DNA of 64,000 nucleotides from a bacterium. GTDB lineage: Bacteria; Krumholzibacteriota; Krumholzibacteriia; LZORAL124-64-63. Where the stretch lies: the NCBI GenBank assembly GCA_031441465.1, contig JANOEP010000009.1:122149-186148 (forward strand). The letters are read 5' to 3'. The notes under the pieces were generated by a model. The model was not told the DNA's origin. It did not search any database and worked only from the letters and a program-made list of their open reading frames with translations. The translations under genes and the position numbers were made by a program. Below are positions 1 to 64,000 of this stretch, one piece after another. How positions within the stretch are numbered: position 1 is the first letter of the stretch; every line of letters starts with the position of its first letter.

Positions 1-594
1 CCGCCGGCGACCGACCTGCGCCTGCGCGTGGCGGTCACCGAGGACGATGTCTACTACCTCGGCTCCAACGGTCAAGCCTACCACGACCAGGCCTTCCGCC
101 GCCTGTACCCCTCCACCGAAGGCCTGCCCGTGCCGCCGGCGCCCGGCACCTACCGCTTCGTGGTGCCGTGCCCGCTCGAGTCTTCGTGGAACTACGCCAA
201 GCTGCGCGCCACGGCCTACGTGCAGGACAACGACTCCTGGGCGGTGCACAACACGACCACCAGTTTCCTGTCACAACGGGCCAACACCGTGAGCGCCGAC
301 AACATCACGGTTCCGGCGCGGCTGACCACAGAACCGGTGCGCCCCAACCCGTTCAATCCTTCCACCTCGATCTCGTTTTCGCTGCCCGCGGCGCAGCGGG
401 TGCGAGTCACGGTGCACGACCTCGAAGGCAAGCTCGTCGCCACGCTGCTCGACGAGCAGCGCGCGGCCGGTCCCCACAGCGCCGTATGGGACGGGCACGA
501 CGCTGCGGGCCGCGCCGCGGCCTCCGGCACCTACGTGTTCCGGATCGAGGCCGACGGGGTGACCGCGACGAGGCGGGCGATGCTGGTGAAATGA
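1..594 (+). CDS. 3' part of secreted protein with C-terminal FlgD-Ig/T9SS-like sorting domain (starts before window)
   Basis: Open frame from the window edge; C-terminal PNPFNPSTSISF...WDG...SGTY...RRAMLVK motif; the preceding part resembles Omp28-like domains (weak). Confidence 0.8.
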   Translation, partial: PPATDLRLRVAVTEDDVYYLGSNGQAYHDQAFRRLYPSTEGLPVPPAPGTYRFVVPCPLESSWNYAKLRATAYVQDNDSWAVHNTTTSFLSQRANTVSADNITVPARLTTEPVRPNPFNPSTSISFSLPAAQRVRVTVHDLEGKLVATLLDEQRAAGPHSAVWDGHDAAGRAAASGTYVFRIEADGVTATRRAMLVK

Positions 595-617
595 CATCTG
601 CCATCATCACCTGAAAG

Positions 618-650
618 AGAGGACCCGGGGCGCGAGCTCCGGGTCCTTTT
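618..650 (+). terminator. intrinsic terminator, probably bidirectional
   Basis: AGGACCCGGGGC-GCGA-GCTCCGGGTCCT followed by TTT, between convergent genes. Confidence 0.8.
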
Positions 651-683
651 CGTCGGATCTTTATGCGAGGAAACAGTCCCCGC

Positions 684-1073
684 CTACGCTCCCGATGACA
701 CAGGATCTTGAAAGGGCGCCGGCTCACCGTCATCGCCGAGGTTGACGTAGGTGACGTCGGCGCCGGTCACCTTCACGGCGCCGCCGTCGCGGCGCTCGGC
801 TTCGACCTCGATGCGGATGGTGATGGACGTGCGGCCGGTCCGCTCGACTTCGGTGTAGAAGCTGACCAGGTCGCCGACCTGCACGGGGGCGTGGAAGACG
901 ACTTTTTCCATGGCGACGGTCACCACGCGACGGCAGCCGTGGCGGTGGGCGGCCACGGCGCCGGCCTGGTCGATGTGGCTGAGGATGACGCCGCCGAAGA
1001 TCGTGCCGTGGGCGTTGGTGTCGCGCGGCATCATGAGCACGCGGATGGCGGGTTCGCGGCGGGTCGGGTTCAT
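684..1073 (-). CDS. acyl-CoA thioesterase (hotdog fold, YciA-like)
   Basis: MPRDTNAHGTIFGG...DQAG and F.APV.VGD motifs. Confidence 0.9.
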   Translation of the reverse strand: MNPTRREPAIRVLMMPRDTNAHGTIFGGVILSHIDQAGAVAAHRHGCRRVVTVAMEKVVFHAPVQVGDLVSFYTEVERTGRTSITIRIEVEAERRDGGAVKVTGADVTYVNLGDDGEPAPFQDPVSSGA

Positions 1074-1113
1074 GCGCTTCCTTTCGGAACGCGGCGGCGC
1101 CGCCGCGGTGACG

Positions 1114-4100
1114 TCAGCCCTCGGCGCGGGGCGCCGGCTGGGGCTTACGGCGCTCGGCGTCGGCCGCTTCGATCATCAGGTCCACGGCGCGGTCGAGCTG
1201 CGGGTCGCGGCGGTGCAGGCGATCGGCCGGGGTCAGCGCGACCGGCACGTCCGGCACGCAGCCCGCCCCGTCGCGCTTGGCCTCCTGGGGGCGGCCGTTG
1301 CGCTCGAGGCGGCGCTCGTCGCCCCAGATCCACCAGCCGCGGAAGGGCAGGCGCACGAAGCCGCGGTAGCGGTTGTCGAAGGCGCCGGTGGAGATGACGT
1401 TGCCGCCGGTCTCGGCGCCGACCACCGGTCCGCGGCCGATGGTCTGCATCGCGTGGCTGAAGATCTCGGCGTTGGAGTAGCTGCCCTCGTTGCAGATCAC
1501 GGCCACCGGCTTCGACCAGCGGGTGAAGGGCTGGCGCTCGGTCTGCGGGTAGCCGACCTCCCCGCCGCGGCTGATCGTGAACGCGTGCACCGGCTGCGTC
1601 AGGATCGTCAGCAGCAGGTCGGTGGTCCAGCCGCCGCCGTTGTCCCTCACGTCGATGACGAGCGCCTCCTTGCCGTCGGCGGCGGCGAACAGTTCCTGCT
1701 GGAAGCGCTCGACCTCGCCGAGGCCCATGCCCTGGATGTGCACGTAGCCGACGCGGCCGCCGCTGCGCTGTTCGGCGCTGCCGCGCCGCTCGCGCTCGGT
1801 CGCGAGGTACTGCAGCTGGCGCTCGTCGGCCCACTTCTGGGGCACGACCTGGAATTCGAGCTGCTCGCGCCCGCGACGCGCCGCGAGCCACAGCGGGACG
1901 CCGGCGCCGTTCTCCAGCGCGGCCTCCAGGCTCGCGTCGCGGCCGACGGGGCGGCCGTCGACGGACAGCAGCAGATCGCCCGGCTGCAGGCGGGCGCGCT
2001 CGCGGTCGCAGGGGCCGTTGCGCAGGACGCGGGCCACCTTCAGACCCTCGCCGTCGTGGGCGGGATCGAACTCCAGGCCGAGGCAGCCGTCGTCGCCGTA
2101 GTTGCCGATCGGCTCCCAGCCGGGACGGTAGCCCATGTGGCTGGCGTTCAGCTCGCCGAGCATGAGGTTCATGACGTCGCCGAAGTCCGTGTCGTGGGCC
2201 ACGCCCTGGACCCAGGCGGCGTACTTGCCGCGCAGGCGGGGCCAGTCCGCGCCGTGCATGCCGGGGTCGTAGAAGCGGTCGCGCAGGGTGCGCCAGGCTT
2301 CGTCCATGACACGCAGCCGCACGGCCGGACGGTCGATCGTCAGGCGCGCGGTGAAGCTCACGGTCTCGGTCTTGCCCCCCTCGGCCGGCGTCGTGGCCGG
2401 CTTGCCGCCCTTGAGGTAGGTGAAGGTCTTGCCCTTGGCGTCCAGGCGGAGGCGGCGGGGTTTCGCGTCGCCCTCGGTCACGGCCTGGCGGTCCTCGCCG
2501 AAGCGGTCCACCGACCAGAGGTCGCTCGCCTCGCCCCGTTGCGCCAGGAAGTAGACCCGGTCGCCGTGGGGCTCGGCGGCCACGGGCATCTCGCTGTCCG
2601 GCAGGTTCGTGAGGCGGCGGCCGCGCAGGTGGATGTCCTGGAAGTCGACGGCGACGACGACCGCGTCCTTGGCCTTTTCCTTTTCCTTGTCCTTGTCCTT
2701 GTCGCCGTCCTTCTCCTTGTCGGCGTCCTTCTTCTTGTCGTCGCGCGACTTCTGCTCGATCTCCCACTCCTCGCGCGTGCGCTCGTGGTCGGCGAGGGTG
2801 AGGTAGAGCATGTAGACGTCGTGGTCGCGGTCGCCGGGGTCGTGGGCGTGGCGCGTCGTGGACCAGAAGAGCTGGCGGCCGTCCGGCGACCAGACCGGGT
2901 TCTCGTCGTAGGCGGGATGGCGCGTGACGTTCACGGCCTCGCCCCCGTCGGCGGGCACGAGCCAGATGTCCGAGTTGTCGTCGCGATCGGCGCGCCCGAT
3001 CGCGAGCCAGCGGCCGTCGGGCGACCAGGCGAAGGAGTCCAGGTTCCAGTGGCGGGCGAGCGTCCGGTCGCCGGACCCGTCGGCCTGCATGACGTGCAGG
3101 TCGCCGAGGCCGCGCACGTAGGCGATGCGGCGGCCGTCGGGCGACCAGGCGGCGCGGCCGCAGGGCACCTCGTCATCCTGGCCGGCGCCACCGGTCAGGC
3201 GCACCAGTTCCTGGCGGCGGGCCCGGCGCGGCAGCGGCTCGCCGGAATCGCCCGAGACCAGCAGGTAGACGGCGTCCTCGCCGTCGCGGTCGCTGACCAG
3301 CAGCAGGGTGTCGGCGCCGCCGGGCCGGAACGAGGGCGCCTGCTCGAGCGACGGGCCGGGCACCGCCACGGCGGCGCGGCCGCCCTGCTGGCGGTTCAGC
3401 AGGACGATCTCGCCGGCGATCGTCAGCGCGAGTTCGTCGCCGTCGTCGGCGACGGCGAGGTCGTCGGCGTCCGCGGTCTTCGACTCGACGACCACCCGGT
3501 TCTCGATCTGGTCGGCGGCCACGCCGATCGCGAGGCGGCGGGGCTCGCCGGCGCCGGGTTCGAACACGTAGAGGTCCGTGCCGCGCTCCAGGACCAGACG
3601 GCGGCCGGCCATGCCGAGCGAGGCGGCGCGCACGCCGTCCCCCTCGAAGAAGGTCAGCTGGCGCTTGTCGGCGCCGTCGGGCCCCATGGTCCAGACGTTG
3701 GCGGTCAGGGCCGCGTCCTGGTCCGACAGCCAATAGATCCGGCCGTCGGGGGCCGTCATGGGGTTGGAGTCGTAGCCGCGGTTGGCGGTCAGGGGCGCCG
3801 GATCGCCGCCGCGCGTCCAGGTATGCAGTTCCCGCTGGTAGGTGCCGCGGTAGCGCATGCGCCCGCCGCCGGTGCTGCCCTCGGCGTAGACGAAGGTGCG
3901 GCCGTCGGCGGTGGCGACCTCGTCGGCGAAGACGTCGACGAGTCGGACCGGCGTGCCGCCGGTCACCGGCACGGCGTGGATCTGGGGCGACATCGGGTAG
4001 TCGAACAGTCGCCGCGAGGTGAAGTAGACGGTGCGGCCGTCCGGCGAGAAGGCGCGCGGGATGTCGCCGGTGCCGGCGTAGGTGAGGCGGGTCGGCGGGC

Positions 4101-4398
4101 CGCCGTCCAGGGGCATGACGAACACGTCGTCGTCGCCGAACCGGTTGGAGGCGAAGGCCAGGCTGAGGCCGTCGGGCGCGAAGACGGGCGCCGTGTCGTA
4201 GGCCTGGTGGGCGGTCAGGCGGACCGCCTCGCCGCCCTGCGCCGAAACGCGCCACAGGTCGCCCTGGAAGCCGAAGACGACCGTGGCGCCGTCGGGGCTG
4301 AGCGCCGGGCTGCGCGGCATGAACACCTCGGCCGCGCGGGCGGTCGGGGCAGCGAGAACCAGCAGGACGGCCACCGCAGCCGCATACTTCGACGTCAT
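1114..4398 (-). CDS. tricorn-like S41 peptidase (PD40 beta-propellers, PDZ, S41 catalytic domain), secreted
   Basis: ATG 4398 with GGAGG RBS and signal peptide; repeated WSPDG motifs; ELNASH, DVRDNGGG, SYSNAE (catalytic Ser). Confidence 0.88.
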   Translation of the reverse strand: MTSKYAAAVAVLLVLAAPTARAAEVFMPRSPALSPDGATVVFGFQGDLWRVSAQGGEAVRLTAHQAYDTAPVFAPDGLSLAFASNRFGDDDVFVMPLDGGPPTRLTYAGTGDIPRAFSPDGRTVYFTSRRLFDYPMSPQIHAVPVTGGTPVRLVDVFADEVATADGRTFVYAEGSTGGGRMRYRGTYQRELHTWTRGGDPAPLTANRGYDSNPMTAPDGRIYWLSDQDAALTANVWTMGPDGADKRQLTFFEGDGVRAASLGMAGRRLVLERGTDLYVFEPGAGEPRRLAIGVAADQIENRVVVESKTADADDLAVADDGDELALTIAGEIVLLNRQQGGRAAVAVPGPSLEQAPSFRPGGADTLLLVSDRDGEDAVYLLVSGDSGEPLPRRARRQELVRLTGGAGQDDEVPCGRAAWSPDGRRIAYVRGLGDLHVMQADGSGDRTLARHWNLDSFAWSPDGRWLAIGRADRDDNSDIWLVPADGGEAVNVTRHPAYDENPVWSPDGRQLFWSTTRHAHDPGDRDHDVYMLYLTLADHERTREEWEIEQKSRDDKKKDADKEKDGDKDKDKEKEKAKDAVVVAVDFQDIHLRGRRLTNLPDSEMPVAAEPHGDRVYFLAQRGEASDLWSVDRFGEDRQAVTEGDAKPRRLRLDAKGKTFTYLKGGKPATTPAEGGKTETVSFTARLTIDRPAVRLRVMDEAWRTLRDRFYDPGMHGADWPRLRGKYAAWVQGVAHDTDFGDVMNLMLGELNASHMGYRPGWEPIGNYGDDGCLGLEFDPAHDGEGLKVARVLRNGPCDRERARLQPGDLLLSVDGRPVGRDASLEAALENGAGVPLWLAARRGREQLEFQVVPQKWADERQLQYLATERERRGSAEQRSGGRVGYVHIQGMGLGEVERFQQELFAAADGKEALVIDVRDNGGGWTTDLLLTILTQPVHAFTISRGGEVGYPQTERQPFTRWSKPVAVICNEGSYSNAEIFSHAMQTIGRGPVVGAETGGNVISTGAFDNRYRGFVRLPFRGWWIWGDERRLERNGRPQEAKRDGAGCVPDVPVALTPADRLHRRDPQLDRAVDLMIEAADAERRKPQPAPRAEG

Positions 4399-4579
4399 CG
4401 ATCGCCTCCAGGAAGGGCGTGGGTTCGGCCGGAAACCGGGGCCGGCGGCGCCGGTTGCCGGGCATCGTAGCCGCGGTCCGCTCCGGAGGGCAACCTTCCG
4501 GTCGAGAAAGTTGTGGGCCGATCGCGTAAGACGCATGATGACAACGAGATGTTTCGGCGGTAAATTTCCGGCCTCCATC

Positions 4580-4610
4580 TTGACATTTCCCTGGAACGCC
4601 GTCACATTAT
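4580..4610 (+). promoter_or_regulatory. putative sigma-70 promoter for the acidic-ORF/speB operon
   Basis: TTGACA at 4580-4585, then CACATT (17-bp spacer) or CATTAT (19-bp spacer). Confidence 0.5.
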
Positions 4611-4870
4611 GGCCCTCGATTCGGCGACCCGGTCCCCCGGTGCCTGGTCGGCGCCGCCTCGCGCCATTGGCCGCGGCACCGATCCTGCATCGTGCAACGA
4701 GCGACGAGGAGTGGGCTTCGATGCCTCACCGTCACCGGCGCAGCCCCGGAGATAGCGATCCCGAGGCCAAGCCTCCGATCAAGCGCAAGCGTCTCGGGAC
4801 AGAGCGCCCGTCACGCGAGCCGGAAGTTCCGTTCTACAACCGACGCACCCCACGCGATGGGAGGGACCCG

Positions 4871-5017
4871 ATGAAGAACGACTGGAACAACGACGAGACC
4901 ATCGAACTCGAGGACGACGATCTGGAAGAGGACGACGACCTCGAAGAGGACGAGGACTTCGACGACGACGAGGACTTCGAAGAGGACGACGTCGAGGAAG
5001 CGGACGACGACAGTTGA
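4871..5017 (+). CDS. 48-aa extremely acidic small protein (possible leader peptide)
   Basis: GGGAGGG RBS then ATG; 32 of 48 residues are D/E; stop TGA overlaps the TTG start of speB. An alternative in-frame ATG lies at 4721. Confidence 0.65.
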   Translation: MKNDWNNDETIELEDDDLEEDDDLEEDEDFDDDEDFEEDDVEEADDDS

Positions 5018-5883
5018 CGTGGCCGCTGCATGACGATCCCGGGGCGTTCGGGGGCCTCCCGGAACGCCCCGTTCCGGATCACTGCCGCTTTGCGGTGCTC
5101 CCGATCCCCTACGACGGCACCTCCACGTGGCGCAAGGGCGCCGACCGCGGCCCCGACGCCCTGCTCGCGGCTTCGGCGAACATGGAACTTTACGACATCG
5201 AGACCGCCGGCGAGCCGTGGCGAGCCGGCATCGTCACGATGGCGCCGGTGCTGCACGACGGCCCGCCCGAGGGCATGGTGGCGAAGGTCCGCGCCGCGGC
5301 CGACGACCTGCTGGACCGCGGTCTCACCGTGGTCGGGCTCGGCGGCGAGCACTCCGTGAGCATCGGCCTGATCCAGGCCCACGCGGCGCGCCACCCCGGG
5401 CTGACGGTCCTGCAGTTCGACGCGCACGGCGACACCCGCGACACATACGAGGGCTCGCCCAACAACCACGCCTGCGTCATGGCGCGGGCGGCCGAAGTCG
5501 CCGACTATGTGCAGGTCGGCATCCGCAGCCTCGACGCCGCCGAGGCGCCGAAGCTCCGCCCCGGCCGCACCTTCTTCGCCCACGAGATCGGCGAAGGGTA
5601 CGATTTCATCCCGGCGGTGGTCGAACGCCTGTCCGGCCCGGTCTACGTGACCGTCGACCTGGACGTTTTCGATCCGGGGATCATGCCGTCGACCGGCACC
5701 CCCGAGCCCGGCGGCCTCTCCTACCGGCAGGTCGTCCGCACCCTGGCCGCGGTGGCGCGCAGCCGCCGCATCGTCGGCTTCGACGTGGTCGAGCTGCTGC
5801 CCGACCCCCGCAACCCCGGCCCGGATTTCCTGGCGGCGCGCCTGGCCTACCAGATCATGGCCTACCTGACCGCCCGGCAGTAA
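5014..5883 (+). CDS. speB: agmatinase (ureohydrolase family)
   Basis: GGEHS, DAHGD, DLDVFDP, TGTPEPGG and DVVE motifs; TTG start. Confidence 0.9.
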   Translation: MTWPLHDDPGAFGGLPERPVPDHCRFAVLPIPYDGTSTWRKGADRGPDALLAASANMELYDIETAGEPWRAGIVTMAPVLHDGPPEGMVAKVRAAADDLLDRGLTVVGLGGEHSVSIGLIQAHAARHPGLTVLQFDAHGDTRDTYEGSPNNHACVMARAAEVADYVQVGIRSLDAAEAPKLRPGRTFFAHEIGEGYDFIPAVVERLSGPVYVTVDLDVFDPGIMPSTGTPEPGGLSYRQVVRTLAAVARSRRIVGFDVVELLPDPRNPGPDFLAARLAYQIMAYLTARQ

Positions 5884-5893
5884 GGAGTCCCCG

Positions 5894-6907
5894 ATGCAGA
5901 AGAGCGACCTCCTCAAGGACGTGGTCCGCCACGTCGACGTCACGGCCTTCGACGCGCGGCCGCTGATCGACTCCTACCGGGACATGGCCTTCCAGGCCCG
6001 CAACCTGGCCACCGCGGCGGGGATCCTGCACCGCATGGAATCCGACCACGGCTGCGGCGTCATCCTGACGCTCGCCGGATCGCTGATCAGCGCCGGCCTG
6101 AAGGACGCGATCGCCCTGATGATCGAGAACGACATGGTGGACGCCGTGGTCTCCACGGGCGCCAACATCGTCGACCAGGACTTCTTCGAGGCGCTCGGCT
6201 TCCGCCACTACAAGGGCACGCCCTTCATCGACGACCAGATGCTGCGCGGCCTGGCCATCGACCGCATCTACGACACGTACATCGACGAGGACGAGCTGCG
6301 CATCTGCGACATGACCGTCGCCGAGATCGCCGACGGCCTCGAGCCGCGGCCCTACTCGTCGCGCGAGTTCGTCGCGGCGATGGGCGCCTTCATCGAGGCC
6401 AGGGGCCTGAAGTCCGACCACTCGATCGTCCACGCCGCCTGGCGCAAGGGCGTACCGATCTTTTGCCCCGCCTTCAGCGACTGCTCGGCCGGCTTCGGCC
6501 TGGTGCACCACCAGTGGCACCGCGAGAAGTACCTGACCATCGACTCCGTGGCCGACTTCCGCGAGCTGACGCAGATCAAGCTCGAGGTCGGCGAGACCGG
6601 CCTGCTGATGCTCGGCGGCGGCGTGCCCAAGAACTTCACCCAGGACGTGGTGGTGGCCACCGAGATCCTGGGCCGCGAGCAGCCGATGCACAAATACGCC
6701 ATCCAGCTGACCGTCGCCGACGAGCGCGACGGCGCCCTCTCGGGCTCGACCCTGAAGGAGGCCTGCTCCTGGGGCAAGGTGGACACGGTGTACGAGCAGA
6801 TGGTCTACGGCGAGGCGACCGTCACCTTCCCCCTGCTGGTCAGCGACGCCTGGCACCGGGGCGGCTGGCGCGGGCGGCCCTCGCGACGGTTCAACGACCT
6901 CTTCTAG
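5894..6907 (+). CDS. deoxyhypusine synthase family protein (likely homospermidine synthase-type)
   Basis: STGAN, IDRIYD, GGGVPKNF, DGALSGS and EACSWGK (active-site Lys); AGGAG RBS. Confidence 0.9.
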   Translation: MQKSDLLKDVVRHVDVTAFDARPLIDSYRDMAFQARNLATAAGILHRMESDHGCGVILTLAGSLISAGLKDAIALMIENDMVDAVVSTGANIVDQDFFEALGFRHYKGTPFIDDQMLRGLAIDRIYDTYIDEDELRICDMTVAEIADGLEPRPYSSREFVAAMGAFIEARGLKSDHSIVHAAWRKGVPIFCPAFSDCSAGFGLVHHQWHREKYLTIDSVADFRELTQIKLEVGETGLLMLGGGVPKNFTQDVVVATEILGREQPMHKYAIQLTVADERDGALSGSTLKEACSWGKVDTVYEQMVYGEATVTFPLLVSDAWHRGGWRGRPSRRFNDLF

Positions 6908-6923
6908 CACCGGGAAGGCGGCG

Positions 6924-7652
6924 ATGGGCGCGACCCAGGACAGCTTCGACCTGCAGCCGGGACGCATCCTGGCGCGCAAGTTCGAGGTGATCCGCCGCCT
7001 GGGCGCCGGCTGGGAGGGCGAGGTCTACCTGGTGCGCGAGAGCGTCACCGGCATCGACCGCGCCGCCAAGCTCTTCTTCCCGGTGCGCAACCCCCGCAAC
7101 CGCACCCTCAACGAGTACGCCCGGCGCCTGCACCGGCTGCGCGAATGCCCCATCCTGGTCAACTACGTCACCCAGGAGACCATCCGCGTGCGCGGCGACG
7201 ACGTCGCGGTGCTGATCTCGGAGTTCGTGGACGGGGAGCTGCTCTGGGAGTTCCTGGCGCGCCAGCCCGGCCACCGCCTCGACGCGTTCCAGGGTCTGCA
7301 CCTGCTGCACGCGCTGGCCGTCGGCGTCTCGGCGATCCACGCGAGCAACGACTACCACGGCGACCTGCACGCCTCGAACGTCATCGTCAAGCGGCTGGGC
7401 CTAGGCTTCGAGGTCCGCCTGCTCGACCTGCACCGCTGGCCGGGTTCGCGGACCTCGAACATCCAGGAAGACGTCTGCAATCTCGTGCGCCTGCTCTACG
7501 ACGTGCTGGGCGGCCGGCGCACCTACGCGAAGCACCCGGCCGAGATCAAGGGCGTGCTGCGGGGGTTGCGCCGCTCGCTGATCCTCGAGAGCTTCCGCAC
7601 CGCCGGCGACCTCGCCCTGCACCTCGAGACCATGCCCTGGGAATCCCGATGA
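6924..7652 (+). CDS. stand-alone Ser/Thr protein kinase-like protein
   Basis: LGAGWEGEVY Gly-loop, AAK, catalytic loop HGDLHASN, DLH in the DFG position. Confidence 0.8.
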   Translation: MGATQDSFDLQPGRILARKFEVIRRLGAGWEGEVYLVRESVTGIDRAAKLFFPVRNPRNRTLNEYARRLHRLRECPILVNYVTQETIRVRGDDVAVLISEFVDGELLWEFLARQPGHRLDAFQGLHLLHALAVGVSAIHASNDYHGDLHASNVIVKRLGLGFEVRLLDLHRWPGSRTSNIQEDVCNLVRLLYDVLGGRRTYAKHPAEIKGVLRGLRRSLILESFRTAGDLALHLETMPWESR

Positions 7653-7671
7653 ACCGGCGCGGGGTCGCGGC

Positions 7672-8376
7672 GTGACGCCCCTGGAATTCGAACCTGCCGG
7701 CTTCGACATCCTCCACGAATGGGGCCCTTGCCTGGTCGTCGGCAAGCCGCCGGGGCTGTTGACACAGGCGCCACCGGGCATCGACAGCCTGGAGGCGCGC
7801 GTGCGCGTGTTCCTGCAGGCGCGGGACGGCCGGGCCGCGGGCGCCCACCTCGGCGTGGTGCACCGCCTGGATCGTCCGGCGAGCGGCGCGCTGCTGCTGG
7901 GCCTGACACCCGCGGCCACGCGCAAGCTGAGCCGGCAGATCGAGCAGCGACAGGTGCGCAAGCTCTACTGGGCGCTGGTGGGCGGGGCGCCGGCGGCGGG
8001 CGCCTGGTCGGACCACGTGCGCAAGGTGCCGGACGAGCCCCGCGCCGAGATCGTCCCGGTGGAACATCCGGACGCTCGCTTGGCGACGCTGCACTGCCGC
8101 ATCCTGCAGTCGGGGCCGGGGTTCACCTGGCTCGAGATCGAACTGGAGACGGGGCGCACGCACCAGATCCGGCTGCAGGCGGCGAGCCGGGGGCATCCGG
8201 TGCTGGGCGACGCGCAGTACGGCTCGGCCGTTCCCTTCGGGGAGCAGCCTGCGGATCCGCGCCTGCGGGCGATCGCGCTGCACGCGCGATTGCTCGGCTT
8301 CCGGGATCCGACCACGGGGGAGGATGTGGAGGTCGTTGCGGCGCCGCCGGCGGCTTGGGGCGGGTTTCTTGCTTGA
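7672..8376 (+). CDS. RluA-family RNA pseudouridine synthase
   Basis: KPPGLL, HRLDRPASG and GRTHQIR motifs. Confidence 0.92.
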   Translation: MTPLEFEPAGFDILHEWGPCLVVGKPPGLLTQAPPGIDSLEARVRVFLQARDGRAAGAHLGVVHRLDRPASGALLLGLTPAATRKLSRQIEQRQVRKLYWALVGGAPAAGAWSDHVRKVPDEPRAEIVPVEHPDARLATLHCRILQSGPGFTWLEIELETGRTHQIRLQAASRGHPVLGDAQYGSAVPFGEQPADPRLRAIALHARLLGFRDPTTGEDVEVVAAPPAAWGGFLA

Positions 8377-8380
8377 TCGA

Positions 8381-8425
8381 AAAAGAAGAAGTCCGGGCGG
8401 CCGCGGGGCGCCCGGACTTCTTCGA
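8381..8425. terminator. bidirectional intrinsic terminator
   Basis: GAAGAAGTCCGGGCG / CGCCCGGACTTCTTC 15-bp inverted repeat between convergent genes. Confidence 0.8.
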
Positions 8426-8439
8426 CTCGTCCCGCGGCT

Positions 8440-9192
8440 CTAGCGGCCGCCCGCCACCTTCAGCTGGGTGTCGAAGACCTTGCGCCGCGATTTGGCGAGG
8501 TCGACTTCCTTGGCCGACAGGTCCTTGAGGCGGTCCGCTTCCCGGATGCGGGCGTCGAGAGTCTGGCCCTCGTACTGCCGGATCTCGAGTTCGGCGGCCT
8601 GGAGCTGGGTCATCAGGGTCGCCGAGAGGGTCTGCAGCAGCAGCGCGTTGCGCTCGTTCCGCTTGGCGGCCAGCTTCATCTCCTCCTCGCAGGCCCGGGC
8701 CGACGCCGTCGCGAGTTCCACCAGCGCCTTGGCGTGGTCGACTTCCCGCGCGCGCAAGTCGGCGCGCCGCTCCAGGAGCTGCTTCTCCAGCTCGGCCTTC
8801 TTCTTCTGCCCTTCGAGGTCGAGCTTGCGGATCTCGTCCTTCTCCTTCTTGGCCAGATCGAGCCGGCTCTTGACGGCGTCGAGTTCGCTCTGCTTCAGGC
8901 GGATGCGCATCTCGGAGCGGGCCTTCATCGCCATCGCCCGCTGCAGGTGCATCTCGCCCTCGGCGCGCTGGGTCTGGGCCGCGCTCATGTCGGACTGGAT
9001 CTCGGAGATGTCGCGCAGCGCGACCAGCGCGAGCAGCGAGTCGGCGGCCGCATCGAACGCCTGCAGCGTGGGCAGCGGGGCGGGCGCGGACGACAGCGCG
9101 CCCTGCGCGACGGCGCCACCGGCGGCGCCGGCCACGACGGCCGCCAGCATGAACAGCGACAGGGATCGTCTCGAATTCCAAGCAACCAACAT
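8440..9192 (-). CDS. exported coiled-coil hypothetical protein
   Basis: ATG 9192 with GGAGG; hydrophobic N-terminus, then a long A/E/K/L/R helical region. Confidence 0.65.
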   Translation of the reverse strand: MLVAWNSRRSLSLFMLAAVVAGAAGGAVAQGALSSAPAPLPTLQAFDAAADSLLALVALRDISEIQSDMSAAQTQRAEGEMHLQRAMAMKARSEMRIRLKQSELDAVKSRLDLAKKEKDEIRKLDLEGQKKKAELEKQLLERRADLRAREVDHAKALVELATASARACEEEMKLAAKRNERNALLLQTLSATLMTQLQAAELEIRQYEGQTLDARIREADRLKDLSAKEVDLAKSRRKVFDTQLKVAGGR

Positions 9193-9284
9193 CTTCCATC
9201 CTCCCGGTAATGGTGCAGCCATGGCGAACGCCTCCGTTCGAAAACCGACGACCAAGATACGCATTTTCGCGCACCGGCGCACGC

Positions 9285-11456
9285 TCACTCCAAGAGCATG
9301 ACCCTCGCGGTGCGCGTCCCGCCGGGGGCCCGCAGCCGCAGCAGGTAGGAGCCCGCCGCCGGGGACGCGCCGGCGGCGCGCCCGTCCCAGACCGCCGTGT
9401 GGCGCCCCGCGATCAGGTCCCCCTCGAACAGCACCGCGACGCGGCGACCGCGCAGGTCGAAGGCCTCGAGCACGGCGCGCCCGTCCACGGGCAGGTCAAA
9501 GCTCACGGTCGTGCGCGGGTTGAAGGGGTTCGGATACGCGCGCAGTGACGTGGCTGCGAACTGCGGCGGCTCCGCCGCCTCTGTCACGCCCTCGCGCACC
9601 TCGTCCAGGAACCAGAGCGCCGACTCGGGCGTGATGCTCACGTGCTCCTGGTTCTGCAGCGGCACGTGGAGCGCGTCGAACGAGGTGCGGCTCATCAGGT
9701 CGGGATCCGCGAGCACGTCGTGGTTCGGCCCCACGCCGGCGAGATCCAGCGCGCTGACCGTCGGTACGAAACAGTGGTGGCCGAAGAGCGCCTCGATGTC
9801 GCCGTAGGGCACGCTGGTGGTGTCCATCTGCGCCATCGACGCGCGCCAGCCGCCGGGTGCGCCGTCCCAGGCGACGGCGCCCGAGATCGTCACGTTCTGG
9901 TAGGTGTCCGGCAACGGCCAGATCACGTTGAGCTCTCCCTGGAAGATGCGCGCCGAGGTCTGCTGCGGCACTGCCCACACGTTGCCCTTCACGTCCAGCA
10001 GGAACGAGTAGTACTCGTAGCGGATGATCTGCTGGCCGGGGACGAAGCCCTGGCCCACGACGGCGCCCGAGCCGTTCGCCACCGCGACGCGGCGGCAGGG
10101 CGGCAGGCCGACCGCCTGCAGGTCGGCCTCGAAGGCGGCGCGCAGCGGGTCGGCGGCGGCCGTGGTCCCGCTCGTGGCGAGGTGGTGCTGCAGCAGCAGC
10201 TGGCGCGCGGCGGGCGTGTCGAGGCGGCTCAGCAGGAAGGCCGCGGACTCGGAATCGTCCTGGAAGAAGTCGAGCCAGTGCTGCAGTCCCAGCGGGATGA
10301 CGGCGCCGCGCTGCGGGGAGTCGAAGGCGATCCAGGTGCGCACGCCGGCATCGATCTGCTGCTGCGCCAGCCAGCCCAGGGCGTAGTGCGAGACCAGGCC
10401 GCCCATGCTGGCGCCGATCAGCGCGCTGGTGCGCTGCGGGCCGACGGCCGCGCGGACCATCCCGAGCAGTTCGGTCAGCACGAAGGCGTTGCGCTGGATG
10501 GGCGCGGTGGCCGACGCGAAGTCCAGCACCACGGCGTCGTAGCCCTCGGCACGCAGGTTCTCGATGAGCTGCTCCTGGTTCAGCAACGCGTAGAGCGCGT
10601 CCCAGCCCATCGTGTCGTCGAGGTCGAAGCCCTCGACCACGACCACCGGGTTGGCCAGCTGGGTGTGGTTGTCGGCGAGGTAGATGTAGGCCGAGCCGGC
10701 GCCGGCGACGCCTTCGTAGGGCACGCTCGCAGTGACGGCCCAGGTCGCGGTCGGCTGCGGGGTCTGCAGGGCGGCGACTTCGAACTGGAAGGCGGCGTGG
10801 CGTGCGACGCCGTCGGCGGCCGTGGCGCGGAGGCGCACCGTGCGCGCGCCGGTTGCGGCGTAGCTCACTTTGAGCCGGCCGTCGTGGCCGACGGGGCGCC
10901 AGCCGCCGCCGTCGGCGGGGTCGACTTCCAGGCGCGGCGGCAGGCCGCCGACGGACCAGTCCGGGGAGAAGGCCAGTTCGATGCGGGCGCCGTGGTAAGT
11001 CACGGGGCGCAGCGCTGCGGCCGCGAAGACGCGGCCGCTCTCGACATCGGCGCGGTCCCAACGCTGCCGGTCGCGCGGCGCGTCGGGGCGCAGCCGATCG
11101 TAAACAGCGTCCAGCAGGGCGACCGGCACGACCTCGGGTGGGGCGCTCTCCAGGGCGCGCCGCTCCAACTCGCGCGGCTCGGGCCAGCCGCGCTCGACGA
11201 GGCTGGCGCGGCGCAGCTCAAAGAGCATCTGGCGCCAGAGGCCGGTCGTGGCCGGCGGCGCTTCCGGGGCGCCGGTGAAACGATCGAGACCGGCCAGGGG
11301 GGCGGCCAGGTCGAGGAGCGTGCCGGTGGGGACGTCGGCGGCGGTCAGGCCGGACGGGAGGGCGGGCGTCGCCGCGGGGGGACGCGCAGCGGTGGGAGCG
11401 ACCATCGCCAGGCACACGATGAGCAGGGCGCTGATGGAGATCCGGATTCGGGGCAT
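9285..11456 (-). CDS. secreted alpha/beta hydrolase with C-terminal FlgD-Ig sorting domain
   Basis: Signal peptide; VEGFD, GASMGG nucleophile elbow, FDSPQRGA; C-terminal YPNPFNP...RVMLLE. Confidence 0.8.
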   Translation of the reverse strand: MPRIRISISALLIVCLAMVAPTAARPPAATPALPSGLTAADVPTGTLLDLAAPLAGLDRFTGAPEAPPATTGLWRQMLFELRRASLVERGWPEPRELERRALESAPPEVVPVALLDAVYDRLRPDAPRDRQRWDRADVESGRVFAAAALRPVTYHGARIELAFSPDWSVGGLPPRLEVDPADGGGWRPVGHDGRLKVSYAATGARTVRLRATAADGVARHAAFQFEVAALQTPQPTATWAVTASVPYEGVAGAGSAYIYLADNHTQLANPVVVVEGFDLDDTMGWDALYALLNQEQLIENLRAEGYDAVVLDFASATAPIQRNAFVLTELLGMVRAAVGPQRTSALIGASMGGLVSHYALGWLAQQQIDAGVRTWIAFDSPQRGAVIPLGLQHWLDFFQDDSESAAFLLSRLDTPAARQLLLQHHLATSGTTAAADPLRAAFEADLQAVGLPPCRRVAVANGSGAVVGQGFVPGQQIIRYEYYSFLLDVKGNVWAVPQQTSARIFQGELNVIWPLPDTYQNVTISGAVAWDGAPGGWRASMAQMDTTSVPYGDIEALFGHHCFVPTVSALDLAGVGPNHDVLADPDLMSRTSFDALHVPLQNQEHVSITPESALWFLDEVREGVTEAAEPPQFAATSLRAYPNPFNPRTTVSFDLPVDGRAVLEAFDLRGRRVAVLFEGDLIAGRHTAVWDGRAAGASPAAGSYLLRLRAPGGTRTARVMLLE

Positions 11457-11551
11457 GGCGCATCCTCCGTGGTGATTCAGCAGCGTGCGCGGAAGCGCGC
11501 GCTCTCATAGAGTAGCATATATCGGAGCGTATTCATCTGCGAACCGACAGA

Positions 11552-12571
11552 TCAGCAGACCGGGTCCCGGGCGGCAGCCTTCAGCAACTCCTCGCGCTCG
11601 TGCAGCGAGCGGTGACAGCGACTGCACAGGGTGACGAGATTGTCCAAGACGGTGGGGCCGCCTTCTCCGGCGGGTGTGCGGTGGTGCACCTGGAGGTGCT
11701 GGGTGCGGCCGCAGCGATCAGCCTGGCAACGATACCCGTCGCGGGCCAGGACGAGGCGGCGCAGTCGGGGGGGCACGGCCTGGCGCAGGCTCCCATCGGG
11801 ATGCTGAATCTCGGCCTCGCACCTCGCGCGCGCGATGAGCGGCCGCGGCACGGCCAGGTCGCCGCGCGACGTCGCGACTTCGGCGCTCCGGCAGGTCGGA
11901 CATTCCTGGATGACGAAACGGAAACCGATCGTGCCGCCTCCCTGCTCGAGAGCGTCGACCAGGTGTTCGTCGAGCGGTGCGCCCGGCTTAACGGCTCGCG
12001 CCTCGGCGAGCCAGGCTTCCCAGAGCGCGAAACGGCCCTCGCGGAAGGCGATCGTGACGAATTGCGGCTTGGAGTCGGGTGCCGGCGGCTCCGCCGTCGG
12101 CAGTGGCGGCGGCACCGGCAAGCCCGTCGCCGCCCACCCGCCCCGTGCGATCGGCTTCGGCGCGACGGGCGTGGCCGTTCTCCTGATGACCTCGGCCAGG
12201 GCGCGCACCGATAGGCCCCGAGCCGTCTCGATCCAGTCGTGCTCGGTCGCGGGCGTCGCGGCCCGGCACAACAGTTTCGCCTGTGACCAGCTCAACTCCC
12301 CGCTTTCGAGCCCCACGGTGACGCCAGGCAGCATCGGCAGCCGGCGTGCCAACGCCAGGAAGCTCATGCACTGATCGCGCGTCAGCCCCGCCTCGGCGGC
12401 GGCGTAGTCCGCGATCGTGACGTAGCCCAACACGTGATGAACTTTGCGGTATTGGATCTGGAGCAGGTAGTGGCAACTGCGCACCAGCCCTCGCTTGAGC
12501 TGTCCGACCGATTCTACGAAATTGCGATGGAGAGCTAATTCCGCCGGGGTCGCCGTTGCGGTGTTCGGCAC
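11552..12571 (-). CDS. HNH endonuclease domain protein (DUF222-like N-terminus)
   Basis: RDGYRCQ..C....LQVHH......GG.T..DNLVTLCSRCH; additional CPTC. Confidence 0.8.
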   Translation of the reverse strand: MPNTATATPAELALHRNFVESVGQLKRGLVRSCHYLLQIQYRKVHHVLGYVTIADYAAAEAGLTRDQCMSFLALARRLPMLPGVTVGLESGELSWSQAKLLCRAATPATEHDWIETARGLSVRALAEVIRRTATPVAPKPIARGGWAATGLPVPPPLPTAEPPAPDSKPQFVTIAFREGRFALWEAWLAEARAVKPGAPLDEHLVDALEQGGGTIGFRFVIQECPTCRSAEVATSRGDLAVPRPLIARARCEAEIQHPDGSLRQAVPPRLRRLVLARDGYRCQADRCGRTQHLQVHHRTPAGEGGPTVLDNLVTLCSRCHRSLHEREELLKAAARDPVC

Positions 12572-12830
12572 TGTTCTTCGTCCTTATTTGATGAATTGTC
12601 GGCGCCAGGACGGGACGTCCCGATGATTTCTGACCAAACATCTAGCGGGATTCGTGCCGAATTCCCGTCACCGGCTGAAACCCAGCCACGCGCATCACGT
12701 TGTAGTCGGATCGACCCGGCCCCGGCCGAACGACGTTGTCAAATGCGCGCCGAAACAGGATCTTGTCCCGGTCTCCCGTGATGTGCCCCGCTACGGGACG
12801 GACGACCACCAGTGAAGGGACCGCAGACCG

Positions 12831-13925
12831 ATGACGCCTAAGAGATTCCCCCGCATCTTCCTGCTCGTCCTCGCCCTGGCGCTGCTGGCCGGCTGCGGCA
12901 GCAAGAACCCCGCCCCCGCCGGCGAGCAGGCCGCGCCCGGCTCCGCGAACGCCCAGCCCGACGAACCCGCCGTGCCGGTCGCGGTGGCCCCGGCCGAACT
13001 GGGCTCCATCGCCAGCTACTACAAGGCGACCGCGACGCTCGAAGCCGAGAAGGAGGCGCAGGTGCTGGCCCGCGTCGCCGGCGTGATCGCGTCGCTGTCC
13101 GCCGAGGAGGGCGACCAGCTCGGGGAAGGGGCGCCCCTGCTGCGCGTCGAGAACGGCGAGTACCGGCTGCGGGCCGACCAGGCGGCGGCGGCCACGGCGA
13201 ACCTGCGGGCGCGGTTCGCGCGCCTGACGGCCATGCGCGACGAGGGTCTGACCACCGACGAGGAGTTCGAGGCCGCCCGCAGCGAGCTGGCCCGGGCCGA
13301 GGCCGACGAGGGGCTCGCGCGTCTGGACCTCTCCTACACCGACGTGGTCGCGCCCTTCGGCGGGCGCGTCACGCGCCGCTGGGTCGGCGTCGGGCAGAAC
13401 GTGTCGGTCGGCACGCCGTTGTTCACGCTGGCCGACTTCAATCCCCTGCTGGCGAAGGTCCACGTCCCCAGCCGCGAGTTCAACAAGCTGCGGCGCGACC
13501 AGGACGTCGAACTGGTCCTGGACAGCGGGCGCCAGCGCGTGCGGGGGCGCATCAAGCTGATCAGCCCGGTCATCGACCCCGCCAGCGGCACGATCAAGGT
13601 CACGCTCGAGATCCCGTCGTACCCCGAAGGCACGCGCCCCGGCGATTTCGCCCAGGTGCAGATCGTCACCGAGCTGCGCGAGGGCGCGGTGCTGGTGCCG
13701 CGGTCGGCGGTGCTGACGGACAAGGGAGAGACCGTCGTCTACGTGGCGGCCGGCGACGGCGGCGCGTCGGCCGAGCGCCGCGTCGTCGAGGTCGGCTTCA
13801 CCGACGACGAGCGCGCGCAGATCGTCGCCGGGCTCGCAGCGGCGGAGCGGGTCGTGGTCAAGGGGCAGCGCTCCTTGAAACACGGGTCGAAGCTGAAGAT
13901 CCTCGATGAGAAGGCCGGTTCCTGA
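12831..13925 (+). CDS. RND efflux periplasmic adaptor (lipoprotein)
   Basis: LAGC lipobox; APFGG, ISPVIDPASGT, VVVKG. Confidence 0.9.
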   Translation: MTPKRFPRIFLLVLALALLAGCGSKNPAPAGEQAAPGSANAQPDEPAVPVAVAPAELGSIASYYKATATLEAEKEAQVLARVAGVIASLSAEEGDQLGEGAPLLRVENGEYRLRADQAAAATANLRARFARLTAMRDEGLTTDEEFEAARSELARAEADEGLARLDLSYTDVVAPFGGRVTRRWVGVGQNVSVGTPLFTLADFNPLLAKVHVPSREFNKLRRDQDVELVLDSGRQRVRGRIKLISPVIDPASGTIKVTLEIPSYPEGTRPGDFAQVQIVTELREGAVLVPRSAVLTDKGETVVYVAAGDGGASAERRVVEVGFTDDERAQIVAGLAAAERVVVKGQRSLKHGSKLKILDEKAGS

Positions 13926-16900
13926 TGCGCTCGCTGGTCGATTTCGCCGTCCGTCGCCGGGTCAGCGTCGTGATGGCGACGCTGGCGCTGATCGTCTTCG
14001 GGATCGTGGCCTACAACCGCCTCGCGCTGGAGCTGTTCCCCGACATCACCTACCCCTCGCTCACGGTGCGGACCGAGTTCCCCGACACGGCGCCCCAGGA
14101 GGTGGAGAACCTCGTCACGCGGCCGGTCGAGGAGGCCGTCGGCGTGCTGCGCGGCCTGCAGTCGGTCCACTCGGTCTCGCGGCCCGGCATGTCGGAGGTC
14201 ACGCTCGAGTTCGAGTGGGGCGCGGACATGGACCTGCTGTCGATGGAGGTCCGCGAGAAGCTCGACCGGCTGGTCCTGCCCGCCGAGACCAGCGACCCGG
14301 TGGTGCTGCGCTACGACCCCAGCCTCGACCCCATCGTCCGGCTCGCGCTCTCGGGCACCGACGACCTGACCACGCTGCGCCGGCTCGCCGACAAGCAGCT
14401 CAAGCAGGACTTCGAAACGATCGCGGGCGTGGCCGCGGCGCAGATCAAGGGCGGCTTCGAGGAGGAGATCCAGGTCGACGTCGACCAGGACCGCCTCGCG
14501 GCCCTGGGCCTGCCGCTCGAGGACGTGCGCCAGGTCCTGGGCGTGGGCAACGTCAACCTGCCCGGCGGCGCCCTGCGGGGCCGGGACGACCAGTTCCTGA
14601 TCCGCACCATCAACGAGTACGACGACATCGGCGAGATCGCCGACCTGATCGTGCGGCGCGACGAGCGCGGCACGGTGAGGATCGGCGACGTGGCCGAGGT
14701 GCGGCGCGGCGTCAAGGAGCGCGAGGAGATCACGCGGGTCGACGGCGCGGAGTCGGTGGAGATCTCCCTCTACAAGGAGGGCGACGCCAACACCGTGACC
14801 GTGGCCGGGCGCCTGCGCGAACGCCTCGACGCCTGGCAGGACGGCAAGCTGCCCCCCGGCGCGCGGCTGACCGTGCTGTTCGACCAGTCGCTCTTCATCC
14901 AGCAGTCCGTCGACGAGGTGAGCGACGCTGCGCTGGTCGGCGGCCTGCTCGCGATCCTGGTGCTCTTCCTGTTCCTGCGCGACCTGCGCAGCACGCTGAT
15001 CATCGCCACGACGATCCCGATCTCGGTGATCGCGACCTTCATCGTGATGTACAAGCTCGACATCACCATGAACGTCATGTCCCTGGGCGGGCTGACCCTG
15101 AGCATCGGCATGCTCGTGGACAACTCGATCGTGGTATTGGAGTCGATCTACCGCCGTCGCCGCGACGGCGCCAGCCTCTACCGCTCGGCGGTGGACGGCA
15201 CCACGGAGGTCGGCGCGGCGGTGATCGCCTCGACCCTGACCTCGGTCGCGGTGTTCGTGCCGATCGTGTTCGTCGAGGGCGTCGCCGGCCAGCTCTTCCG
15301 CGACCAGGCGCTGACCGTGACGTTCGGCCAGCTGATCTCGCTGCTGATCGGCGTCACGCTCATCCCCATGCTGAGCGCGGCGGGCGCGAAGCTGCCGAGC
15401 GAGGCCGAGCGGCGCCGCGCCGCGGCCGCCGGCCCCGGCGGCGACGACATCGGCGACGAGTACCTGATCCCCGCCACCACGACGATGACGCTCGGCCGCT
15501 TCTCCCGGCGCTTCGACGCCTTCCTGCGGGCCTCGCTACGCCGCCGGTGGCTGACGATCGGGGCCGGGTTCGGGCTGTTCGCCCTGACCATGGCCGCGGT
15601 GCCGCTGCTCCAGATGGAGCTGATCCCCCAGCTGAGCGAGGGCGAGTTCTTCTTCGAGGCCACCCTGCCCGAAGGCGCCTCGCTCGCGGCGACGGACCGC
15701 GCCCTGCAGGTCATGGAGCGGGCGGCCGCCGCCGAGCCCGCGGCGGCGGTGCGGTACGCGACGGTCGGCAGCCGCCTGGTCTCGGGCGGGCTGTCGGTGA
15801 ACACCCGGGCCGAGAACCTCGGCCAGCTCAACGTGGTGATGAAAGACCGCGGCGACGAGGTCGCCGAAGCGGCCGCGGCCGACCGCATGCGCGCCGCCTT
15901 CGCCGACCTGCCCGACCTCGAGACGCGCTTCGGCCGCCCTTCGTACTTCACCCTCAAGACGCCGATCGAGGTGATCGTGTTCGGCGACGACCTCGACGAC
16001 TTGCGCGCGTACTCCCTGGAGATCGCCGCGCGCGCGGCGACGGTGCCGGGCCTCGTCGACGTGCGCTCGTCGCTCGAGGCGGGCAACCCCGAGCTGCAGG
16101 TGGTGTTCGACCGCGAGCGGCTGGCCGCGCTGGGCCTCGACATGGGCCTGCTGTCCGAGACGCTCAAGAACCGCGTCCTGGGCGTGGTGCCGACCCGCTT
16201 CAAGGAAGAGGACCGGCAGATCGACATCCGCCTGCGCAACCGGGAGGACGACCGCCACACGATCGACGACGTGCGCAACCTGGCGTTGCCCGGTCCCGAC
16301 GGCGGCACCGTCCGCCTGACGTCCGTGGCCGAGGTGCGCGAGGACCGCGGCCCGGCCGAGATCCACCGCCTGCAGCAGCAGCGGGCGGCCGTCGTCTCGG
16401 CGAACGTCGACGGGCGCAGCCTGGGCGCGGCCGTCGCCGACGTCCGCGCCGCGCTGGCCGACCTGCCGCCGCCGCCGGGCCTGACCGTCGAGCTGGGCGG
16501 CCAGAACCGCGAGATGCAGGTGAGCTTCAACAGCCTGCGCTTCGCGATCATGCTGGCCGTCTTCCTGGTCTACCTGGTCATGGCGGCGACCTTCGAGTCC
16601 TTCCTGCACCCGCTGCTGGTGCTGTTCACGATCCCCATGGCCCTGATCGGCGTGGTGCCGGCGCTGCTGCTGACCGGCACGCCCATCACCGTCATCGTCC
16701 TGATCGGGGCGGTGGTCCTGGTGGGCATCGTGGTCAACAACGCCATCGTGCTCGTCGACGCCATCAACCAGCTGCGCCGCGCGGGCGTGCCGAAGCAGGA
16801 GGCGATCGTCCGCGCCGCGCACCTGCGCCTGCGGCCGATCCTGATGACGACCACGACCTCGGTGCTCGGCCTGCTGCCCATGGCCCTGGCCTGGGGCGAG

Positions 16901-17029
16901 GGGGCCGAGCTGCGCTCGCCGCTGGCGATCACCGTGGCGAGCGGCCTGATCCTCAGCACGCTGCTGACCCTGATCGTGATCCCGGCCGCCTACCTCGTCG
17001 TGCCCACGCGCATCGGCGACGAGCGCTAA
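13925..17029 (+). CDS. RND efflux permease subunit 1 (AcrB/MdtB-like)
   Basis: 1034 aa; GMLVDNSIVV, GIVVNNAI, RLRPILMT. Confidence 0.93.
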   Translation: MRSLVDFAVRRRVSVVMATLALIVFGIVAYNRLALELFPDITYPSLTVRTEFPDTAPQEVENLVTRPVEEAVGVLRGLQSVHSVSRPGMSEVTLEFEWGADMDLLSMEVREKLDRLVLPAETSDPVVLRYDPSLDPIVRLALSGTDDLTTLRRLADKQLKQDFETIAGVAAAQIKGGFEEEIQVDVDQDRLAALGLPLEDVRQVLGVGNVNLPGGALRGRDDQFLIRTINEYDDIGEIADLIVRRDERGTVRIGDVAEVRRGVKEREEITRVDGAESVEISLYKEGDANTVTVAGRLRERLDAWQDGKLPPGARLTVLFDQSLFIQQSVDEVSDAALVGGLLAILVLFLFLRDLRSTLIIATTIPISVIATFIVMYKLDITMNVMSLGGLTLSIGMLVDNSIVVLESIYRRRRDGASLYRSAVDGTTEVGAAVIASTLTSVAVFVPIVFVEGVAGQLFRDQALTVTFGQLISLLIGVTLIPMLSAAGAKLPSEAERRRAAAAGPGGDDIGDEYLIPATTTMTLGRFSRRFDAFLRASLRRRWLTIGAGFGLFALTMAAVPLLQMELIPQLSEGEFFFEATLPEGASLAATDRALQVMERAAAAEPAAAVRYATVGSRLVSGGLSVNTRAENLGQLNVVMKDRGDEVAEAAAADRMRAAFADLPDLETRFGRPSYFTLKTPIEVIVFGDDLDDLRAYSLEIAARAATVPGLVDVRSSLEAGNPELQVVFDRERLAALGLDMGLLSETLKNRVLGVVPTRFKEEDRQIDIRLRNREDDRHTIDDVRNLALPGPDGGTVRLTSVAEVREDRGPAEIHRLQQQRAAVVSANVDGRSLGAAVADVRAALADLPPPPGLTVELGGQNREMQVSFNSLRFAIMLAVFLVYLVMAATFESFLHPLLVLFTIPMALIGVVPALLLTGTPITVIVLIGAVVLVGIVVNNAIVLVDAINQLRRAGVPKQEAIVRAAHLRLRPILMTTTTSVLGLLPMALAWGEGAELRSPLAITVASGLILSTLLTLIVIPAAYLVVPTRIGDER

Positions 17030-17049
17030 TTGACGGAGGAGCCGCAGGC

Positions 17050-20000
17050 ATGACGCTGCCCGAGATCGCCATCAAGCGACCCGTCGCCATGATGATGCTG
17101 CTGGTGAGCATCGTCCTGATGGGTGCGGTCGCCCTGCTGCGGCTGCCGCTGGCGTTCATGCCCGACATCGAGGAGCCCGAGCTGTTCGTGCAGCTCCCCT
17201 ACGAGAGCGCTTCGCCCGAGCAGGTCGAACGCATGATCGTGCGGCCGGTCGAGGACGCGCTCGGCTCGGTCAAGGGCCTGCAAAGCCTGTGGTCGAGCTG
17301 CGACGGCGACGGCGGGCGCATCCGGCTGGGCTTCGACTGGGGCGCCGACCTGCACCTGGCCCGCACCGAGGTCTGGGAGCGGATCGACCGCATCCGCGGC
17401 GACCTGCCCGAGGACATGGGCGACATCCTGGTCAGCACGAGCTGGGACTCGCGGGAGTCGGACATCCCGGTCATGGAGGGCCGGCTCAGCTCGCCGCGCG
17501 ACCTCAGCGAGAGCTACGACCTGCTGGAGCGCAAGATCATCCGGCCGCTGGAGCGGGTGCCCGGCGTGGCCCAGGTCCGGCTCGACGGGGTCAACCCGCG
17601 CGAAGTGCGCATCAACCTGCGCCTGGCGGACCTCGAGGCCCACGGCGTGGACGTGCGCGACGTGTCGCGGACGCTGCGCTCGGGCAACTTTGACCAGTCG
17701 CTGGGCAAGATCGTCGAGGGCGACGCCCGCTGGACGCTGCGCACCGTGGGCACCCTGGCCGACGTGGAGCAGATCCGCGACCTGCCGCTGCGCGCCGACG
17801 GCCTGCGGCTGTCGGACGTCGCCGACGTCGTCTACCAGGAGCCGCCCCTGGAGTACGGCCGCCACCTCGACGGCGATTTCGCCATCGGCGTGAGCGTCTC
17901 GCAGGAGTCGCGCGCCAACACGGTCGAGGTATGCGACGCCCTGGAGGCCGCCATCGCGCGGATGGGGGACGACCCCGAACTGGAGGGCGTCAACTTCCTG
18001 ATCTGGTTCAGCCAGGGGCAGGAGATCCGCAAGACCCTGGGCGACCTGACCGCCACCGGCGTCTTCGGGGCCATCCTGGCCTCGGTGGTGCTGTTCGTGT
18101 TCCTGCGCCGGCTGTCCACGACCGTCGTCGCGGTGCTGTGCATCCCCTTCTCCCTGATCGTGACCTGCGGCGTCATCTGGGCCCAAGGCAAGTCGCTCAA
18201 CACGCTGACCCTGCTGGGGCTGATCGTGGGCGTCGGCATGCTGGTGGACAACGCCGTCGTCGTGATGGAGAACATCTTCCGGCACCGCGAACTCGGCGAG
18301 GACCCCGAGACGGCGTCGCGCGAAGGGGCGCGCGAGGTCTCCAACGCGGTCACCGCGGCCACGCTGGCCTCGGTCATCGTCTTCATCCCGCTGATCTTCA
18401 ACAAGCCCAGCGAGATGAACGTCTACCTCAAGGAGCTGGCGATCACGGTCTGCCTGGCCCTGCTGGCGTCGCTGTTCATCAGCCAGACCCTGATCCCGCT
18501 GGCGACCGCCCGCTACATCCGCTCCCAGCCGCGGCCCCGCGGCCGCTGGATGACGGGCGTGGAGCGCGGCTACGAGTCGCTGCTGCGCCTCAACCTGCGC
18601 CGCCGCTGGCTGGCGCCCGTGATCGGCCTCGCGGTCATCGCCTCGGCGGTCTACCCCTTCCGTCACATCGAGATGAACTTCGACGCCTCGCAAGCCGAGC
18701 TGTTCGTGCAGGTCAACTACGACTACAGCGAGGAGCTGAGCCTCGAGGGCAAGGAGGCCCTCGTCACGCAGGTCGAGCAGTTCCTCGAGCCGCACCGCGC
18801 CGAGCTGACGGCCCGCTCGATCTACAGTTTCTGGAGCGACGACTGGAGCATGACCCGCGTCTACCTCGAGGAGGGCGAGGCGGACGCCGCGAACATCGCC
18901 CGCGTGCGCGGCGTCCTGCGCGGCCTGCTGCCCGAGATCGCCGGCGTGAAGCTCGACGTGCAGGAGGAGCACCAGGGCTGGCGCCAGGGCGGCGGCCGGC
19001 GCGTCGCCTTCCAGATCGTGGGCGAGGACACAGAGGTCCTGATGCAGCTGGCCGACGAGGCCGTCCAGCGCGTGGCCGCGGTGCCCGGGCTGCTGGACGT
19101 GGGTTCGCGCGACCAGGCGGCCCAGCAGGAGCTGCACATCGAGCCCGACCGCGAACTGGTCGCCCGCTACGCCGTCTCGCCGGCCCAGGTGGCCGACGTC
19201 GTGGGCCTGACCTACCGCGGCCGGCGCCTGCCGCGCTTCCGCACCGAGAGCGGCGAACGCGAGATGCGCCTGACGCTCGAGGAGCAGAAGACCGAGAGCC
19301 TCTCCCAGCTGTCGAACCTGCCGCTGGTGACGGCCGGGGGCGAGAAAGTGCCCCTGGCCGCCGTCGCCGCCTTCGTCCAGAAGCCCGGCCGCGAGCGCAT
19401 CGAGCGCGACAACCGGCGCACCAGCGTCTGGGTCGGGGCCCGCTTCGAGGAAGGCAACAGCGACCGCTACCTGCCGCAGGTCACCGCCGCGATGGAGGGC
19501 ATGAGTTTCCCCTACGGCTATTCCTGGACCTTCGGTTCCTGGCAGGAGCGCCGCCAGGAGCAGTCCCAGGAGTTCCTGACCAACCTGCTGCTGGCGCTGC
19601 TGCTGGTCTTCGCGGTGATGGCCGGCCTCTTCGAGTCGGCGCGCCAGGCCCTGGCGCTGATGGTCTCGCTGCCCTTCGCCGCCGCCGGCGCCGTCTGGAC
19701 GCTCCACCTCACCGGCACCGACTTCGACCAGCCGGCGGCGGTCGGGCTGCTGCTGCTGATCGGCATCGTGGTGAACAACGGCATCGTCATGATCGAGCAC
19801 ATCAACCACTACCGCCGCCGCGGGATGGACCGCACCGAAGCCATGGTGCTCGGCGGCCGCGAGCGCCTGCGCCCGATCGTGATGACCGCCCTGACCACGC
19901 TGCTCGGCCTGCTGCCGATGGCGATCCAGAAGCCGTCGCTGGGCGGCGTCTATTACTATTCGATGGCCCTGGTGATCATGGGCGGCCTGCTGGTCAGCAC

Positions 20001-20142
20001 CTTCCTGACGTCGATCCTGCTGCCGGCCACCGCGACGCTGTCCGAGGACGCGTTCGCGTTCCTGGGCGGCCTGCCCCGGCGGCTGCGGGCGCGCCGGCGG
20101 GCGGCCGCCGTTCCCGGGTCCGCCGACGTCGATACCCGCTAG
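17050..20142 (+). CDS. RND efflux permease subunit 2
   Basis: ATG 17050 after GGAGGAG; GMLVDNAVVV, GIVVNNGI, RLRPIVMT. Confidence 0.92.
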   Translation: MTLPEIAIKRPVAMMMLLVSIVLMGAVALLRLPLAFMPDIEEPELFVQLPYESASPEQVERMIVRPVEDALGSVKGLQSLWSSCDGDGGRIRLGFDWGADLHLARTEVWERIDRIRGDLPEDMGDILVSTSWDSRESDIPVMEGRLSSPRDLSESYDLLERKIIRPLERVPGVAQVRLDGVNPREVRINLRLADLEAHGVDVRDVSRTLRSGNFDQSLGKIVEGDARWTLRTVGTLADVEQIRDLPLRADGLRLSDVADVVYQEPPLEYGRHLDGDFAIGVSVSQESRANTVEVCDALEAAIARMGDDPELEGVNFLIWFSQGQEIRKTLGDLTATGVFGAILASVVLFVFLRRLSTTVVAVLCIPFSLIVTCGVIWAQGKSLNTLTLLGLIVGVGMLVDNAVVVMENIFRHRELGEDPETASREGAREVSNAVTAATLASVIVFIPLIFNKPSEMNVYLKELAITVCLALLASLFISQTLIPLATARYIRSQPRPRGRWMTGVERGYESLLRLNLRRRWLAPVIGLAVIASAVYPFRHIEMNFDASQAELFVQVNYDYSEELSLEGKEALVTQVEQFLEPHRAELTARSIYSFWSDDWSMTRVYLEEGEADAANIARVRGVLRGLLPEIAGVKLDVQEEHQGWRQGGGRRVAFQIVGEDTEVLMQLADEAVQRVAAVPGLLDVGSRDQAAQQELHIEPDRELVARYAVSPAQVADVVGLTYRGRRLPRFRTESGEREMRLTLEEQKTESLSQLSNLPLVTAGGEKVPLAAVAAFVQKPGRERIERDNRRTSVWVGARFEEGNSDRYLPQVTAAMEGMSFPYGYSWTFGSWQERRQEQSQEFLTNLLLALLLVFAVMAGLFESARQALALMVSLPFAAAGAVWTLHLTGTDFDQPAAVGLLLLIGIVVNNGIVMIEHINHYRRRGMDRTEAMVLGGRERLRPIVMTALTTLLGLLPMAIQKPSLGGVYYYSMALVIMGGLLVSTFLTSILLPATATLSEDAFAFLGGLPRRLRARRRAAAVPGSADVDTR

Positions 20143-20170
20143 ACCGGTTCCCGAACAGGAGGAGATCCGC

Positions 20171-23100
20171 ATGAGACAACTGCCGCTCGCGCTGCTGTGC
20201 TGCGCGGCCGTCACGGCGACCGCCGCCGTCGCCGCCGCCGAGGAAACGCGCCTGTTGCGCCAGCCCGCCGTCTCCGCGACGCACGTGGCCTTCGTCCACG
20301 CCGGCGACGTGTGGCTCGCCGATCGCGACGGCGGCGAGGCCCGGCGGCTGACCACCTTCGGCGGCATCGAAAGCGCGCCGATGTTCTCGCCCGACGGGAA
20401 GCAGGTCGCATTCACCGGGAAGTACGACGGCAATCTCGACGTCTACTCGGTCGGGATCGAGGGCGGCGAGCCGCGGCGGCTGACCTGGCACCCGGGCGAC
20501 GACGTCGTGCGCGGCTGGACCCCCGACGGCTCGCGCATCCTGTTCGCCTCGGGCCGCGAGACGGTCCCGCGGCAACAGCCGAAGCTGTGGACCATCGGCC
20601 TGCGGGGCGGCCTGCCCGAGGCGCTGCCGCTGCCCCGCGCGACCGCGGGCGCGTACTCCCCCGACGGCAAGCGGCTGGCCTACCAGCTGGTCGAGCCCTG
20701 GGAAGCAGAGTGGCGCAACTACCGCGGCGGGCAGGCGCAGCCGATCCGCGTCGTCGACCTCGCGACGCTCGCCGTGACGAAGCTGCCCTGGGACGGCAGC
20801 AACGACCTCCGCCCGGTCTGGCTCGACGGCACGATCTTCTTCCTGAGCGACCGCGACCTGGCCATGAACGTCTGGGCGTACGACGTCGCCGCCGGCACGC
20901 TCGGCCAGCGGACGCATTTCACGGAATTCGACTGCAAGAATCTCGGCGGCGGCGCCGGCCGCCTCGTCTTCGAGAACGGCGGCCGGCTCTACACGCTGGA
21001 CGCCGCCGGCGGCGAACCCCGGCCCGTGCCGGTCACCCTGAACGGCGACTTCCCCGGGGCGCGACCCCACTGGGAGGACGTCGCGAAGCTGATCACCGAC
21101 ATGGCGCTGTCCCCCGCGGGCAAGCGCGTGGCCTTCGCGGCGCGCGGCGAGATCTTCACCGTGCCGGCCGAGAAGGGCGACATCCGCAACCTCACCAACA
21201 GCCCGGGCGCCGCCGACCGCGCCCCGGCCTGGTCCCCCGACGGCCGCCTGCTCTCCTGGTTCTCCGACGAGAGCGGCGAGTACCAGCTGGTGATCGCGGA
21301 CCAGTTCGGCGGGAACCGCCGCTCGGTGCCGCTGCCCGACCCCACGTTCTATTACACGCCGCGCTGGTCCCCGGACTCGAAACACCTGGCCTACGGCGAC
21401 GCCGACCGCGTGCTGTGGGTCGTGGACGCGGCCTCCGGCAAGCCGACCCGGATCGACGACGAGGGGTTCGCCCATCCCGAGCGCCTCATCGCCCCGGTCT
21501 GGTCGCCCGACTCGCGCTGGATCGCCTACAGCAAGCGCCTGACCAGCCAGTTCAACGCCGTGTGCGTGTACTCTCTCGATACGGGCAAGTCGACCCGCGT
21601 CACCGACGGTTTGGCGGACGCCGTCTCGCCGGCCTGGGACGCCTCGGGCAAGTACCTCGCGTTCCTGGCCAGCACCGACTTCGGCCTGAACCTCGGCTGG
21701 CTGGACATGAGTTCCTACCACCAGCCGCTGAACCGCTCGCTCTACCTGGCGGTGCTGAGCAAGGACGAGCCTTCGCCCCTGAAGCCGCAGAGCGACGACG
21801 AAGAGCCGGCGGCCGCGGACGAGGGGAAGCAGGACCAGGACAAGAAGGACCAAGGCAAGAAGGACGAAGCGAAGAAGGACGACATCGTCGTCCGCATCGA
21901 CTTCGCCGGCCTCGACCAGCGGATCGTCGCGCTGGACGTGCCGCCCCGCAACTACGAGCGGCTGGTCGCGGGCGCCGCCGGCACGTTCTTCTACGCCGAA
22001 AACGTCCCGAACCAGCCGGGCCTGACCCTGCACGCCTACGACCTGGAGAAGCGCGAGACCAAGAAGCTGTGCGAGGGGATCCTCGCGTACCGGGTGTCGG
22101 CCGACGGCAAGTGGATCCTGCAGGCCAAGCCCGACGAGAAATTTCTGCTGACCGGCGCCGACGGCAAGGCCGAGGAGGGCAAGGGCAACCTCGACCTGAC
22201 CGGCCTGCGCATGAAGGTCGACCCCGCCGCGGAGTGGCGGCAGATCTTCCGCGAGGCCTGGCGCTTCCAGCGCGACTTCTTCTATGTCGAGAACGTCCAC
22301 GGTCTGGACCTGGACTGGGCCTACCGCGCCTACGCGCCCTGGGTCGAGCACGTGCGCCATCGCGACGACCTCACCTACGTGCTGGACATCCTCGGCGGCG
22401 AGACCTGCATCGGCCACTCGTTCACCGGCGGCGGCGACGAACCCGAAGTCGAGACCATCCCGGTCGGGCTGCTGGGCTGCGACTTCGCGATCGCGGACGG
22501 CCGCTACCGCCTCGCCCGGATCTACACGGGCGAGAACTGGAACCCGGGGCTGCGGTCGCCCCTGAGCGGCCCCGGCATCGACGCGCGCGCGGGCGACTAC
22601 CTGCTAGCGGTCGACGGCGTCGCGCTCACGACGGACATGAGCCCCTACAGCCTGTTCGACCGCAAGGCGGACCGCCAGACGGTCCTGACGCTCAACGACA
22701 AGCCCGATCCGAAGGGTGCGCGCCAGGTGACCGTCGTGCCCGTCGCCGACGAGGAGCCGCTGCGCCAGCGGGTCTGGATCGAGGACAACCGCCGCCGCGT
22801 CGACGAGCTGTCCGGCGGCAAGCTGGCCTACGTCTGGATCCCGGACACGGGCGAGGAAGGCTACGCCGCGTTCCTACGGGGCTACTTCGCCCAGCAGGAC
22901 AAGCGGGGCGCCGTGGTCGACGAGCGCTTCAACGAGGGCGGCTCCATCGCCGACCTGATGGTCGACGTCATGAACCGCAAGCTGCTGGGCTTCTTCAACA
23001 ACCCGGTGGGGGACCGCCAGCCGTTCACCGCGCCCAACGCCGCCATCTGGGGCCCGAAGGTGCTGCTCGTCAACGAGATGTCCGGCTCGGGCGGCGACAT

Positions 23101-23437
23101 GCTGCCCTACATGTTCCGCAAGCTGGGCATCGGCCCCCTGGTGGGCACGCGCACCTGGGGCGGGCTGGTCGGCATCTGGGACGTGCCCGGCCTGATCGAC
23201 GGCGGCTTCATCACCGCCCCGCGCGGCGGCTTCTACGACACCGACGGGAAGTGGGCGGTCGAGGGCGAGGGCGTGGCCCCGGACGTCGTGGTCGAGCAGA
23301 CGCCCGCCGCGGCGCGCGAAGGCCGCGACCTGCAGCTCGAAGCGGGTGTCCGCGCGGCGCTCGACCTGCTGCCGGGCGCGGCCGTCGAGATCCTGCCGCA
23401 GCCGGCCGACCCGGTGCGGTCGCGGCGTCCGCGGTAG
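20171..23437 (+). CDS. tricorn protease homolog (S41), secreted
   Basis: Signal peptide; PD40 repeats; IGHS, DERFNEGG, SGSGGD catalytic motif, GTRTWGG. Confidence 0.92.
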   Translation: MRQLPLALLCCAAVTATAAVAAAEETRLLRQPAVSATHVAFVHAGDVWLADRDGGEARRLTTFGGIESAPMFSPDGKQVAFTGKYDGNLDVYSVGIEGGEPRRLTWHPGDDVVRGWTPDGSRILFASGRETVPRQQPKLWTIGLRGGLPEALPLPRATAGAYSPDGKRLAYQLVEPWEAEWRNYRGGQAQPIRVVDLATLAVTKLPWDGSNDLRPVWLDGTIFFLSDRDLAMNVWAYDVAAGTLGQRTHFTEFDCKNLGGGAGRLVFENGGRLYTLDAAGGEPRPVPVTLNGDFPGARPHWEDVAKLITDMALSPAGKRVAFAARGEIFTVPAEKGDIRNLTNSPGAADRAPAWSPDGRLLSWFSDESGEYQLVIADQFGGNRRSVPLPDPTFYYTPRWSPDSKHLAYGDADRVLWVVDAASGKPTRIDDEGFAHPERLIAPVWSPDSRWIAYSKRLTSQFNAVCVYSLDTGKSTRVTDGLADAVSPAWDASGKYLAFLASTDFGLNLGWLDMSSYHQPLNRSLYLAVLSKDEPSPLKPQSDDEEPAAADEGKQDQDKKDQGKKDEAKKDDIVVRIDFAGLDQRIVALDVPPRNYERLVAGAAGTFFYAENVPNQPGLTLHAYDLEKRETKKLCEGILAYRVSADGKWILQAKPDEKFLLTGADGKAEEGKGNLDLTGLRMKVDPAAEWRQIFREAWRFQRDFFYVENVHGLDLDWAYRAYAPWVEHVRHRDDLTYVLDILGGETCIGHSFTGGGDEPEVETIPVGLLGCDFAIADGRYRLARIYTGENWNPGLRSPLSGPGIDARAGDYLLAVDGVALTTDMSPYSLFDRKADRQTVLTLNDKPDPKGARQVTVVPVADEEPLRQRVWIEDNRRRVDELSGGKLAYVWIPDTGEEGYAAFLRGYFAQQDKRGAVVDERFNEGGSIADLMVDVMNRKLLGFFNNPVGDRQPFTAPNAAIWGPKVLLVNEMSGSGGDMLPYMFRKLGIGPLVGTRTWGGLVGIWDVPGLIDGGFITAPRGGFYDTDGKWAVEGEGVAPDVVVEQTPAAAREGRDLQLEAGVRAALDLLPGAAVEILPQPADPVRSRRPR

Positions 23438-23454
23438 CCGTCGCGGAGCGCAGG

Positions 23455-23493
23455 CGAAGGGCCCCGTCTCCGGCGGAGACGGGGCCCGCTTCG
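23455..23493. terminator. hairpin/terminator between convergent genes
   Basis: GGGCCCCGTCTCC-GGC-GGAGACGGGGCCC. Confidence 0.7.
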
Positions 23494-23506
23494 TCGCCGC
23501 AACCGT

Positions 23507-25438
23507 CTACAGCTCGATGTTCAGCAGCTTCGCCAATTCGGTGACGCCGCGGTCGAACTTCAGCAGCGCGGCCTCGATGGCGTCGGGCCGCGTCAGGTCC
23601 ACGCCCGCCTTCTTCAGCAGGTCCAGCGGCGGCTCGCTGCAACCGCCCCTGAGCATCTCGAGGTAGCCGTCGACCGCGGGCTGCCCGTCCGCCTTGACCT
23701 TCTCGGCGATGGCGATGCCGCAGCTCAGGCCCGTCGCGTAGCTGTAGACGTAGTACTTGTAGTAGAGGTGCGGGATGTAGGCCCACTCCAGGCCGTCGTC
23801 CTCGCCCAGGGTGTAGCCCGCGCCGTAGTAGCGCTGCACGAGGTCGCGGTAGGTCGCGTCCAGCAGCGACGCCGTGACCGGCGTGCCGACCTCGACGAAG
23901 CCGTGCACCCGGCGCTCGAACTCCGAGAACAGGGTCTGGCGGTAGATCGTGGTGCGGATGCCCTCTAGTTCGTCGACCAGCAGGCTCGCCCGCTCCCGCG
24001 GGTCGGCGGCGTGCGCGGCCAGGTAGTCCGACAGCAGCGCCTCGTTGCAGGTCGAGGCGATCTCGGCCAGGAACGGCACGTAGCGGGAGCTGTGGTAGGG
24101 CTGGCTCTCCATCGCGAGCCAGCTGTGCAGGGCGTGGCCGTACTCGTGCGCGAGGGTCGACAGGTCGTCCAGGCCGTCCTGGTAGTTCATCTTCACGTAC
24201 GGGTGGCGCCCGTAGACGTTGGCCGAGAAGGCCCCGCTCTCCTTGTCGTCGCTGGGGTAGAGGTCGATCCAGCCGTTGCGGGGATCCAGGCCCTCCATCA
24301 GCATCGCGACGTACCGCGGGCCCAGCGGCGCCAGGGCGGCCGGCAGGATCGCCAGGGCGTCGGTGAAGGGGACCTCCTTCTGCGCGGCCGCGGCCATCGG
24401 CACGTACAGGTCGTGCAGGCGCAGGTCGTCGAGGCCGAGCGCCTTGCGGCGCAGCTCCATGTAGCGGTGCAGGGGCGCGAGGTTGGCGTTCACCGCGGCG
24501 ATCAGGTTGTTGTGCACGGCGACCGGCAGGCCGTCCTTGTCCAGGTACGCCGCCAGCGCGGTGTCGTAGCCGCGGGCGCGCGCGTACATGACGTCCAGCT
24601 CGCACTGCCCGCCGAGCGTGGCGGCGAACACGTGCTGGAACTGCCGCAGCGTGGCCAGGAACGCCCCGACGGCCTCGGCGCGCACCGTGCGGTCGGGCGA
24701 GAGCCGGAAGCGCGAGTAGTTCGACAGCGTCAGCTGGACTTCCTTGCCCTCGGCGTCGTGGACGACGGGCCAGACGATGTCCGACAGCAGCGCCTGGAAG
24801 GACTCCTCCACGCTGCTGGTGATCTCGTTCAGGTCGATCTCGGCCCACAGGTTGTCGCCGGCCAGCTGCAGGACGCTTTCCGCCTGCGGGTCGAGCACCC
24901 GGTCGCGCCGCCGTCCCAGGTTGTCCAGGTAGCTGCGGTACGCGGCCGGCCCGTCCTCGGCGGCGTAGGCCTCGCGCAGCGTCGCTTCGTCCAGGGCCAG
25001 GGCTTCGGCCCGGATGAAGCCGGCGGCCGCGGTCAGCTCGTCCAGCAGGGCCAGGCCGCGCTGCGAGCGGGCCTGGGCCGTCTCGTCGGTCAGCGCGACG
25101 TCCAGCGCCAGGTTGGCGTACTGCTGCACGTGGCTGACGCGGTCGTGGAGCGAGAAGTACAGCGCCAGGCAGTCGCGCAGGGTCTTCGGGTCGGACAGGC
25201 GCCCCCGGTAGGCGGCCAAGCCGCCGATCTCCTTCTGGAGCGCCGTGCGCGCCGCCTCCCACGCCGCCTCCGACGGGAACAACGGCGTCAGGTCCCACTT
25301 GTAGACGTCGGGCACCAGGGCGCGCTGCGCGTTGGAGTCCGGGGTGTAGGCCGGCAGATCGGCGGCCGGCGCCGCCGCGGCGAGCAGGCCACCGGCGATC
25401 AGCACGACCGCGAAACGAAAACGGTTCATCGACAGCAT
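23507..25438 (-). CDS. pepF: oligoendopeptidase F (M3B) with signal peptide
   Basis: WDLTPLF, SGAFS, HEYGH zinc motif, AEIAST, W..IPH.Y..YYVY.YA. Confidence 0.9.
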   Translation of the reverse strand: MLSMNRFRFAVVLIAGGLLAAAAPAADLPAYTPDSNAQRALVPDVYKWDLTPLFPSEAAWEAARTALQKEIGGLAAYRGRLSDPKTLRDCLALYFSLHDRVSHVQQYANLALDVALTDETAQARSQRGLALLDELTAAAGFIRAEALALDEATLREAYAAEDGPAAYRSYLDNLGRRRDRVLDPQAESVLQLAGDNLWAEIDLNEITSSVEESFQALLSDIVWPVVHDAEGKEVQLTLSNYSRFRLSPDRTVRAEAVGAFLATLRQFQHVFAATLGGQCELDVMYARARGYDTALAAYLDKDGLPVAVHNNLIAAVNANLAPLHRYMELRRKALGLDDLRLHDLYVPMAAAAQKEVPFTDALAILPAALAPLGPRYVAMLMEGLDPRNGWIDLYPSDDKESGAFSANVYGRHPYVKMNYQDGLDDLSTLAHEYGHALHSWLAMESQPYHSSRYVPFLAEIASTCNEALLSDYLAAHAADPRERASLLVDELEGIRTTIYRQTLFSEFERRVHGFVEVGTPVTASLLDATYRDLVQRYYGAGYTLGEDDGLEWAYIPHLYYKYYVYSYATGLSCGIAIAEKVKADGQPAVDGYLEMLRGGCSEPPLDLLKKAGVDLTRPDAIEAALLKFDRGVTELAKLLNIEL

Positions 25439-25589
25439 GGGCGCCTCCTGGAGCGTTCACCGGCGAAAATCGCCGATTGCGTCCTGTACTGGACAACCTA
25501 TCATAGCCCCTGACCGCGGGCCAGTCCCGCTCAGTTCGCACCCGCGGGCCGGAAGTTGCAGCCATTCCCACAAGGACCGCTGTCCGCAC

Positions 25590-27428
25590 ATGAAATCCCG
25601 CCTGAAGCTGCCCGCCGACCTCGGCGCGACCTACACGCGCACGCTGCTGATCGTGCTGCTGAACCTGCCCCTGATCTGGGGCAGCCTGCTGTGGGATCTG
25701 CGCGGCGTCGACTTCTCGGCCCTGACGGCGGCCTACGCGGCCGCGGTGCTGGCGGGCTGGTACGTGCTGCCCCTGCTGGTGGTGCTGGGCGCGGTCTTCC
25801 TGCTGCCGCTGCGCCGGGCCGTCGCGCCGACGGTCGCGCTGCTCATGGCGGTGTACGTCTACTACCTGCTGCTGGACGCCGTGGCCTACGGAGTCATCCG
25901 GATCCACATCGACTTCTTCTGGCTGGAGTACCTGGTCCGGGACTTCGCAGGCCTCGGGCTGCCCGACTCGTCGGTGGCCACCGCGGTCGCGGCGCTCGCC
26001 GCCGTGCTGCTGCTGGAGTTCGGCATCCTGACCCTGTCGGGCCGCCTGCGGCCGCCGCGCCGGTTGGCGCCCGCGGTCTGGGCCGTCGCGGCGCTGGCGA
26101 TGACCGCCAGCCAGGTCCTGCACATCGTGGCCTATCAGGAGAACGACAGCCGCGTCACCGTGCTGACGCCCCACCTGCCCTTCTATGTCCCCTTCACCTC
26201 GCACCGCAACGCCGACAAGTACGGCGACCTGCTGCCCTTCGCGGTGGACGAGAACCTCGCCGTGATGGAGGAGTCGACCGCGTCGCTCAACTACCCGCTG
26301 GCCCCGCTGACCTTCGACCCGGCCGCGGCCCCGAGCCCGCCGAACCTCGTGGTGATCCTGCTGGAGAGCTGGCGTTACGACATGATGGACGCGGACGTGT
26401 CGCCGAACATCCACCGGCTGTCGCTGGAATCCTCGGTCTTCACGGACAACCTCAGCACGGGCAACCAGACCACCGCCGGCATCTTCGGCCTCTTCTACGG
26501 CCTGCACCCGACCTACTGGGCGGCGGTCAAGGCCAACAGCGCCCGCCTCGACAACCCCGTGCTCGTCGACGCCATGACCGACCGCGGCTACGCCTGCGCC
26601 CTCTACGCCCGCTCCAAGTTCGGGCGCCACAAGATCCAGGACACGATGTTCCGGGGTATTGCGCTGTACGAGGACTTCGCGGGCAAGAACGTCCCGGAGA
26701 TGGACGTCGACCTCACCGAGGGGTTCCTCGGCTTCCTGCGGCAGCAGGCGGCCCGCGGCGGCCCGTTCTTCGGCCTCGCCTTCTACAAGTCCTCCCACTA
26801 CGACTACTGCTACCCGCCCGAATACGAGATCGACCGGCCGTCCAAGAACATCAACATGGCGTTCATGAACGCCGGCACCGACCCGGCCCCGTACCTGAAC
26901 GACTACCGCAACGCCGTGCGCTACACCGACATGATGGTGGGACGGGTGCTCGACGAACTGCGGGCGCTCGACCTGCTCGACAAGACCATCGTCGTGGTGA
27001 CGACCGACCACGGCGAGGCCTTCAACGACGACGGCGCCAACTTCTGGGGCCACGGCACCAACTACACGAAGTACGAGGTGCAGGTGCCGCTGATCATCCG
27101 TTTTCCGGACCGCGCGCCCGCCGTCTACACGCACCGCACCTCGCACGTCGACCTCGCGCCGACGCTGCTGACCCGCTACTTCGGCTGCACGTCCGATCCG
27201 CGCACCTACTCGAACGGGCGCGACCTGTTCGACGCGACGGCGGCGCCGCGCGCCTACGTCGCCTCGAGCTACGTCAACCACGCCTTCATCTTCGGCGACG
27301 ACGTGCACGAGATCCTGCCGCTCTCGACCCGCAAGTACCGCTTCGGCGACGCCAAGGCCGCCGGCGACGACCCGCCGTCCGGACTGCTGCGGTCGGTGAT
27401 GGAAGAGATCAACCGGTTCTACAAATAA
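25590..27428 (+). CDS. membrane-anchored sulfatase-like protein, YejM/PbgA-like
   Basis: About five N-terminal TM segments; LESWR, STGN.T..GIFGLFYG, TTDHGE, WGHG, TSHVD. Confidence 0.8.
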   Translation: MKSRLKLPADLGATYTRTLLIVLLNLPLIWGSLLWDLRGVDFSALTAAYAAAVLAGWYVLPLLVVLGAVFLLPLRRAVAPTVALLMAVYVYYLLLDAVAYGVIRIHIDFFWLEYLVRDFAGLGLPDSSVATAVAALAAVLLLEFGILTLSGRLRPPRRLAPAVWAVAALAMTASQVLHIVAYQENDSRVTVLTPHLPFYVPFTSHRNADKYGDLLPFAVDENLAVMEESTASLNYPLAPLTFDPAAAPSPPNLVVILLESWRYDMMDADVSPNIHRLSLESSVFTDNLSTGNQTTAGIFGLFYGLHPTYWAAVKANSARLDNPVLVDAMTDRGYACALYARSKFGRHKIQDTMFRGIALYEDFAGKNVPEMDVDLTEGFLGFLRQQAARGGPFFGLAFYKSSHYDYCYPPEYEIDRPSKNINMAFMNAGTDPAPYLNDYRNAVRYTDMMVGRVLDELRALDLLDKTIVVVTTDHGEAFNDDGANFWGHGTNYTKYEVQVPLIIRFPDRAPAVYTHRTSHVDLAPTLLTRYFGCTSDPRTYSNGRDLFDATAAPRAYVASSYVNHAFIFGDDVHEILPLSTRKYRFGDAKAAGDDPPSGLLRSVMEEINRFYK

Positions 27429-27588
27429 CGGCGACGCACGTTATTTCGATCACACCACTTTTGGCCTCGCGCCTGCATCCCGGCCTCTGCTACACTTTGA
27501 ACGGTCGGTGACGCCGCCTTTTGCACGGGCGGCGTCCTGGAGGCCGGCCCCCTCGCACGCTCCTCACGTTTCACCGACAGGAGTGACG

Positions 27589-30183
27589 ATGCCACGGAAA
27601 GCTCTCGCCGCCACATTCGCCCTGCTCGCCCTGATCCTCCTGCTCGCCTCGCCCGGCTTCGCCGCCGCCACGCGGGCCTACGCGCCCGCCCAGGACGGCT
27701 TCGTGCCGCAGGCGAAGGAAGTCGAACTCTACGCGCCGGACCGCCTGCTCGTGCAGCTCTCGCCCGCCGGCCTGACGGCTTCGCGGCTGTCCATGTTGCT
27801 GGACAAGGGTGCCCGCGCTCCCGGCGCCGCGACCGGCATCGCGTCGCTCGACGCCCTGGCCGCCGCCGCCGGCGTGCGGACCGTCGAGCGCCCCTACGAC
27901 CTGCCCGGCGACGCCGCCAAGGCGGCGGACCTCGGCGTCGACCGCTGGTTCCTGTTCCGCTTCGAGACCGAGCAGGACATGGCCGACGTGGCCAAGACGT
28001 TCGGGCGCGACCCGTCCGTCGAGGCCGTGTCCCTGGACTGGGTGGCCTTCCCGGCCGCCGTCCCGGCCGACCCCCTGTACGTCAATCACTGGGGCCACAA
28101 CAACACCGCCCAGCTGCCCGGCCTGGACTGGGGCGGCACCTACGACCACACCCTGACCACCACTGTCGGCACCATCGGCTTCGACGCCAACGCCCAGGTC
28201 GCCTGGGACGGCAGCCAGGGCTACGGCAGCAGCAGCGTGATCGTGGCCATCATCGACAGCGGCGTGGACATCGACCACCCCGACCTGCGCCTGGTCACCG
28301 GCTACGACTTCGGCAGCAACGACACCAACCCCGACGACAACAGCACCACCGCCGGCCACGGCACCTGCTGCGCCGGCGTGGTCGCCTCGATGAACAACAC
28401 GATCGGCTGCGCGGGCATCGCCGCCGGCGTCAGCATCATGCCGCTGAAGGTCGCCACCGCCACCGGGGCGATGTACTTCTCGGCGATCCAGAGCGCCCTG
28501 TACTACGCCGCCGACCACGCGGCCGACGTCGTCAGCATGAGCCTCGGCGCCGCGATCAGCAGCGACGCCGCCACCGACACGGCCATCCTGTACGCCTACA
28601 ACGCGGGCTGCACCATCCTGGCCGCGACCGGCAACGAGAACATGAGCACCATCAGCTACCCGGCCATCAACGCCAACGTGATCGGCGTCGGCGCGGCCTC
28701 CCCCTGCGGAGAGCGCAAGCGCAGCTCGAGCAGCAGCACCGAGGTCAACTCCGGCGTGGCCACCGACCCCAACGGCTACACCTGCGACGGCGAGCGCTGG
28801 TGGGGCTCGAACTACGGCACGACCACGCAGAACGGGGCCGGCGCCGTGGACGTCCTCGGCCCGACCATCCTGCCGACCACCGACATCGTCGGCAGCGGCG
28901 GCTACCGGACGGGCGACTACGAGCCCTTCTTCAACGGCACCAGCTGCGCCACGCCGTACGTGGCGGGCGTCTGCGCCCTGATCGTCTCGAAGAACCCGAC
29001 CTGGACCCCGGCGCAGATCCGGACCCAGCTGCTGACCACCGCCCAGGACGTGACCTCGGTCGAGTCCGCGGCGGGCTGGGACCGCTACGCGGGCTTCGGC
29101 ATGGTCGACGCGGCCGCGGCCGTCGGCGGCGGCACGGCGCCGGTCGCGCCGGTGGCCAACTTCTCGGCGACGCCCCTGACGGGCGCCGCGCCCCTGGCGG
29201 TCGTGTTCACCGACCTGTCCACCAACACGCCGACGAGCTGGAGCTGGAACTTCGGCGACGCCGGCACCTCGACGCTGCAGAGCCCCAGCCACACCTACGC
29301 CGCGACCGGCACCTACACCGTGACGCTGACCGCGACCAACAGCGCCGGCTCGGACGGCGAGACCAAGACCGGCTACATCGTCGTGACGACGTCGTCGGGC
29401 ACCTGGACGGTCATCTCGTCGGACAACTTCGAGACCGGCATGGGCACCTACACCGACGGCGGCGGCGACATGGTCCGCTACACGGCCACGACGTACTCGC
29501 ACCAGGGCGCCGCGTCGGCCAACATCCAGGACAACAGCGGCACCGCGTCGTCGTTCTACCACACGGCCAACAAGAACGTGTCGACCTACTCGAACCTCGA
29601 AGTCAGCTTCTGGTTCAAGGCCGTGAGCATGGAGACCGGCGAGGACTTCTGGCTGCAGTACTACGACGGCGCGGCCTGGCGCACCGTGGCGACCTACGTG
29701 TCGGGCACCGGGTTCAGCAACAACGTGTACTACAACAAGGTCGTGACGATCCCGCGCGCCACCTACGCGTACCCGACCACCGCCAAGCTGCGCTTCATGT
29801 GCGACGCCAGCGACAACAACGACGACGTCTACATCGACGAGATCGTGTTCCGCGGCTACACCGCGGCCCTGGCGACCGCCGGCGCCGACGAAGCCGCGTC
29901 GGCCGACAAGGCCCTGCCGACCCCGTTCGCGCTGGGCCGGAACCGCCCGAATCCGTTCAACCCGTCCACCACGTTCGAATTCAGCCTCCCGGCCGCCTCG
30001 CGCGTGCTGGTCCAGGTGTTCGACCTGAAGGGCCGGGCGGTCGCCACCCTGGCCGACGGGCAGTACGGCGCCGGCGCCCACAGCGTCCGCTGGGACGCCG
30101 CGGAGTTCCCGTCGGGCACGTACTTCTACCGGATCGACGCGGACGGCCGCACGAGCGTTCGCAAGATGACGCTGCTGAAGTAG
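27589..30183 (+). CDS. S8 subtilisin-like protease with PKD domain and FlgD-Ig C-terminal domain
   Basis: IIDSG, GHGT and NGTS catalytic triad; WSWNFGD PKD signature; PNPFNP...RKMTLLK. Confidence 0.92.
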   Translation: MPRKALAATFALLALILLLASPGFAAATRAYAPAQDGFVPQAKEVELYAPDRLLVQLSPAGLTASRLSMLLDKGARAPGAATGIASLDALAAAAGVRTVERPYDLPGDAAKAADLGVDRWFLFRFETEQDMADVAKTFGRDPSVEAVSLDWVAFPAAVPADPLYVNHWGHNNTAQLPGLDWGGTYDHTLTTTVGTIGFDANAQVAWDGSQGYGSSSVIVAIIDSGVDIDHPDLRLVTGYDFGSNDTNPDDNSTTAGHGTCCAGVVASMNNTIGCAGIAAGVSIMPLKVATATGAMYFSAIQSALYYAADHAADVVSMSLGAAISSDAATDTAILYAYNAGCTILAATGNENMSTISYPAINANVIGVGAASPCGERKRSSSSSTEVNSGVATDPNGYTCDGERWWGSNYGTTTQNGAGAVDVLGPTILPTTDIVGSGGYRTGDYEPFFNGTSCATPYVAGVCALIVSKNPTWTPAQIRTQLLTTAQDVTSVESAAGWDRYAGFGMVDAAAAVGGGTAPVAPVANFSATPLTGAAPLAVVFTDLSTNTPTSWSWNFGDAGTSTLQSPSHTYAATGTYTVTLTATNSAGSDGETKTGYIVVTTSSGTWTVISSDNFETGMGTYTDGGGDMVRYTATTYSHQGAASANIQDNSGTASSFYHTANKNVSTYSNLEVSFWFKAVSMETGEDFWLQYYDGAAWRTVATYVSGTGFSNNVYYNKVVTIPRATYAYPTTAKLRFMCDASDNNDDVYIDEIVFRGYTAALATAGADEAASADKALPTPFALGRNRPNPFNPSTTFEFSLPAASRVLVQVFDLKGRAVATLADGQYGAGAHSVRWDAAEFPSGTYFYRIDADGRTSVRKMTLLK

Positions 30184-30206
30184 CGTCCGCCCGCAACCGA
30201 GCACGA

Positions 30207-30246
30207 GAAAGCCCGGCCGGACCGCGAGGTCCGGCCGGGCTGTTTC
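30207..30246. terminator. bidirectional intrinsic terminator
   Basis: AGCCCGGCCGGACC-GCGA-GGTCCGGCCGGGCT flanked by AAA and GTTT. Confidence 0.85.
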
Positions 30247-30270
30247 ATCGGCGCCGGGAGGGCGCCGCCG

Positions 30271-32175
<1,905 letters not shown>

Positions 32176-32245
32176 GGGCGGGCTGTTCTCCTGCGCTCGG
32201 GGTCGGGTCGTCGCGTGAGCGCGACAATGTAGCACACAAAAGGCG

Positions 32246-34750
32246 TCAACGTGCCATCCGGATCAGGAACGGGTACTCCTGGTTCTCAGGGTTGGCCCGG
32301 CAGGCCTCCTGCAGGGCCTGCAGTCCGCCGCGGGAATCGCCGCTGGTCTGGCGCACCAGGCTCTCGGTCAGCAGCCGGTTGCCCTCGACGAAGCGGGCCA
32401 TGCGGGCCGGGTCGGGGATCCCGTCGAAGATCTTCCCGACGCCGACGCGGCGCTCCTGCAGGTAGCGCAGGTTCGCCGTCAGGTTGGCTTCGTCCAGGCA
32501 GCCGGGGGCGAAGAACTCGGTGGTGGAACGGTCGTCGGTGTTGCGCCGGACGCCGGCGGCCAGCCGGCCGATCGCCGGGCCGTCCAGCGCCAGGGTCGCC
32601 GCCAGGTGGTAGGGGTCGTTGTAGAAGTGCGGATCCTCGCCCAGCGCGGCGGCGCGGGCGGCCCAGTCGTCGAAATCGATCCGCAGCGGCGCCGTGGAGC
32701 CCAGCAGCACGGCGTGGTAGTGGCCCAGCCAGACGGCGCAGTCGGGGAACACGTCGTGGAAGGTGGCGATCAGGCCCATCAGTTCCACCGCACGCAGCTT
32801 GTGCAGCGGCAGGTACTGCGACACCAAGCCGCCGGGATTCAGGCGCGATCGGCACAGCTCGAAGTACTCGCGCGTGTACAGGTTGCCCGAGCCCAGCACC
32901 GGGTGCGTCGGGTCGCAGGAGATCAGGTCGTACTTCCGGGCGGACGCCTGCAGGCGCCGCCGCCCGTCGCCCTGCACGATCGTCAGGCGCGGGTCGGCGA
33001 CCACGTCGTGGTTCAGGTCGCGGTAATAGGTCGCGGCTTCCTTCAGCCCCGGCACCAGCTCGACGCAGGTGATCGACCGCACCTCGGGATGGGCGGCGAT
33101 GGCCGAGGTCGTCACGCCGATGCCGAAGCCGATCACCAGCACGTCGCGCAGTTCGGGCTGCACCAGGAACGGGAAGTGCCCGACCATCTTGACGACCTTG
33201 AGCGCGTCGTAGGACGAACCGATGACCGCGCTGTTGTTGACGTAGGTATAGAGGGCCTCCGAGCGGGTGTCGCGGTCCCGCCCCACCGTGACGGTCCCCT
33301 CGACGGTCTCGTCGTAGAACAGCACCTCGCGATCGAAACGCCCGAACGAGGGCGGCAGGATGCGGATCTCCGGCCGCCAGGCCACAACCACGAGCAGCGC
33401 CACGAGCGTTCCGAGCAGGGCGGGGCCGGCCCAGATCGGCGCCGGCACCCGGCGCCGGACGAACCCGTGCTGGATCCGCCAGGCGGCGGCGACCGGCACC
33501 GCGACGACGGCCACGATCGCCACGGCCGCGCCCAGCGCCGGGATCAGCACGAACGCCGCGACCACCGGGCCGAGCACGCAGCCGGCGGTGTTGACCGCGA
33601 GCACGATTCCCACCTCACGCCCGATCCCGCCGCGCCCGGCGGCCGCCAAGCTGCAGGCCAGCGGGAACGCATAGCCGGAGCACACCGCGGGCGGCACCAC
33701 GATCAGCAGGGACGCCGCCAGCGGCAGCAGCAGGATCCGCACGAAGGCGTGGCCCGACGCCTCCTGGAAGGGAAACAGCAGCAGTTCGGGCAGGCGCGCC
33801 AGCAGCAACAAACCCAGCAGCGCGGTCGCGGCCAGCAGCAGCAGGGCGCGCAGCAGTGAGCGCCCGGGATCCGTCACCCGGGCGGCGCGGCGTCGGAACA
33901 GCTCGCTGCCCAGGTACAGACCCAGGATCGCGAGCGAGGCGATCAGCGCGAAGGTGTAGCTGGTGTTCGTCAGATAAATGCGGAACATCCGCATCCAGAC
34001 GACCTGCAAAGCGAGGACGGCAAAACCGCAGGCGAACGCCGCGGCCGGGGCCGCGGATCGCCCGGACCAGGCCGACGCCGCAGCCTGGCGCCGGGGAAGG
34101 TCGGCCTCGGCGACAGCGGCGCCCGCCGCGGGGATGCCCGCGGTCCGCTTGGCGGCGAGCAGCCACCCGCCCAAGGCGAGGTCGATCGCCACGGCCAGCA
34201 GCAGCGTGGCGTGCTGGCCCAGCGTCCCGAGCAGCACGAACCCCGCCGCCAGACCGCCCAGGGCGCTGCCCAGCGTCTCGAGTGCGTAGAGACGGCCCAG
34301 GACCGGCGCGAGCCCGCTCCCCGACGCGGCGGCGAGCCGGCCCGCGAGCGGGAAGATGCCGCCCATCAGGAACGACGGCACGCTGAGCAGCAACACGGCG
34401 ACCAGGTACGAGGGCACGACCCCCAGCCGGGGCAGCAAGCTCCCTGCCAGCAGGTAGGCGAGACCGCCGAAACCGCCGAGCCCCAGCAGCAGCGCCGCCA
34501 AAAGTGTCCAGGGATGCGACGCCCGGTCGGCGGCGCGGCCCCACACGGCCGCCCCGATGCCGAAGCCGGCCATGAAGGCCGCCAGGACGAGCGTCGCGGC
34601 CGTCACCGTGGCGCCCAGGACCAACGACAGCAGCCGGTTCCAGACCACCTCGTGGATCAGGAAGGCGAAGCCCGCCCCGAACAGGACGAGGCCCAGCACG
34701 GCCTGATCGGGGGTGGCGGGAGCTCGGGATTGGCGTGCGGTCCGGTCCAT
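32246..34750 (-). CDS. fused MFS-like membrane / spermidine synthase-like protein
   Basis: About 13 TM segments (EVVWNRLL, LYALETLGS), then a SAM-fold domain VLVIGFGIG...VEL...DGR...YDLISCD. Confidence 0.85.
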   Translation of the reverse strand: MDRTARQSRAPATPDQAVLGLVLFGAGFAFLIHEVVWNRLLSLVLGATVTAATLVLAAFMAGFGIGAAVWGRAADRASHPWTLLAALLLGLGGFGGLAYLLAGSLLPRLGVVPSYLVAVLLLSVPSFLMGGIFPLAGRLAAASGSGLAPVLGRLYALETLGSALGGLAAGFVLLGTLGQHATLLLAVAIDLALGGWLLAAKRTAGIPAAGAAVAEADLPRRQAAASAWSGRSAAPAAAFACGFAVLALQVVWMRMFRIYLTNTSYTFALIASLAILGLYLGSELFRRRAARVTDPGRSLLRALLLLAATALLGLLLLARLPELLLFPFQEASGHAFVRILLLPLAASLLIVVPPAVCSGYAFPLACSLAAAGRGGIGREVGIVLAVNTAGCVLGPVVAAFVLIPALGAAVAIVAVVAVPVAAAWRIQHGFVRRRVPAPIWAGPALLGTLVALLVVVAWRPEIRILPPSFGRFDREVLFYDETVEGTVTVGRDRDTRSEALYTYVNNSAVIGSSYDALKVVKMVGHFPFLVQPELRDVLVIGFGIGVTTSAIAAHPEVRSITCVELVPGLKEAATYYRDLNHDVVADPRLTIVQGDGRRRLQASARKYDLISCDPTHPVLGSGNLYTREYFELCRSRLNPGGLVSQYLPLHKLRAVELMGLIATFHDVFPDCAVWLGHYHAVLLGSTAPLRIDFDDWAARAAALGEDPHFYNDPYHLAATLALDGPAIGRLAAGVRRNTDDRSTTEFFAPGCLDEANLTANLRYLQERRVGVGKIFDGIPDPARMARFVEGNRLLTESLVRQTSGDSRGGLQALQEACRANPENQEYPFLIRMAR

Positions 34751-34920
34751 CGGTGCTCCGGGCGAGGGTCGGGGGTCGGTGGGCGCCGCGCCAATCTAAC
34801 ATGTGGACCGGCCCCGGTCAGGCGGAATGCAGGACGGCGGGATTGCCGCTACGCGTCAATACCTGGACCGTCGGCGCTGCCGCGAGGCGTCCGGGAACGC
34901 ACCGCCCGCGGCCGCGACCG

Positions 34921-35895
34921 TCAGGGCTCGGCCGGGGTGCGGTTGAGGTAGATCTCCCGCAGGATGAGCCGGGCGGGCAGGTAGGCCGTGTTGCCGATCT
35001 GGCGCTGGCCGCGCGTGTCGGTGAGGTAGGTGACGAACTTGCTCCCCGGCAGCCCGCCGCGCGCACGGCAAGCCACGTAGACGTAGCACCACAGGGGATA
35101 GTCGCCTGTCGAGAGGGTGACGTTGTCCGCCGCCACGGGCGCCGACCCGGGGCCCGCCCGGATCGCCAGCGCCTGCACTCCCCGCGCGCTGAGGGTCCGG
35201 CGCAGGGCGAACGAGTTGACGACCCCGATCGAGCCGGCGTCCGCCAGGACCGCGGCGATCACCGCGTCTTCGTCCTTCAGGAAGATCGTGCCCGCGGGCG
35301 GGTCGATCCCCGTGTCCGGCAGGCCGAGGCGGAGCAGGAGGGTCGTCCAGAGCCCGGAGTTGGGGTCGGGGACGTAGAGGCGGCGGCCGGGGGCGGCCTT
35401 GCCGCGGGCGTGCTGGCGCAGCGACTCGAAGGCGATGACCGTGTCGCCGCGGGCCGGCGAGGCGACCACCAGCACCGCGCCCAGGGAGACGGGGAACCAC
35501 AACGCCGTGTCGCCGGTGGCCCGCGTGAAGAGTCCCTGCTCGACGGCACTGGGCGGCCGCGCGAGGAACGCCGCATCGGCCCGGACGTCGGCCAGGTCCT
35601 GCAGGGCCTGGGCCGTCGAACCGGGGCGCACGTCGATGCGCATCTGCGGGTAATCCTGGTTGTAGCGCCGCGTGATGGTGTCGATCAGCAGGGGGGCGAC
35701 GTCGGCGCCGGAGAGAACCAGCATCGTGTCCCGGGCGACCGTCGCGGTGGGCGGCCTCGAAAAGAGCTTCGAATCCACGCCCGACCGCAGCACGAAGAAG
35801 ACGATCGCCGCCGCGGCATAGATGAACAGGCGGACGATGACGGTCAGGCGCGGTCCCCTCAAGCGGGGCGCCGCACCCGCGCCCCGTCGGTTCAC
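34921..35895 (-). CDS. PstS-like substrate-binding domain protein, membrane-anchored
   Basis: GTG start overlapping the upstream stop (GTGA); GS..AL..L....DAAF.AR, GDYPL; start uncertain. Confidence 0.7.
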   Translation of the reverse strand: MNRRGAGAAPRLRGPRLTVIVRLFIYAAAAIVFFVLRSGVDSKLFSRPPTATVARDTMLVLSGADVAPLLIDTITRRYNQDYPQMRIDVRPGSTAQALQDLADVRADAAFLARPPSAVEQGLFTRATGDTALWFPVSLGAVLVVASPARGDTVIAFESLRQHARGKAAPGRRLYVPDPNSGLWTTLLLRLGLPDTGIDPPAGTIFLKDEDAVIAAVLADAGSIGVVNSFALRRTLSARGVQALAIRAGPGSAPVAADNVTLSTGDYPLWCYVYVACRARGGLPGSKFVTYLTDTRGQRQIGNTAYLPARLILREIYLNRTPAEP

Positions 35896-36266
35896 TCGTC
35901 GGCCCCGCCAGCCCGGATGTGCAGTTCCTTGATCTCGCTGCGCAGCTTCAGGATGTGCCGCACGTTGTACCAGAGGCACAGCAGGGACACCAGGATCACG
36001 CCCACGCCGACGGCCGTGATCGTCCCGGACGGCGCGCCGACGAGGCCGCGCCGGGTGAAGATCTTCACCAGCTGCTGCGTGCGCAGGATGAGGAAGACGA
36101 ACCCGACGTCAAGCGCCAGCAGCGCCAGGCACTGGATCACGAACAGCTTCACCTGGTCGGTGCAGACCTGGTAGCGCCAGGCCACGTACTCGAAGGAGTC
36201 GTCGAAGTACTGGTGCCCCAGGGCCGTTTCCGGGCGAAACCATCGGGCGATCATGTGCTTGAACAT
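35892..36266 (-). CDS. small two-TM membrane hypothetical protein
   Basis: AGGAG RBS, ATG 36266, two hydrophobic segments, coupled to the downstream gene. Confidence 0.65.
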   Translation of the reverse strand: MFKHMIARWFRPETALGHQYFDDSFEYVAWRYQVCTDQVKLFVIQCLALLALDVGFVFLILRTQQLVKIFTRRGLVGAPSGTITAVGVGVILVSLLCLWYNVRHILKLRSEIKELHIRAGGADE

Positions 36267-36319
36267 CGTTACATCTCCTGATGAGCGGACGTCGCGGCCG
36301 CTTGTGCGGTTCGACCGTG

Positions 36320-37078
36320 TCAGTGCAACTTGAATCTCAACGGGATCGCCACCCAGACCGCGACCGGCCGGTTGTTCTGCGAGGCGGGGCGGAACATGGC
36401 GGTCATGGCCGCGGCGATCGCCGCCTTGTGCAGCTGCGACGGCCCCTCGACCACCTTCGTCTCGACCACGCGGCCGTCCTTGCTCACGAGAACGTTGACG
36501 ACGACCGTGCCCTCGATGCCGGCCAGACGCGCCATCTCCGGGTACTCGGGCTGCTTCATGCTCAGCTTGACCGGCAGCACGTTGACCGGGGCCGCCACCT
36601 GGGTCTCGGTGGTGGTTTCGGTCCGGGTCACGCCGCCCACGACCATGGTGCCGTCCATGTCGCCGAGGTCGGTCGCGGTGATCGCGGAGAGCACCTGATC
36701 GATCTCCTGCTGGGTCATGATGGTCTGCTCGCTGGCCAGTTCGTCGGGCACCGCCTCGGGCACCGCGATGGTCTGGGTCGAGGCCATGGCCACCTGCTGG
36801 CCGGCGGCGCCGGCGCGGTCGATCGACGGCGGCACGCCGAGCTCGGTGTAGCGGACGATGTTCACCTGGCGGTCGCCCGTCACCTCGGGCACGCGGTTGA
36901 TCAGCCACTGCCAGTACAGGAAGGCCGAGATCCCGATGAGCAGCGCCACGCCCGCCGACCACAGGACGTAGCGCATCGCCTCCTTCTCCAGCGGATGCTT
37001 GGCGCCGGAAATCGGGAACTGCGTCACCCCGACCAGGGAGTACGCCCAGCGGATGTGCAACGGGTCCCGGTTCCTCAT
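36320..37078 (-). CDS. tonB: energy transducer TonB
   Basis: N-terminal TM; PEYPEMARLAGIEGTV.V...V..DG, F.PA....RPV.V. Confidence 0.88.
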   Translation of the reverse strand: MRNRDPLHIRWAYSLVGVTQFPISGAKHPLEKEAMRYVLWSAGVALLIGISAFLYWQWLINRVPEVTGDRQVNIVRYTELGVPPSIDRAGAAGQQVAMASTQTIAVPEAVPDELASEQTIMTQQEIDQVLSAITATDLGDMDGTMVVGGVTRTETTTETQVAAPVNVLPVKLSMKQPEYPEMARLAGIEGTVVVNVLVSKDGRVVETKVVEGPSQLHKAAIAAAMTAMFRPASQNNRPVAVWVAIPLRFKLH

Positions 37079-37581
37079 GGCGTCTCTCCCGTGACCCACG
37101 CGTCGGCCGGCGTCATCTGCACCAGGCTGAACCTGGTCATGTGCGCATCGTCGAGCACGTCCATCATGTCCACCATGCGCTCGTAACGGACTTCGGGGTC
37201 GATCTTCACCAGGATGATCAGCTTGTCGTTGGCCTCCATGCCGCGGCGCATGGACGACTCGAGCTCGTTCCAGGCGATCGGCAGCACGGGGCCCTTGGCG
37301 GTCCGGGTCAGGATCCGCTGGTCGTCCAGGACGTACAGCGTCATCACGTTGGACTCCGGAACCAGGATCTTGGCGCCCGGCTCCGGCATGTTGATCTCCA
37401 TGGCCAGCGGACGGCGGAAAACGGTCGTCACCATGAAGAAGATCAGCAGCAGGAAGGCCACGTCGACCATGGGCGTCATGTCCATGGCGATGCCTGTCCG
37501 GTGCGGACCTTCCGACTTCCTCTCGTCGGGATCCTTCTGGGCTCCGCCCTTCGGCTTGACCTTGACAACGATCTCACCCAT
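37075..37581 (-). CDS. exbD: biopolymer transport ExbD
   Basis: DMTPMVDVAFLLLIFFMVTT. Confidence 0.9.
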   Translation of the reverse strand: MGEIVVKVKPKGGAQKDPDERKSEGPHRTGIAMDMTPMVDVAFLLLIFFMVTTVFRRPLAMEINMPEPGAKILVPESNVMTLYVLDDQRILTRTAKGPVLPIAWNELESSMRRGMEANDKLIILVKIDPEVRYERMVDMMDVLDDAHMTRFSLVQMTPADAWVTGETP

Positions 37582-38023
37582 GACTACCGCCCGCCGCGGG
37601 GGCCTCGCCGGCCCCTTTTTCGCTCTTGATGTCGGTCATGAGGTTGAAGCGGATCGCCTTCGCCTCGGCAAGCTGGTTCATCAGCGCGTTCATCAGGCCG
37701 AACTTCGCGTCCTTGTCGCCCTTAACGATGATCACGGCGCTGGGATTCTGGCTGCGCCAGGCCACCACGGCCTCGACCACCTGGTCCACGGGCACCTCCT
37801 GGATGTCCCGGGCGCTCTCGCTGGAGATGAAGACCCGACCCTCGCCGTTCAGCGTGATGATGATGGTGTTCGTCTCGGGAACACGCATCTCGGCGGTCGA
37901 CGCGGGCAGGTTCACCGCCACCACCTCCGGCGGCTTGAACTGGGTCGTGGACATGAAGAAGATCAACAGGAGGAACGCCACGTCCACCATGGGGGTCATG
38001 TCCCTGCGAACGGGAATAGACAC
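37574..38023 (-). CDS. exbD: biopolymer transport ExbD (second copy)
   Basis: DMTPMVDVAFLLLIFFMSTT, KGDKDA. Confidence 0.9.
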   Translation of the reverse strand: MSIPVRRDMTPMVDVAFLLLIFFMSTTQFKPPEVVAVNLPASTAEMRVPETNTIIITLNGEGRVFISSESARDIQEVPVDQVVEAVVAWRSQNPSAVIIVKGDKDAKFGLMNALMNQLAEAKAIRFNLMTDIKSEKGAGEAPAAGGSHG

Positions 38024-38026
38024 GAC

Positions 38027-38743
38027 CTATACCTCCTTGCGATGCCGCAGTAGGAGCATGACCGAGTGCGAAGTCTGGTCCATCATGTTGCGGAAGCGGT
38101 CCACGCGCGTCGTGAAGAAGTTGTACATGACCGTGGCGATGACGGCCGTGATCAGGCCCAGCGCCGTGTTGACCAGCGCCTCGGAGATACCGAGCGCGAG
38201 CTGCGAAGCGTCGGGGGCGCCGGCGTGCGACATGGCCTGGAAGGAGCGGATCATGCCGATCGTCGTGCCGAGCAGGCCCAGCAGGGTCGCGATCGAGGCG
38301 ATGGTGGACAGCGTGGCGAGGTTGCGCTCGAGCAGGGGCACTTCCAGCTCGTTGGCCTCCTGCATGGCGCGGCGCGTCTCCAGCAGCAGTTCACGGCGGT
38401 TGCTGACGCCGCCCTGCATGGCCTCGTACTGCATCAGCCCGGCCCCCACGACGTTGGCCAGGCAGCCGCCCTGACGACGGCAGGTGTCCATGGCGGCGTC
38501 GAGCTCGCCGGCCTTGATCGTGGTCATGGTGTTGCGGACGAAGAGCGTGACGTCGCTGCGGCCGCCGGCGCGCCAGAGCACCAGGGTCCGCTCGATCGTG
38601 AAGGTCACGGCCAGGAAGAACGCGAACAAGCCGACCACCAGCAACGGGCCGCCCTGCTTGACGTACTCCGGCGAGTGGACCCAGATGTAGTAAGAGGCCC
38701 AGATCTCCGCGGCGGCGATGGGAAGCATGACGTAATTCTTCAT
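38027..38743 (-). CDS. exbB: MotA/TolQ/ExbB proton channel
   Basis: TLLGLLGTTIGMI, GISEALVNTALG. Confidence 0.9.
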   Translation of the reverse strand: MKNYVMLPIAAAEIWASYYIWVHSPEYVKQGGPLLVVGLFAFFLAVTFTIERTLVLWRAGGRSDVTLFVRNTMTTIKAGELDAAMDTCRRQGGCLANVVGAGLMQYEAMQGGVSNRRELLLETRRAMQEANELEVPLLERNLATLSTIASIATLLGLLGTTIGMIRSFQAMSHAGAPDASQLALGISEALVNTALGLITAVIATVMYNFFTTRVDRFRNMMDQTSHSVMLLLRHRKEV

Positions 38744-38793
38744 TGACGACATTCCTTTCTCTGTCGAGCCGCGCGGAGGGCGCGACGCCAAAC

Positions 38794-40647
38794 CTACGGT
38801 GCCGATGCCTGACGCGATCGGGCCAGCAGTTCGAGGCCTCTCTTGACATTCGCATTCTCGGGGTCGGCCTGACGGCCGCGGTCGAGCGCCTTGGCGGCGC
38901 CGTTGAGGTCACCTGCGCAGATCAGCACGCTGCCCAGACCCGCCCAGCCGTCCGCGTTGCCGGGCTCCGCGTCCACGACCGTCTGGAACAACCGCTGGGC
39001 TTCCTTGCAATCGGTCGCCCGCAGGCGCGACCATCCCAATTCGCACATCACCTGGCTGTTGGCCGGCTCGTACGCGAGGATCGCCCGGTACTGCTCTTCG
39101 CCGGCTCGGGCCGAGTCGCGGGTGGCGAGCGCCTGGGCCAGCGACAGCCGGCCCTGGGTGTACTGGGGATTGATGGCCACGGCCCGCCGCATGGACGCCA
39201 GCCCGTCCGCGGGGCGGCCGGCGGTGATCAGGGCGATGCCCAGGTTCAGGTGATAGTTCGGCGCGTCCGGCTTGCGCTCGGTCGCGGCCTGGAAGCGGGT
39301 GATGGCCTCCGCCGTGTTCCCCTCGCTGCTCGCGATCATCCCCAATTCGAACTCGATCTGGGGCGACGCCGGGTCGACGAGGGCGGCGCGGGCGGTGCTG
39401 GCTTTGGCGGCTTCCCAGGCGCTGTTCTGGCGCTGGCTCTCGGCCAGGCTCAGCCAGTCGTCGGCCGTCCAGGTGGTGTCGGCGGCCATGGCCGCGAAGG
39501 TCTCCTCGGCGGTCTGCCGCGTCGCCGGCACGGAGCTGCGCAGGCCCGCGCGCACGAAGGCGCGCCGGAGGTCCTTGCGCGAGGGCGCGATGATCATGGC
39601 CTCGCGCGCGGCCTTGGCCGCCTGCTCGACGTGCCCGATCTCCAGGCACGACTTGTTGTAGCTGATGATGGCGTCGACGTCGCGGGGCACCTGGCCGAGG
39701 TAGCGCATGTAGAGCTGCGCGGCCGTCTTGTGCTGGTTCGCCATCTGCATCAGGTCGGCGAGGTCGCGCAGCGCGGGCGCGTAGCTGGAGTCGGCGGACA
39801 CGGCCGACACGTACATGTCGCGGGCGTCGTTGAAGCGGCGCGACGACTGGTAGATGCGGCCGATTTCCGTCAGCAGCTGCGCGGGGACCGCCGCCCCGCA
39901 CTCGAGCTTCGCCTGCTCGAAGGCGGTCAGGGCCATCTCCGTCGAGCCGCGCTGCGTGCAGATCCGGTTGAAGAGCGCCAGGCGGTCCGGGTCCGTCGGA
40001 TCGCTGCTCATGGCGCGCATGGCCTCGCCCTCGGCGAAGTCGAGTTCACCGATGCCTTCATGCAGCAGGGCCATGGCGTAGTTGTACTCGCCCATGGTCG
40101 GCCCCGTATTGGCCAGCGGGGCGGCCTTCTCCAGGATCTGCGCCGCCGTGGTCCACTGTTCCTGCGAGATGAACTGCCGCGCGCGGCCGTAAGCGGTGTT
40201 CCAGCTGTTGGGATCGAGTTCGACCGCCCGCCGGAATTCCGTGGACGCCTTCTCGTAACTGCGCATCCGCAGCAGGACCAGCCCGAGGCCGATCCGGTTG
40301 GCCGGCGATTCCCGGCCGCCGTGATTCATTTCCCAGGCGATCGCTTCGCGGTACAGCTTCTCGGCGTCGGCCGAGCGGTTGCGGCGCCAAGCCAGCTCGG
40401 CAAGGCCGCGCCGGGCGCCGGCGACCTGACAGGAATCCTTCACGGCGCGCTGGAAGAAAGCGCCGGCGGCCGCCAGGCGATACTGGGCGACCGCTTCCAG
40501 GCCGAGCCGGTACGGCTCGCAGCCGGACGCGGTGGGAGCGGCCGCTCGCGCGAGGTCGCTGCCCGCCAACGTCAGAACGACGACGAGGGACAGTCCCGCG
40601 CACCGCAATAAGACGGCTAAGTGATGGAATCGCATCGCGGTCATCAC
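38794..40647 (-). CDS. exported TPR-repeat protein
   Basis: Signal-like N-terminus; many A..ldP / NLG helical repeats. Confidence 0.8.
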   Translation of the reverse strand: MMTAMRFHHLAVLLRCAGLSLVVVLTLAGSDLARAAAPTASGCEPYRLGLEAVAQYRLAAAGAFFQRAVKDSCQVAGARRGLAELAWRRNRSADAEKLYREAIAWEMNHGGRESPANRIGLGLVLLRMRSYEKASTEFRRAVELDPNSWNTAYGRARQFISQEQWTTAAQILEKAAPLANTGPTMGEYNYAMALLHEGIGELDFAEGEAMRAMSSDPTDPDRLALFNRICTQRGSTEMALTAFEQAKLECGAAVPAQLLTEIGRIYQSSRRFNDARDMYVSAVSADSSYAPALRDLADLMQMANQHKTAAQLYMRYLGQVPRDVDAIISYNKSCLEIGHVEQAAKAAREAMIIAPSRKDLRRAFVRAGLRSSVPATRQTAEETFAAMAADTTWTADDWLSLAESQRQNSAWEAAKASTARAALVDPASPQIEFELGMIASSEGNTAEAITRFQAATERKPDAPNYHLNLGIALITAGRPADGLASMRRAVAINPQYTQGRLSLAQALATRDSARAGEEQYRAILAYEPANSQVMCELGWSRLRATDCKEAQRLFQTVVDAEPGNADGWAGLGSVLICAGDLNGAAKALDRGRQADPENANVKRGLELLARSRQASAP

Positions 40648-41032
40648 GCTCTTTCACGGCTCGCCGGATTGGATTATCCGCCTGGAGCCCCCTATAGATA
40701 TGGCTTTCCCGCCAGCCAGTCAAGGCTCTTGACCTCGATCCCGGCACAGGGAGTTCGGTGGATTTGCGGTCCCTCCGGAGCCTCGTTCAAGGGTGATAAT
40801 ACGGAATTTACCGCACGCGGTCGAGTCTCCTGAAATCCTCGCTCCGGCGGAGGTTCCGGAGCCGGGCGACTCGATGCGGCGACGCGACGGAGATGATAGT
40901 CTTGCCGACGACCCTATGTTCCAGGAAGTCCTGTAGGTTTTAACACCCGATCCCGGATACAGGACTCGATGGGCGTCAGACGGACCTCGCGGCGGGCCTA
41001 GTCGATGCGCAGGGAGCGCGCCAGACCGCGGT

Positions 41033-42133
41033 TCAGGGCCCCACGGCGGGCTTGCGACGCATGAAATGGCGGGAGTCGCCCCACTCGTTCAAGGCGACGG
41101 TGCGGCCGGCGGTCTCGACCCGGTGCTGCAGGCAGAGGCGGCACGTCTCGCGCCCCTCGTCCAGGCAGGGCTTGCCCTCGTACAGTTGGTAATTCCGGCG
41201 GGCGCCCTGGGGCGTGAGGTTGGGCATGATCACGTTGGCCCCGCAGGCGATCCCCTGTTCGCGCCCGTCCTCGACCAGGGCCTGCAGCGCCGTGGTGGCG
41301 GCGATGTTGACGTCCGGGAGCGCCAGGCGCACGGCCGCGATCATGTTCAGGGACAGCGACAGCAGCCGGTCCTTCGGCATCATCCCCAGCTCGCGCATCG
41401 GCGACTGCTCGTGCACGATGTAGGGTCCCATGCCGATCATGTCCACGTCGTGGCGGCGGAAGAACAGGATGTCGTCGGCCAGATCTTCGACGGTCTGCCT
41501 GGGGATGCCGATCATCACGCCGGTGCCGACCTGGAACCCCGCCTCGCGCAGCGACGCGAGGCAGGCCAGGCGGTCCTCGAAACGCTGGGCCGCCGGGTGC
41601 AGGCGCGCGAACAGCGCGGGGTTGGTGGTCTCGATGCGCAGCAGGTAGCGGTGGGCGCCGGCCGCGCGGAAGCGGCGGTAGACGTCCAGGGAATGTTCGC
41701 CGACCGACAGCGTGATGCCCAGCCCGTCGGGCAGCGCGGGGCCGCGGCTGCGCTCCCTGATCTCCAGAACGCACCCCTCGACGAAGTCGACGAACGCATC
41801 GTCCCACATCTCGCCGGACTGCAGCACGCAGGAGCCGTAGCCCATCGCGGCCGCCCAGAGGGCGCAGTCCACGACCTCCTCGCGGGACAGACAATAGCGC
41901 TCCACCTCGCGGTTGCCGGCGCGGATCCCGCAGTAGTGGCAGTTGCGGGCACACTCGTTGCTGAACTCGACGATGCCGCGGTAGTACACCTTGTCGCCGA
42001 CCGCGCGCGTCGCGGTGTCGAAGGCGGCTCGGCGCAGGCGGGCGACGTCCTCGGGGGCGGTCAGGGACAGCAGGAAGACCAGGTCCTCGCGGGCGAGGTC
42101 CGGGGAAGCGAGGGTGGTGGTCAGTCGATCCAT
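41033..42133 (-). CDS. hydE: [FeFe]-hydrogenase maturase HydE-like radical SAM enzyme
   Basis: CARNCHYC, YLLRIET, GANVIMPN, YQLYEGK. Confidence 0.82.
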   Translation of the reverse strand: MDRLTTTLASPDLAREDLVFLLSLTAPEDVARLRRAAFDTATRAVGDKVYYRGIVEFSNECARNCHYCGIRAGNREVERYCLSREEVVDCALWAAAMGYGSCVLQSGEMWDDAFVDFVEGCVLEIRERSRGPALPDGLGITLSVGEHSLDVYRRFRAAGAHRYLLRIETTNPALFARLHPAAQRFEDRLACLASLREAGFQVGTGVMIGIPRQTVEDLADDILFFRRHDVDMIGMGPYIVHEQSPMRELGMMPKDRLLSLSLNMIAAVRLALPDVNIAATTALQALVEDGREQGIACGANVIMPNLTPQGARRNYQLYEGKPCLDEGRETCRLCLQHRVETAGRTVALNEWGDSRHFMRRKPAVGP

Positions 42134-42300
42134 GTCGGGGCCCGACCTAACGGCTGAAGACCGAGGCTATCGATCGGTGGGGCAAAGATATCCACCGGCA
42201 GTCCCGTCGGCAACGAAGAGGGTCTGAAGACGGGGGATTGCAACCGATCGATGTCACGACGCACCTACGCGGCTCACCTCACCGCCGGGACGAAGCGTGC

Positions 42301-42329
42301 TTGACATTCCCTAATATGTATCGTATAGT
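42301..42329 (+). promoter_or_regulatory. sigma-70 promoter
   Basis: TTGACA-17 bp-TATAGT in an AT-rich patch. Confidence 0.8.
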
Positions 42330-42358
42330 GCGCAATATCAGCAATAAAGGATACTAGA

Positions 42359-42958
42359 TTGAGCCAATTTGAACAGCTCGAGACGGCCCTTCGGCTTCTG
42401 AACGGGCGCTTGGCGCTGTCCGGAGCCCCGCATTACGGCTTGGTCGTTTGTGGTGGTACCGCGCTGATCGCGGCCAATCTGGTGCAACGCGCGACCCGCG
42501 ATGTCGACATCGTCGCGCTGGCGGACACCTCCGGCAGATTGATCGATCCGGCGCCGCTTCCGGAACCGCTCGTCAACGCCGCCAGGGAAGTCGCCGTCGA
42601 TCTGGGGCTCCCGTTCGACTGGCTCAACAACGGCCCCAGCAGTGATGACGGCGGTCTCTACCGCCTCGGTCTACCGCGGGATTTCGCCGCTCGATTGAGC
42701 TGGCGGGAATTCGGCGGGAAGCTGGCCGTCGCCTTCGTCGGTCGGTTCGATCAAATCCACTTCAAGCTCTACGCCGCCGTCGATCAGTACGGCGGCTACC
42801 ACGCCACGGACCTGCAGGCGTTGCATCCGGCAGACGAGGAACTGCTCGCTGCCGCAGCCTGGTCGAGAAGCCACGATCCGTCCGCCGGATACCTGGAAAG
42901 CCTGAAGACCTTCTTGCGGGAGTTCGGCTATGAGCATCTCGTCGAGCGAATTCTATAA
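42359..42958 (+). CDS. nucleotidyltransferase, DUF6036/AbiEii-like
   Basis: GGTAL...RATRDVD, WLNNGP, KLYA; TTG start with AAGGA RBS. Confidence 0.75.
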   Translation: MSQFEQLETALRLLNGRLALSGAPHYGLVVCGGTALIAANLVQRATRDVDIVALADTSGRLIDPAPLPEPLVNAAREVAVDLGLPFDWLNNGPSSDDGGLYRLGLPRDFAARLSWREFGGKLAVAFVGRFDQIHFKLYAAVDQYGGYHATDLQALHPADEELLAAAAWSRSHDPSAGYLESLKTFLREFGYEHLVERIL

Positions 42959-43955
42959 CATCGTCCTCGACAGGCTTCTGGGCCTGCTCTGGCGGCAATG
43001 GTCCGCCATCGGCGTGTCCGGTTACAGCGACGCGGCGGAAACGACCGTCGTCGATCCGGAAGCCCTGCTTCTTCTCACCTTGACGGTCGCGCGGCACGAT
43101 CCGCGGCTGTACGACGAGGTCCTGGGCTGGTTGGGAGGAAACGGCGACATCCTGAACGTCCAGCGTCTCCAGAACATCGCGAAGCGTTCCGATCCGCGGG
43201 CTCAGGCCGCACTCGGCGCGGTCGCCGAGATGCTCAGCGGCAGATCATCCTCAGCGCTCAAGTGGAAGACACTCTCTGCAACCTGCGTCCCGGCCGAGGC
43301 GACGCCGCTGTTCTACATGGCCGACGGGCGCTCGATGCCGACGCCCGACGAATGCGATGAGATCTTCCACCGTCACGGCTTCCTGCGCCCCCGCATCCTG
43401 AAACGGCGGCATACCCCAGCGTTCCCGAAGGAAGGCGCGGCCACGCTGTTGTTGCGCCTGCGAGCGCTGCTCGGTGTGAGCGTCCGCTGCGAAGTCCTTT
43501 GCCTGCTCGGAGCGCATGACGAAATCCACCCGGCTCTCGCCGCCCAGCTGCTCGGTCTTGCTCCGCGCTCGGTGCAGAACCTGTTGGCTGAGATGGCCCG
43601 CTCCGGCGTCGTGCAAGTGCGCACCAGCGCCCGCAAGAAGTCCTACGCACTCGTTTCCGGATCGCTCGACGACTTGTTGCGGCCGGACGGACGGACGCCC
43701 TGGGTGAATTCCGTACCGCTGTTCCAGGCGCTCGAGCGCCTCTGGAGCGGTTTGTCGGATCCACGGCGACCAGACCTCGAACCGCTCCTGCTGGCCTCCC
43801 AGTGGCGGCGACTGGCAGCGGAGATCAGGCCGTTGCTCGGGGATGCCGGATTGGGTCAGCCGCTGAGGGATGGCGCCGGCTATCCGGGTGCGGAGTATTA
43901 CGAGGTGTTCATCGAAGACACCATCAGGATCCTGGACGGCATCCCGCAGCAGTAG
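42930..43955 (+). CDS. hypothetical protein with internal HTH, overlapping the nucleotidyltransferase gene
   Basis: 341-aa ORF, 29-nt overlap; HTH-like AAQLLGLAPRSVQNLLAEMARSG. Confidence 0.7.
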   Translation: MSISSSEFYNIVLDRLLGLLWRQWSAIGVSGYSDAAETTVVDPEALLLLTLTVARHDPRLYDEVLGWLGGNGDILNVQRLQNIAKRSDPRAQAALGAVAEMLSGRSSSALKWKTLSATCVPAEATPLFYMADGRSMPTPDECDEIFHRHGFLRPRILKRRHTPAFPKEGAATLLLRLRALLGVSVRCEVLCLLGAHDEIHPALAAQLLGLAPRSVQNLLAEMARSGVVQVRTSARKKSYALVSGSLDDLLRPDGRTPWVNSVPLFQALERLWSGLSDPRRPDLEPLLLASQWRRLAAEIRPLLGDAGLGQPLRDGAGYPGAEYYEVFIEDTIRILDGIPQQ

Positions 43956-44014
43956 ACCCGACCACCGACCTCGTGTGAGGAGCGGCGTGGGTGGCCGTTC
44001 AGGGGGAACACCCT

Positions 44015-46108
44015 TCAGCGCACCCGCGCCGGCAGGATGACCATCGTCTTGCCGTTCCACTGCAGTCGCTTCTGGATGGCGAACGCGGTGTCGTTGTGCA
44101 GCAGGTGCTGGAACCACTGGTCGCGCTGGAAGATGACCTGGCCGGCGAAGAACGTCACGTCGTGGAATTCGCGGGCGACGGACAGGCAGAGCTTCTCGGC
44201 CTCGTCCACCACATCGGTGCCCAGGCCGGTGCGGCCCACGGCCGGCAGGCCGATCCGCTCCGCCAGATCGACGTACTTCTGCACGGTGGCCTCGGAGCGG
44301 GCCTGGAGCGCCTCGATCGCGTCCGCGCCCTTGAACTCGCCGGTGTCCACGACGCCCACGCAGATCACGACCAGGTTCTTGTAGTGGTCCTTGAAGGCCC
44401 GCTTGATGGTCAGCATGGTGTGCACGCCGAGCCCGCTGTAGCCGGCGACCAGCAGCGCGGCGGTGGGTTTGCTGGGGTCGAACGGCGGCAGCGCGTCGGG
44501 GGTGCGCTCCTCGACCGCGGCCACGACCGGCTTCATCTCCTGGAAGAGCTGGGCGAGCTTGCGGCCGAACAACCGGTAATGCGAGCGGACGAGGAAGCAC
44601 AGGCCCAGCAGCACGGCGGTCACGCCGATGGTGACCCAGCCCCCCTCGCCGAACTTCTCGATCGTGGTGACGATCAGCACCGTCACGCACAGCACCAGGC
44701 CGGTGACGAAGATCCCCAGCCGCCGCCGCCAGTGCGCCCGGCTGGCGCGGGACTTCAGCACCCAGACCGTCATCGCCAGCATCGAGAGCGAGAAGGTCAG
44801 GAACACGTTGATGCTGTACATGACCACCAGGCTGCGCACGTTGCCGCGCGTGTACAGCAGCACCGCCAGCGCGAGGGCGCCCATCAGGACGATGCCGTTC
44901 AGGGTGGTCAGCCGACCCGAAAGCGTGGCGAAGCGCCGCGGCACCCAGTTGTCCAGGGCCATGTTCGACAGCACCTGCGGGCCGCCGACGAAGCCGGACT
45001 GGGCGCCGACCACCAGCAGCAGGCCCTCCGACAGCAGCGTGATCCAGACCAGGGCCATGCCGAACGGCAGCCCGCCGGCCATCCGCTCGAACAAGACGGC
45101 GTTCATGGTCTTGCCCTCGGAGGGAGAAACGTGCCACAGCAAGTAGCAGACCAGCAGCCCGCCGGCCATGAACGACAGCGAGGCCGCCATGTAGGTCATG
45201 GTCCGCTTGCCGGTCTTGGCCCGCGGCTCGCGCATGATGGGCAGGCCGTTGGACACGGCCTCGATGCCGGTGTAGGTGCCGCCGCCCATCGAGTAGGCCT
45301 TCAGCAGCAGCGCGGCCATGCCCCCGAAGCCCAGCGTCTGCATCCCCATCGAGAACCCGCCGTGGACGTTGGCGGCGACTTCCGGGATCTGCCCGGCGTG
45401 CGTGAAGATGCCCATCAGGATGGCCAGCACGTGCGTCGCCAGGAACACCATGAAGATGGGCAGCAGGACCATCACCGACTCGCGCAGGCCCCGGATGTTC
45501 AGCACGATGAGGCCTGACACGAGGATGACCTCGGTCCCCAGCTTCATGCCGTGCCAGCCCAGCGGCAAGAAGCTGAAGACGGCGTCGCCGGCGGCGGCGA
45601 TCGAGACCGCGATGGTCAGCACATAGTCCACGAGCAGGGCGCAGCCCGAGACGACGCCCACCTTGTCGCCCAGCAGCTTGGTCGCCACGACGTAGCCGCC
45701 GCCGCCGTGGGGGAACTCCTCGATGATGCGCTTGTAGGCCGCCGAGATCACGAACACGGTGCCCGCGGTCATCAGGGCCAGGATCAGCAGCAGGTAGGTG
45801 TGGTCGCCCAGGGCCCGGAAGGCCTCGTCGGGACCGTAGGAGGACGAGGAGAGGCCGTCGGCGCCCAGGCCGACCCAGGCCAAAAACGGCACCAGGGTCA
45901 GGCGGTGGAAGATGCCCGAGTCGGCCAGGCTGCGGGGGCCGCCGATCAGGAAGAGGCGGACTCGGTCCAGGCGGGACAGCGGCTCGTCGTGACCGGGGGG
46001 GCCGGCAGTGGGCAGCGGCGGAACCGAGGGCTTCGGCGGAACCGAGGGCGTCGTCGGGACCGGAGGTTCCGGCGTGGCCGGCAACTCCGGGGGCAGCTGG
46101 GGGTCCAT
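44015..46108 (-). CDS. kimA: APC-superfamily transporter, KimA/YdaO-like K+ importer
   Basis: GADGLSSSSYG, GGGYVVA, LLVDYVLT, YTGIEAVSNG; c-di-AMP riboswitch upstream. Confidence 0.78.
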   Translation of the reverse strand: MDPQLPPELPATPEPPVPTTPSVPPKPSVPPLPTAGPPGHDEPLSRLDRVRLFLIGGPRSLADSGIFHRLTLVPFLAWVGLGADGLSSSSYGPDEAFRALGDHTYLLLILALMTAGTVFVISAAYKRIIEEFPHGGGGYVVATKLLGDKVGVVSGCALLVDYVLTIAVSIAAAGDAVFSFLPLGWHGMKLGTEVILVSGLIVLNIRGLRESVMVLLPIFMVFLATHVLAILMGIFTHAGQIPEVAANVHGGFSMGMQTLGFGGMAALLLKAYSMGGGTYTGIEAVSNGLPIMREPRAKTGKRTMTYMAASLSFMAGGLLVCYLLWHVSPSEGKTMNAVLFERMAGGLPFGMALVWITLLSEGLLLVVGAQSGFVGGPQVLSNMALDNWVPRRFATLSGRLTTLNGIVLMGALALAVLLYTRGNVRSLVVMYSINVFLTFSLSMLAMTVWVLKSRASRAHWRRRLGIFVTGLVLCVTVLIVTTIEKFGEGGWVTIGVTAVLLGLCFLVRSHYRLFGRKLAQLFQEMKPVVAAVEERTPDALPPFDPSKPTAALLVAGYSGLGVHTMLTIKRAFKDHYKNLVVICVGVVDTGEFKGADAIEALQARSEATVQKYVDLAERIGLPAVGRTGLGTDVVDEAEKLCLSVAREFHDVTFFAGQVIFQRDQWFQHLLHNDTAFAIQKRLQWNGKTMVILPARVR

Positions 46109-46117
46109 CTTGCTCCT

Positions 46118-46235
46118 ATTCGACGCCTACGGGGTTAGCTGACGGGCTCGGGCCGAATAGTCGCCCTACGCCTCGCGGCGATACGCCCCAAGATTGGGTC
46201 CCCCGCTCCCGCTCCCGCGGGACTCGACGTTCGGG
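46118..46235 (-). ncRNA. c-di-AMP riboswitch (ydaO-yuaA class)
   Basis: Minus strand reads GTCGAGTCC...GGGGGACCCA...TGGGGCGTATC...TAGGG...CCCGAGCCCGTCAGCTAACCCCGTAGGC, the hallmark segments of the class, directly before AGGAG-ATG. Confidence 0.9.
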
Positions 46236-46302
46236 CCACGACGACGATCGAGCGCAGAATATCCGCGCAGACCGGGGTCTAGACAAGGGCAATTCGCTCC
46301 CG

Positions 46303-46818
46303 TCAGCGCAACAACCCCTTCACGAAGTCCGTGCGGTCGACGTTGGCGACGTGGGTGAACCACTCGTCCTGGAACTTGTAGACCAGGATGCCCAGCCAGA
46401 TCCAGACCAGCCGGGCGCGGTAGATCGCCTGCACGCGGTCCCAGCCGCGGAAGCGGGCGATGGTGGCGTAGACCAGGAACAGGGGTTCGAGCAGGTTCGG
46501 GAAGCAGAAGAAGTAGAACTCGTTCTGGGTGACGAAGAACAGGACCTGCCCGACGGTGCGCAGGGCGAAGGCGGCGGTGATCTCCCGGCGGATGGGCTGC
46601 CGCCAGCCCCAGACGAAGATGAACAGGTAGCCGACCCAGTCCGACGACTTGTCGAGGTTCTGGTAGAGGGCGTTGTCGAGGCCGGCGGGGATCAGCAGGT
46701 CGCCGTCGATCGAGTCCAGGATCCAGTTGGCCCAGCCGGCGGCGAAGGGGAAGCGCAGAAAGAGCACCGGCAGCAGGAACTTCAGGGCGACGATGACGAT
46801 GATCAGGGCGAGGTTCAT
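46303..46818 (-). CDS. small integral membrane protein (CDP-alcohol phosphotransferase-like motif)
   Basis: Hydrophobic; DSIDG...DKSSD resembles DxxDG...DxxxD. Confidence 0.6.
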   Translation of the reverse strand: MNLALIIVIVALKFLLPVLFLRFPFAAGWANWILDSIDGDLLIPAGLDNALYQNLDKSSDWVGYLFIFVWGWRQPIRREITAAFALRTVGQVLFFVTQNEFYFFCFPNLLEPLFLVYATIARFRGWDRVQAIYRARLVWIWLGILVYKFQDEWFTHVANVDRTDFVKGLLR

Positions 46819-46951
46819 GGTCACCACCAGGCAGAGCGGCCCACGCCGATGGCGACACCGCGGGCCGGCGCCACCCGTCAGGACATGCCGGGGATTATCG
46901 CGATCTTGACCGGCGCGATCAATGATTCTCCCGGGCGCCGGCGGCCGGGGC

Positions 46952-47010
46952 TTGCCCCTTCATCGGTCTTGGTGTTACATTGTCTCGGCATATATCAATG
47001 AAAGCCGAGA
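46952..47010 (+). promoter_or_regulatory. putative promoter and operator of the abiEi-like gene
   Basis: TTGCCC-18 bp-TACATT, followed by inverted repeat TCTCGGC-N14-GCCGAGA. Confidence 0.5.
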
Positions 47011-47014
47011 TTTT

Positions 47015-47617
47015 GTGACAAATGAAGTTCCGCCCAAGGCGCAAGCCCTGTTCGAAAAGGCCGGCATCGCCCGCTCCCAGGATCTCGAGCAGGCCGGCGT
47101 CACGCGCACCCAGCTCGCCCGGCTGCTCACGCGCGGTCTGATCGAGCGCTCGGGGCGGGGCCTGTACAAGCTGCCCGGCACCGCAGCCTCGGATCGGCTC
47201 GCCTTCGCGGCGGCCGCGCACCGCGTGCCCGGGGGCGTGCTCTGCCTGCTCTCCGCGCTGCGGTTCCACGGCCTGACCACGCAGAACCCGCACGAGGTCT
47301 GGATGGCGATCGAGAACAAGGCCTGGCGGTCGAAGACCAAGAACCCGCCGCTGCGGCTGATCTACCTCACGGGCCCGGCGCTGCACGAGGGCGTCGAGGT
47401 GCACGACATCGAGGGGGTCAAGGTGCGGGTCTTCTGTGCGGCCAAGACCATCGCGGACTGCTTCAAGTTCCGCAACAAGATCGGCATCGACATCGCCGTC
47501 GAGGCTTTGCGGGACTACCGGGTGATCCACCCCAAGGGGCTGGACGGGGTTTGGCGGTTCGCGGAGGTGAACCGGATGGTGCGGGTGTTGGAGCCTTATT
47601 TGGAGAGTCTTAGGTGA
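47015..47617 (+). CDS. type IV TA antitoxin AbiEi-family transcriptional regulator
   Basis: L.R.GRGLY, CLLSAL.FHGLTTQ.PHEVW.AI, KTIADCFKFRNKIG.D.A.EAL. Confidence 0.85.
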   Translation: MTNEVPPKAQALFEKAGIARSQDLEQAGVTRTQLARLLTRGLIERSGRGLYKLPGTAASDRLAFAAAAHRVPGGVLCLLSALRFHGLTTQNPHEVWMAIENKAWRSKTKNPPLRLIYLTGPALHEGVEVHDIEGVKVRVFCAAKTIADCFKFRNKIGIDIAVEALRDYRVIHPKGLDGVWRFAEVNRMVRVLEPYLESLR

Positions 47618-47701
47618 GTTGGGGGGCTCGCAAGAACTTCCGCGGAGTGGACGTGGCTCGGGTGCTGAGCCGCTTGGGGGTGTGGTCACCCGCGCCCGAT
47701 G

Positions 47702-50212
47702 CTATACCGGAAACTCAAGTCGTAAGCGCTTCATTTTCGCATAAAGTGCTTTTCTGGAAATCCCTAAGTTATTTGCCGCAATAGTTCTGCTGCCTCCTGA
47801 AGTAATTAAAGCTTGCAGGATTCTTTCTTTTTCAGCTACTTCCAGATACACATCAAGCCTCAGCGTTCCGCCGACCATTAGCTTTCTACTCGCATACTGC
47901 AGCATATATTTGGGGAGCATTCCAATCGTAGCCTTCTGATTGTGCTTGGCGAACAACGCTAGGCGTCTCGTTATCGACTCTAACTCGCGAACATTACCAG
48001 GCCACGGGTATTTATAATATAGTGTTATTAGTTCGTCATCAAATATATCCCGAGGTCTATAATGATCTCCAAGCATTTTATCGATAAAGAAAGACATCAG
48101 CGGCTCTATGTCCTCCGTACGCTCGCGTAACGGAGGGATGTGTATTTCTAATGTTTTTAGGCGATAGTATAAATCTGGGCGAAATTTATTATCTGCGACC
48201 ATTGCATGAATATCTGCATTAGTTGCAGCCAATACTCTAATATCTACACGCCTTAATGCGGGATCACCAAGCCTATGATAAGACCCATCTTGTAATATTC
48301 TTAATAACTTTGCCTGTAACATATGAGGCATTTCTCCAATCTCATCCAAAAATAGCGTCCCTCCATTTGCCTGTTCAGACAATCCCGCTGCATTCGCATC
48401 TGCTCCTGTAAATGCTCCCTTTACATTACCAAAAAATTCTCTCTCAAATAATTGTTCTGGAATCGCCGCGCAATTAACCGGGATAAACGGCGCCCCGCCC
48501 CGACCGCCGCGCTCATGTATTATGCGGGCTATTAGTTCTTTTCCTGTTCCAGTTTCTCCTGTGAGCAGTACAGGTTCTTCAGAATTTGCCGCGATCTCAA
48601 TTACTGACAATAGAGATTTCATTGATTTTGAGTATGACACTAATGTTGCACTATTATATTTTGTTACACTCGTCGTAACAACTGAGACAACCTGTGGTCC
48701 GGAAGGCTGCATGATTTTAATATTTTTAAATAATGCTTCTACATACTCTAACTCGGCATTATTGCCATGCATCGAATACAAAGAGTGAGCCTCCAATGCA
48801 TTATTCCAAGCCGCCTCGTATAGTGTCCTATTATCAAATGCAATCTTGTTGTATGATTCTATCACCAATGCAGCTAGGGCATCATCTATTGGTGAGGATT
48901 GCTGATAGTATTTATGCCACTCACAACATATTGCTGCTGCAGTTAAATATGAACCTGCCAACTCTCGTAGCGCTTCGTGATTCTGCAATAAAGCAATGGA
49001 TTTTAAAATATATTTGTACGCCGCAGAAAAGTTCAGTAACCCCAAATATGATTCTGATATGATTCTATACAGAATGCCGAGATCATAACATATACCTACA
49101 CTTTCCAATACTGCCATAGATCGCTTGCCAAATTCCAGCCCCTCTGGATAGTTCCCATTTGTATTATGAAAGGAAGCCATTCGCATCATAATGCCGCCGA
49201 GAAGGTCGGATGAGTCATCAATAACTCTGGCGACTTGCTCAGATCGCATATAGTACATATGTGCGGTTGATATGTTATTCCTTTTCAATTCAATATCACC
49301 ACAAGTCTCCAGACAGATAGCTTCTTCTCTTAAATATTTATCGGATGAAATTATGGATAAAGCACTATGAGCCACATCACTTGCTTTGTTTAATGAATTG
49401 TTGACTATAAGTATTCTAGCATTAACTATCATAGATTTAGCAACAATCAGAGGCGCAAGAAACTTAGAGGCAATATTTTCTTTAATGACAATAAGCGCTT
49501 CATTGGCTTTGCCGTGCTTCAGTAGCGCTATTGCTTTATTAAGACAAATATCTGCAACTCTATCTTTATATATATTGGAATCAACAAGGCTAAGAGCTTT
49601 ATCATAATATTCTATAGACTTTGACAATCGGCCAACTTCTTTTTCCACCAGACCAAGAGCACACAGTACTGCGCAGGAGTGCTCAGTATTACCTGCATAC
49701 CGATACAATGCTAATGAATCAGAGTAGTGTTGCCTCGCATCGTTATATTTATGTAGGATATACTGTGTCTTGCCTAACAAAAAAAGAAATGATGCAGCAA
49801 CTTCTGGGTCATTGTTGTAGATATTACGCTGCAAGAAATTGCGTGCAATTTCTTCAACTTGCCCGTGGCGCGATAATACAAGGTAACACCAACCTCGGAG
49901 AAGCTCAGGCAGTACTTTGTTACTGGGGTAGTAATTTTGTGTATGGTAATCCTGAATTAAATTGAGACACTCTTGATAACATCCAGTTCGGTATTTTGAG
50001 TCAATTATTGCAATTGAACAAGTAGCAATATCACCATTATGCACATAATCTAGTTTCTTCGTTTTCGCGTCAAAGGTCAGCTTGCCAAGTAGCAAAATAA
50101 GAGGATCAATGATTATTTCGTAATTTCCTTTAGAATAGGATTCCAATAACTTGGACAATTCCTTGTTTATTACGTTATCATTATTTATACGTAGTTCTGT
50201 TGACTTGTACAT
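47702..50212 (-). CDS. low-GC sigma-54-dependent activator: TPR-like N-terminus, AAA+, Fis-type HTH
   Basis: GETGTGKE, NCAAIP, GAFTGA, LFLDEIG, WPGNVREL, C-terminal HTH; strongly AT-rich. Confidence 0.9.
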   Translation of the reverse strand: MYKSTELRINNDNVINKELSKLLESYSKGNYEIIIDPLILLLGKLTFDAKTKKLDYVHNGDIATCSIAIIDSKYRTGCYQECLNLIQDYHTQNYYPSNKVLPELLRGWCYLVLSRHGQVEEIARNFLQRNIYNNDPEVAASFLFLLGKTQYILHKYNDARQHYSDSLALYRYAGNTEHSCAVLCALGLVEKEVGRLSKSIEYYDKALSLVDSNIYKDRVADICLNKAIALLKHGKANEALIVIKENIASKFLAPLIVAKSMIVNARILIVNNSLNKASDVAHSALSIISSDKYLREEAICLETCGDIELKRNNISTAHMYYMRSEQVARVIDDSSDLLGGIMMRMASFHNTNGNYPEGLEFGKRSMAVLESVGICYDLGILYRIISESYLGLLNFSAAYKYILKSIALLQNHEALRELAGSYLTAAAICCEWHKYYQQSSPIDDALAALVIESYNKIAFDNRTLYEAAWNNALEAHSLYSMHGNNAELEYVEALFKNIKIMQPSGPQVVSVVTTSVTKYNSATLVSYSKSMKSLLSVIEIAANSEEPVLLTGETGTGKELIARIIHERGGRGGAPFIPVNCAAIPEQLFEREFFGNVKGAFTGADANAAGLSEQANGGTLFLDEIGEMPHMLQAKLLRILQDGSYHRLGDPALRRVDIRVLAATNADIHAMVADNKFRPDLYYRLKTLEIHIPPLRERTEDIEPLMSFFIDKMLGDHYRPRDIFDDELITLYYKYPWPGNVRELESITRRLALFAKHNQKATIGMLPKYMLQYASRKLMVGGTLRLDVYLEVAEKERILQALITSGGSRTIAANNLGISRKALYAKMKRLRLEFPV

Positions 50213-50236
50213 AAGTTAATCCTTTTCTTTAGTATA

Positions 50237-51649
50237 CTATGGTTCAAAAGTTAATATTATTCGTATGTTATGAGAACTAGGAGAAGACTTGACGTCGTAG
50301 CCAATTAATAATTGAATGGAATTTTTCTGTGAGAATGCGAGGGTTGATTTTGTAATCCCAATTGCAGCTAGATTGTATTGTTTCATGGTTGCGCCGTAAT
50401 GGTATCGGCCTAAATATGAATTAGCTAAACATCCACTAAATAATATCATGGGCTGAACAGAAGAAAGAATGGGGATTTCAATCTTGGTAATGAAGTCCCA
50501 ATTAACACGTAGTTCAGCGCAATACCAAACTGCATTATCCCCTTTTATTGATCCTGCCTTCAAACCTCTCATCAACCCATATCCCCCAAGCGAAGTTCTC
50601 CATTCGGGCACACCTTGCCTATCGATTCCACTCCACTCTCCTCGCACAATCCAAGTATTCCCGTGCCTATCCTGAGTCTGCCACTTACCCGCCAATCTCG
50701 TGCGCGCGAACCAAAGTGCAGCGTCTGAATCCGTTACCAACTCCGAAACCGACGCTCCTGTAACCCGATGCCAACCCCTCTCCGCTGTCACTTCCAACCC
50801 TTTATACCGCCACCCCACCTCAACAAACAACGACCTCCGCCGCAACCCCGGCACCCCCTCATTCCCCCGCCCCAACTCCCGATCCCCAAACAAACTCCAG
50901 CCCGTCCGCGCCCCCAGCCCCCGGTGAACCCCACTACCTGCCCCTACCCGCACCACCAATGCCGGATGCGGCGCATACCTCCCCCCCACCCGCCAAGCCT
51001 CCTGCTCGTAATACTGACTAGGATCATCCCCGGCAATCAGCGCACTCAAATCGTTCAACGGCCGCCGATCTCCCCCGAACCTCTCGATCGTCCTGCCCCC
51101 CTCGGCCTCGAACGCCAACCTCACCCACGGCTCCCGCACCAGGAACCCCTCGTCGTCCCGCGGCCGCGCCGTCAGCAGCGGCACGTCCAGCCGGTGCTCG
51201 TGCGTGCACCGCCGCCAGGCGAACCCGTAGTCCAGCCCCGAGGTCAAACTCGGCTGACGCACGCCGGCCCGGGCCAGCGTCACCTCGCCGCCCAGCACCA
51301 GCCCCTCGACCCGATTATACCGGAACCGCTCCAGCGGCTTGGTCTTGATCTGCCAAGGCCGCCCGGCGATCATCCGCGCGATCACGTGGTCGCCCTCCCC
51401 GACGAGCGAGTCGAGCCCCGCATCGGAAAGCCCGAAGTCCAGGTCCCGGACCGTCAGCGGCTCGTACCACGGCGGGTCCAGCGTCCGCCAGAAGGCGTCC
51501 ACCGGATCGACGCTGACCGAGTCGCTGATTGCCGCCTGCGGCCCCGCGACCGTCGAATCGGCCTCCGCCGCCCCGCCCCACGCCGGCCGCTGGCCCCAGG
51601 CAAGCGCCAGCGCCGTCGCGACAAGGACCAGCCAGACACCGCGCCTCAC
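50237..51649 (-). CDS. putative outer-membrane beta-barrel protein (DUF5686 C-terminal-like)
   Basis: Signal peptide, RYNRVEG, alternating beta-strand pattern, LGG...MRG; composition shifts along the gene. Confidence 0.6.
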   Translation of the reverse strand: MRRGVWLVLVATALALAWGQRPAWGGAAEADSTVAGPQAAISDSVSVDPVDAFWRTLDPPWYEPLTVRDLDFGLSDAGLDSLVGEGDHVIARMIAGRPWQIKTKPLERFRYNRVEGLVLGGEVTLARAGVRQPSLTSGLDYGFAWRRCTHEHRLDVPLLTARPRDDEGFLVREPWVRLAFEAEGGRTIERFGGDRRPLNDLSALIAGDDPSQYYEQEAWRVGGRYAPHPALVVRVGAGSGVHRGLGARTGWSLFGDRELGRGNEGVPGLRRRSLFVEVGWRYKGLEVTAERGWHRVTGASVSELVTDSDAALWFARTRLAGKWQTQDRHGNTWIVRGEWSGIDRQGVPEWRTSLGGYGLMRGLKAGSIKGDNAVWYCAELRVNWDFITKIEIPILSSVQPMILFSGCLANSYLGRYHYGATMKQYNLAAIGITKSTLAFSQKNSIQLLIGYDVKSSPSSHNIRIILTFEP

Positions 51650-52608
51650 GGTCCCTCCCCGGCGCCCGCACCTGCGATGTCCCAGTCCCGCAGCCTCACC
51701 CGCGCCGTGACCCGGCTGGGCAGCAGCGGCAGCTTACGCAGCACGATCTCGACCTCGAACTCGTCGCTCACCCAGAGGTCGCCTTCCTGCCGCTGCTTCC
51801 AGGTGAAGCGCGGCACGGCGGCCACGAACAGGGGCGCCGGCGAGGGACCGACCATGCGGCCCTCCATGCGGCGGATCACCAGGTCGCCGTAGTCGATCCA
51901 GACGGTGCCCGCGATGCCGGGGCTGAAGTGGTCCTTGGGCTCGAACCCGATCGCGAACACCAGGTGGTCGCCGATCAGCCGGCGCTCGCGGATCTCGTAC
52001 TTGTAGCGGCCGCCGGAGGTCAGCAGGAACGGCATGTCCATCGCGAGGTCGCCGGCCTCCTCGCTCCACTCGCGGGCGATCTCGGTATCCAGCTCGTCCT
52101 TCTTCAGCTTGCCCTCGTCATACTCGCGCTCGGCGCGCCGCAGCCGCGCGGTGCGCCGCTCGCCGTCGCGGTCGACGTCGATGCGCACGGCTTCGCTGAT
52201 CACCGTGCGGTGGCCGAGGGTGTCGGTGCGGTCGTCGTGGAAGATCTCGGTGCGGCTGATCGCGGTAACGGCGTAGGCGCCCAGGCGGCGCTCGTCGTCG
52301 CGCATGCGCTCGCCGATGAGGCGCACCAGCTCGCTGACCCGCAACCGCGCCTCAGTCACCTTGACGGTGTCGGCCACGGCGTCGGAGAGGGGCAGGTCCA
52401 CGGCTGCGGCCGCCGGCGGCGCGTAACCGGCGCGCAGCAGGGCGTCGGCGTCCTCGAGCCAGGGATCGTCGGAGATCTCGGAGCCCGTGTCGGCAAGCGC
52501 GACCGCCGGCGTCGCGTCCTTCGCCGCGACGGTCCACGGGTGGGACAGCAGCGCGCACAGGATCGCGACGAAGGCGCCCTGTCCACTGGCTCGCTTCGCT
52601 GGGATCAC
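51646..52608 (-). CDS. exported hypothetical protein (DUF5686 N-terminal-like)
   Basis: Signal-like N-terminus; YKY...I.FEPK...G.VWID..D..I.R; 4-nt overlap with the next gene. Confidence 0.6.
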   Translation of the reverse strand: MIPAKRASGQGAFVAILCALLSHPWTVAAKDATPAVALADTGSEISDDPWLEDADALLRAGYAPPAAAAVDLPLSDAVADTVKVTEARLRVSELVRLIGERMRDDERRLGAYAVTAISRTEIFHDDRTDTLGHRTVISEAVRIDVDRDGERRTARLRRAEREYDEGKLKKDELDTEIAREWSEEAGDLAMDMPFLLTSGGRYKYEIRERRLIGDHLVFAIGFEPKDHFSPGIAGTVWIDYGDLVIRRMEGRMVGPSPAPLFVAAVPRFTWKQRQEGDLWVSDEFEVEIVLRKLPLLPSRVTARVRLRDWDIAGAGAGEGP

Positions 52609-52642
52609 GCCCTCCGCCTTGCTCGAACGATGCCGCGCCGAT

Positions 52643-53110
52643 TCATGCGCCCTTGAGGCGCACCGTCAATTCTACCTCGCAATCGAGCACGTGCAACAGC
52701 AGCAGCAACTTGTCCACAGATTTGCGGTAGTTGGCGGTGTCGAGCAGCCGGTAGAACTGGGCGGGTGAGGTGCCGAGCCGGCGGATGATCTCCCGTCGGG
52801 ACAGGCCGCTGGTCTCCAGGCGTTTCTGCGCCTCGACCGTCAGCTTGTAGAGCAGCAGATCGCGCATGTAGCCAGGATGCCGGTTGTATTCGAGCACCTG
52901 CTCGACGTGGACGGTGCCCTCGACGCCCGACGCGAGACGGAACGTGAAGCCTTCTCGGCCGAGCTCCTCGTCGACCTCAACCTCGATGACCGGATCCGCA
53001 GACGACGGCTGCGGCTCCGCCCTGCTATAGGGGAACAGGAACGCCTCGCGCCAGGCCGCGACCTCGAACGCCCGCTTGTGGTTGTTCAGCTTCACGTTGC
53101 GGATCTTCAC
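52643..53110 (-). CDS. antitoxin-like protein with C-terminal XRE HTH
   Basis: VKIRNVKLNNHKRAFEV...; HTH SRREIIRRLGTSPAQFYRLLD. Confidence 0.75.
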   Translation of the reverse strand: MKIRNVKLNNHKRAFEVAAWREAFLFPYSRAEPQPSSADPVIEVEVDEELGREGFTFRLASGVEGTVHVEQVLEYNRHPGYMRDLLLYKLTVEAQKRLETSGLSRREIIRRLGTSPAQFYRLLDTANYRKSVDKLLLLLHVLDCEVELTVRLKGA

Positions 53111-53152
53111 AGCAACCCCAACGACGTAGCCCCCGCGTCGGATCTTCGACAT
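53107..53152 (-). pseudogene. probable remnant of a small toxin gene with internal deletion
   Basis: ATG-SKIRRGGYV followed at once by an out-of-frame GLL-TGA overlapping the GTG of the HTH gene. Confidence 0.45.
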
Positions 53153-53156
53153 ACAT

Positions 53157-53185
53157 ATGTTACCTCTGGTGGTAACGCTTGTCAA
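53157..53185 (-). promoter_or_regulatory. sigma-70 promoter with palindromic operator
   Basis: TTGACA-17 bp-TAACAT; GTTACC-N6-GGTAAC overlaps the spacer and -10. Confidence 0.75.
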
Positions 53186-53748
53186 GCGTCGGCCGCGAAC
53201 CGGGGAAGTGAAGCGGGCCGGCCCCTGCCTCGACCAGGTGCAGCGTCGTCCGGGCGGTCACGGATCCCTCGTTCGATACGCGGGATGTGCGTCGCCTGAT
53301 CCCGACCGCGGGCCGCGTCAGCCCTCGTCCTCCGCGCGGCCGGCCCTGCCCGCCCACCGGCAAGGGCGGGGCCGCGGCGGCGGGCCGACCCCGCGGCGCC
53401 GGCCGACGGGCGCCTGCGCGCCGCGAGAGGCGGTTCCGGCCGGGGCGTTCTTCTGTTTCGCGGTCTGCGGGGGTGTCGCCGCCGGAGCAGTCGGCCGCCG
53501 GGGCCGTCAACGCAAGGCGCCGAACCCCCCGCCCGGGAGGATCCAATGCCGCGTCGTACCTGCCGGCCTGGTTACCGGACTCGATTGGTAGTCCATCGCC
53601 ATCGAATTCATCTCGTCCGCGAATTCTTCCTTTCGGAAGCGGCCGCCCAGCAAATCCGACTTACTGATAGAAGCAGCCCTGACCTTCGTCTTATACTGGA
53701 TTCTGTTATTGTCTTGATGATCTGCAATCTCAATTACAGGAGATTCCC

Positions 53749-56700
53749 ATGCGCTCAAAAACAATGACATTCTTGGGCCTAATTTTCGGATGTGGGATCG
53801 CGATCCTAGCCGCTGGTTGTGGCTCGAACGGCGGCGGGTCTCCCACCACGGAGACGGGGACCATCCATATCGAGGTGGACCCGGCGGGCCTGGCGGCACC
53901 GTGGCGCCTCATCGGCCCCAGTGGATTCGACGAACAGGACACGGGTGATGGGGAGTTCTCCGAGGCGCCGGCAGGCAGCTACACCCTGACTTGGGGGGCT
54001 CTTGATAACTGGTCTTGCGAAAGCGCACCAGTGCAGACACAGCAACTTGCAGGCAACGGCTCGATCGTCTTCAATGGTTTATTCGAGTCCCTGGCCGGGG
54101 GGCTGACCGTCATCCAGCCGAGCCTGCAGTCGGTCTGGCGCCTGAATCAATCCGACGTCGAGATCCGCTGGCTTGGCGGCGACGATCAGCAGCAGGTCAC
54201 GCTGTCGCTCTATAACCAAGGCGTTCTTGTCGCAAACATCGCCAACCAGATCGCCAACAGCGGCGAATTCCTCACTTGGGACATACCTTCGAACCTCGTG
54301 TCCGGCAATGGATACCGGTTGCAGGTCACCCAGGGCACCCTAGAGTACTGGAGCGCGGAGTTCCGGGTCGGCCCGGCAGTGGAGATCATCTCACCCGATG
54401 CCGAGACCACCTGGGGCATAGGCTCCGAAGTCCTGATCGCCTGGGGCTCTGCGCAGAGCGGAGGCACAGCGCAGATCGATCTCTACCGGGAGGATTTGCT
54501 CATATCCGCCATCGCCACGGCGGCTCCCAACTCCGGCAGTTTCCTCTGGGACGTCCCCTCGTCCCTCACCGCCGCGAATGACTACCGGGTCCGGTTGCTG
54601 ATCGGCTCGCTGGAAGTCTTCAGCCCGGCGTTCACGATCTCGCAGGAAAGCGCCCTGCATGTGAGCGAACCGACTTCGGCTACCCTGTGGCGGCAGGGAC
54701 AGTCGGACGTGACGGTCACCTGGAGTGGAGGTGATGTCGGCCAGTCGGTCGACCTGTACCTCGATCGGGCCGGTTCACCGGTCGCGACGATCGCCACGTC
54801 GACGCAGAACGACGGCACCCATACGAGCTGGGACGTACCGGCAATGACCGTGGTCGGATCAGGCTACCGGGTGCGGGTCGTCCAGGGAACGCTGGAAGCT
54901 CAAAGCGCGGAGTTCTCCATCCAAACGTCTGAACTGCCGCTGACGGTCGTTGAGCCCACGGCGACGACGGTTTGGCAGCCGGGCCAGTCGAATGTGCCAA
55001 TCAACTGGACGGGCGGGGATGCCGGTCAGGTGGTGAGCCTTTACCTGCACCATGGAGGCGCCGCGGTCGCGACGATCGCATCCAATACGGCAAATGACGG
55101 CAGCCACACGACCTGGGATGTGCCCTCCGGCATGGCGCCCGGCACCGGATATCAGGTGCGCCTGGTCCAAGGTGCCGGCGACGCGATGAGCGACGAATTC
55201 TCGATCCAAGGGGCGATCACTCCGCTCGCGATCGTGGTTCCCAATACCGGTGTCGCCTGGTCGCCGGGCCAGCAGAACGTCCTCGTCACCTGGACCGGCG
55301 GAGATCCGGCGCTGACGGTCGAGATCACGCTCTACAAGGGCGATGCGCAGGTGGCGACGATCGCCGCCGCCACGACGAACGACGGCGTCGATGACGCCTG
55401 GGACGTGCCCGCGAATCAGAGCGTCGGCAACGACTACAGAGTGCGGGTTTTACAGGGCTCCGACGCCGACTTCAGCGACTACTTCCTCATCGATTCCACT
55501 CTGCCGCTGGAAGTGACACAGCCGGCGCTGGGTGCTACCTGGAATCAAGACCAGCAGGATGTTACAATCACGTGGAACGGCGGAGATCCCACCCAACCGG
55601 TGAGCATCTACCTCTACAAAAGCACGCTCCAGGTCGCCGCGGTCGTGACCGACACGCCCAATGACGGCAGCCATACGACTTGGGATGTACCGGAAGGCCT
55701 GGTTCTCGGGACCGACTACCGCATCCAGGTCGCCCAAGGCGCCGACGACGACTTCAGTGATTACTTCCAGGTCGCACCGCCCCCGCTCCTGGTCATGCAA
55801 CCGACCGGCGCCACGATCTGGCGGCGAGGGCAGCAGAACGTGCTCATCAGTTGGACCGGAGGCAATCCGGGGCAGGTCGTGAGCATCTACCTCAACAAGG
55901 GCGGCACCAGGCTGGGAACGATCACCACCTCAGCCGCGAACACCGGTGAATATTCGATCTGGGATGTTCCTGTCTCCCAGACGATCGGCAACGACTACCA
56001 AGTGCAAGTCGTCCAGGGCAGCCTGGCCGATACGAGCGAGGAATTCGCAATCGCCGCACCGTTGCTGGTCATCTCACAACCTGGGGCCGCAACGGTCTGG
56101 CAACCGGGTCAGGCCGACGTACCGATCACCTGGACCGGCGGCAACCCCGCGCTGCCCCTCAGCTTGTTGCTGCTCAACGGATCGACACCGGTGGCGACGA
56201 TCGAAGCATCGACCAGCAACGACGGGAGCCACAATACCTGGGACGTGCCGACAACTCTACCGTTTGCGACCAGCTATCGCGTGCAGGCGGTGCAGGGCGA
56301 AGATACCGCTTACAGCGCGTACCTCCAGATCGGCCAGCCGCCCCTTCAAGTCACATCCCCGAACTCGGCGAGCGTCTGTGTGGCGGGCGAGTACACCTCC
56401 GTCACCTGGACCGGCGGCGATCCCAATGGGCTGGTATCCCTGTACCTACACAAGTCGGGTGATCAGGTCGCGACACTAGCTTCCGGCATCGCCAATTTCG
56501 GCAGTCAGATGTGTTGGTTGCCGTCGAACCTTGCTGCGGATGACGACTACCGGGTGCGGGTGGCCCAAGGCGCCGACTACGACTACAGCGACTACTTCAC
56601 GATCAACGCCGCCACACCTCAGTTGCAGGTCACCGAACCGGACACTTTCACGGTCTGGAATCCCGGTCAGCAAAACGTCCTGATCACATGGACCGGCGGC

Positions 56701-57183
56701 AACCCGGCGGAACCGGTCAGCATTGAGCTCAGATCGGCGTCCTACGACTCTCTGACGATCGCGACGAGCACACCGAACGACGGCACCCACTCGACCTGGG
56801 ATGTTCCCCCTGGAGTGACCCCAGGCAACAACTACTGGGTTAGGATCAGGCAGGGTTACCGATCCGGTGACAGCAACCGATTCCAGATCGGGCTGACGGT
56901 CACGTCAGTCGGTCACGATGAGTACCGCCAGATTGGACAGCAGGACGTGCCGATCACCTGGATCGGCGGCCTACCAGGCCAACCGGTCGATCTCGAGCTC
57001 TACCGGGGCGAATCGTTCATCATGATGGTCACCACGGGAGCCGTGAACGACGGTATCTGGACATGGGACATCCCTACGGACCTGGATGCGGCCCAGGACT
57101 ATCATATTCGGATCAGGCAGGGCGACAGCTCGGCCCGCGGCAGGGATTTTGGCATTGGTCCCGAGCCCGCCAGAGGTCCGTGA
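53749..57183 (+). CDS. lipoprotein with 11 tandem Ig-like (Kre9/KNH-like) repeats
   Basis: AGGAG RBS, LAAGC lipobox; eleven ~93-aa units L.V..P....W..GQ..V.ITW.GG...NDG....WDVP.....Y.V.V.QG. Confidence 0.85.
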   Translation: MRSKTMTFLGLIFGCGIAILAAGCGSNGGGSPTTETGTIHIEVDPAGLAAPWRLIGPSGFDEQDTGDGEFSEAPAGSYTLTWGALDNWSCESAPVQTQQLAGNGSIVFNGLFESLAGGLTVIQPSLQSVWRLNQSDVEIRWLGGDDQQQVTLSLYNQGVLVANIANQIANSGEFLTWDIPSNLVSGNGYRLQVTQGTLEYWSAEFRVGPAVEIISPDAETTWGIGSEVLIAWGSAQSGGTAQIDLYREDLLISAIATAAPNSGSFLWDVPSSLTAANDYRVRLLIGSLEVFSPAFTISQESALHVSEPTSATLWRQGQSDVTVTWSGGDVGQSVDLYLDRAGSPVATIATSTQNDGTHTSWDVPAMTVVGSGYRVRVVQGTLEAQSAEFSIQTSELPLTVVEPTATTVWQPGQSNVPINWTGGDAGQVVSLYLHHGGAAVATIASNTANDGSHTTWDVPSGMAPGTGYQVRLVQGAGDAMSDEFSIQGAITPLAIVVPNTGVAWSPGQQNVLVTWTGGDPALTVEITLYKGDAQVATIAAATTNDGVDDAWDVPANQSVGNDYRVRVLQGSDADFSDYFLIDSTLPLEVTQPALGATWNQDQQDVTITWNGGDPTQPVSIYLYKSTLQVAAVVTDTPNDGSHTTWDVPEGLVLGTDYRIQVAQGADDDFSDYFQVAPPPLLVMQPTGATIWRRGQQNVLISWTGGNPGQVVSIYLNKGGTRLGTITTSAANTGEYSIWDVPVSQTIGNDYQVQVVQGSLADTSEEFAIAAPLLVISQPGAATVWQPGQADVPITWTGGNPALPLSLLLLNGSTPVATIEASTSNDGSHNTWDVPTTLPFATSYRVQAVQGEDTAYSAYLQIGQPPLQVTSPNSASVCVAGEYTSVTWTGGDPNGLVSLYLHKSGDQVATLASGIANFGSQMCWLPSNLAADDDYRVRVAQGADYDYSDYFTINAATPQLQVTEPDTFTVWNPGQQNVLITWTGGNPAEPVSIELRSASYDSLTIATSTPNDGTHSTWDVPPGVTPGNNYWVRIRQGYRSGDSNRFQIGLTVTSVGHDEYRQIGQQDVPITWIGGLPGQPVDLELYRGESFIMMVTTGAVNDGIWTWDIPTDLDAAQDYHIRIRQGDSSARGRDFGIGPEPARGP

Positions 57184-57208
57184 GGGTTCGATTGCTGGGG
57201 TTTCAACG

Positions 57209-57240
57209 GGAGGGGCCGGAGTGCGGACTCCGGCCCCTCC
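57209..57240. terminator. hairpin terminator between convergent genes
   Basis: GGAGGGGCCGGAGT-GCGG-ACTCCGGCCCCTCC. Confidence 0.7.
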
Positions 57241-57260
57241 TCCATATCGGGTAGTGAAGT

Positions 57261-60200
57261 TTACTTCAGAAGAGTCATGCGTTGCGTCGCCTGATGATCG
57301 CCGGCGACGAAGCGATAGAAGTACATCCCGGACGCCGCGGATTCGCCGTCATTGGTCCTGCCGTTCCAGACTACGGCATGATCGCCGGATCCCTTGGCTT
57401 CCCCATCCAATAGGGTCATCACAAGCCGGCCGACGACATCGAAGATCTCCAAGTGCACCTTTGCCGGCTCGGGCAGCGTGTAGGAGATGGTCGTCGAGGG
57501 ATTGAAGGGGTTCGGGTGGTTGCCGATCCGGAATGTCAGATCGATCGGAGGCGTCTCGACGCCGGTCGTTGTGGACTCGACCACCTCGAGGCGCTGGTTG
57601 ACCGCAGTCACCAGGACTTCCTGGATCATGCCGGTAGGCCAGATGACCCGCAGCGTCGCCTCGAAGGCATCGCCGATACCGAAGTGACATGTCGTCGGGG
57701 CTTGGACGAGGTATCCAGCCGGAGCAACATGACGGACCTGGGTCATTCCGTCCGCTACCAGTTCGACACGAGCGCCGAGACCGTAGCGGTTGGAGTTCGT
57801 ACCGGAGAGCTTCACCTGCAACCAATTGCCGCCGATGAGTCCGTTGCGGAACATCCGGTTCGGCACGCCTTGCCATGAGTGGTTCGAGACGTACAGATCC
57901 AGATCGCCGTCGCGGTCGTCGTCGGCGAACGCTGCTCCCCAGGGTGTCATCGCCGCAGTCGCCAGGTCGCCACACGTGGAGTCGGCGAAGCTCCCGTTGT
58001 GCAGGTTCTGGAACAACTTGTTGGTGCCGTCGACATTGGTCAGGAACAGGTCCAGCCAGCCGTCGTTGTCGTAATCACCCCACACGCAGGTGCGGCCGTC
58101 GCCCTCGTCGCCGGTGACGGCGTCGGTGGCGTCGCTAAACACGCCCGCGTCGTTGTGGAACAGCTTGTTGGCGCCATCCTTATTCACGACATAGAGGTCC
58201 AGCCAGCCGTCGTTGTCGTAGTCTCCCCAGGCGCAGCCCTTGCAACTGGCGGCGAAGTCCACGGGAGCCGCCGACACGTCGATGAAGCCCGCGCCGCGAT
58301 CGTTGCGGAACAGCTTGTTGGGGCCGTCCTTGATCGTGACGTAGAGGTCGGGATCGCCGTCGTTGTCGTAGTCGCCGAAAGCGCAGCCACGCGACCAGCC
58401 GGAGAACGACGCAGGGTCACCGACCAGATCGGTGAACACGCCGCCGTCGTTGCGCAGCAGCTTGCTGCGGGCGTTGTCGCAAGTTAGGTAGAGATCGATG
58501 TCGCCGTCGAGATCCCAGTCCGCCCATACGCCGGAAGTGTTCTGGCCGGGATCGCCGAGCGGCCCCTCCGTTACTTCGGCGAACTCACCGCCGTCGTTGC
58601 GATAGAGGGCATTGGCCGTACCGTAGTTGACGACGTAGAGGTCGAGATCGCCGTCGTTGTCGTAATCGCCCCAACAACCGGCACGCGAATCGCCTTCGCC
58701 GCCGAGGCTCACGTCCAACTTGACGAAGTTCCCGCCGCCGTCGTTGCGGAGCAGCCGGTTGGGCCCGTTGTTGGCGAGGAACAGGTCGTCGTCACCATCG
58801 CCGTCGTAATCGCCCCAAGAGACGCTGTGGCCGTCGATGGTGTCGCCTAGGGGGACGGTGGTGGCGTCGGTCCAGAGGCAGCCGGAGACGCCGCCCGAGA
58901 TAACCAATGAATAAGGGTCGCTCGACTCAGAATCCGCCGTCACGATCATTTCTCCGCTCACCGCCGAGAGGGGCAGCCGCACGACAATACTGTGATCTCC
59001 CCAACTCATAATGTCGCCGTCAACCAATCGGTGTCCTGAGAGAGTCACGTTGTGAGTATCCGAACTGCGGGCGCCTGGTCCAGGATCTATCCCGAAAAGG
59101 CGGCCGATGATTTCCATATCATCACCTGGAGAAGGCTCAACGGGATCGACCCCATCGATCACAGGGCCGCAGGCGAGCCCTGTCAGCATCGTAGAAGCAA
59201 CATGCTGTGCACCGGAGATGTCCGTGACCCGCAACGAGATCGTCACCTCACCTGCCGACAGAAGCGAAACACACGGGGTTGGACCCGTTGCCTCGTCGAA
59301 GGTACCGTCGCCGTTCAAATCCCATTCGAATCCAAGATTCTCGGTCGGTGTTCCATCGATATCGTAGGAGGCCGTCCCGTCCAGGCACAGCGTTTCCCCC
59401 ACACAGATCATATACGGCTCACCTGGATTGGCGATAGGCGGCTCGTTCGGCACAGCGTAGAGGACCTCAAACTGGACAATTTCTTGAAAGCCGACACCGT
59501 TGCGGACTGTGATCGTAGTGATGCCGGGTCCACAAGCCGTGACAATACCGTTGGGATCGACTTGGGCGATCGAGGGGTTCGCCACTGCATACGTCGTTCC
59601 AAGCGTACTCGCTGACACCACAACGTGCTTACCGGACGATGTCTCGCCCGTCAGGAATATCCGAGATGTCTCGCCGGGGCGGTTTACCACCAGATGTGGC
59701 GTTGCCAAATTTAATGACGTAAACGGCACCGACGGTTGAATCGTAAAGGTATGGAAGATGCTACTGATGACTTCATCCTCGCCAACGGCGGCAACTTTGA
59801 TCGCAACGACTCCAACCGTGCCGGAGTCGGGAGTCCAAGTTATCGCACCGGTATCCGGATCTAGTTCTAGGAAAACATCGTCGCCGATCATCACGAAACT
59901 AGATGAGACGGGTTGCCCGAAATCGACCTGGATTGGAATCACCGCCCCTTCCGACCATAAACTTCCTGCAGCGGGAGAAAGCACTGTGATCTCACCGACG
60001 CGATTAGCTACCGAAAGATCCAAGTAGACAAGACCGAGCTCTGTTTCGACCGGCGGGAGGGATCCGGCCAACGTTACATTGACTCCACTGGGAGCTGGGA
60101 AGCCGCTGGAAACTAGGCCGTTGCAGGCGTCGCCCAGTTCAATAATGCGTTCGACTTCATTGGCAATGACCAACTGTTTTGGAGATTCAGTGTGTTCACC

Positions 60201-62303
60201 AGCAATGCCATTCGAGAATGTAAGGCCTGCACTGTTGAGCCCCCCCACCTGGCTAGAGCGCGGCACAATGTAGTCATGCTGCTCGGCTCCGTAGAGTAGC
60301 GTGGGGTACAGATCCCCGAAGCAAATGATGCTTGCTACAGGGAGCATGCCCAACCACCCAGTCTCACCGTGAGCCAAGGCAAATGCATCTGTGCCCCCTA
60401 CCCCGACGAAGGCATGTGCACGAGTCCGTGACTGACCAAGTGCCATGATTGCGGGGCTAAATGTCTCGAGGTTACGGACAGATTCTCCATATGATCTAGC
60501 CGCATTCATTAACTGAAAGCAACCCCACTCAAAAAAGTTATTCTTTGATGTATAGTAGTCTGCAAACCCAGATCCGTAATGAGGTGTGTCGATCGTTATA
60601 AGCATATCGACCGAACCTTCATTGTAGTTATCGTCGTTATTGAAGCTCGATTCCGACATCCATTTTCTTGTAAGAAGTCCACCCATACTATGGGCGACAA
60701 CCTGAACTTGGGAGCACGCAATACCCAAATTGTGGTATATATTGATCCACTTGATTGCCGCTTGCTTAACTAATGGGTAAAGCGCATTAAAGCCGATATG
60801 TGTCCGGTTGTCGTAGTCTACAAACTCGTTGCCAACGCCAAGCCGTTGTACCATGGCACTATAGTAACCCGATTCAATCCAAGTGTTTCTGCTGTTCTTC
60901 CAGATGCCGTGGACAAAAATGATGGGCGGCCGGTCTAAGTGGATATACTCTTGCTGTTCCGAATCCGGCGAGCCATCATCAGGGCTGAAAGATGCCATGA
61001 CTCTGAGAGTCCTGGAGTTCAATTCATTTTCCTGCGATGTAAATAAGGATCCCGGTGGCCGGTAGATAATAAACGCCTGCTTCCCTCTGCTTGTAGCATA
61101 AGTATGCGCGTCAACAGATATACCTTCGTGGGTTGAATTTAACGGCGTTAGTGAACCGAGAGGCTCGCCTGGATATGTGTCATCGAGTACTCGCACACTC
61201 AGTGTGCCCGGCTGGCTTGCAGTGTACCTGAGAAAGAGCCGACTCGTCCCGTCTGTAACACAACGACTGCGTTCGATCCCTCTCGTGGCGACATCCTCAG
61301 GATTGATCTGCTGGTTAATGACAGCCACTCTTAGCGAATACGGCGCTGCATCAAGTATGACGAGTGCGCTCGCGATGCAGCCGATAGGATCGCTCCAGGT
61401 CGCCGTCGAGTAATCTCCAACTGCGCCGTGCTCATCTATAGACCTGACCTGAACCCGCCAGAGATCGCCGACGACAGTGTCCTCGGCCGGCACTGTTGCC
61501 CCATCGTGCTCACCACGATCCGCAAAAGCATCCTCGACATATTGTCCCGTCCCGACGTCGACAAACCACTCGAATTGGTATGTAACGGAGTCGCCATTCG
61601 GATCTGGTGGGTTCGGCCCCACGATCTGGACGGTCAAATCGTCATCATTTGCCGGACATGCAGGCATAACTACGAGATCGGGCTCGTATGGGGCCGTATT
61701 GCTCTCGCTAAGTGTGTACGTGATCCGCAACTCGCAATAATCCAACGTTGTCGCCCAGTGGTTCTCGTTGTGGTGCATGTCGATATCGCACCATACATTG
61801 ATGTTGCCATCGTCGATGATCGAACTCATCTGGATGTTGAACGTTGTCACGGACCACGTAGCGTTATTGCCCTGAAGATATCCGGGGTCGAGGAGTGAAC
61901 CGTCGACATGGATGCCGTCATATTCGCCCTCATACCCATGACTGGTCTCGGAGTCGACATCCCAGGCGACGATCGTCAACGTGGCTTCGTTGATCAGCAG
62001 ATCTGGATCATCCCAGAATGGGAACGTATGCATCCACCCATAGTTTTGGTTGTACCAACTGTAAATTCCAAACCCATAAGAACCCGGGGGGGTGTAGTTA
62101 GGGGGAGTACTGTATTCGTCGATAACCTGGATGAACGTGAAAGATCCATCGGGATTATTGATGATCTGTTGCGATGTCGGTGATCGGAGTTCATTCGGTG
62201 GAGGAGGAAGCAATGTCCCGAGATCGTCAGCAGCAATCGCGGAACCGGCGGCCACAATAAAACCCAGCATGAAGGCGAAATACATTGCTAGACGTTTTCG
62301 CAT
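57261..62303 (-). CDS. large secreted multidomain protein: alpha/beta hydrolase, Big2/PKD/IPT-like domains, FG-GAP repeats, ASPIC/UnbV, FlgD-Ig tail
   Basis: ATG 62303 with GGAGGAG; FVHGI, AHSMGG, TPHYGS; WDLNGDG; repeated WGDYDNDG.LDL; HFGIG; HPNPFNP...RMTLLK. Confidence 0.85.
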   Translation of the reverse strand: MRKRLAMYFAFMLGFIVAAGSAIAADDLGTLLPPPPNELRSPTSQQIINNPDGSFTFIQVIDEYSTPPNYTPPGSYGFGIYSWYNQNYGWMHTFPFWDDPDLLINEATLTIVAWDVDSETSHGYEGEYDGIHVDGSLLDPGYLQGNNATWSVTTFNIQMSSIIDDGNINVWCDIDMHHNENHWATTLDYCELRITYTLSESNTAPYEPDLVVMPACPANDDDLTVQIVGPNPPDPNGDSVTYQFEWFVDVGTGQYVEDAFADRGEHDGATVPAEDTVVGDLWRVQVRSIDEHGAVGDYSTATWSDPIGCIASALVILDAAPYSLRVAVINQQINPEDVATRGIERSRCVTDGTSRLFLRYTASQPGTLSVRVLDDTYPGEPLGSLTPLNSTHEGISVDAHTYATSRGKQAFIIYRPPGSLFTSQENELNSRTLRVMASFSPDDGSPDSEQQEYIHLDRPPIIFVHGIWKNSRNTWIESGYYSAMVQRLGVGNEFVDYDNRTHIGFNALYPLVKQAAIKWINIYHNLGIACSQVQVVAHSMGGLLTRKWMSESSFNNDDNYNEGSVDMLITIDTPHYGSGFADYYTSKNNFFEWGCFQLMNAARSYGESVRNLETFSPAIMALGQSRTRAHAFVGVGGTDAFALAHGETGWLGMLPVASIICFGDLYPTLLYGAEQHDYIVPRSSQVGGLNSAGLTFSNGIAGEHTESPKQLVIANEVERIIELGDACNGLVSSGFPAPSGVNVTLAGSLPPVETELGLVYLDLSVANRVGEITVLSPAAGSLWSEGAVIPIQVDFGQPVSSSFVMIGDDVFLELDPDTGAITWTPDSGTVGVVAIKVAAVGEDEVISSIFHTFTIQPSVPFTSLNLATPHLVVNRPGETSRIFLTGETSSGKHVVVSASTLGTTYAVANPSIAQVDPNGIVTACGPGITTITVRNGVGFQEIVQFEVLYAVPNEPPIANPGEPYMICVGETLCLDGTASYDIDGTPTENLGFEWDLNGDGTFDEATGPTPCVSLLSAGEVTISLRVTDISGAQHVASTMLTGLACGPVIDGVDPVEPSPGDDMEIIGRLFGIDPGPGARSSDTHNVTLSGHRLVDGDIMSWGDHSIVVRLPLSAVSGEMIVTADSESSDPYSLVISGGVSGCLWTDATTVPLGDTIDGHSVSWGDYDGDGDDDLFLANNGPNRLLRNDGGGNFVKLDVSLGGEGDSRAGCWGDYDNDGDLDLYVVNYGTANALYRNDGGEFAEVTEGPLGDPGQNTSGVWADWDLDGDIDLYLTCDNARSKLLRNDGGVFTDLVGDPASFSGWSRGCAFGDYDNDGDPDLYVTIKDGPNKLFRNDRGAGFIDVSAAPVDFAASCKGCAWGDYDNDGWLDLYVVNKDGANKLFHNDAGVFSDATDAVTGDEGDGRTCVWGDYDNDGWLDLFLTNVDGTNKLFQNLHNGSFADSTCGDLATAAMTPWGAAFADDDRDGDLDLYVSNHSWQGVPNRMFRNGLIGGNWLQVKLSGTNSNRYGLGARVELVADGMTQVRHVAPAGYLVQAPTTCHFGIGDAFEATLRVIWPTGMIQEVLVTAVNQRLEVVESTTTGVETPPIDLTFRIGNHPNPFNPSTTISYTLPEPAKVHLEIFDVVGRLVMTLLDGEAKGSGDHAVVWNGRTNDGESAASGMYFYRFVAGDHQATQRMTLLK

Positions 62304-62951
62304 GAAGCTCCTCCTAATGACGGAATTACATCGATGCCTCCGGGAATGACGATAAGAGCGAATATTTTTAAAGCGACACAGCCGCAGCAATAGGTTGGGC
62401 GAGTTACATAGTGTATTCCAGCGCACATGAGTTGTAAAGATAAATCGAACTGAATTCAGCTCACTATTCTATTGTCGTGTGCATACAAAACACGAAGAGG
62501 CGGTTCATTCCCGGCGTTTCTCCTGATCCAGGTAAATTCGACGAGAAGTCGATCCATCAAGGCAGGTTCCCGGGCTCTCTGGTGGCTCTTCGCAGCCAAT
62601 TTCATTTCTCTCAGGTGACGCTGGGAGGCATGAGGGTGCGATTGTACTGCGTTCATAACAGCAAACATGCGATCAGCACTCTTCAGGCAACGGCCGCATG
62701 AATGGCGGCTTGTTAGGTGCTTTTTTCAATAATGGGTATGTCGCATTAGACGTTCGATCGTTCAACATACTAACTTGCGAAGATAGGATTTAAATCGTCC
62801 GGAAAACGCCCGGTTTTCGTTTCCGAAAACGGCATTGACTCCCCCTTGATGTTCTGATTCAATTACACGGTTCTTATAAAGAACAGGGAATTTCTTGTCG
62901 ACGTCCTGTTGTTCATTCCACTTAATGCTTTAATTTACTGGAGGGCTGCGC

Positions 62952-63695
62952 GTGAAAAAACTTACTCCTACATTACTTTGTCTGATCGTAATCACGATCG
63001 CTACAGCTGGAGCTACGAAAGACATCCCTCCTCAAGAAATCACCCTAAGCACAACGATGGCCGTGCTGGATACCGTCCCGGGGTTTCCGTGGGAACAGAC
63101 TAAAGATGGTGTCACTATTAAGCTCGTTCCTGTTCCATTCGAGCCTTATGTCGTTTATGGCAAGTCGCTCGTTGAAAAACCAAAGGGAATGCTCTCCATT
63201 AGTGGCGGCACTGCGTTGAAGTACCTCGTCACAGACGAACCACTATGCTATGGATTTAATCCGGACGACTTGAGTTTTCAACTCCATATCACCAACCACA
63301 TGACGCATGTACTCCGCTTCGCTGGTTGCGTGGTTTCCTTTACAGCTGACGGAAAAAGTTTACCGCTTAACACTCAAACACAAGATGAGCTCGTTAAATC
63401 AATCATCCTGCCGCAGGGTACTTTTGACCTAGTGATCAAAGGACCTAGGATAAGCCCAACGAACCCAGGCGACACCACCAGCATCCTCGACAACACTAAG
63501 ACGATCATGTTCTCTATATACGATGTCACCACAGAGGTCGATGCAGCAAATAACCCAACAAAAAAAGCAACGTTCGAGTGGATTTTCGCGAATAATCCGA
63601 AGGCTGTAAGCGGCATTTTCCTCAAAACGGTAACAGAAGTAAAACTCGAACCAGCAGATGCAGCCAAGCAGAATGGCACAGTTTATACCAAGTAG
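62952..63695 (+). CDS. low-GC exported hypothetical protein
   Basis: GGAGG RBS, GTG start, MKK plus hydrophobic signal; terminator downstream. Confidence 0.7.
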   Translation: MKKLTPTLLCLIVITIATAGATKDIPPQEITLSTTMAVLDTVPGFPWEQTKDGVTIKLVPVPFEPYVVYGKSLVEKPKGMLSISGGTALKYLVTDEPLCYGFNPDDLSFQLHITNHMTHVLRFAGCVVSFTADGKSLPLNTQTQDELVKSIILPQGTFDLVIKGPRISPTNPGDTTSILDNTKTIMFSIYDVTTEVDAANNPTKKATFEWIFANNPKAVSGIFLKTVTEVKLEPADAAKQNGTVYTK

Positions 63696-63720
63696 TTTTG
63701 CACATGCGATTCGGCCAATG

Positions 63721-63774
63721 CTTGCTGGTTACTGATGGGATGTTAGATCCCAAACGTAGCCAGCAAGTTTTTTT
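63721..63774 (+). terminator. intrinsic terminator
   Basis: CTTGCTGG...GGGAT/ATCCC...CCAGCAAG, then T7. Confidence 0.65.
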
Positions 63775-63779
63775 ACTAA

Positions 63780-64000
63780 GGGCCTGTCACAAAATAACTG
63801 ACTCATTTACCTTGCCGCAGTAGCACGGGGATGAATCGTGTAGTTCCAATCTCCATGAAAGCGGTGTCGCTGCAGATTGAGGCTTGCCATCTGTTCGTCC
63901 GTGACGAACACGCCGCTCGGATAGCTGTTTTGATCGATCTCCGTTCGCACCCTCAACCCCGTTGTCGTTCGGGTGGACCCGATGAGGCTGACGATGGTTG
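63780..64000 (-). mobile_element. right end of an ISAzo13-family insertion sequence
   Basis: Terminal sequence GGGCCTGTCACAAAATAA after TAA; transposase C-terminus ends 27 nt inside. Confidence 0.8.
63807..64000 (-). CDS. ISAzo13-family transposase, C-terminal part (not in ORF track)
   Basis: Hand translation: TIVSLIGSTRTTTGLRVRTEIDQNSYPSGVFVTDEQMASLNLQRHRFHGDWNYTIHPRATAAR*. Confidence 0.85.
   Translation of the reverse strand, partial: TIVSLIGSTRTTTGLRVRTEIDQNSYPSGVFVTDEQMASLNLQRHRFHGDWNYTIHPRATAAR

Follow-up and report, generated by a model that had tools for sequence, protein, structure and literature searches.

The DNA analysed here, referred to as the window, is a stretch of 64,000 nucleotides with a G+C content of ~70%, and it carries an operon whose cistrons follow one another in the order small gene, speB and speY (Table 1). 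An earlier note on this DNA had placed these genes in a polyamine operon, and profile scores support the assignment: SpeB exceeds the TIGR01230 cut-off, and the deoxyhypusine-synthase-like protein reaches 560 bits on NF002699 against a cut-off of 500. The latter model is that of the "1,9-bis(guanidino)-5-aza-nonane synthase" (SpeY). In the agmatine-dependent homospermidine route, as excerpts of PMC13625781 describe it, SpeY couples two agmatines and a ureohydrolase strips the guanidino groups. The SpeB-SpeY (CdmS) clusters reported there for this route contain the same two enzymes as the window (Li et al. 2026, PMC13625781), and both are unremarkable representatives of a pathway described recently. 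By its sequence, the SpeB of the window could act either on agmatine or on bis-guanidino-homospermidine. A SpeA-like decarboxylase of the alanine-racemase fold is encoded ~26 kb away in the same window and could act as the supplier of agmatine; no decarboxylase of the AdoMetDC fold or of the pyruvoyl type was found in this genome.

The genes that flank the operon, a tricorn-like protease gene upstream and kinase-like and pseudouridine-synthase genes downstream, are common to the genus only. The kinase-like and protease neighbours were rejected as parts of the conserved unit for this reason, and the unit is taken to be small gene-speB(-speY), since the other neighbours are conserved only within the genus. 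The protease gene and the operon are divergently oriented, and the promoter-like site of Table 1 lies in the intergenic spacer that separates them; a second TTGACA was seen by eye at 4581-4586. Folding of the 5' leader (4606-4740) is not unusual (z = -0.10), and Rfam gave no family in the leader, its one match being sub-threshold (23.6 bits vs 50).

Evidence at the RNA level comes from metatranscriptome contigs. Four RNA-library runs hold contigs of relatives, ~89-95% alike, of which X17 spans 4698-5034, while X16 (4958-5206) and X18 (4861-5103) bridge the junction of the small gene and speB. These contigs are compatible with co-transcription; they are assembled sequences that show neither start, strand nor level, from libraries in which DNA may be present. 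The many further short pieces that fall at 4927-4988 come from other organisms and cross-match through the GAC-rich repeat.

Table 1. Features of the small gene-speB-speY operon (positions in the window)
Feature	Position	Strand	Basis or remark
Promoter-like site ATGACA, 17 nt, TAAATT	4538..4566	+	Sole sigma-70-like match in 4300-8600; 0.1 expected in shuffles; consensus match only
Shine-Dalgarno-like GAGGAG	4706..4711	+	9 nt 5' of ATG 4721; read from sequence
Gene of the 98-aa basic-head/acidic-tail protein, first cistron	4721..5017	+	Open frame, in-frame ATG, orthologues of 82-103 aa in other genera
Head motif K-P-x-x-[KR]-R-[KR], here KPPIKRKR, codons 17-24	4769..4792	+	Conservation over 24 sequences
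Acidic tail/48-codon ORF, in-frame internal ATG after GGGAGGGA	4871..5017	+	Net charge ~-31
18-nt (6-codon) tandem repeat building the tail	4910..5011	+	TRF
TTGA, stop of the small gene over the TTG start of speB	5014..5017	+	Read from sequence
speB, agmatinase-family ureohydrolase, 289 aa	5014..5883	+	PF00491 9.5e-63; TIGR01230 196.1 bits vs cut-off 174.3
speY, deoxyhypusine-synthase-like agmatine homocoupling enzyme, 337 aa	5894..6907	+	PF01916 1.1e-95; NF002699 560.2 bits vs cut-off 500

The acidic stretch and the extent of the small gene

The earlier note had described a polyanionic peptide of 48 residues, and most of what it read in the letters stands. The ORF at 4871..5017 (+) has 48 codons, of which 32 encode D or E, exactly as the note had translated it. 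Its degenerate 18-nt repeat is recovered by TRF (period 18, 5.7 copies, 82% matches, 4910-5011), and this period puts one hydrophobic residue at about every sixth position, in agreement with the spacing that the note had reported. A good ribosome-binding site is present as well: GGGAGGGA occupies 4859-4866, 4 nt 5' of ATG 4871, with 6 nt between its GGAGG core and the ATG. The overlap of stop and start is likewise real, the TGA lying at 5015-5017 and the speB start codon at 5014-5016. A six-frame scan of 3,492,914 bases placed this stretch first in acidity, with 31/40 D/E against 21/40 in the runner-up window. The acidic stretch is far beyond chance; nowhere else in the 3.49-Mb genome does any frame encode one as acidic.

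The boundary drawn at 48 residues is the part that had to be abandoned. The frame is open upstream to 4283, and an in-frame ATG at 4721 gives a protein of 98 aa. The 50 residues added by this ATG hold a motif that is conserved in relatives from other genera; GAGGAG precedes the homologous ATG in 5/5 other genomes of the genus; and public gene calls from the same genus (P0005, P0017, P0018) take the long form, with 97-98 aa. The upstream ATG with its Shine-Dalgarno (SD) sequence, the conserved head motif and the public calls together argue that the 48-aa ORF is the C-terminal half, or tail, of a 98-aa gene. The internal Met codon at ATG 4871 and its SD-like motif are conserved within the genus only, and there may be an additional internal start at this position.

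Substitution patterns point the same way for the head, within a small data set. Between G000 and other genomes of the genus, dN/dS in the head is ~0.4, and the variable sites fall at third codon positions in 10 cases and at first and second positions in 5 each; the third-position excess and the dN/dS value agree with a coding head, on few data. Length changes in the repeat respect the codons too. Comparison of G005 with G002 shows exactly 18 nt (six codons) missing from the repeat region, and changes of repeat units keep the reading frame.

A two-part protein family and its tie to SpeB

The long form of the protein consists of two parts of opposite character. The head, comprising the first 56 residues, is of mixed charge and net basic (15 K/R and 9 D/E), and the tail is a run of 42 residues with 31 D/E, no K/R, a net charge of -31 and 7 hydrophobic residues, so spaced that a hydrophobic or aromatic residue recurs at about every sixth position. 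In an alignment of 24 sequences, conservation reaches at least 90% at K17, P18 and R22, and K-P-x-x-[KR]-R, ~15-20 residues from the N-terminus, is the sole position-specific conserved motif; alignments also place an aromatic residue where head and tail meet and show an ending of the form D-F-[ED] ... [DE]-D-[WFVIL]. No His or Cys clusters are present in the small protein. AF2, run on the 24-row alignment, returned a mean pLDDT of 61.9, a pTM of 0.16 and no secondary structure, and its best block was residues 11-20, over the head motif (mean pLDDT 73). The 98-aa protein is predicted to be fully disordered.

Family members are strongly anionic throughout (net -14 to -29). Their tails measure 32-55 residues, carry a net charge of -15 to -36 and have hydrophobic or aromatic residues at regular intervals, a pattern that the tail in the window fits. 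Across genera, the D:E ratio of the tail runs from 13:13 to 29:3, the number of SD-like motifs in it from 0 to 9, and its length varies by repeat units. This variation argues for selection on charge rather than on RNA motifs, and what appears to be conserved in the tail is charge together with spaced hydrophobic residues, not sequence. A role of the tail as a purine-rich, SD-like standby site at the RNA level was considered and rejected, because the SD-like counts vary so widely (0 to 9) among genera.

Searches of large collections recover the same design without giving it a name. No model in Pfam, NCBIfam or PHROGs covers the small protein, and PDB sequences gave no meaningful match. A profile search of 1.84 billion cluster representatives returned 12 proteins at E <=0.001, all of 90-109 aa and of the same design, and a word-indexed search of 5.8 billion proteins returned 24 proteins of 86-115 aa, unnamed or labelled "hypothetical protein", none of them with a Pfam domain. 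A search for longer, fused forms came back empty, which is weak evidence. Several look-alikes were set aside: the best profile match among PDB sequences (E = 0.008), which falls in the low-complexity N-terminal part of a mycobacterial sigma factor and was rejected as compositional; a PHROGs match to an SSB family (E = 0.055), obtained with one relative only; and the best look-alike in the ESM Atlas, from unnamed clusters of 69-76 aa, whose score of 0.78 is under the meaningful level.

The distribution of the family is narrow. In a sample of 201 genomes of the phylum, 33 gave a profile match, one per genome: G000, 31/86 other genomes of the window's family and 1/114 elsewhere. The single match outside the window's family is weak (E = 2.2e-4), the 114 genomes there belonging to eight other families. 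Around SpeY loci of bacteria and archaea, scanned with a threshold of at least 18 D/E in 30 residues, an acidic ORF lay near 5/80; these five are among the closest SpeY relatives (75-82% identical), and among named genomes the nearest SpeY loci carry the title Candidatus Krumholzibacteriia. No acidic ORF met this threshold at the remaining 75/80 loci, including every locus titled as another phylum. As far as the searches reach, the small-protein family seems to be confined almost wholly to one family of Candidatus Krumholzibacteriia. The organisms that carry the small protein are uncultured.

Within that range, conservation is deep. Design, motif and position are kept across at least 14 genera, with SpeB identity down to 62%, and genera whose SpeB is 62-76% identical have a two-part ORF of 82-103 aa in the same place, whose first ATG follows an SD-like motif. 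Comparable acidic ORFs 5' of speB are thus found in other genera, the comparison that the earlier note had proposed as its own check.

The association with speB is the most regular property of the small gene. It adjoins speB in 30/30 of the loci retrieved with the small protein, directly upstream on the same strand in 29 and downstream in 1. Among 91 genomes of the family, the small protein was found in 34, a SpeB orthologue in 42 and SpeY in 34. All 34 genomes with the small protein have a SpeB orthologue, and none of the 49 SpeB-less genomes has the small protein; the genomes compared are related MAGs from one clade, and these co-occurrence counts are not independent trials. Eight SpeB-positive genomes were missed by the profile, six of which show an acidic ORF 5' of speB by eye. 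In three of the six (G055, G201, G112) it is a full-length member upstream of speB, and in the other three (G024, G095, G136), from three genera, it is an acid-only ORF of 53-65 codons at speB. Of the last two, G191 has a locus that ends at a contig end, and G126 has only a 45%-identical paralogue and no acidic ORF. The idea that the short forms hide a frameshifted head was rejected, as no K-P motif was found upstream in any frame in L008, L140 and L032.

The tie can be narrowed to one enzyme. In G107, G021, G023 and G101 (94, 88, 96 and 97% complete), the small gene and speB stand amid unrelated genes, and no PF01916 gene was found anywhere in these four genomes, which argues that the partner is SpeB, not SpeY or homospermidine as such. 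The gene can also leave its usual place. In G010, the order is dhs-speB-small, so that the small gene comes last; it has an SD of its own and is followed by a GC-rich hairpin. G017 has an AdoMetDC-fold-speB-speY arrangement without the small gene, and a lone family member is found on a different contig of this genome. In G136, the acid-only ORF overlaps speB, and a full-length copy lies 76 kb away. The stand-alone copies of G017 and G136 have no ureohydrolase neighbour.

The junction with speB varies in closeness. A stop/start overlap of the form ATGA, GTGA or TTGA is present in 14/30 loci from 8 genera (junctions read by eye), the small-gene stop lies <=12 nt from the speB start in two more loci, and in four genera a spacer of ~37-120 nt precedes speB. 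In other genera, the SpeB orthologues begin at the residue homologous to the TTG start used here. The small protein is probably produced from SpeB's message, often by translational coupling.

Binding between the tail and the enzymes is unlikely on electrostatic grounds. SpeB has a pI of 4.6-5.6 and a net charge of -8 to -22, and SpeY a pI of 4.9-6.2; since both enzymes are acidic, the tail would be more likely to bind cations. Prediction of a complex of SpeB, SpeY and the small protein with alignments as input scored 0.00 in both runs, a value that says nothing for or against binding. Comparative analysis identifies the small protein as a member of what appears to be an undescribed, lineage-restricted family with a clear functional association to SpeB. 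The literature found on the polyamine pathway and on acidic disordered proteins does not describe it, and the earlier note's remark that it knew of no described case of this arrangement agrees with that literature.

Candidate roles of the small protein

The preferred reading, to which a probability of roughly 0.4 is given, is that the small protein might be a trans-acting polyanionic partner of the polyamine-releasing step, made in step with SpeB and binding polycations through its tail. Among the alternatives that the earlier note had listed, this reading is closest to the polyamine-binding peptide. This mechanism rests on composition and gene context. Action in trans is favoured by the last-cistron gene of G010 and by the stand-alone copies of G017 and G136. 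Polyamine-binding sites combine carboxylates with aromatic residues, and the presence of the same ingredients in this tail favours a polycation binder. If the tail binds cations, those most relevant to SpeB would be the substrates and products of that enzyme.

According to this proposal, the tail would offer many low-affinity sites for polycations, each made of carboxylates plus an aromatic residue. Its ligands would be the SpeB products (putrescine or homospermidine) or their guanidino precursors, and binding would buffer these cations or hand them on during their production. A more speculative extension concerns the basic head, which could serve as a tether or as an internal ligand that competes. 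Head and polyamines might then compete for the tail, an occupied tail would free the head, and the freed head might bind RNA or acidic enzymes, giving a charge-switch read-out of the free polycation pool. Such a head-based switch would not be universal, because the head is absent in three genera. Excerpts of PMC12421838 treat polyamines as bulk cations that need balance, and a preprint reports that polyamines act on disordered proteins (10.1101/2024.05.10.593468). What counts against a buffer in trans is quantity, since buffering of millimolar polyamines would need a very abundant protein.

Joined into one picture, these elements would make the small protein a polyamine-homeostasis factor of a new kind: a disordered polyanion in fixed ratio with SpeB that buffers or reads the pool through competition between head and polyamines, a charge-switch counterpart of antizyme, whose D/E run may also be a cation-sensitive gate of speB. 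This fuller picture is doubtful, less probable than the polyanionic partner by itself.

The earlier note had also listed a polyamine-sensing leader or translational switch as a possibility, and a purely cis role of that sort is unlikely on the comparative evidence. The product is 98 aa long with a conserved head, relatives have the gene as the last cistron (G010) or standing alone (G017, G136), and copies lie beside speB in genomes where no speY was found. A leader acting only in cis would always lie directly upstream, as the downstream and stand-alone copies do not, and it would show alternative leader structures or a known RNA family, where this leader is plain (z = -0.10, only a sub-threshold Rfam match); the spacers before speB fit such a role poorly as well. 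A version compatible with action in trans has the D/E run serve as a translational sensor in cis: the run would destabilise ribosomes, more so at low Mg2+ or polyamine, the ribosomes that reach the overlap would set speB translation, and the peptide would be a by-product or have a second role. Premature termination caused by poly-acidic nascent chains and aggravated by low Mg2+ is described in excerpts of PMC11162784 and PMC12421838, the latter also stating that polyamines stand in for Mg2+. At the locus itself, such a sensor would account for the overlap with a weak TTG start, for the overlaps in 14/30 loci and for the acid-only ORFs of G024, G095 and G136, which open with a D/E run just 5' of speB and of which the one in G136 is retained despite a full-length copy elsewhere. 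The near-constant site 5' of speB, the frequent 4-nt overlaps and this acid-only ORF of G136 point to a cis or co-translational component beyond the trans model. As a complete explanation the sensor is nevertheless improbable. Simple coupling has the wrong sign for homeostasis, as few cations would mean less SpeB; the gene is found 3' of speB in G010 and alone in G017, and spacers of 37-120 nt separate it from speB in four genera; the head motif and the spaced aromatics are conserved and would be unneeded for drop-off; no attenuator-like structure (z = -0.10) or Rfam match was found in the leader; and a nascent chain of ~50 residues in the tunnel counteracts destabilisation (Chadani 2021, as cited in the excerpted text of PMC12421838).

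The strict tie to SpeB, and not to SpeY or the whole pathway, together with translationally coupled production, also suits an accessory specific to this enzyme: either a divalent-metal reservoir or chaperone for its binuclear site, or an antizyme-like regulator whose Arg/Lys-rich head docks as a pseudo-substrate. For another arginase-family hydrolase, metal is delivered by dedicated proteins from neighbouring genes, the acidic SpeB (net -8 to -22) could be bound by the basic head, and the conserved motif is guanidino-rich like SpeB substrates. Set against this are the lack of similarity to a known metallochaperone or regulator in Pfam, NCBIfam, PHROGs and PDB sequences, the lack of His/Cys clusters, the three genera that have the tail without the head, and the stand-alone copies of G017 and G136 away from any ureohydrolase, and an accessory of this kind has a low likelihood, similar to that of the sensor. 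Less likely again is that the 48-aa peptide from 4871 is the functional product, with the 50 codons upstream as untranslated leader. The genus-wide conservation of GGGAGGGA before ATG 4871 and the acid-only ORFs of three other genera would fit such a product, but the family head motif lies in frame at codons 17-24 of the long form, ATG 4721 has its own SD, variable head sites are enriched in third positions (10 vs 5 and 5) with dN/dS ~0.4, and public calls in the genus give 97-98 aa. That no gene exists here, the frame being open by chance in a repeat-rich intergenic region of high G+C, deserves hardly any weight. Long spurious frames are common at such G+C, as the 1186-aa frame at 910-4470 opposite the protease gene illustrates, but design, motif and position are conserved in at least 14 genera with SpeB identity down to 62%, and repeat changes keep the frame; conservation in relatives already refutes it.

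Comparison with known systems and biological meaning

The polyanionic partner proposed here resembles several known systems in part. Like the leader and arrest peptides SpeFL and MgtL and the eukaryotic AdoMetDC uORF, it is encoded by a small ORF just 5' of a polyamine gene, and with the SpeFL/MgtL type it shares an acidic run of the ribosome-destabilising kind and the coupling of a small gene to the next start codon. It differs from them in length (98 aa vs ~17-34), in its conserved head motif and composition-defined tail, and in that relatives have the gene as last cistron or alone; no alternative leader structure and no sequence similarity to these peptides was found. In the text of the SpeB-SpeY (CdmS) papers (PMC13625781, PMC10981699), figures and supplements apart, neither a small ORF nor the word "acidic" occurs.

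A basic part and a D/E tail in one chain are also found in proteins whose disordered acidic tail autoinhibits a basic, nucleic-acid-binding part (HMGB1, the Hfq C-terminal domain and D/E repeats; PMC10250230, PMC5606850 and PMC10853541). By analogy with HMGB1 and Hfq, intramolecular electrostatic competition is plausible in the small protein. Unlike these proteins, it has no folded binding domain by AF2, Pfam and NCBIfam, and it is tied to an enzyme gene rather than to nucleic-acid metabolism. With ornithine decarboxylase antizyme, the small protein would share a role devoted to polyamine homeostasis and a gene or regulation tied to the pathway; the likeness is one of concept, as the small protein shows no homology to antizyme, lacks both a frameshift site and a folded domain, and gives no sign of binding an enzyme. 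In position, then, the small protein resembles leader peptides, its charge layout is that of acidic-tail autoinhibited proteins, and its idea recalls antizyme; it lacks those defining features of the first two that could be examined and is homologous to none of the three, and no known system is clearly matched.

Polyamines are the main organic polycations of cells, and to our knowledge little is understood of how bacteria control the free polyamine pool, apart from transport, acetylation and a small number of leader peptides. The locus adds to this field a gene dedicated to a polyanion within a biosynthetic operon, retained next to the final enzyme in at least 14 genera. Should its product bind or sense polyamines, it would be the first of its kind among bacterial proteins and would offer a simple natural model of the interactions between polyamines and disordered proteins. 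If speB is gated by ribosome destabilisation, that mechanism would extend from Mg2+ transport to polyamine synthesis.

Gene neighbourhood and a probable source of agmatine

In the window, the operon of the small gene, speB and speY is transcribed divergently from a gene for a tricorn-like protease. A plus-strand frame of 1186 aa at 910-4470 is a shadow of this real minus-strand gene. Directly 3' of speY lies a protein-kinase-like ORF, which keeps this place only inside the genus.

Agmatine is likely supplied by an alanine-racemase-fold ornithine/arginine decarboxylase, whose gene lies outside the operon, about 26 kb away. In the related genome G024 (locus L008), an acid-only ORF, the short form with a D/E run and without the basic head, occupies a mid-operon position between an AdoMetDC-fold gene and speB. 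By analogy with PMC13625781, this AdoMetDC-fold gene may encode an arginine decarboxylase.

Features in the window and at related loci (window positions unless a locus or contig is named)
Feature	Position	Strand	Details
Tricorn-like protease, 1163 aa	1114-4605	-	PD40 repeats, Tricorn C1, PDZ and Peptidase_S41 domains
GC hairpin	~5035-5081	+	stem ~15 pairs, arms around GGGGCGTTC...GAACGCCCC
Protein-kinase-like ORF, 242 aa	6924-7652	+	weak Pkinase, Kdo and Bud32-type matches
Alanine-racemase-fold Orn/Arg decarboxylase gene	31000-32100	-	PF02784, 1.1e-39; open frame 663 aa
Acid-only ORF, 61 codons, with AdoMetDC-fold and speB neighbours	L008 (G024) 820-1486		AdoMetDC-fold: PF02675, 1.1e-25
Stand-alone family member with SET-domain gene (L145)	G017:C10 3425-4363	-	SET domain: PF00856, 1e-11

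Copies away from speB and atypical N-termini

Some family members stand apart from speB. One genome, G136, carries two related genes (G136:C7, L150 and L151). An acid-only ORF overlaps the speB start, and 76 kb from it lies a full-length copy with head and tail, flanked by unrelated genes. Downstream of the stand-alone member of G017, on the same strand, is a SET-domain gene. Only a single genome shows this neighbour, which may be a coincidence; the family head does carry a near-invariant lysine.

Two public records from short contigs, P0030 (112 aa) and P0034 (115 aa), have an atypical N-terminus: the typical one gives way to the opening 32-33 positions of a response-regulator receiver domain, which join the family sequence just ahead of the K-P motif (K-P-x-x-[KR]-R). 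The PF00072 matches (E = 0.0068 and 0.00078, respectively) both fall below that family's cut-off. These N-termini may be an artefact of gene calling or assembly, or else a clue to the origin of the head.

Hairpin and repeats around the junction with speB

A strong GC hairpin lies within the 5' end of speB, beginning about 20 nt past its start codon. The fold of 4960-5090 gives z = -2.45, with equally good folding in 3 of 200 shuffles. The long hairpin looks genus-specific, because this long stem was not seen in the small gene/speB junction sequences of other genera.

In G043 (L126) and G129 (L127), the final ~33 nt of the small gene, stop codon included, are repeated in tandem just past the stop. 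The unit, encoding ...DDWDKDD-stop, is present in at least three copies in G043 and in two in G129. Read-through of the stop at these loci would add a further acidic unit to the protein.
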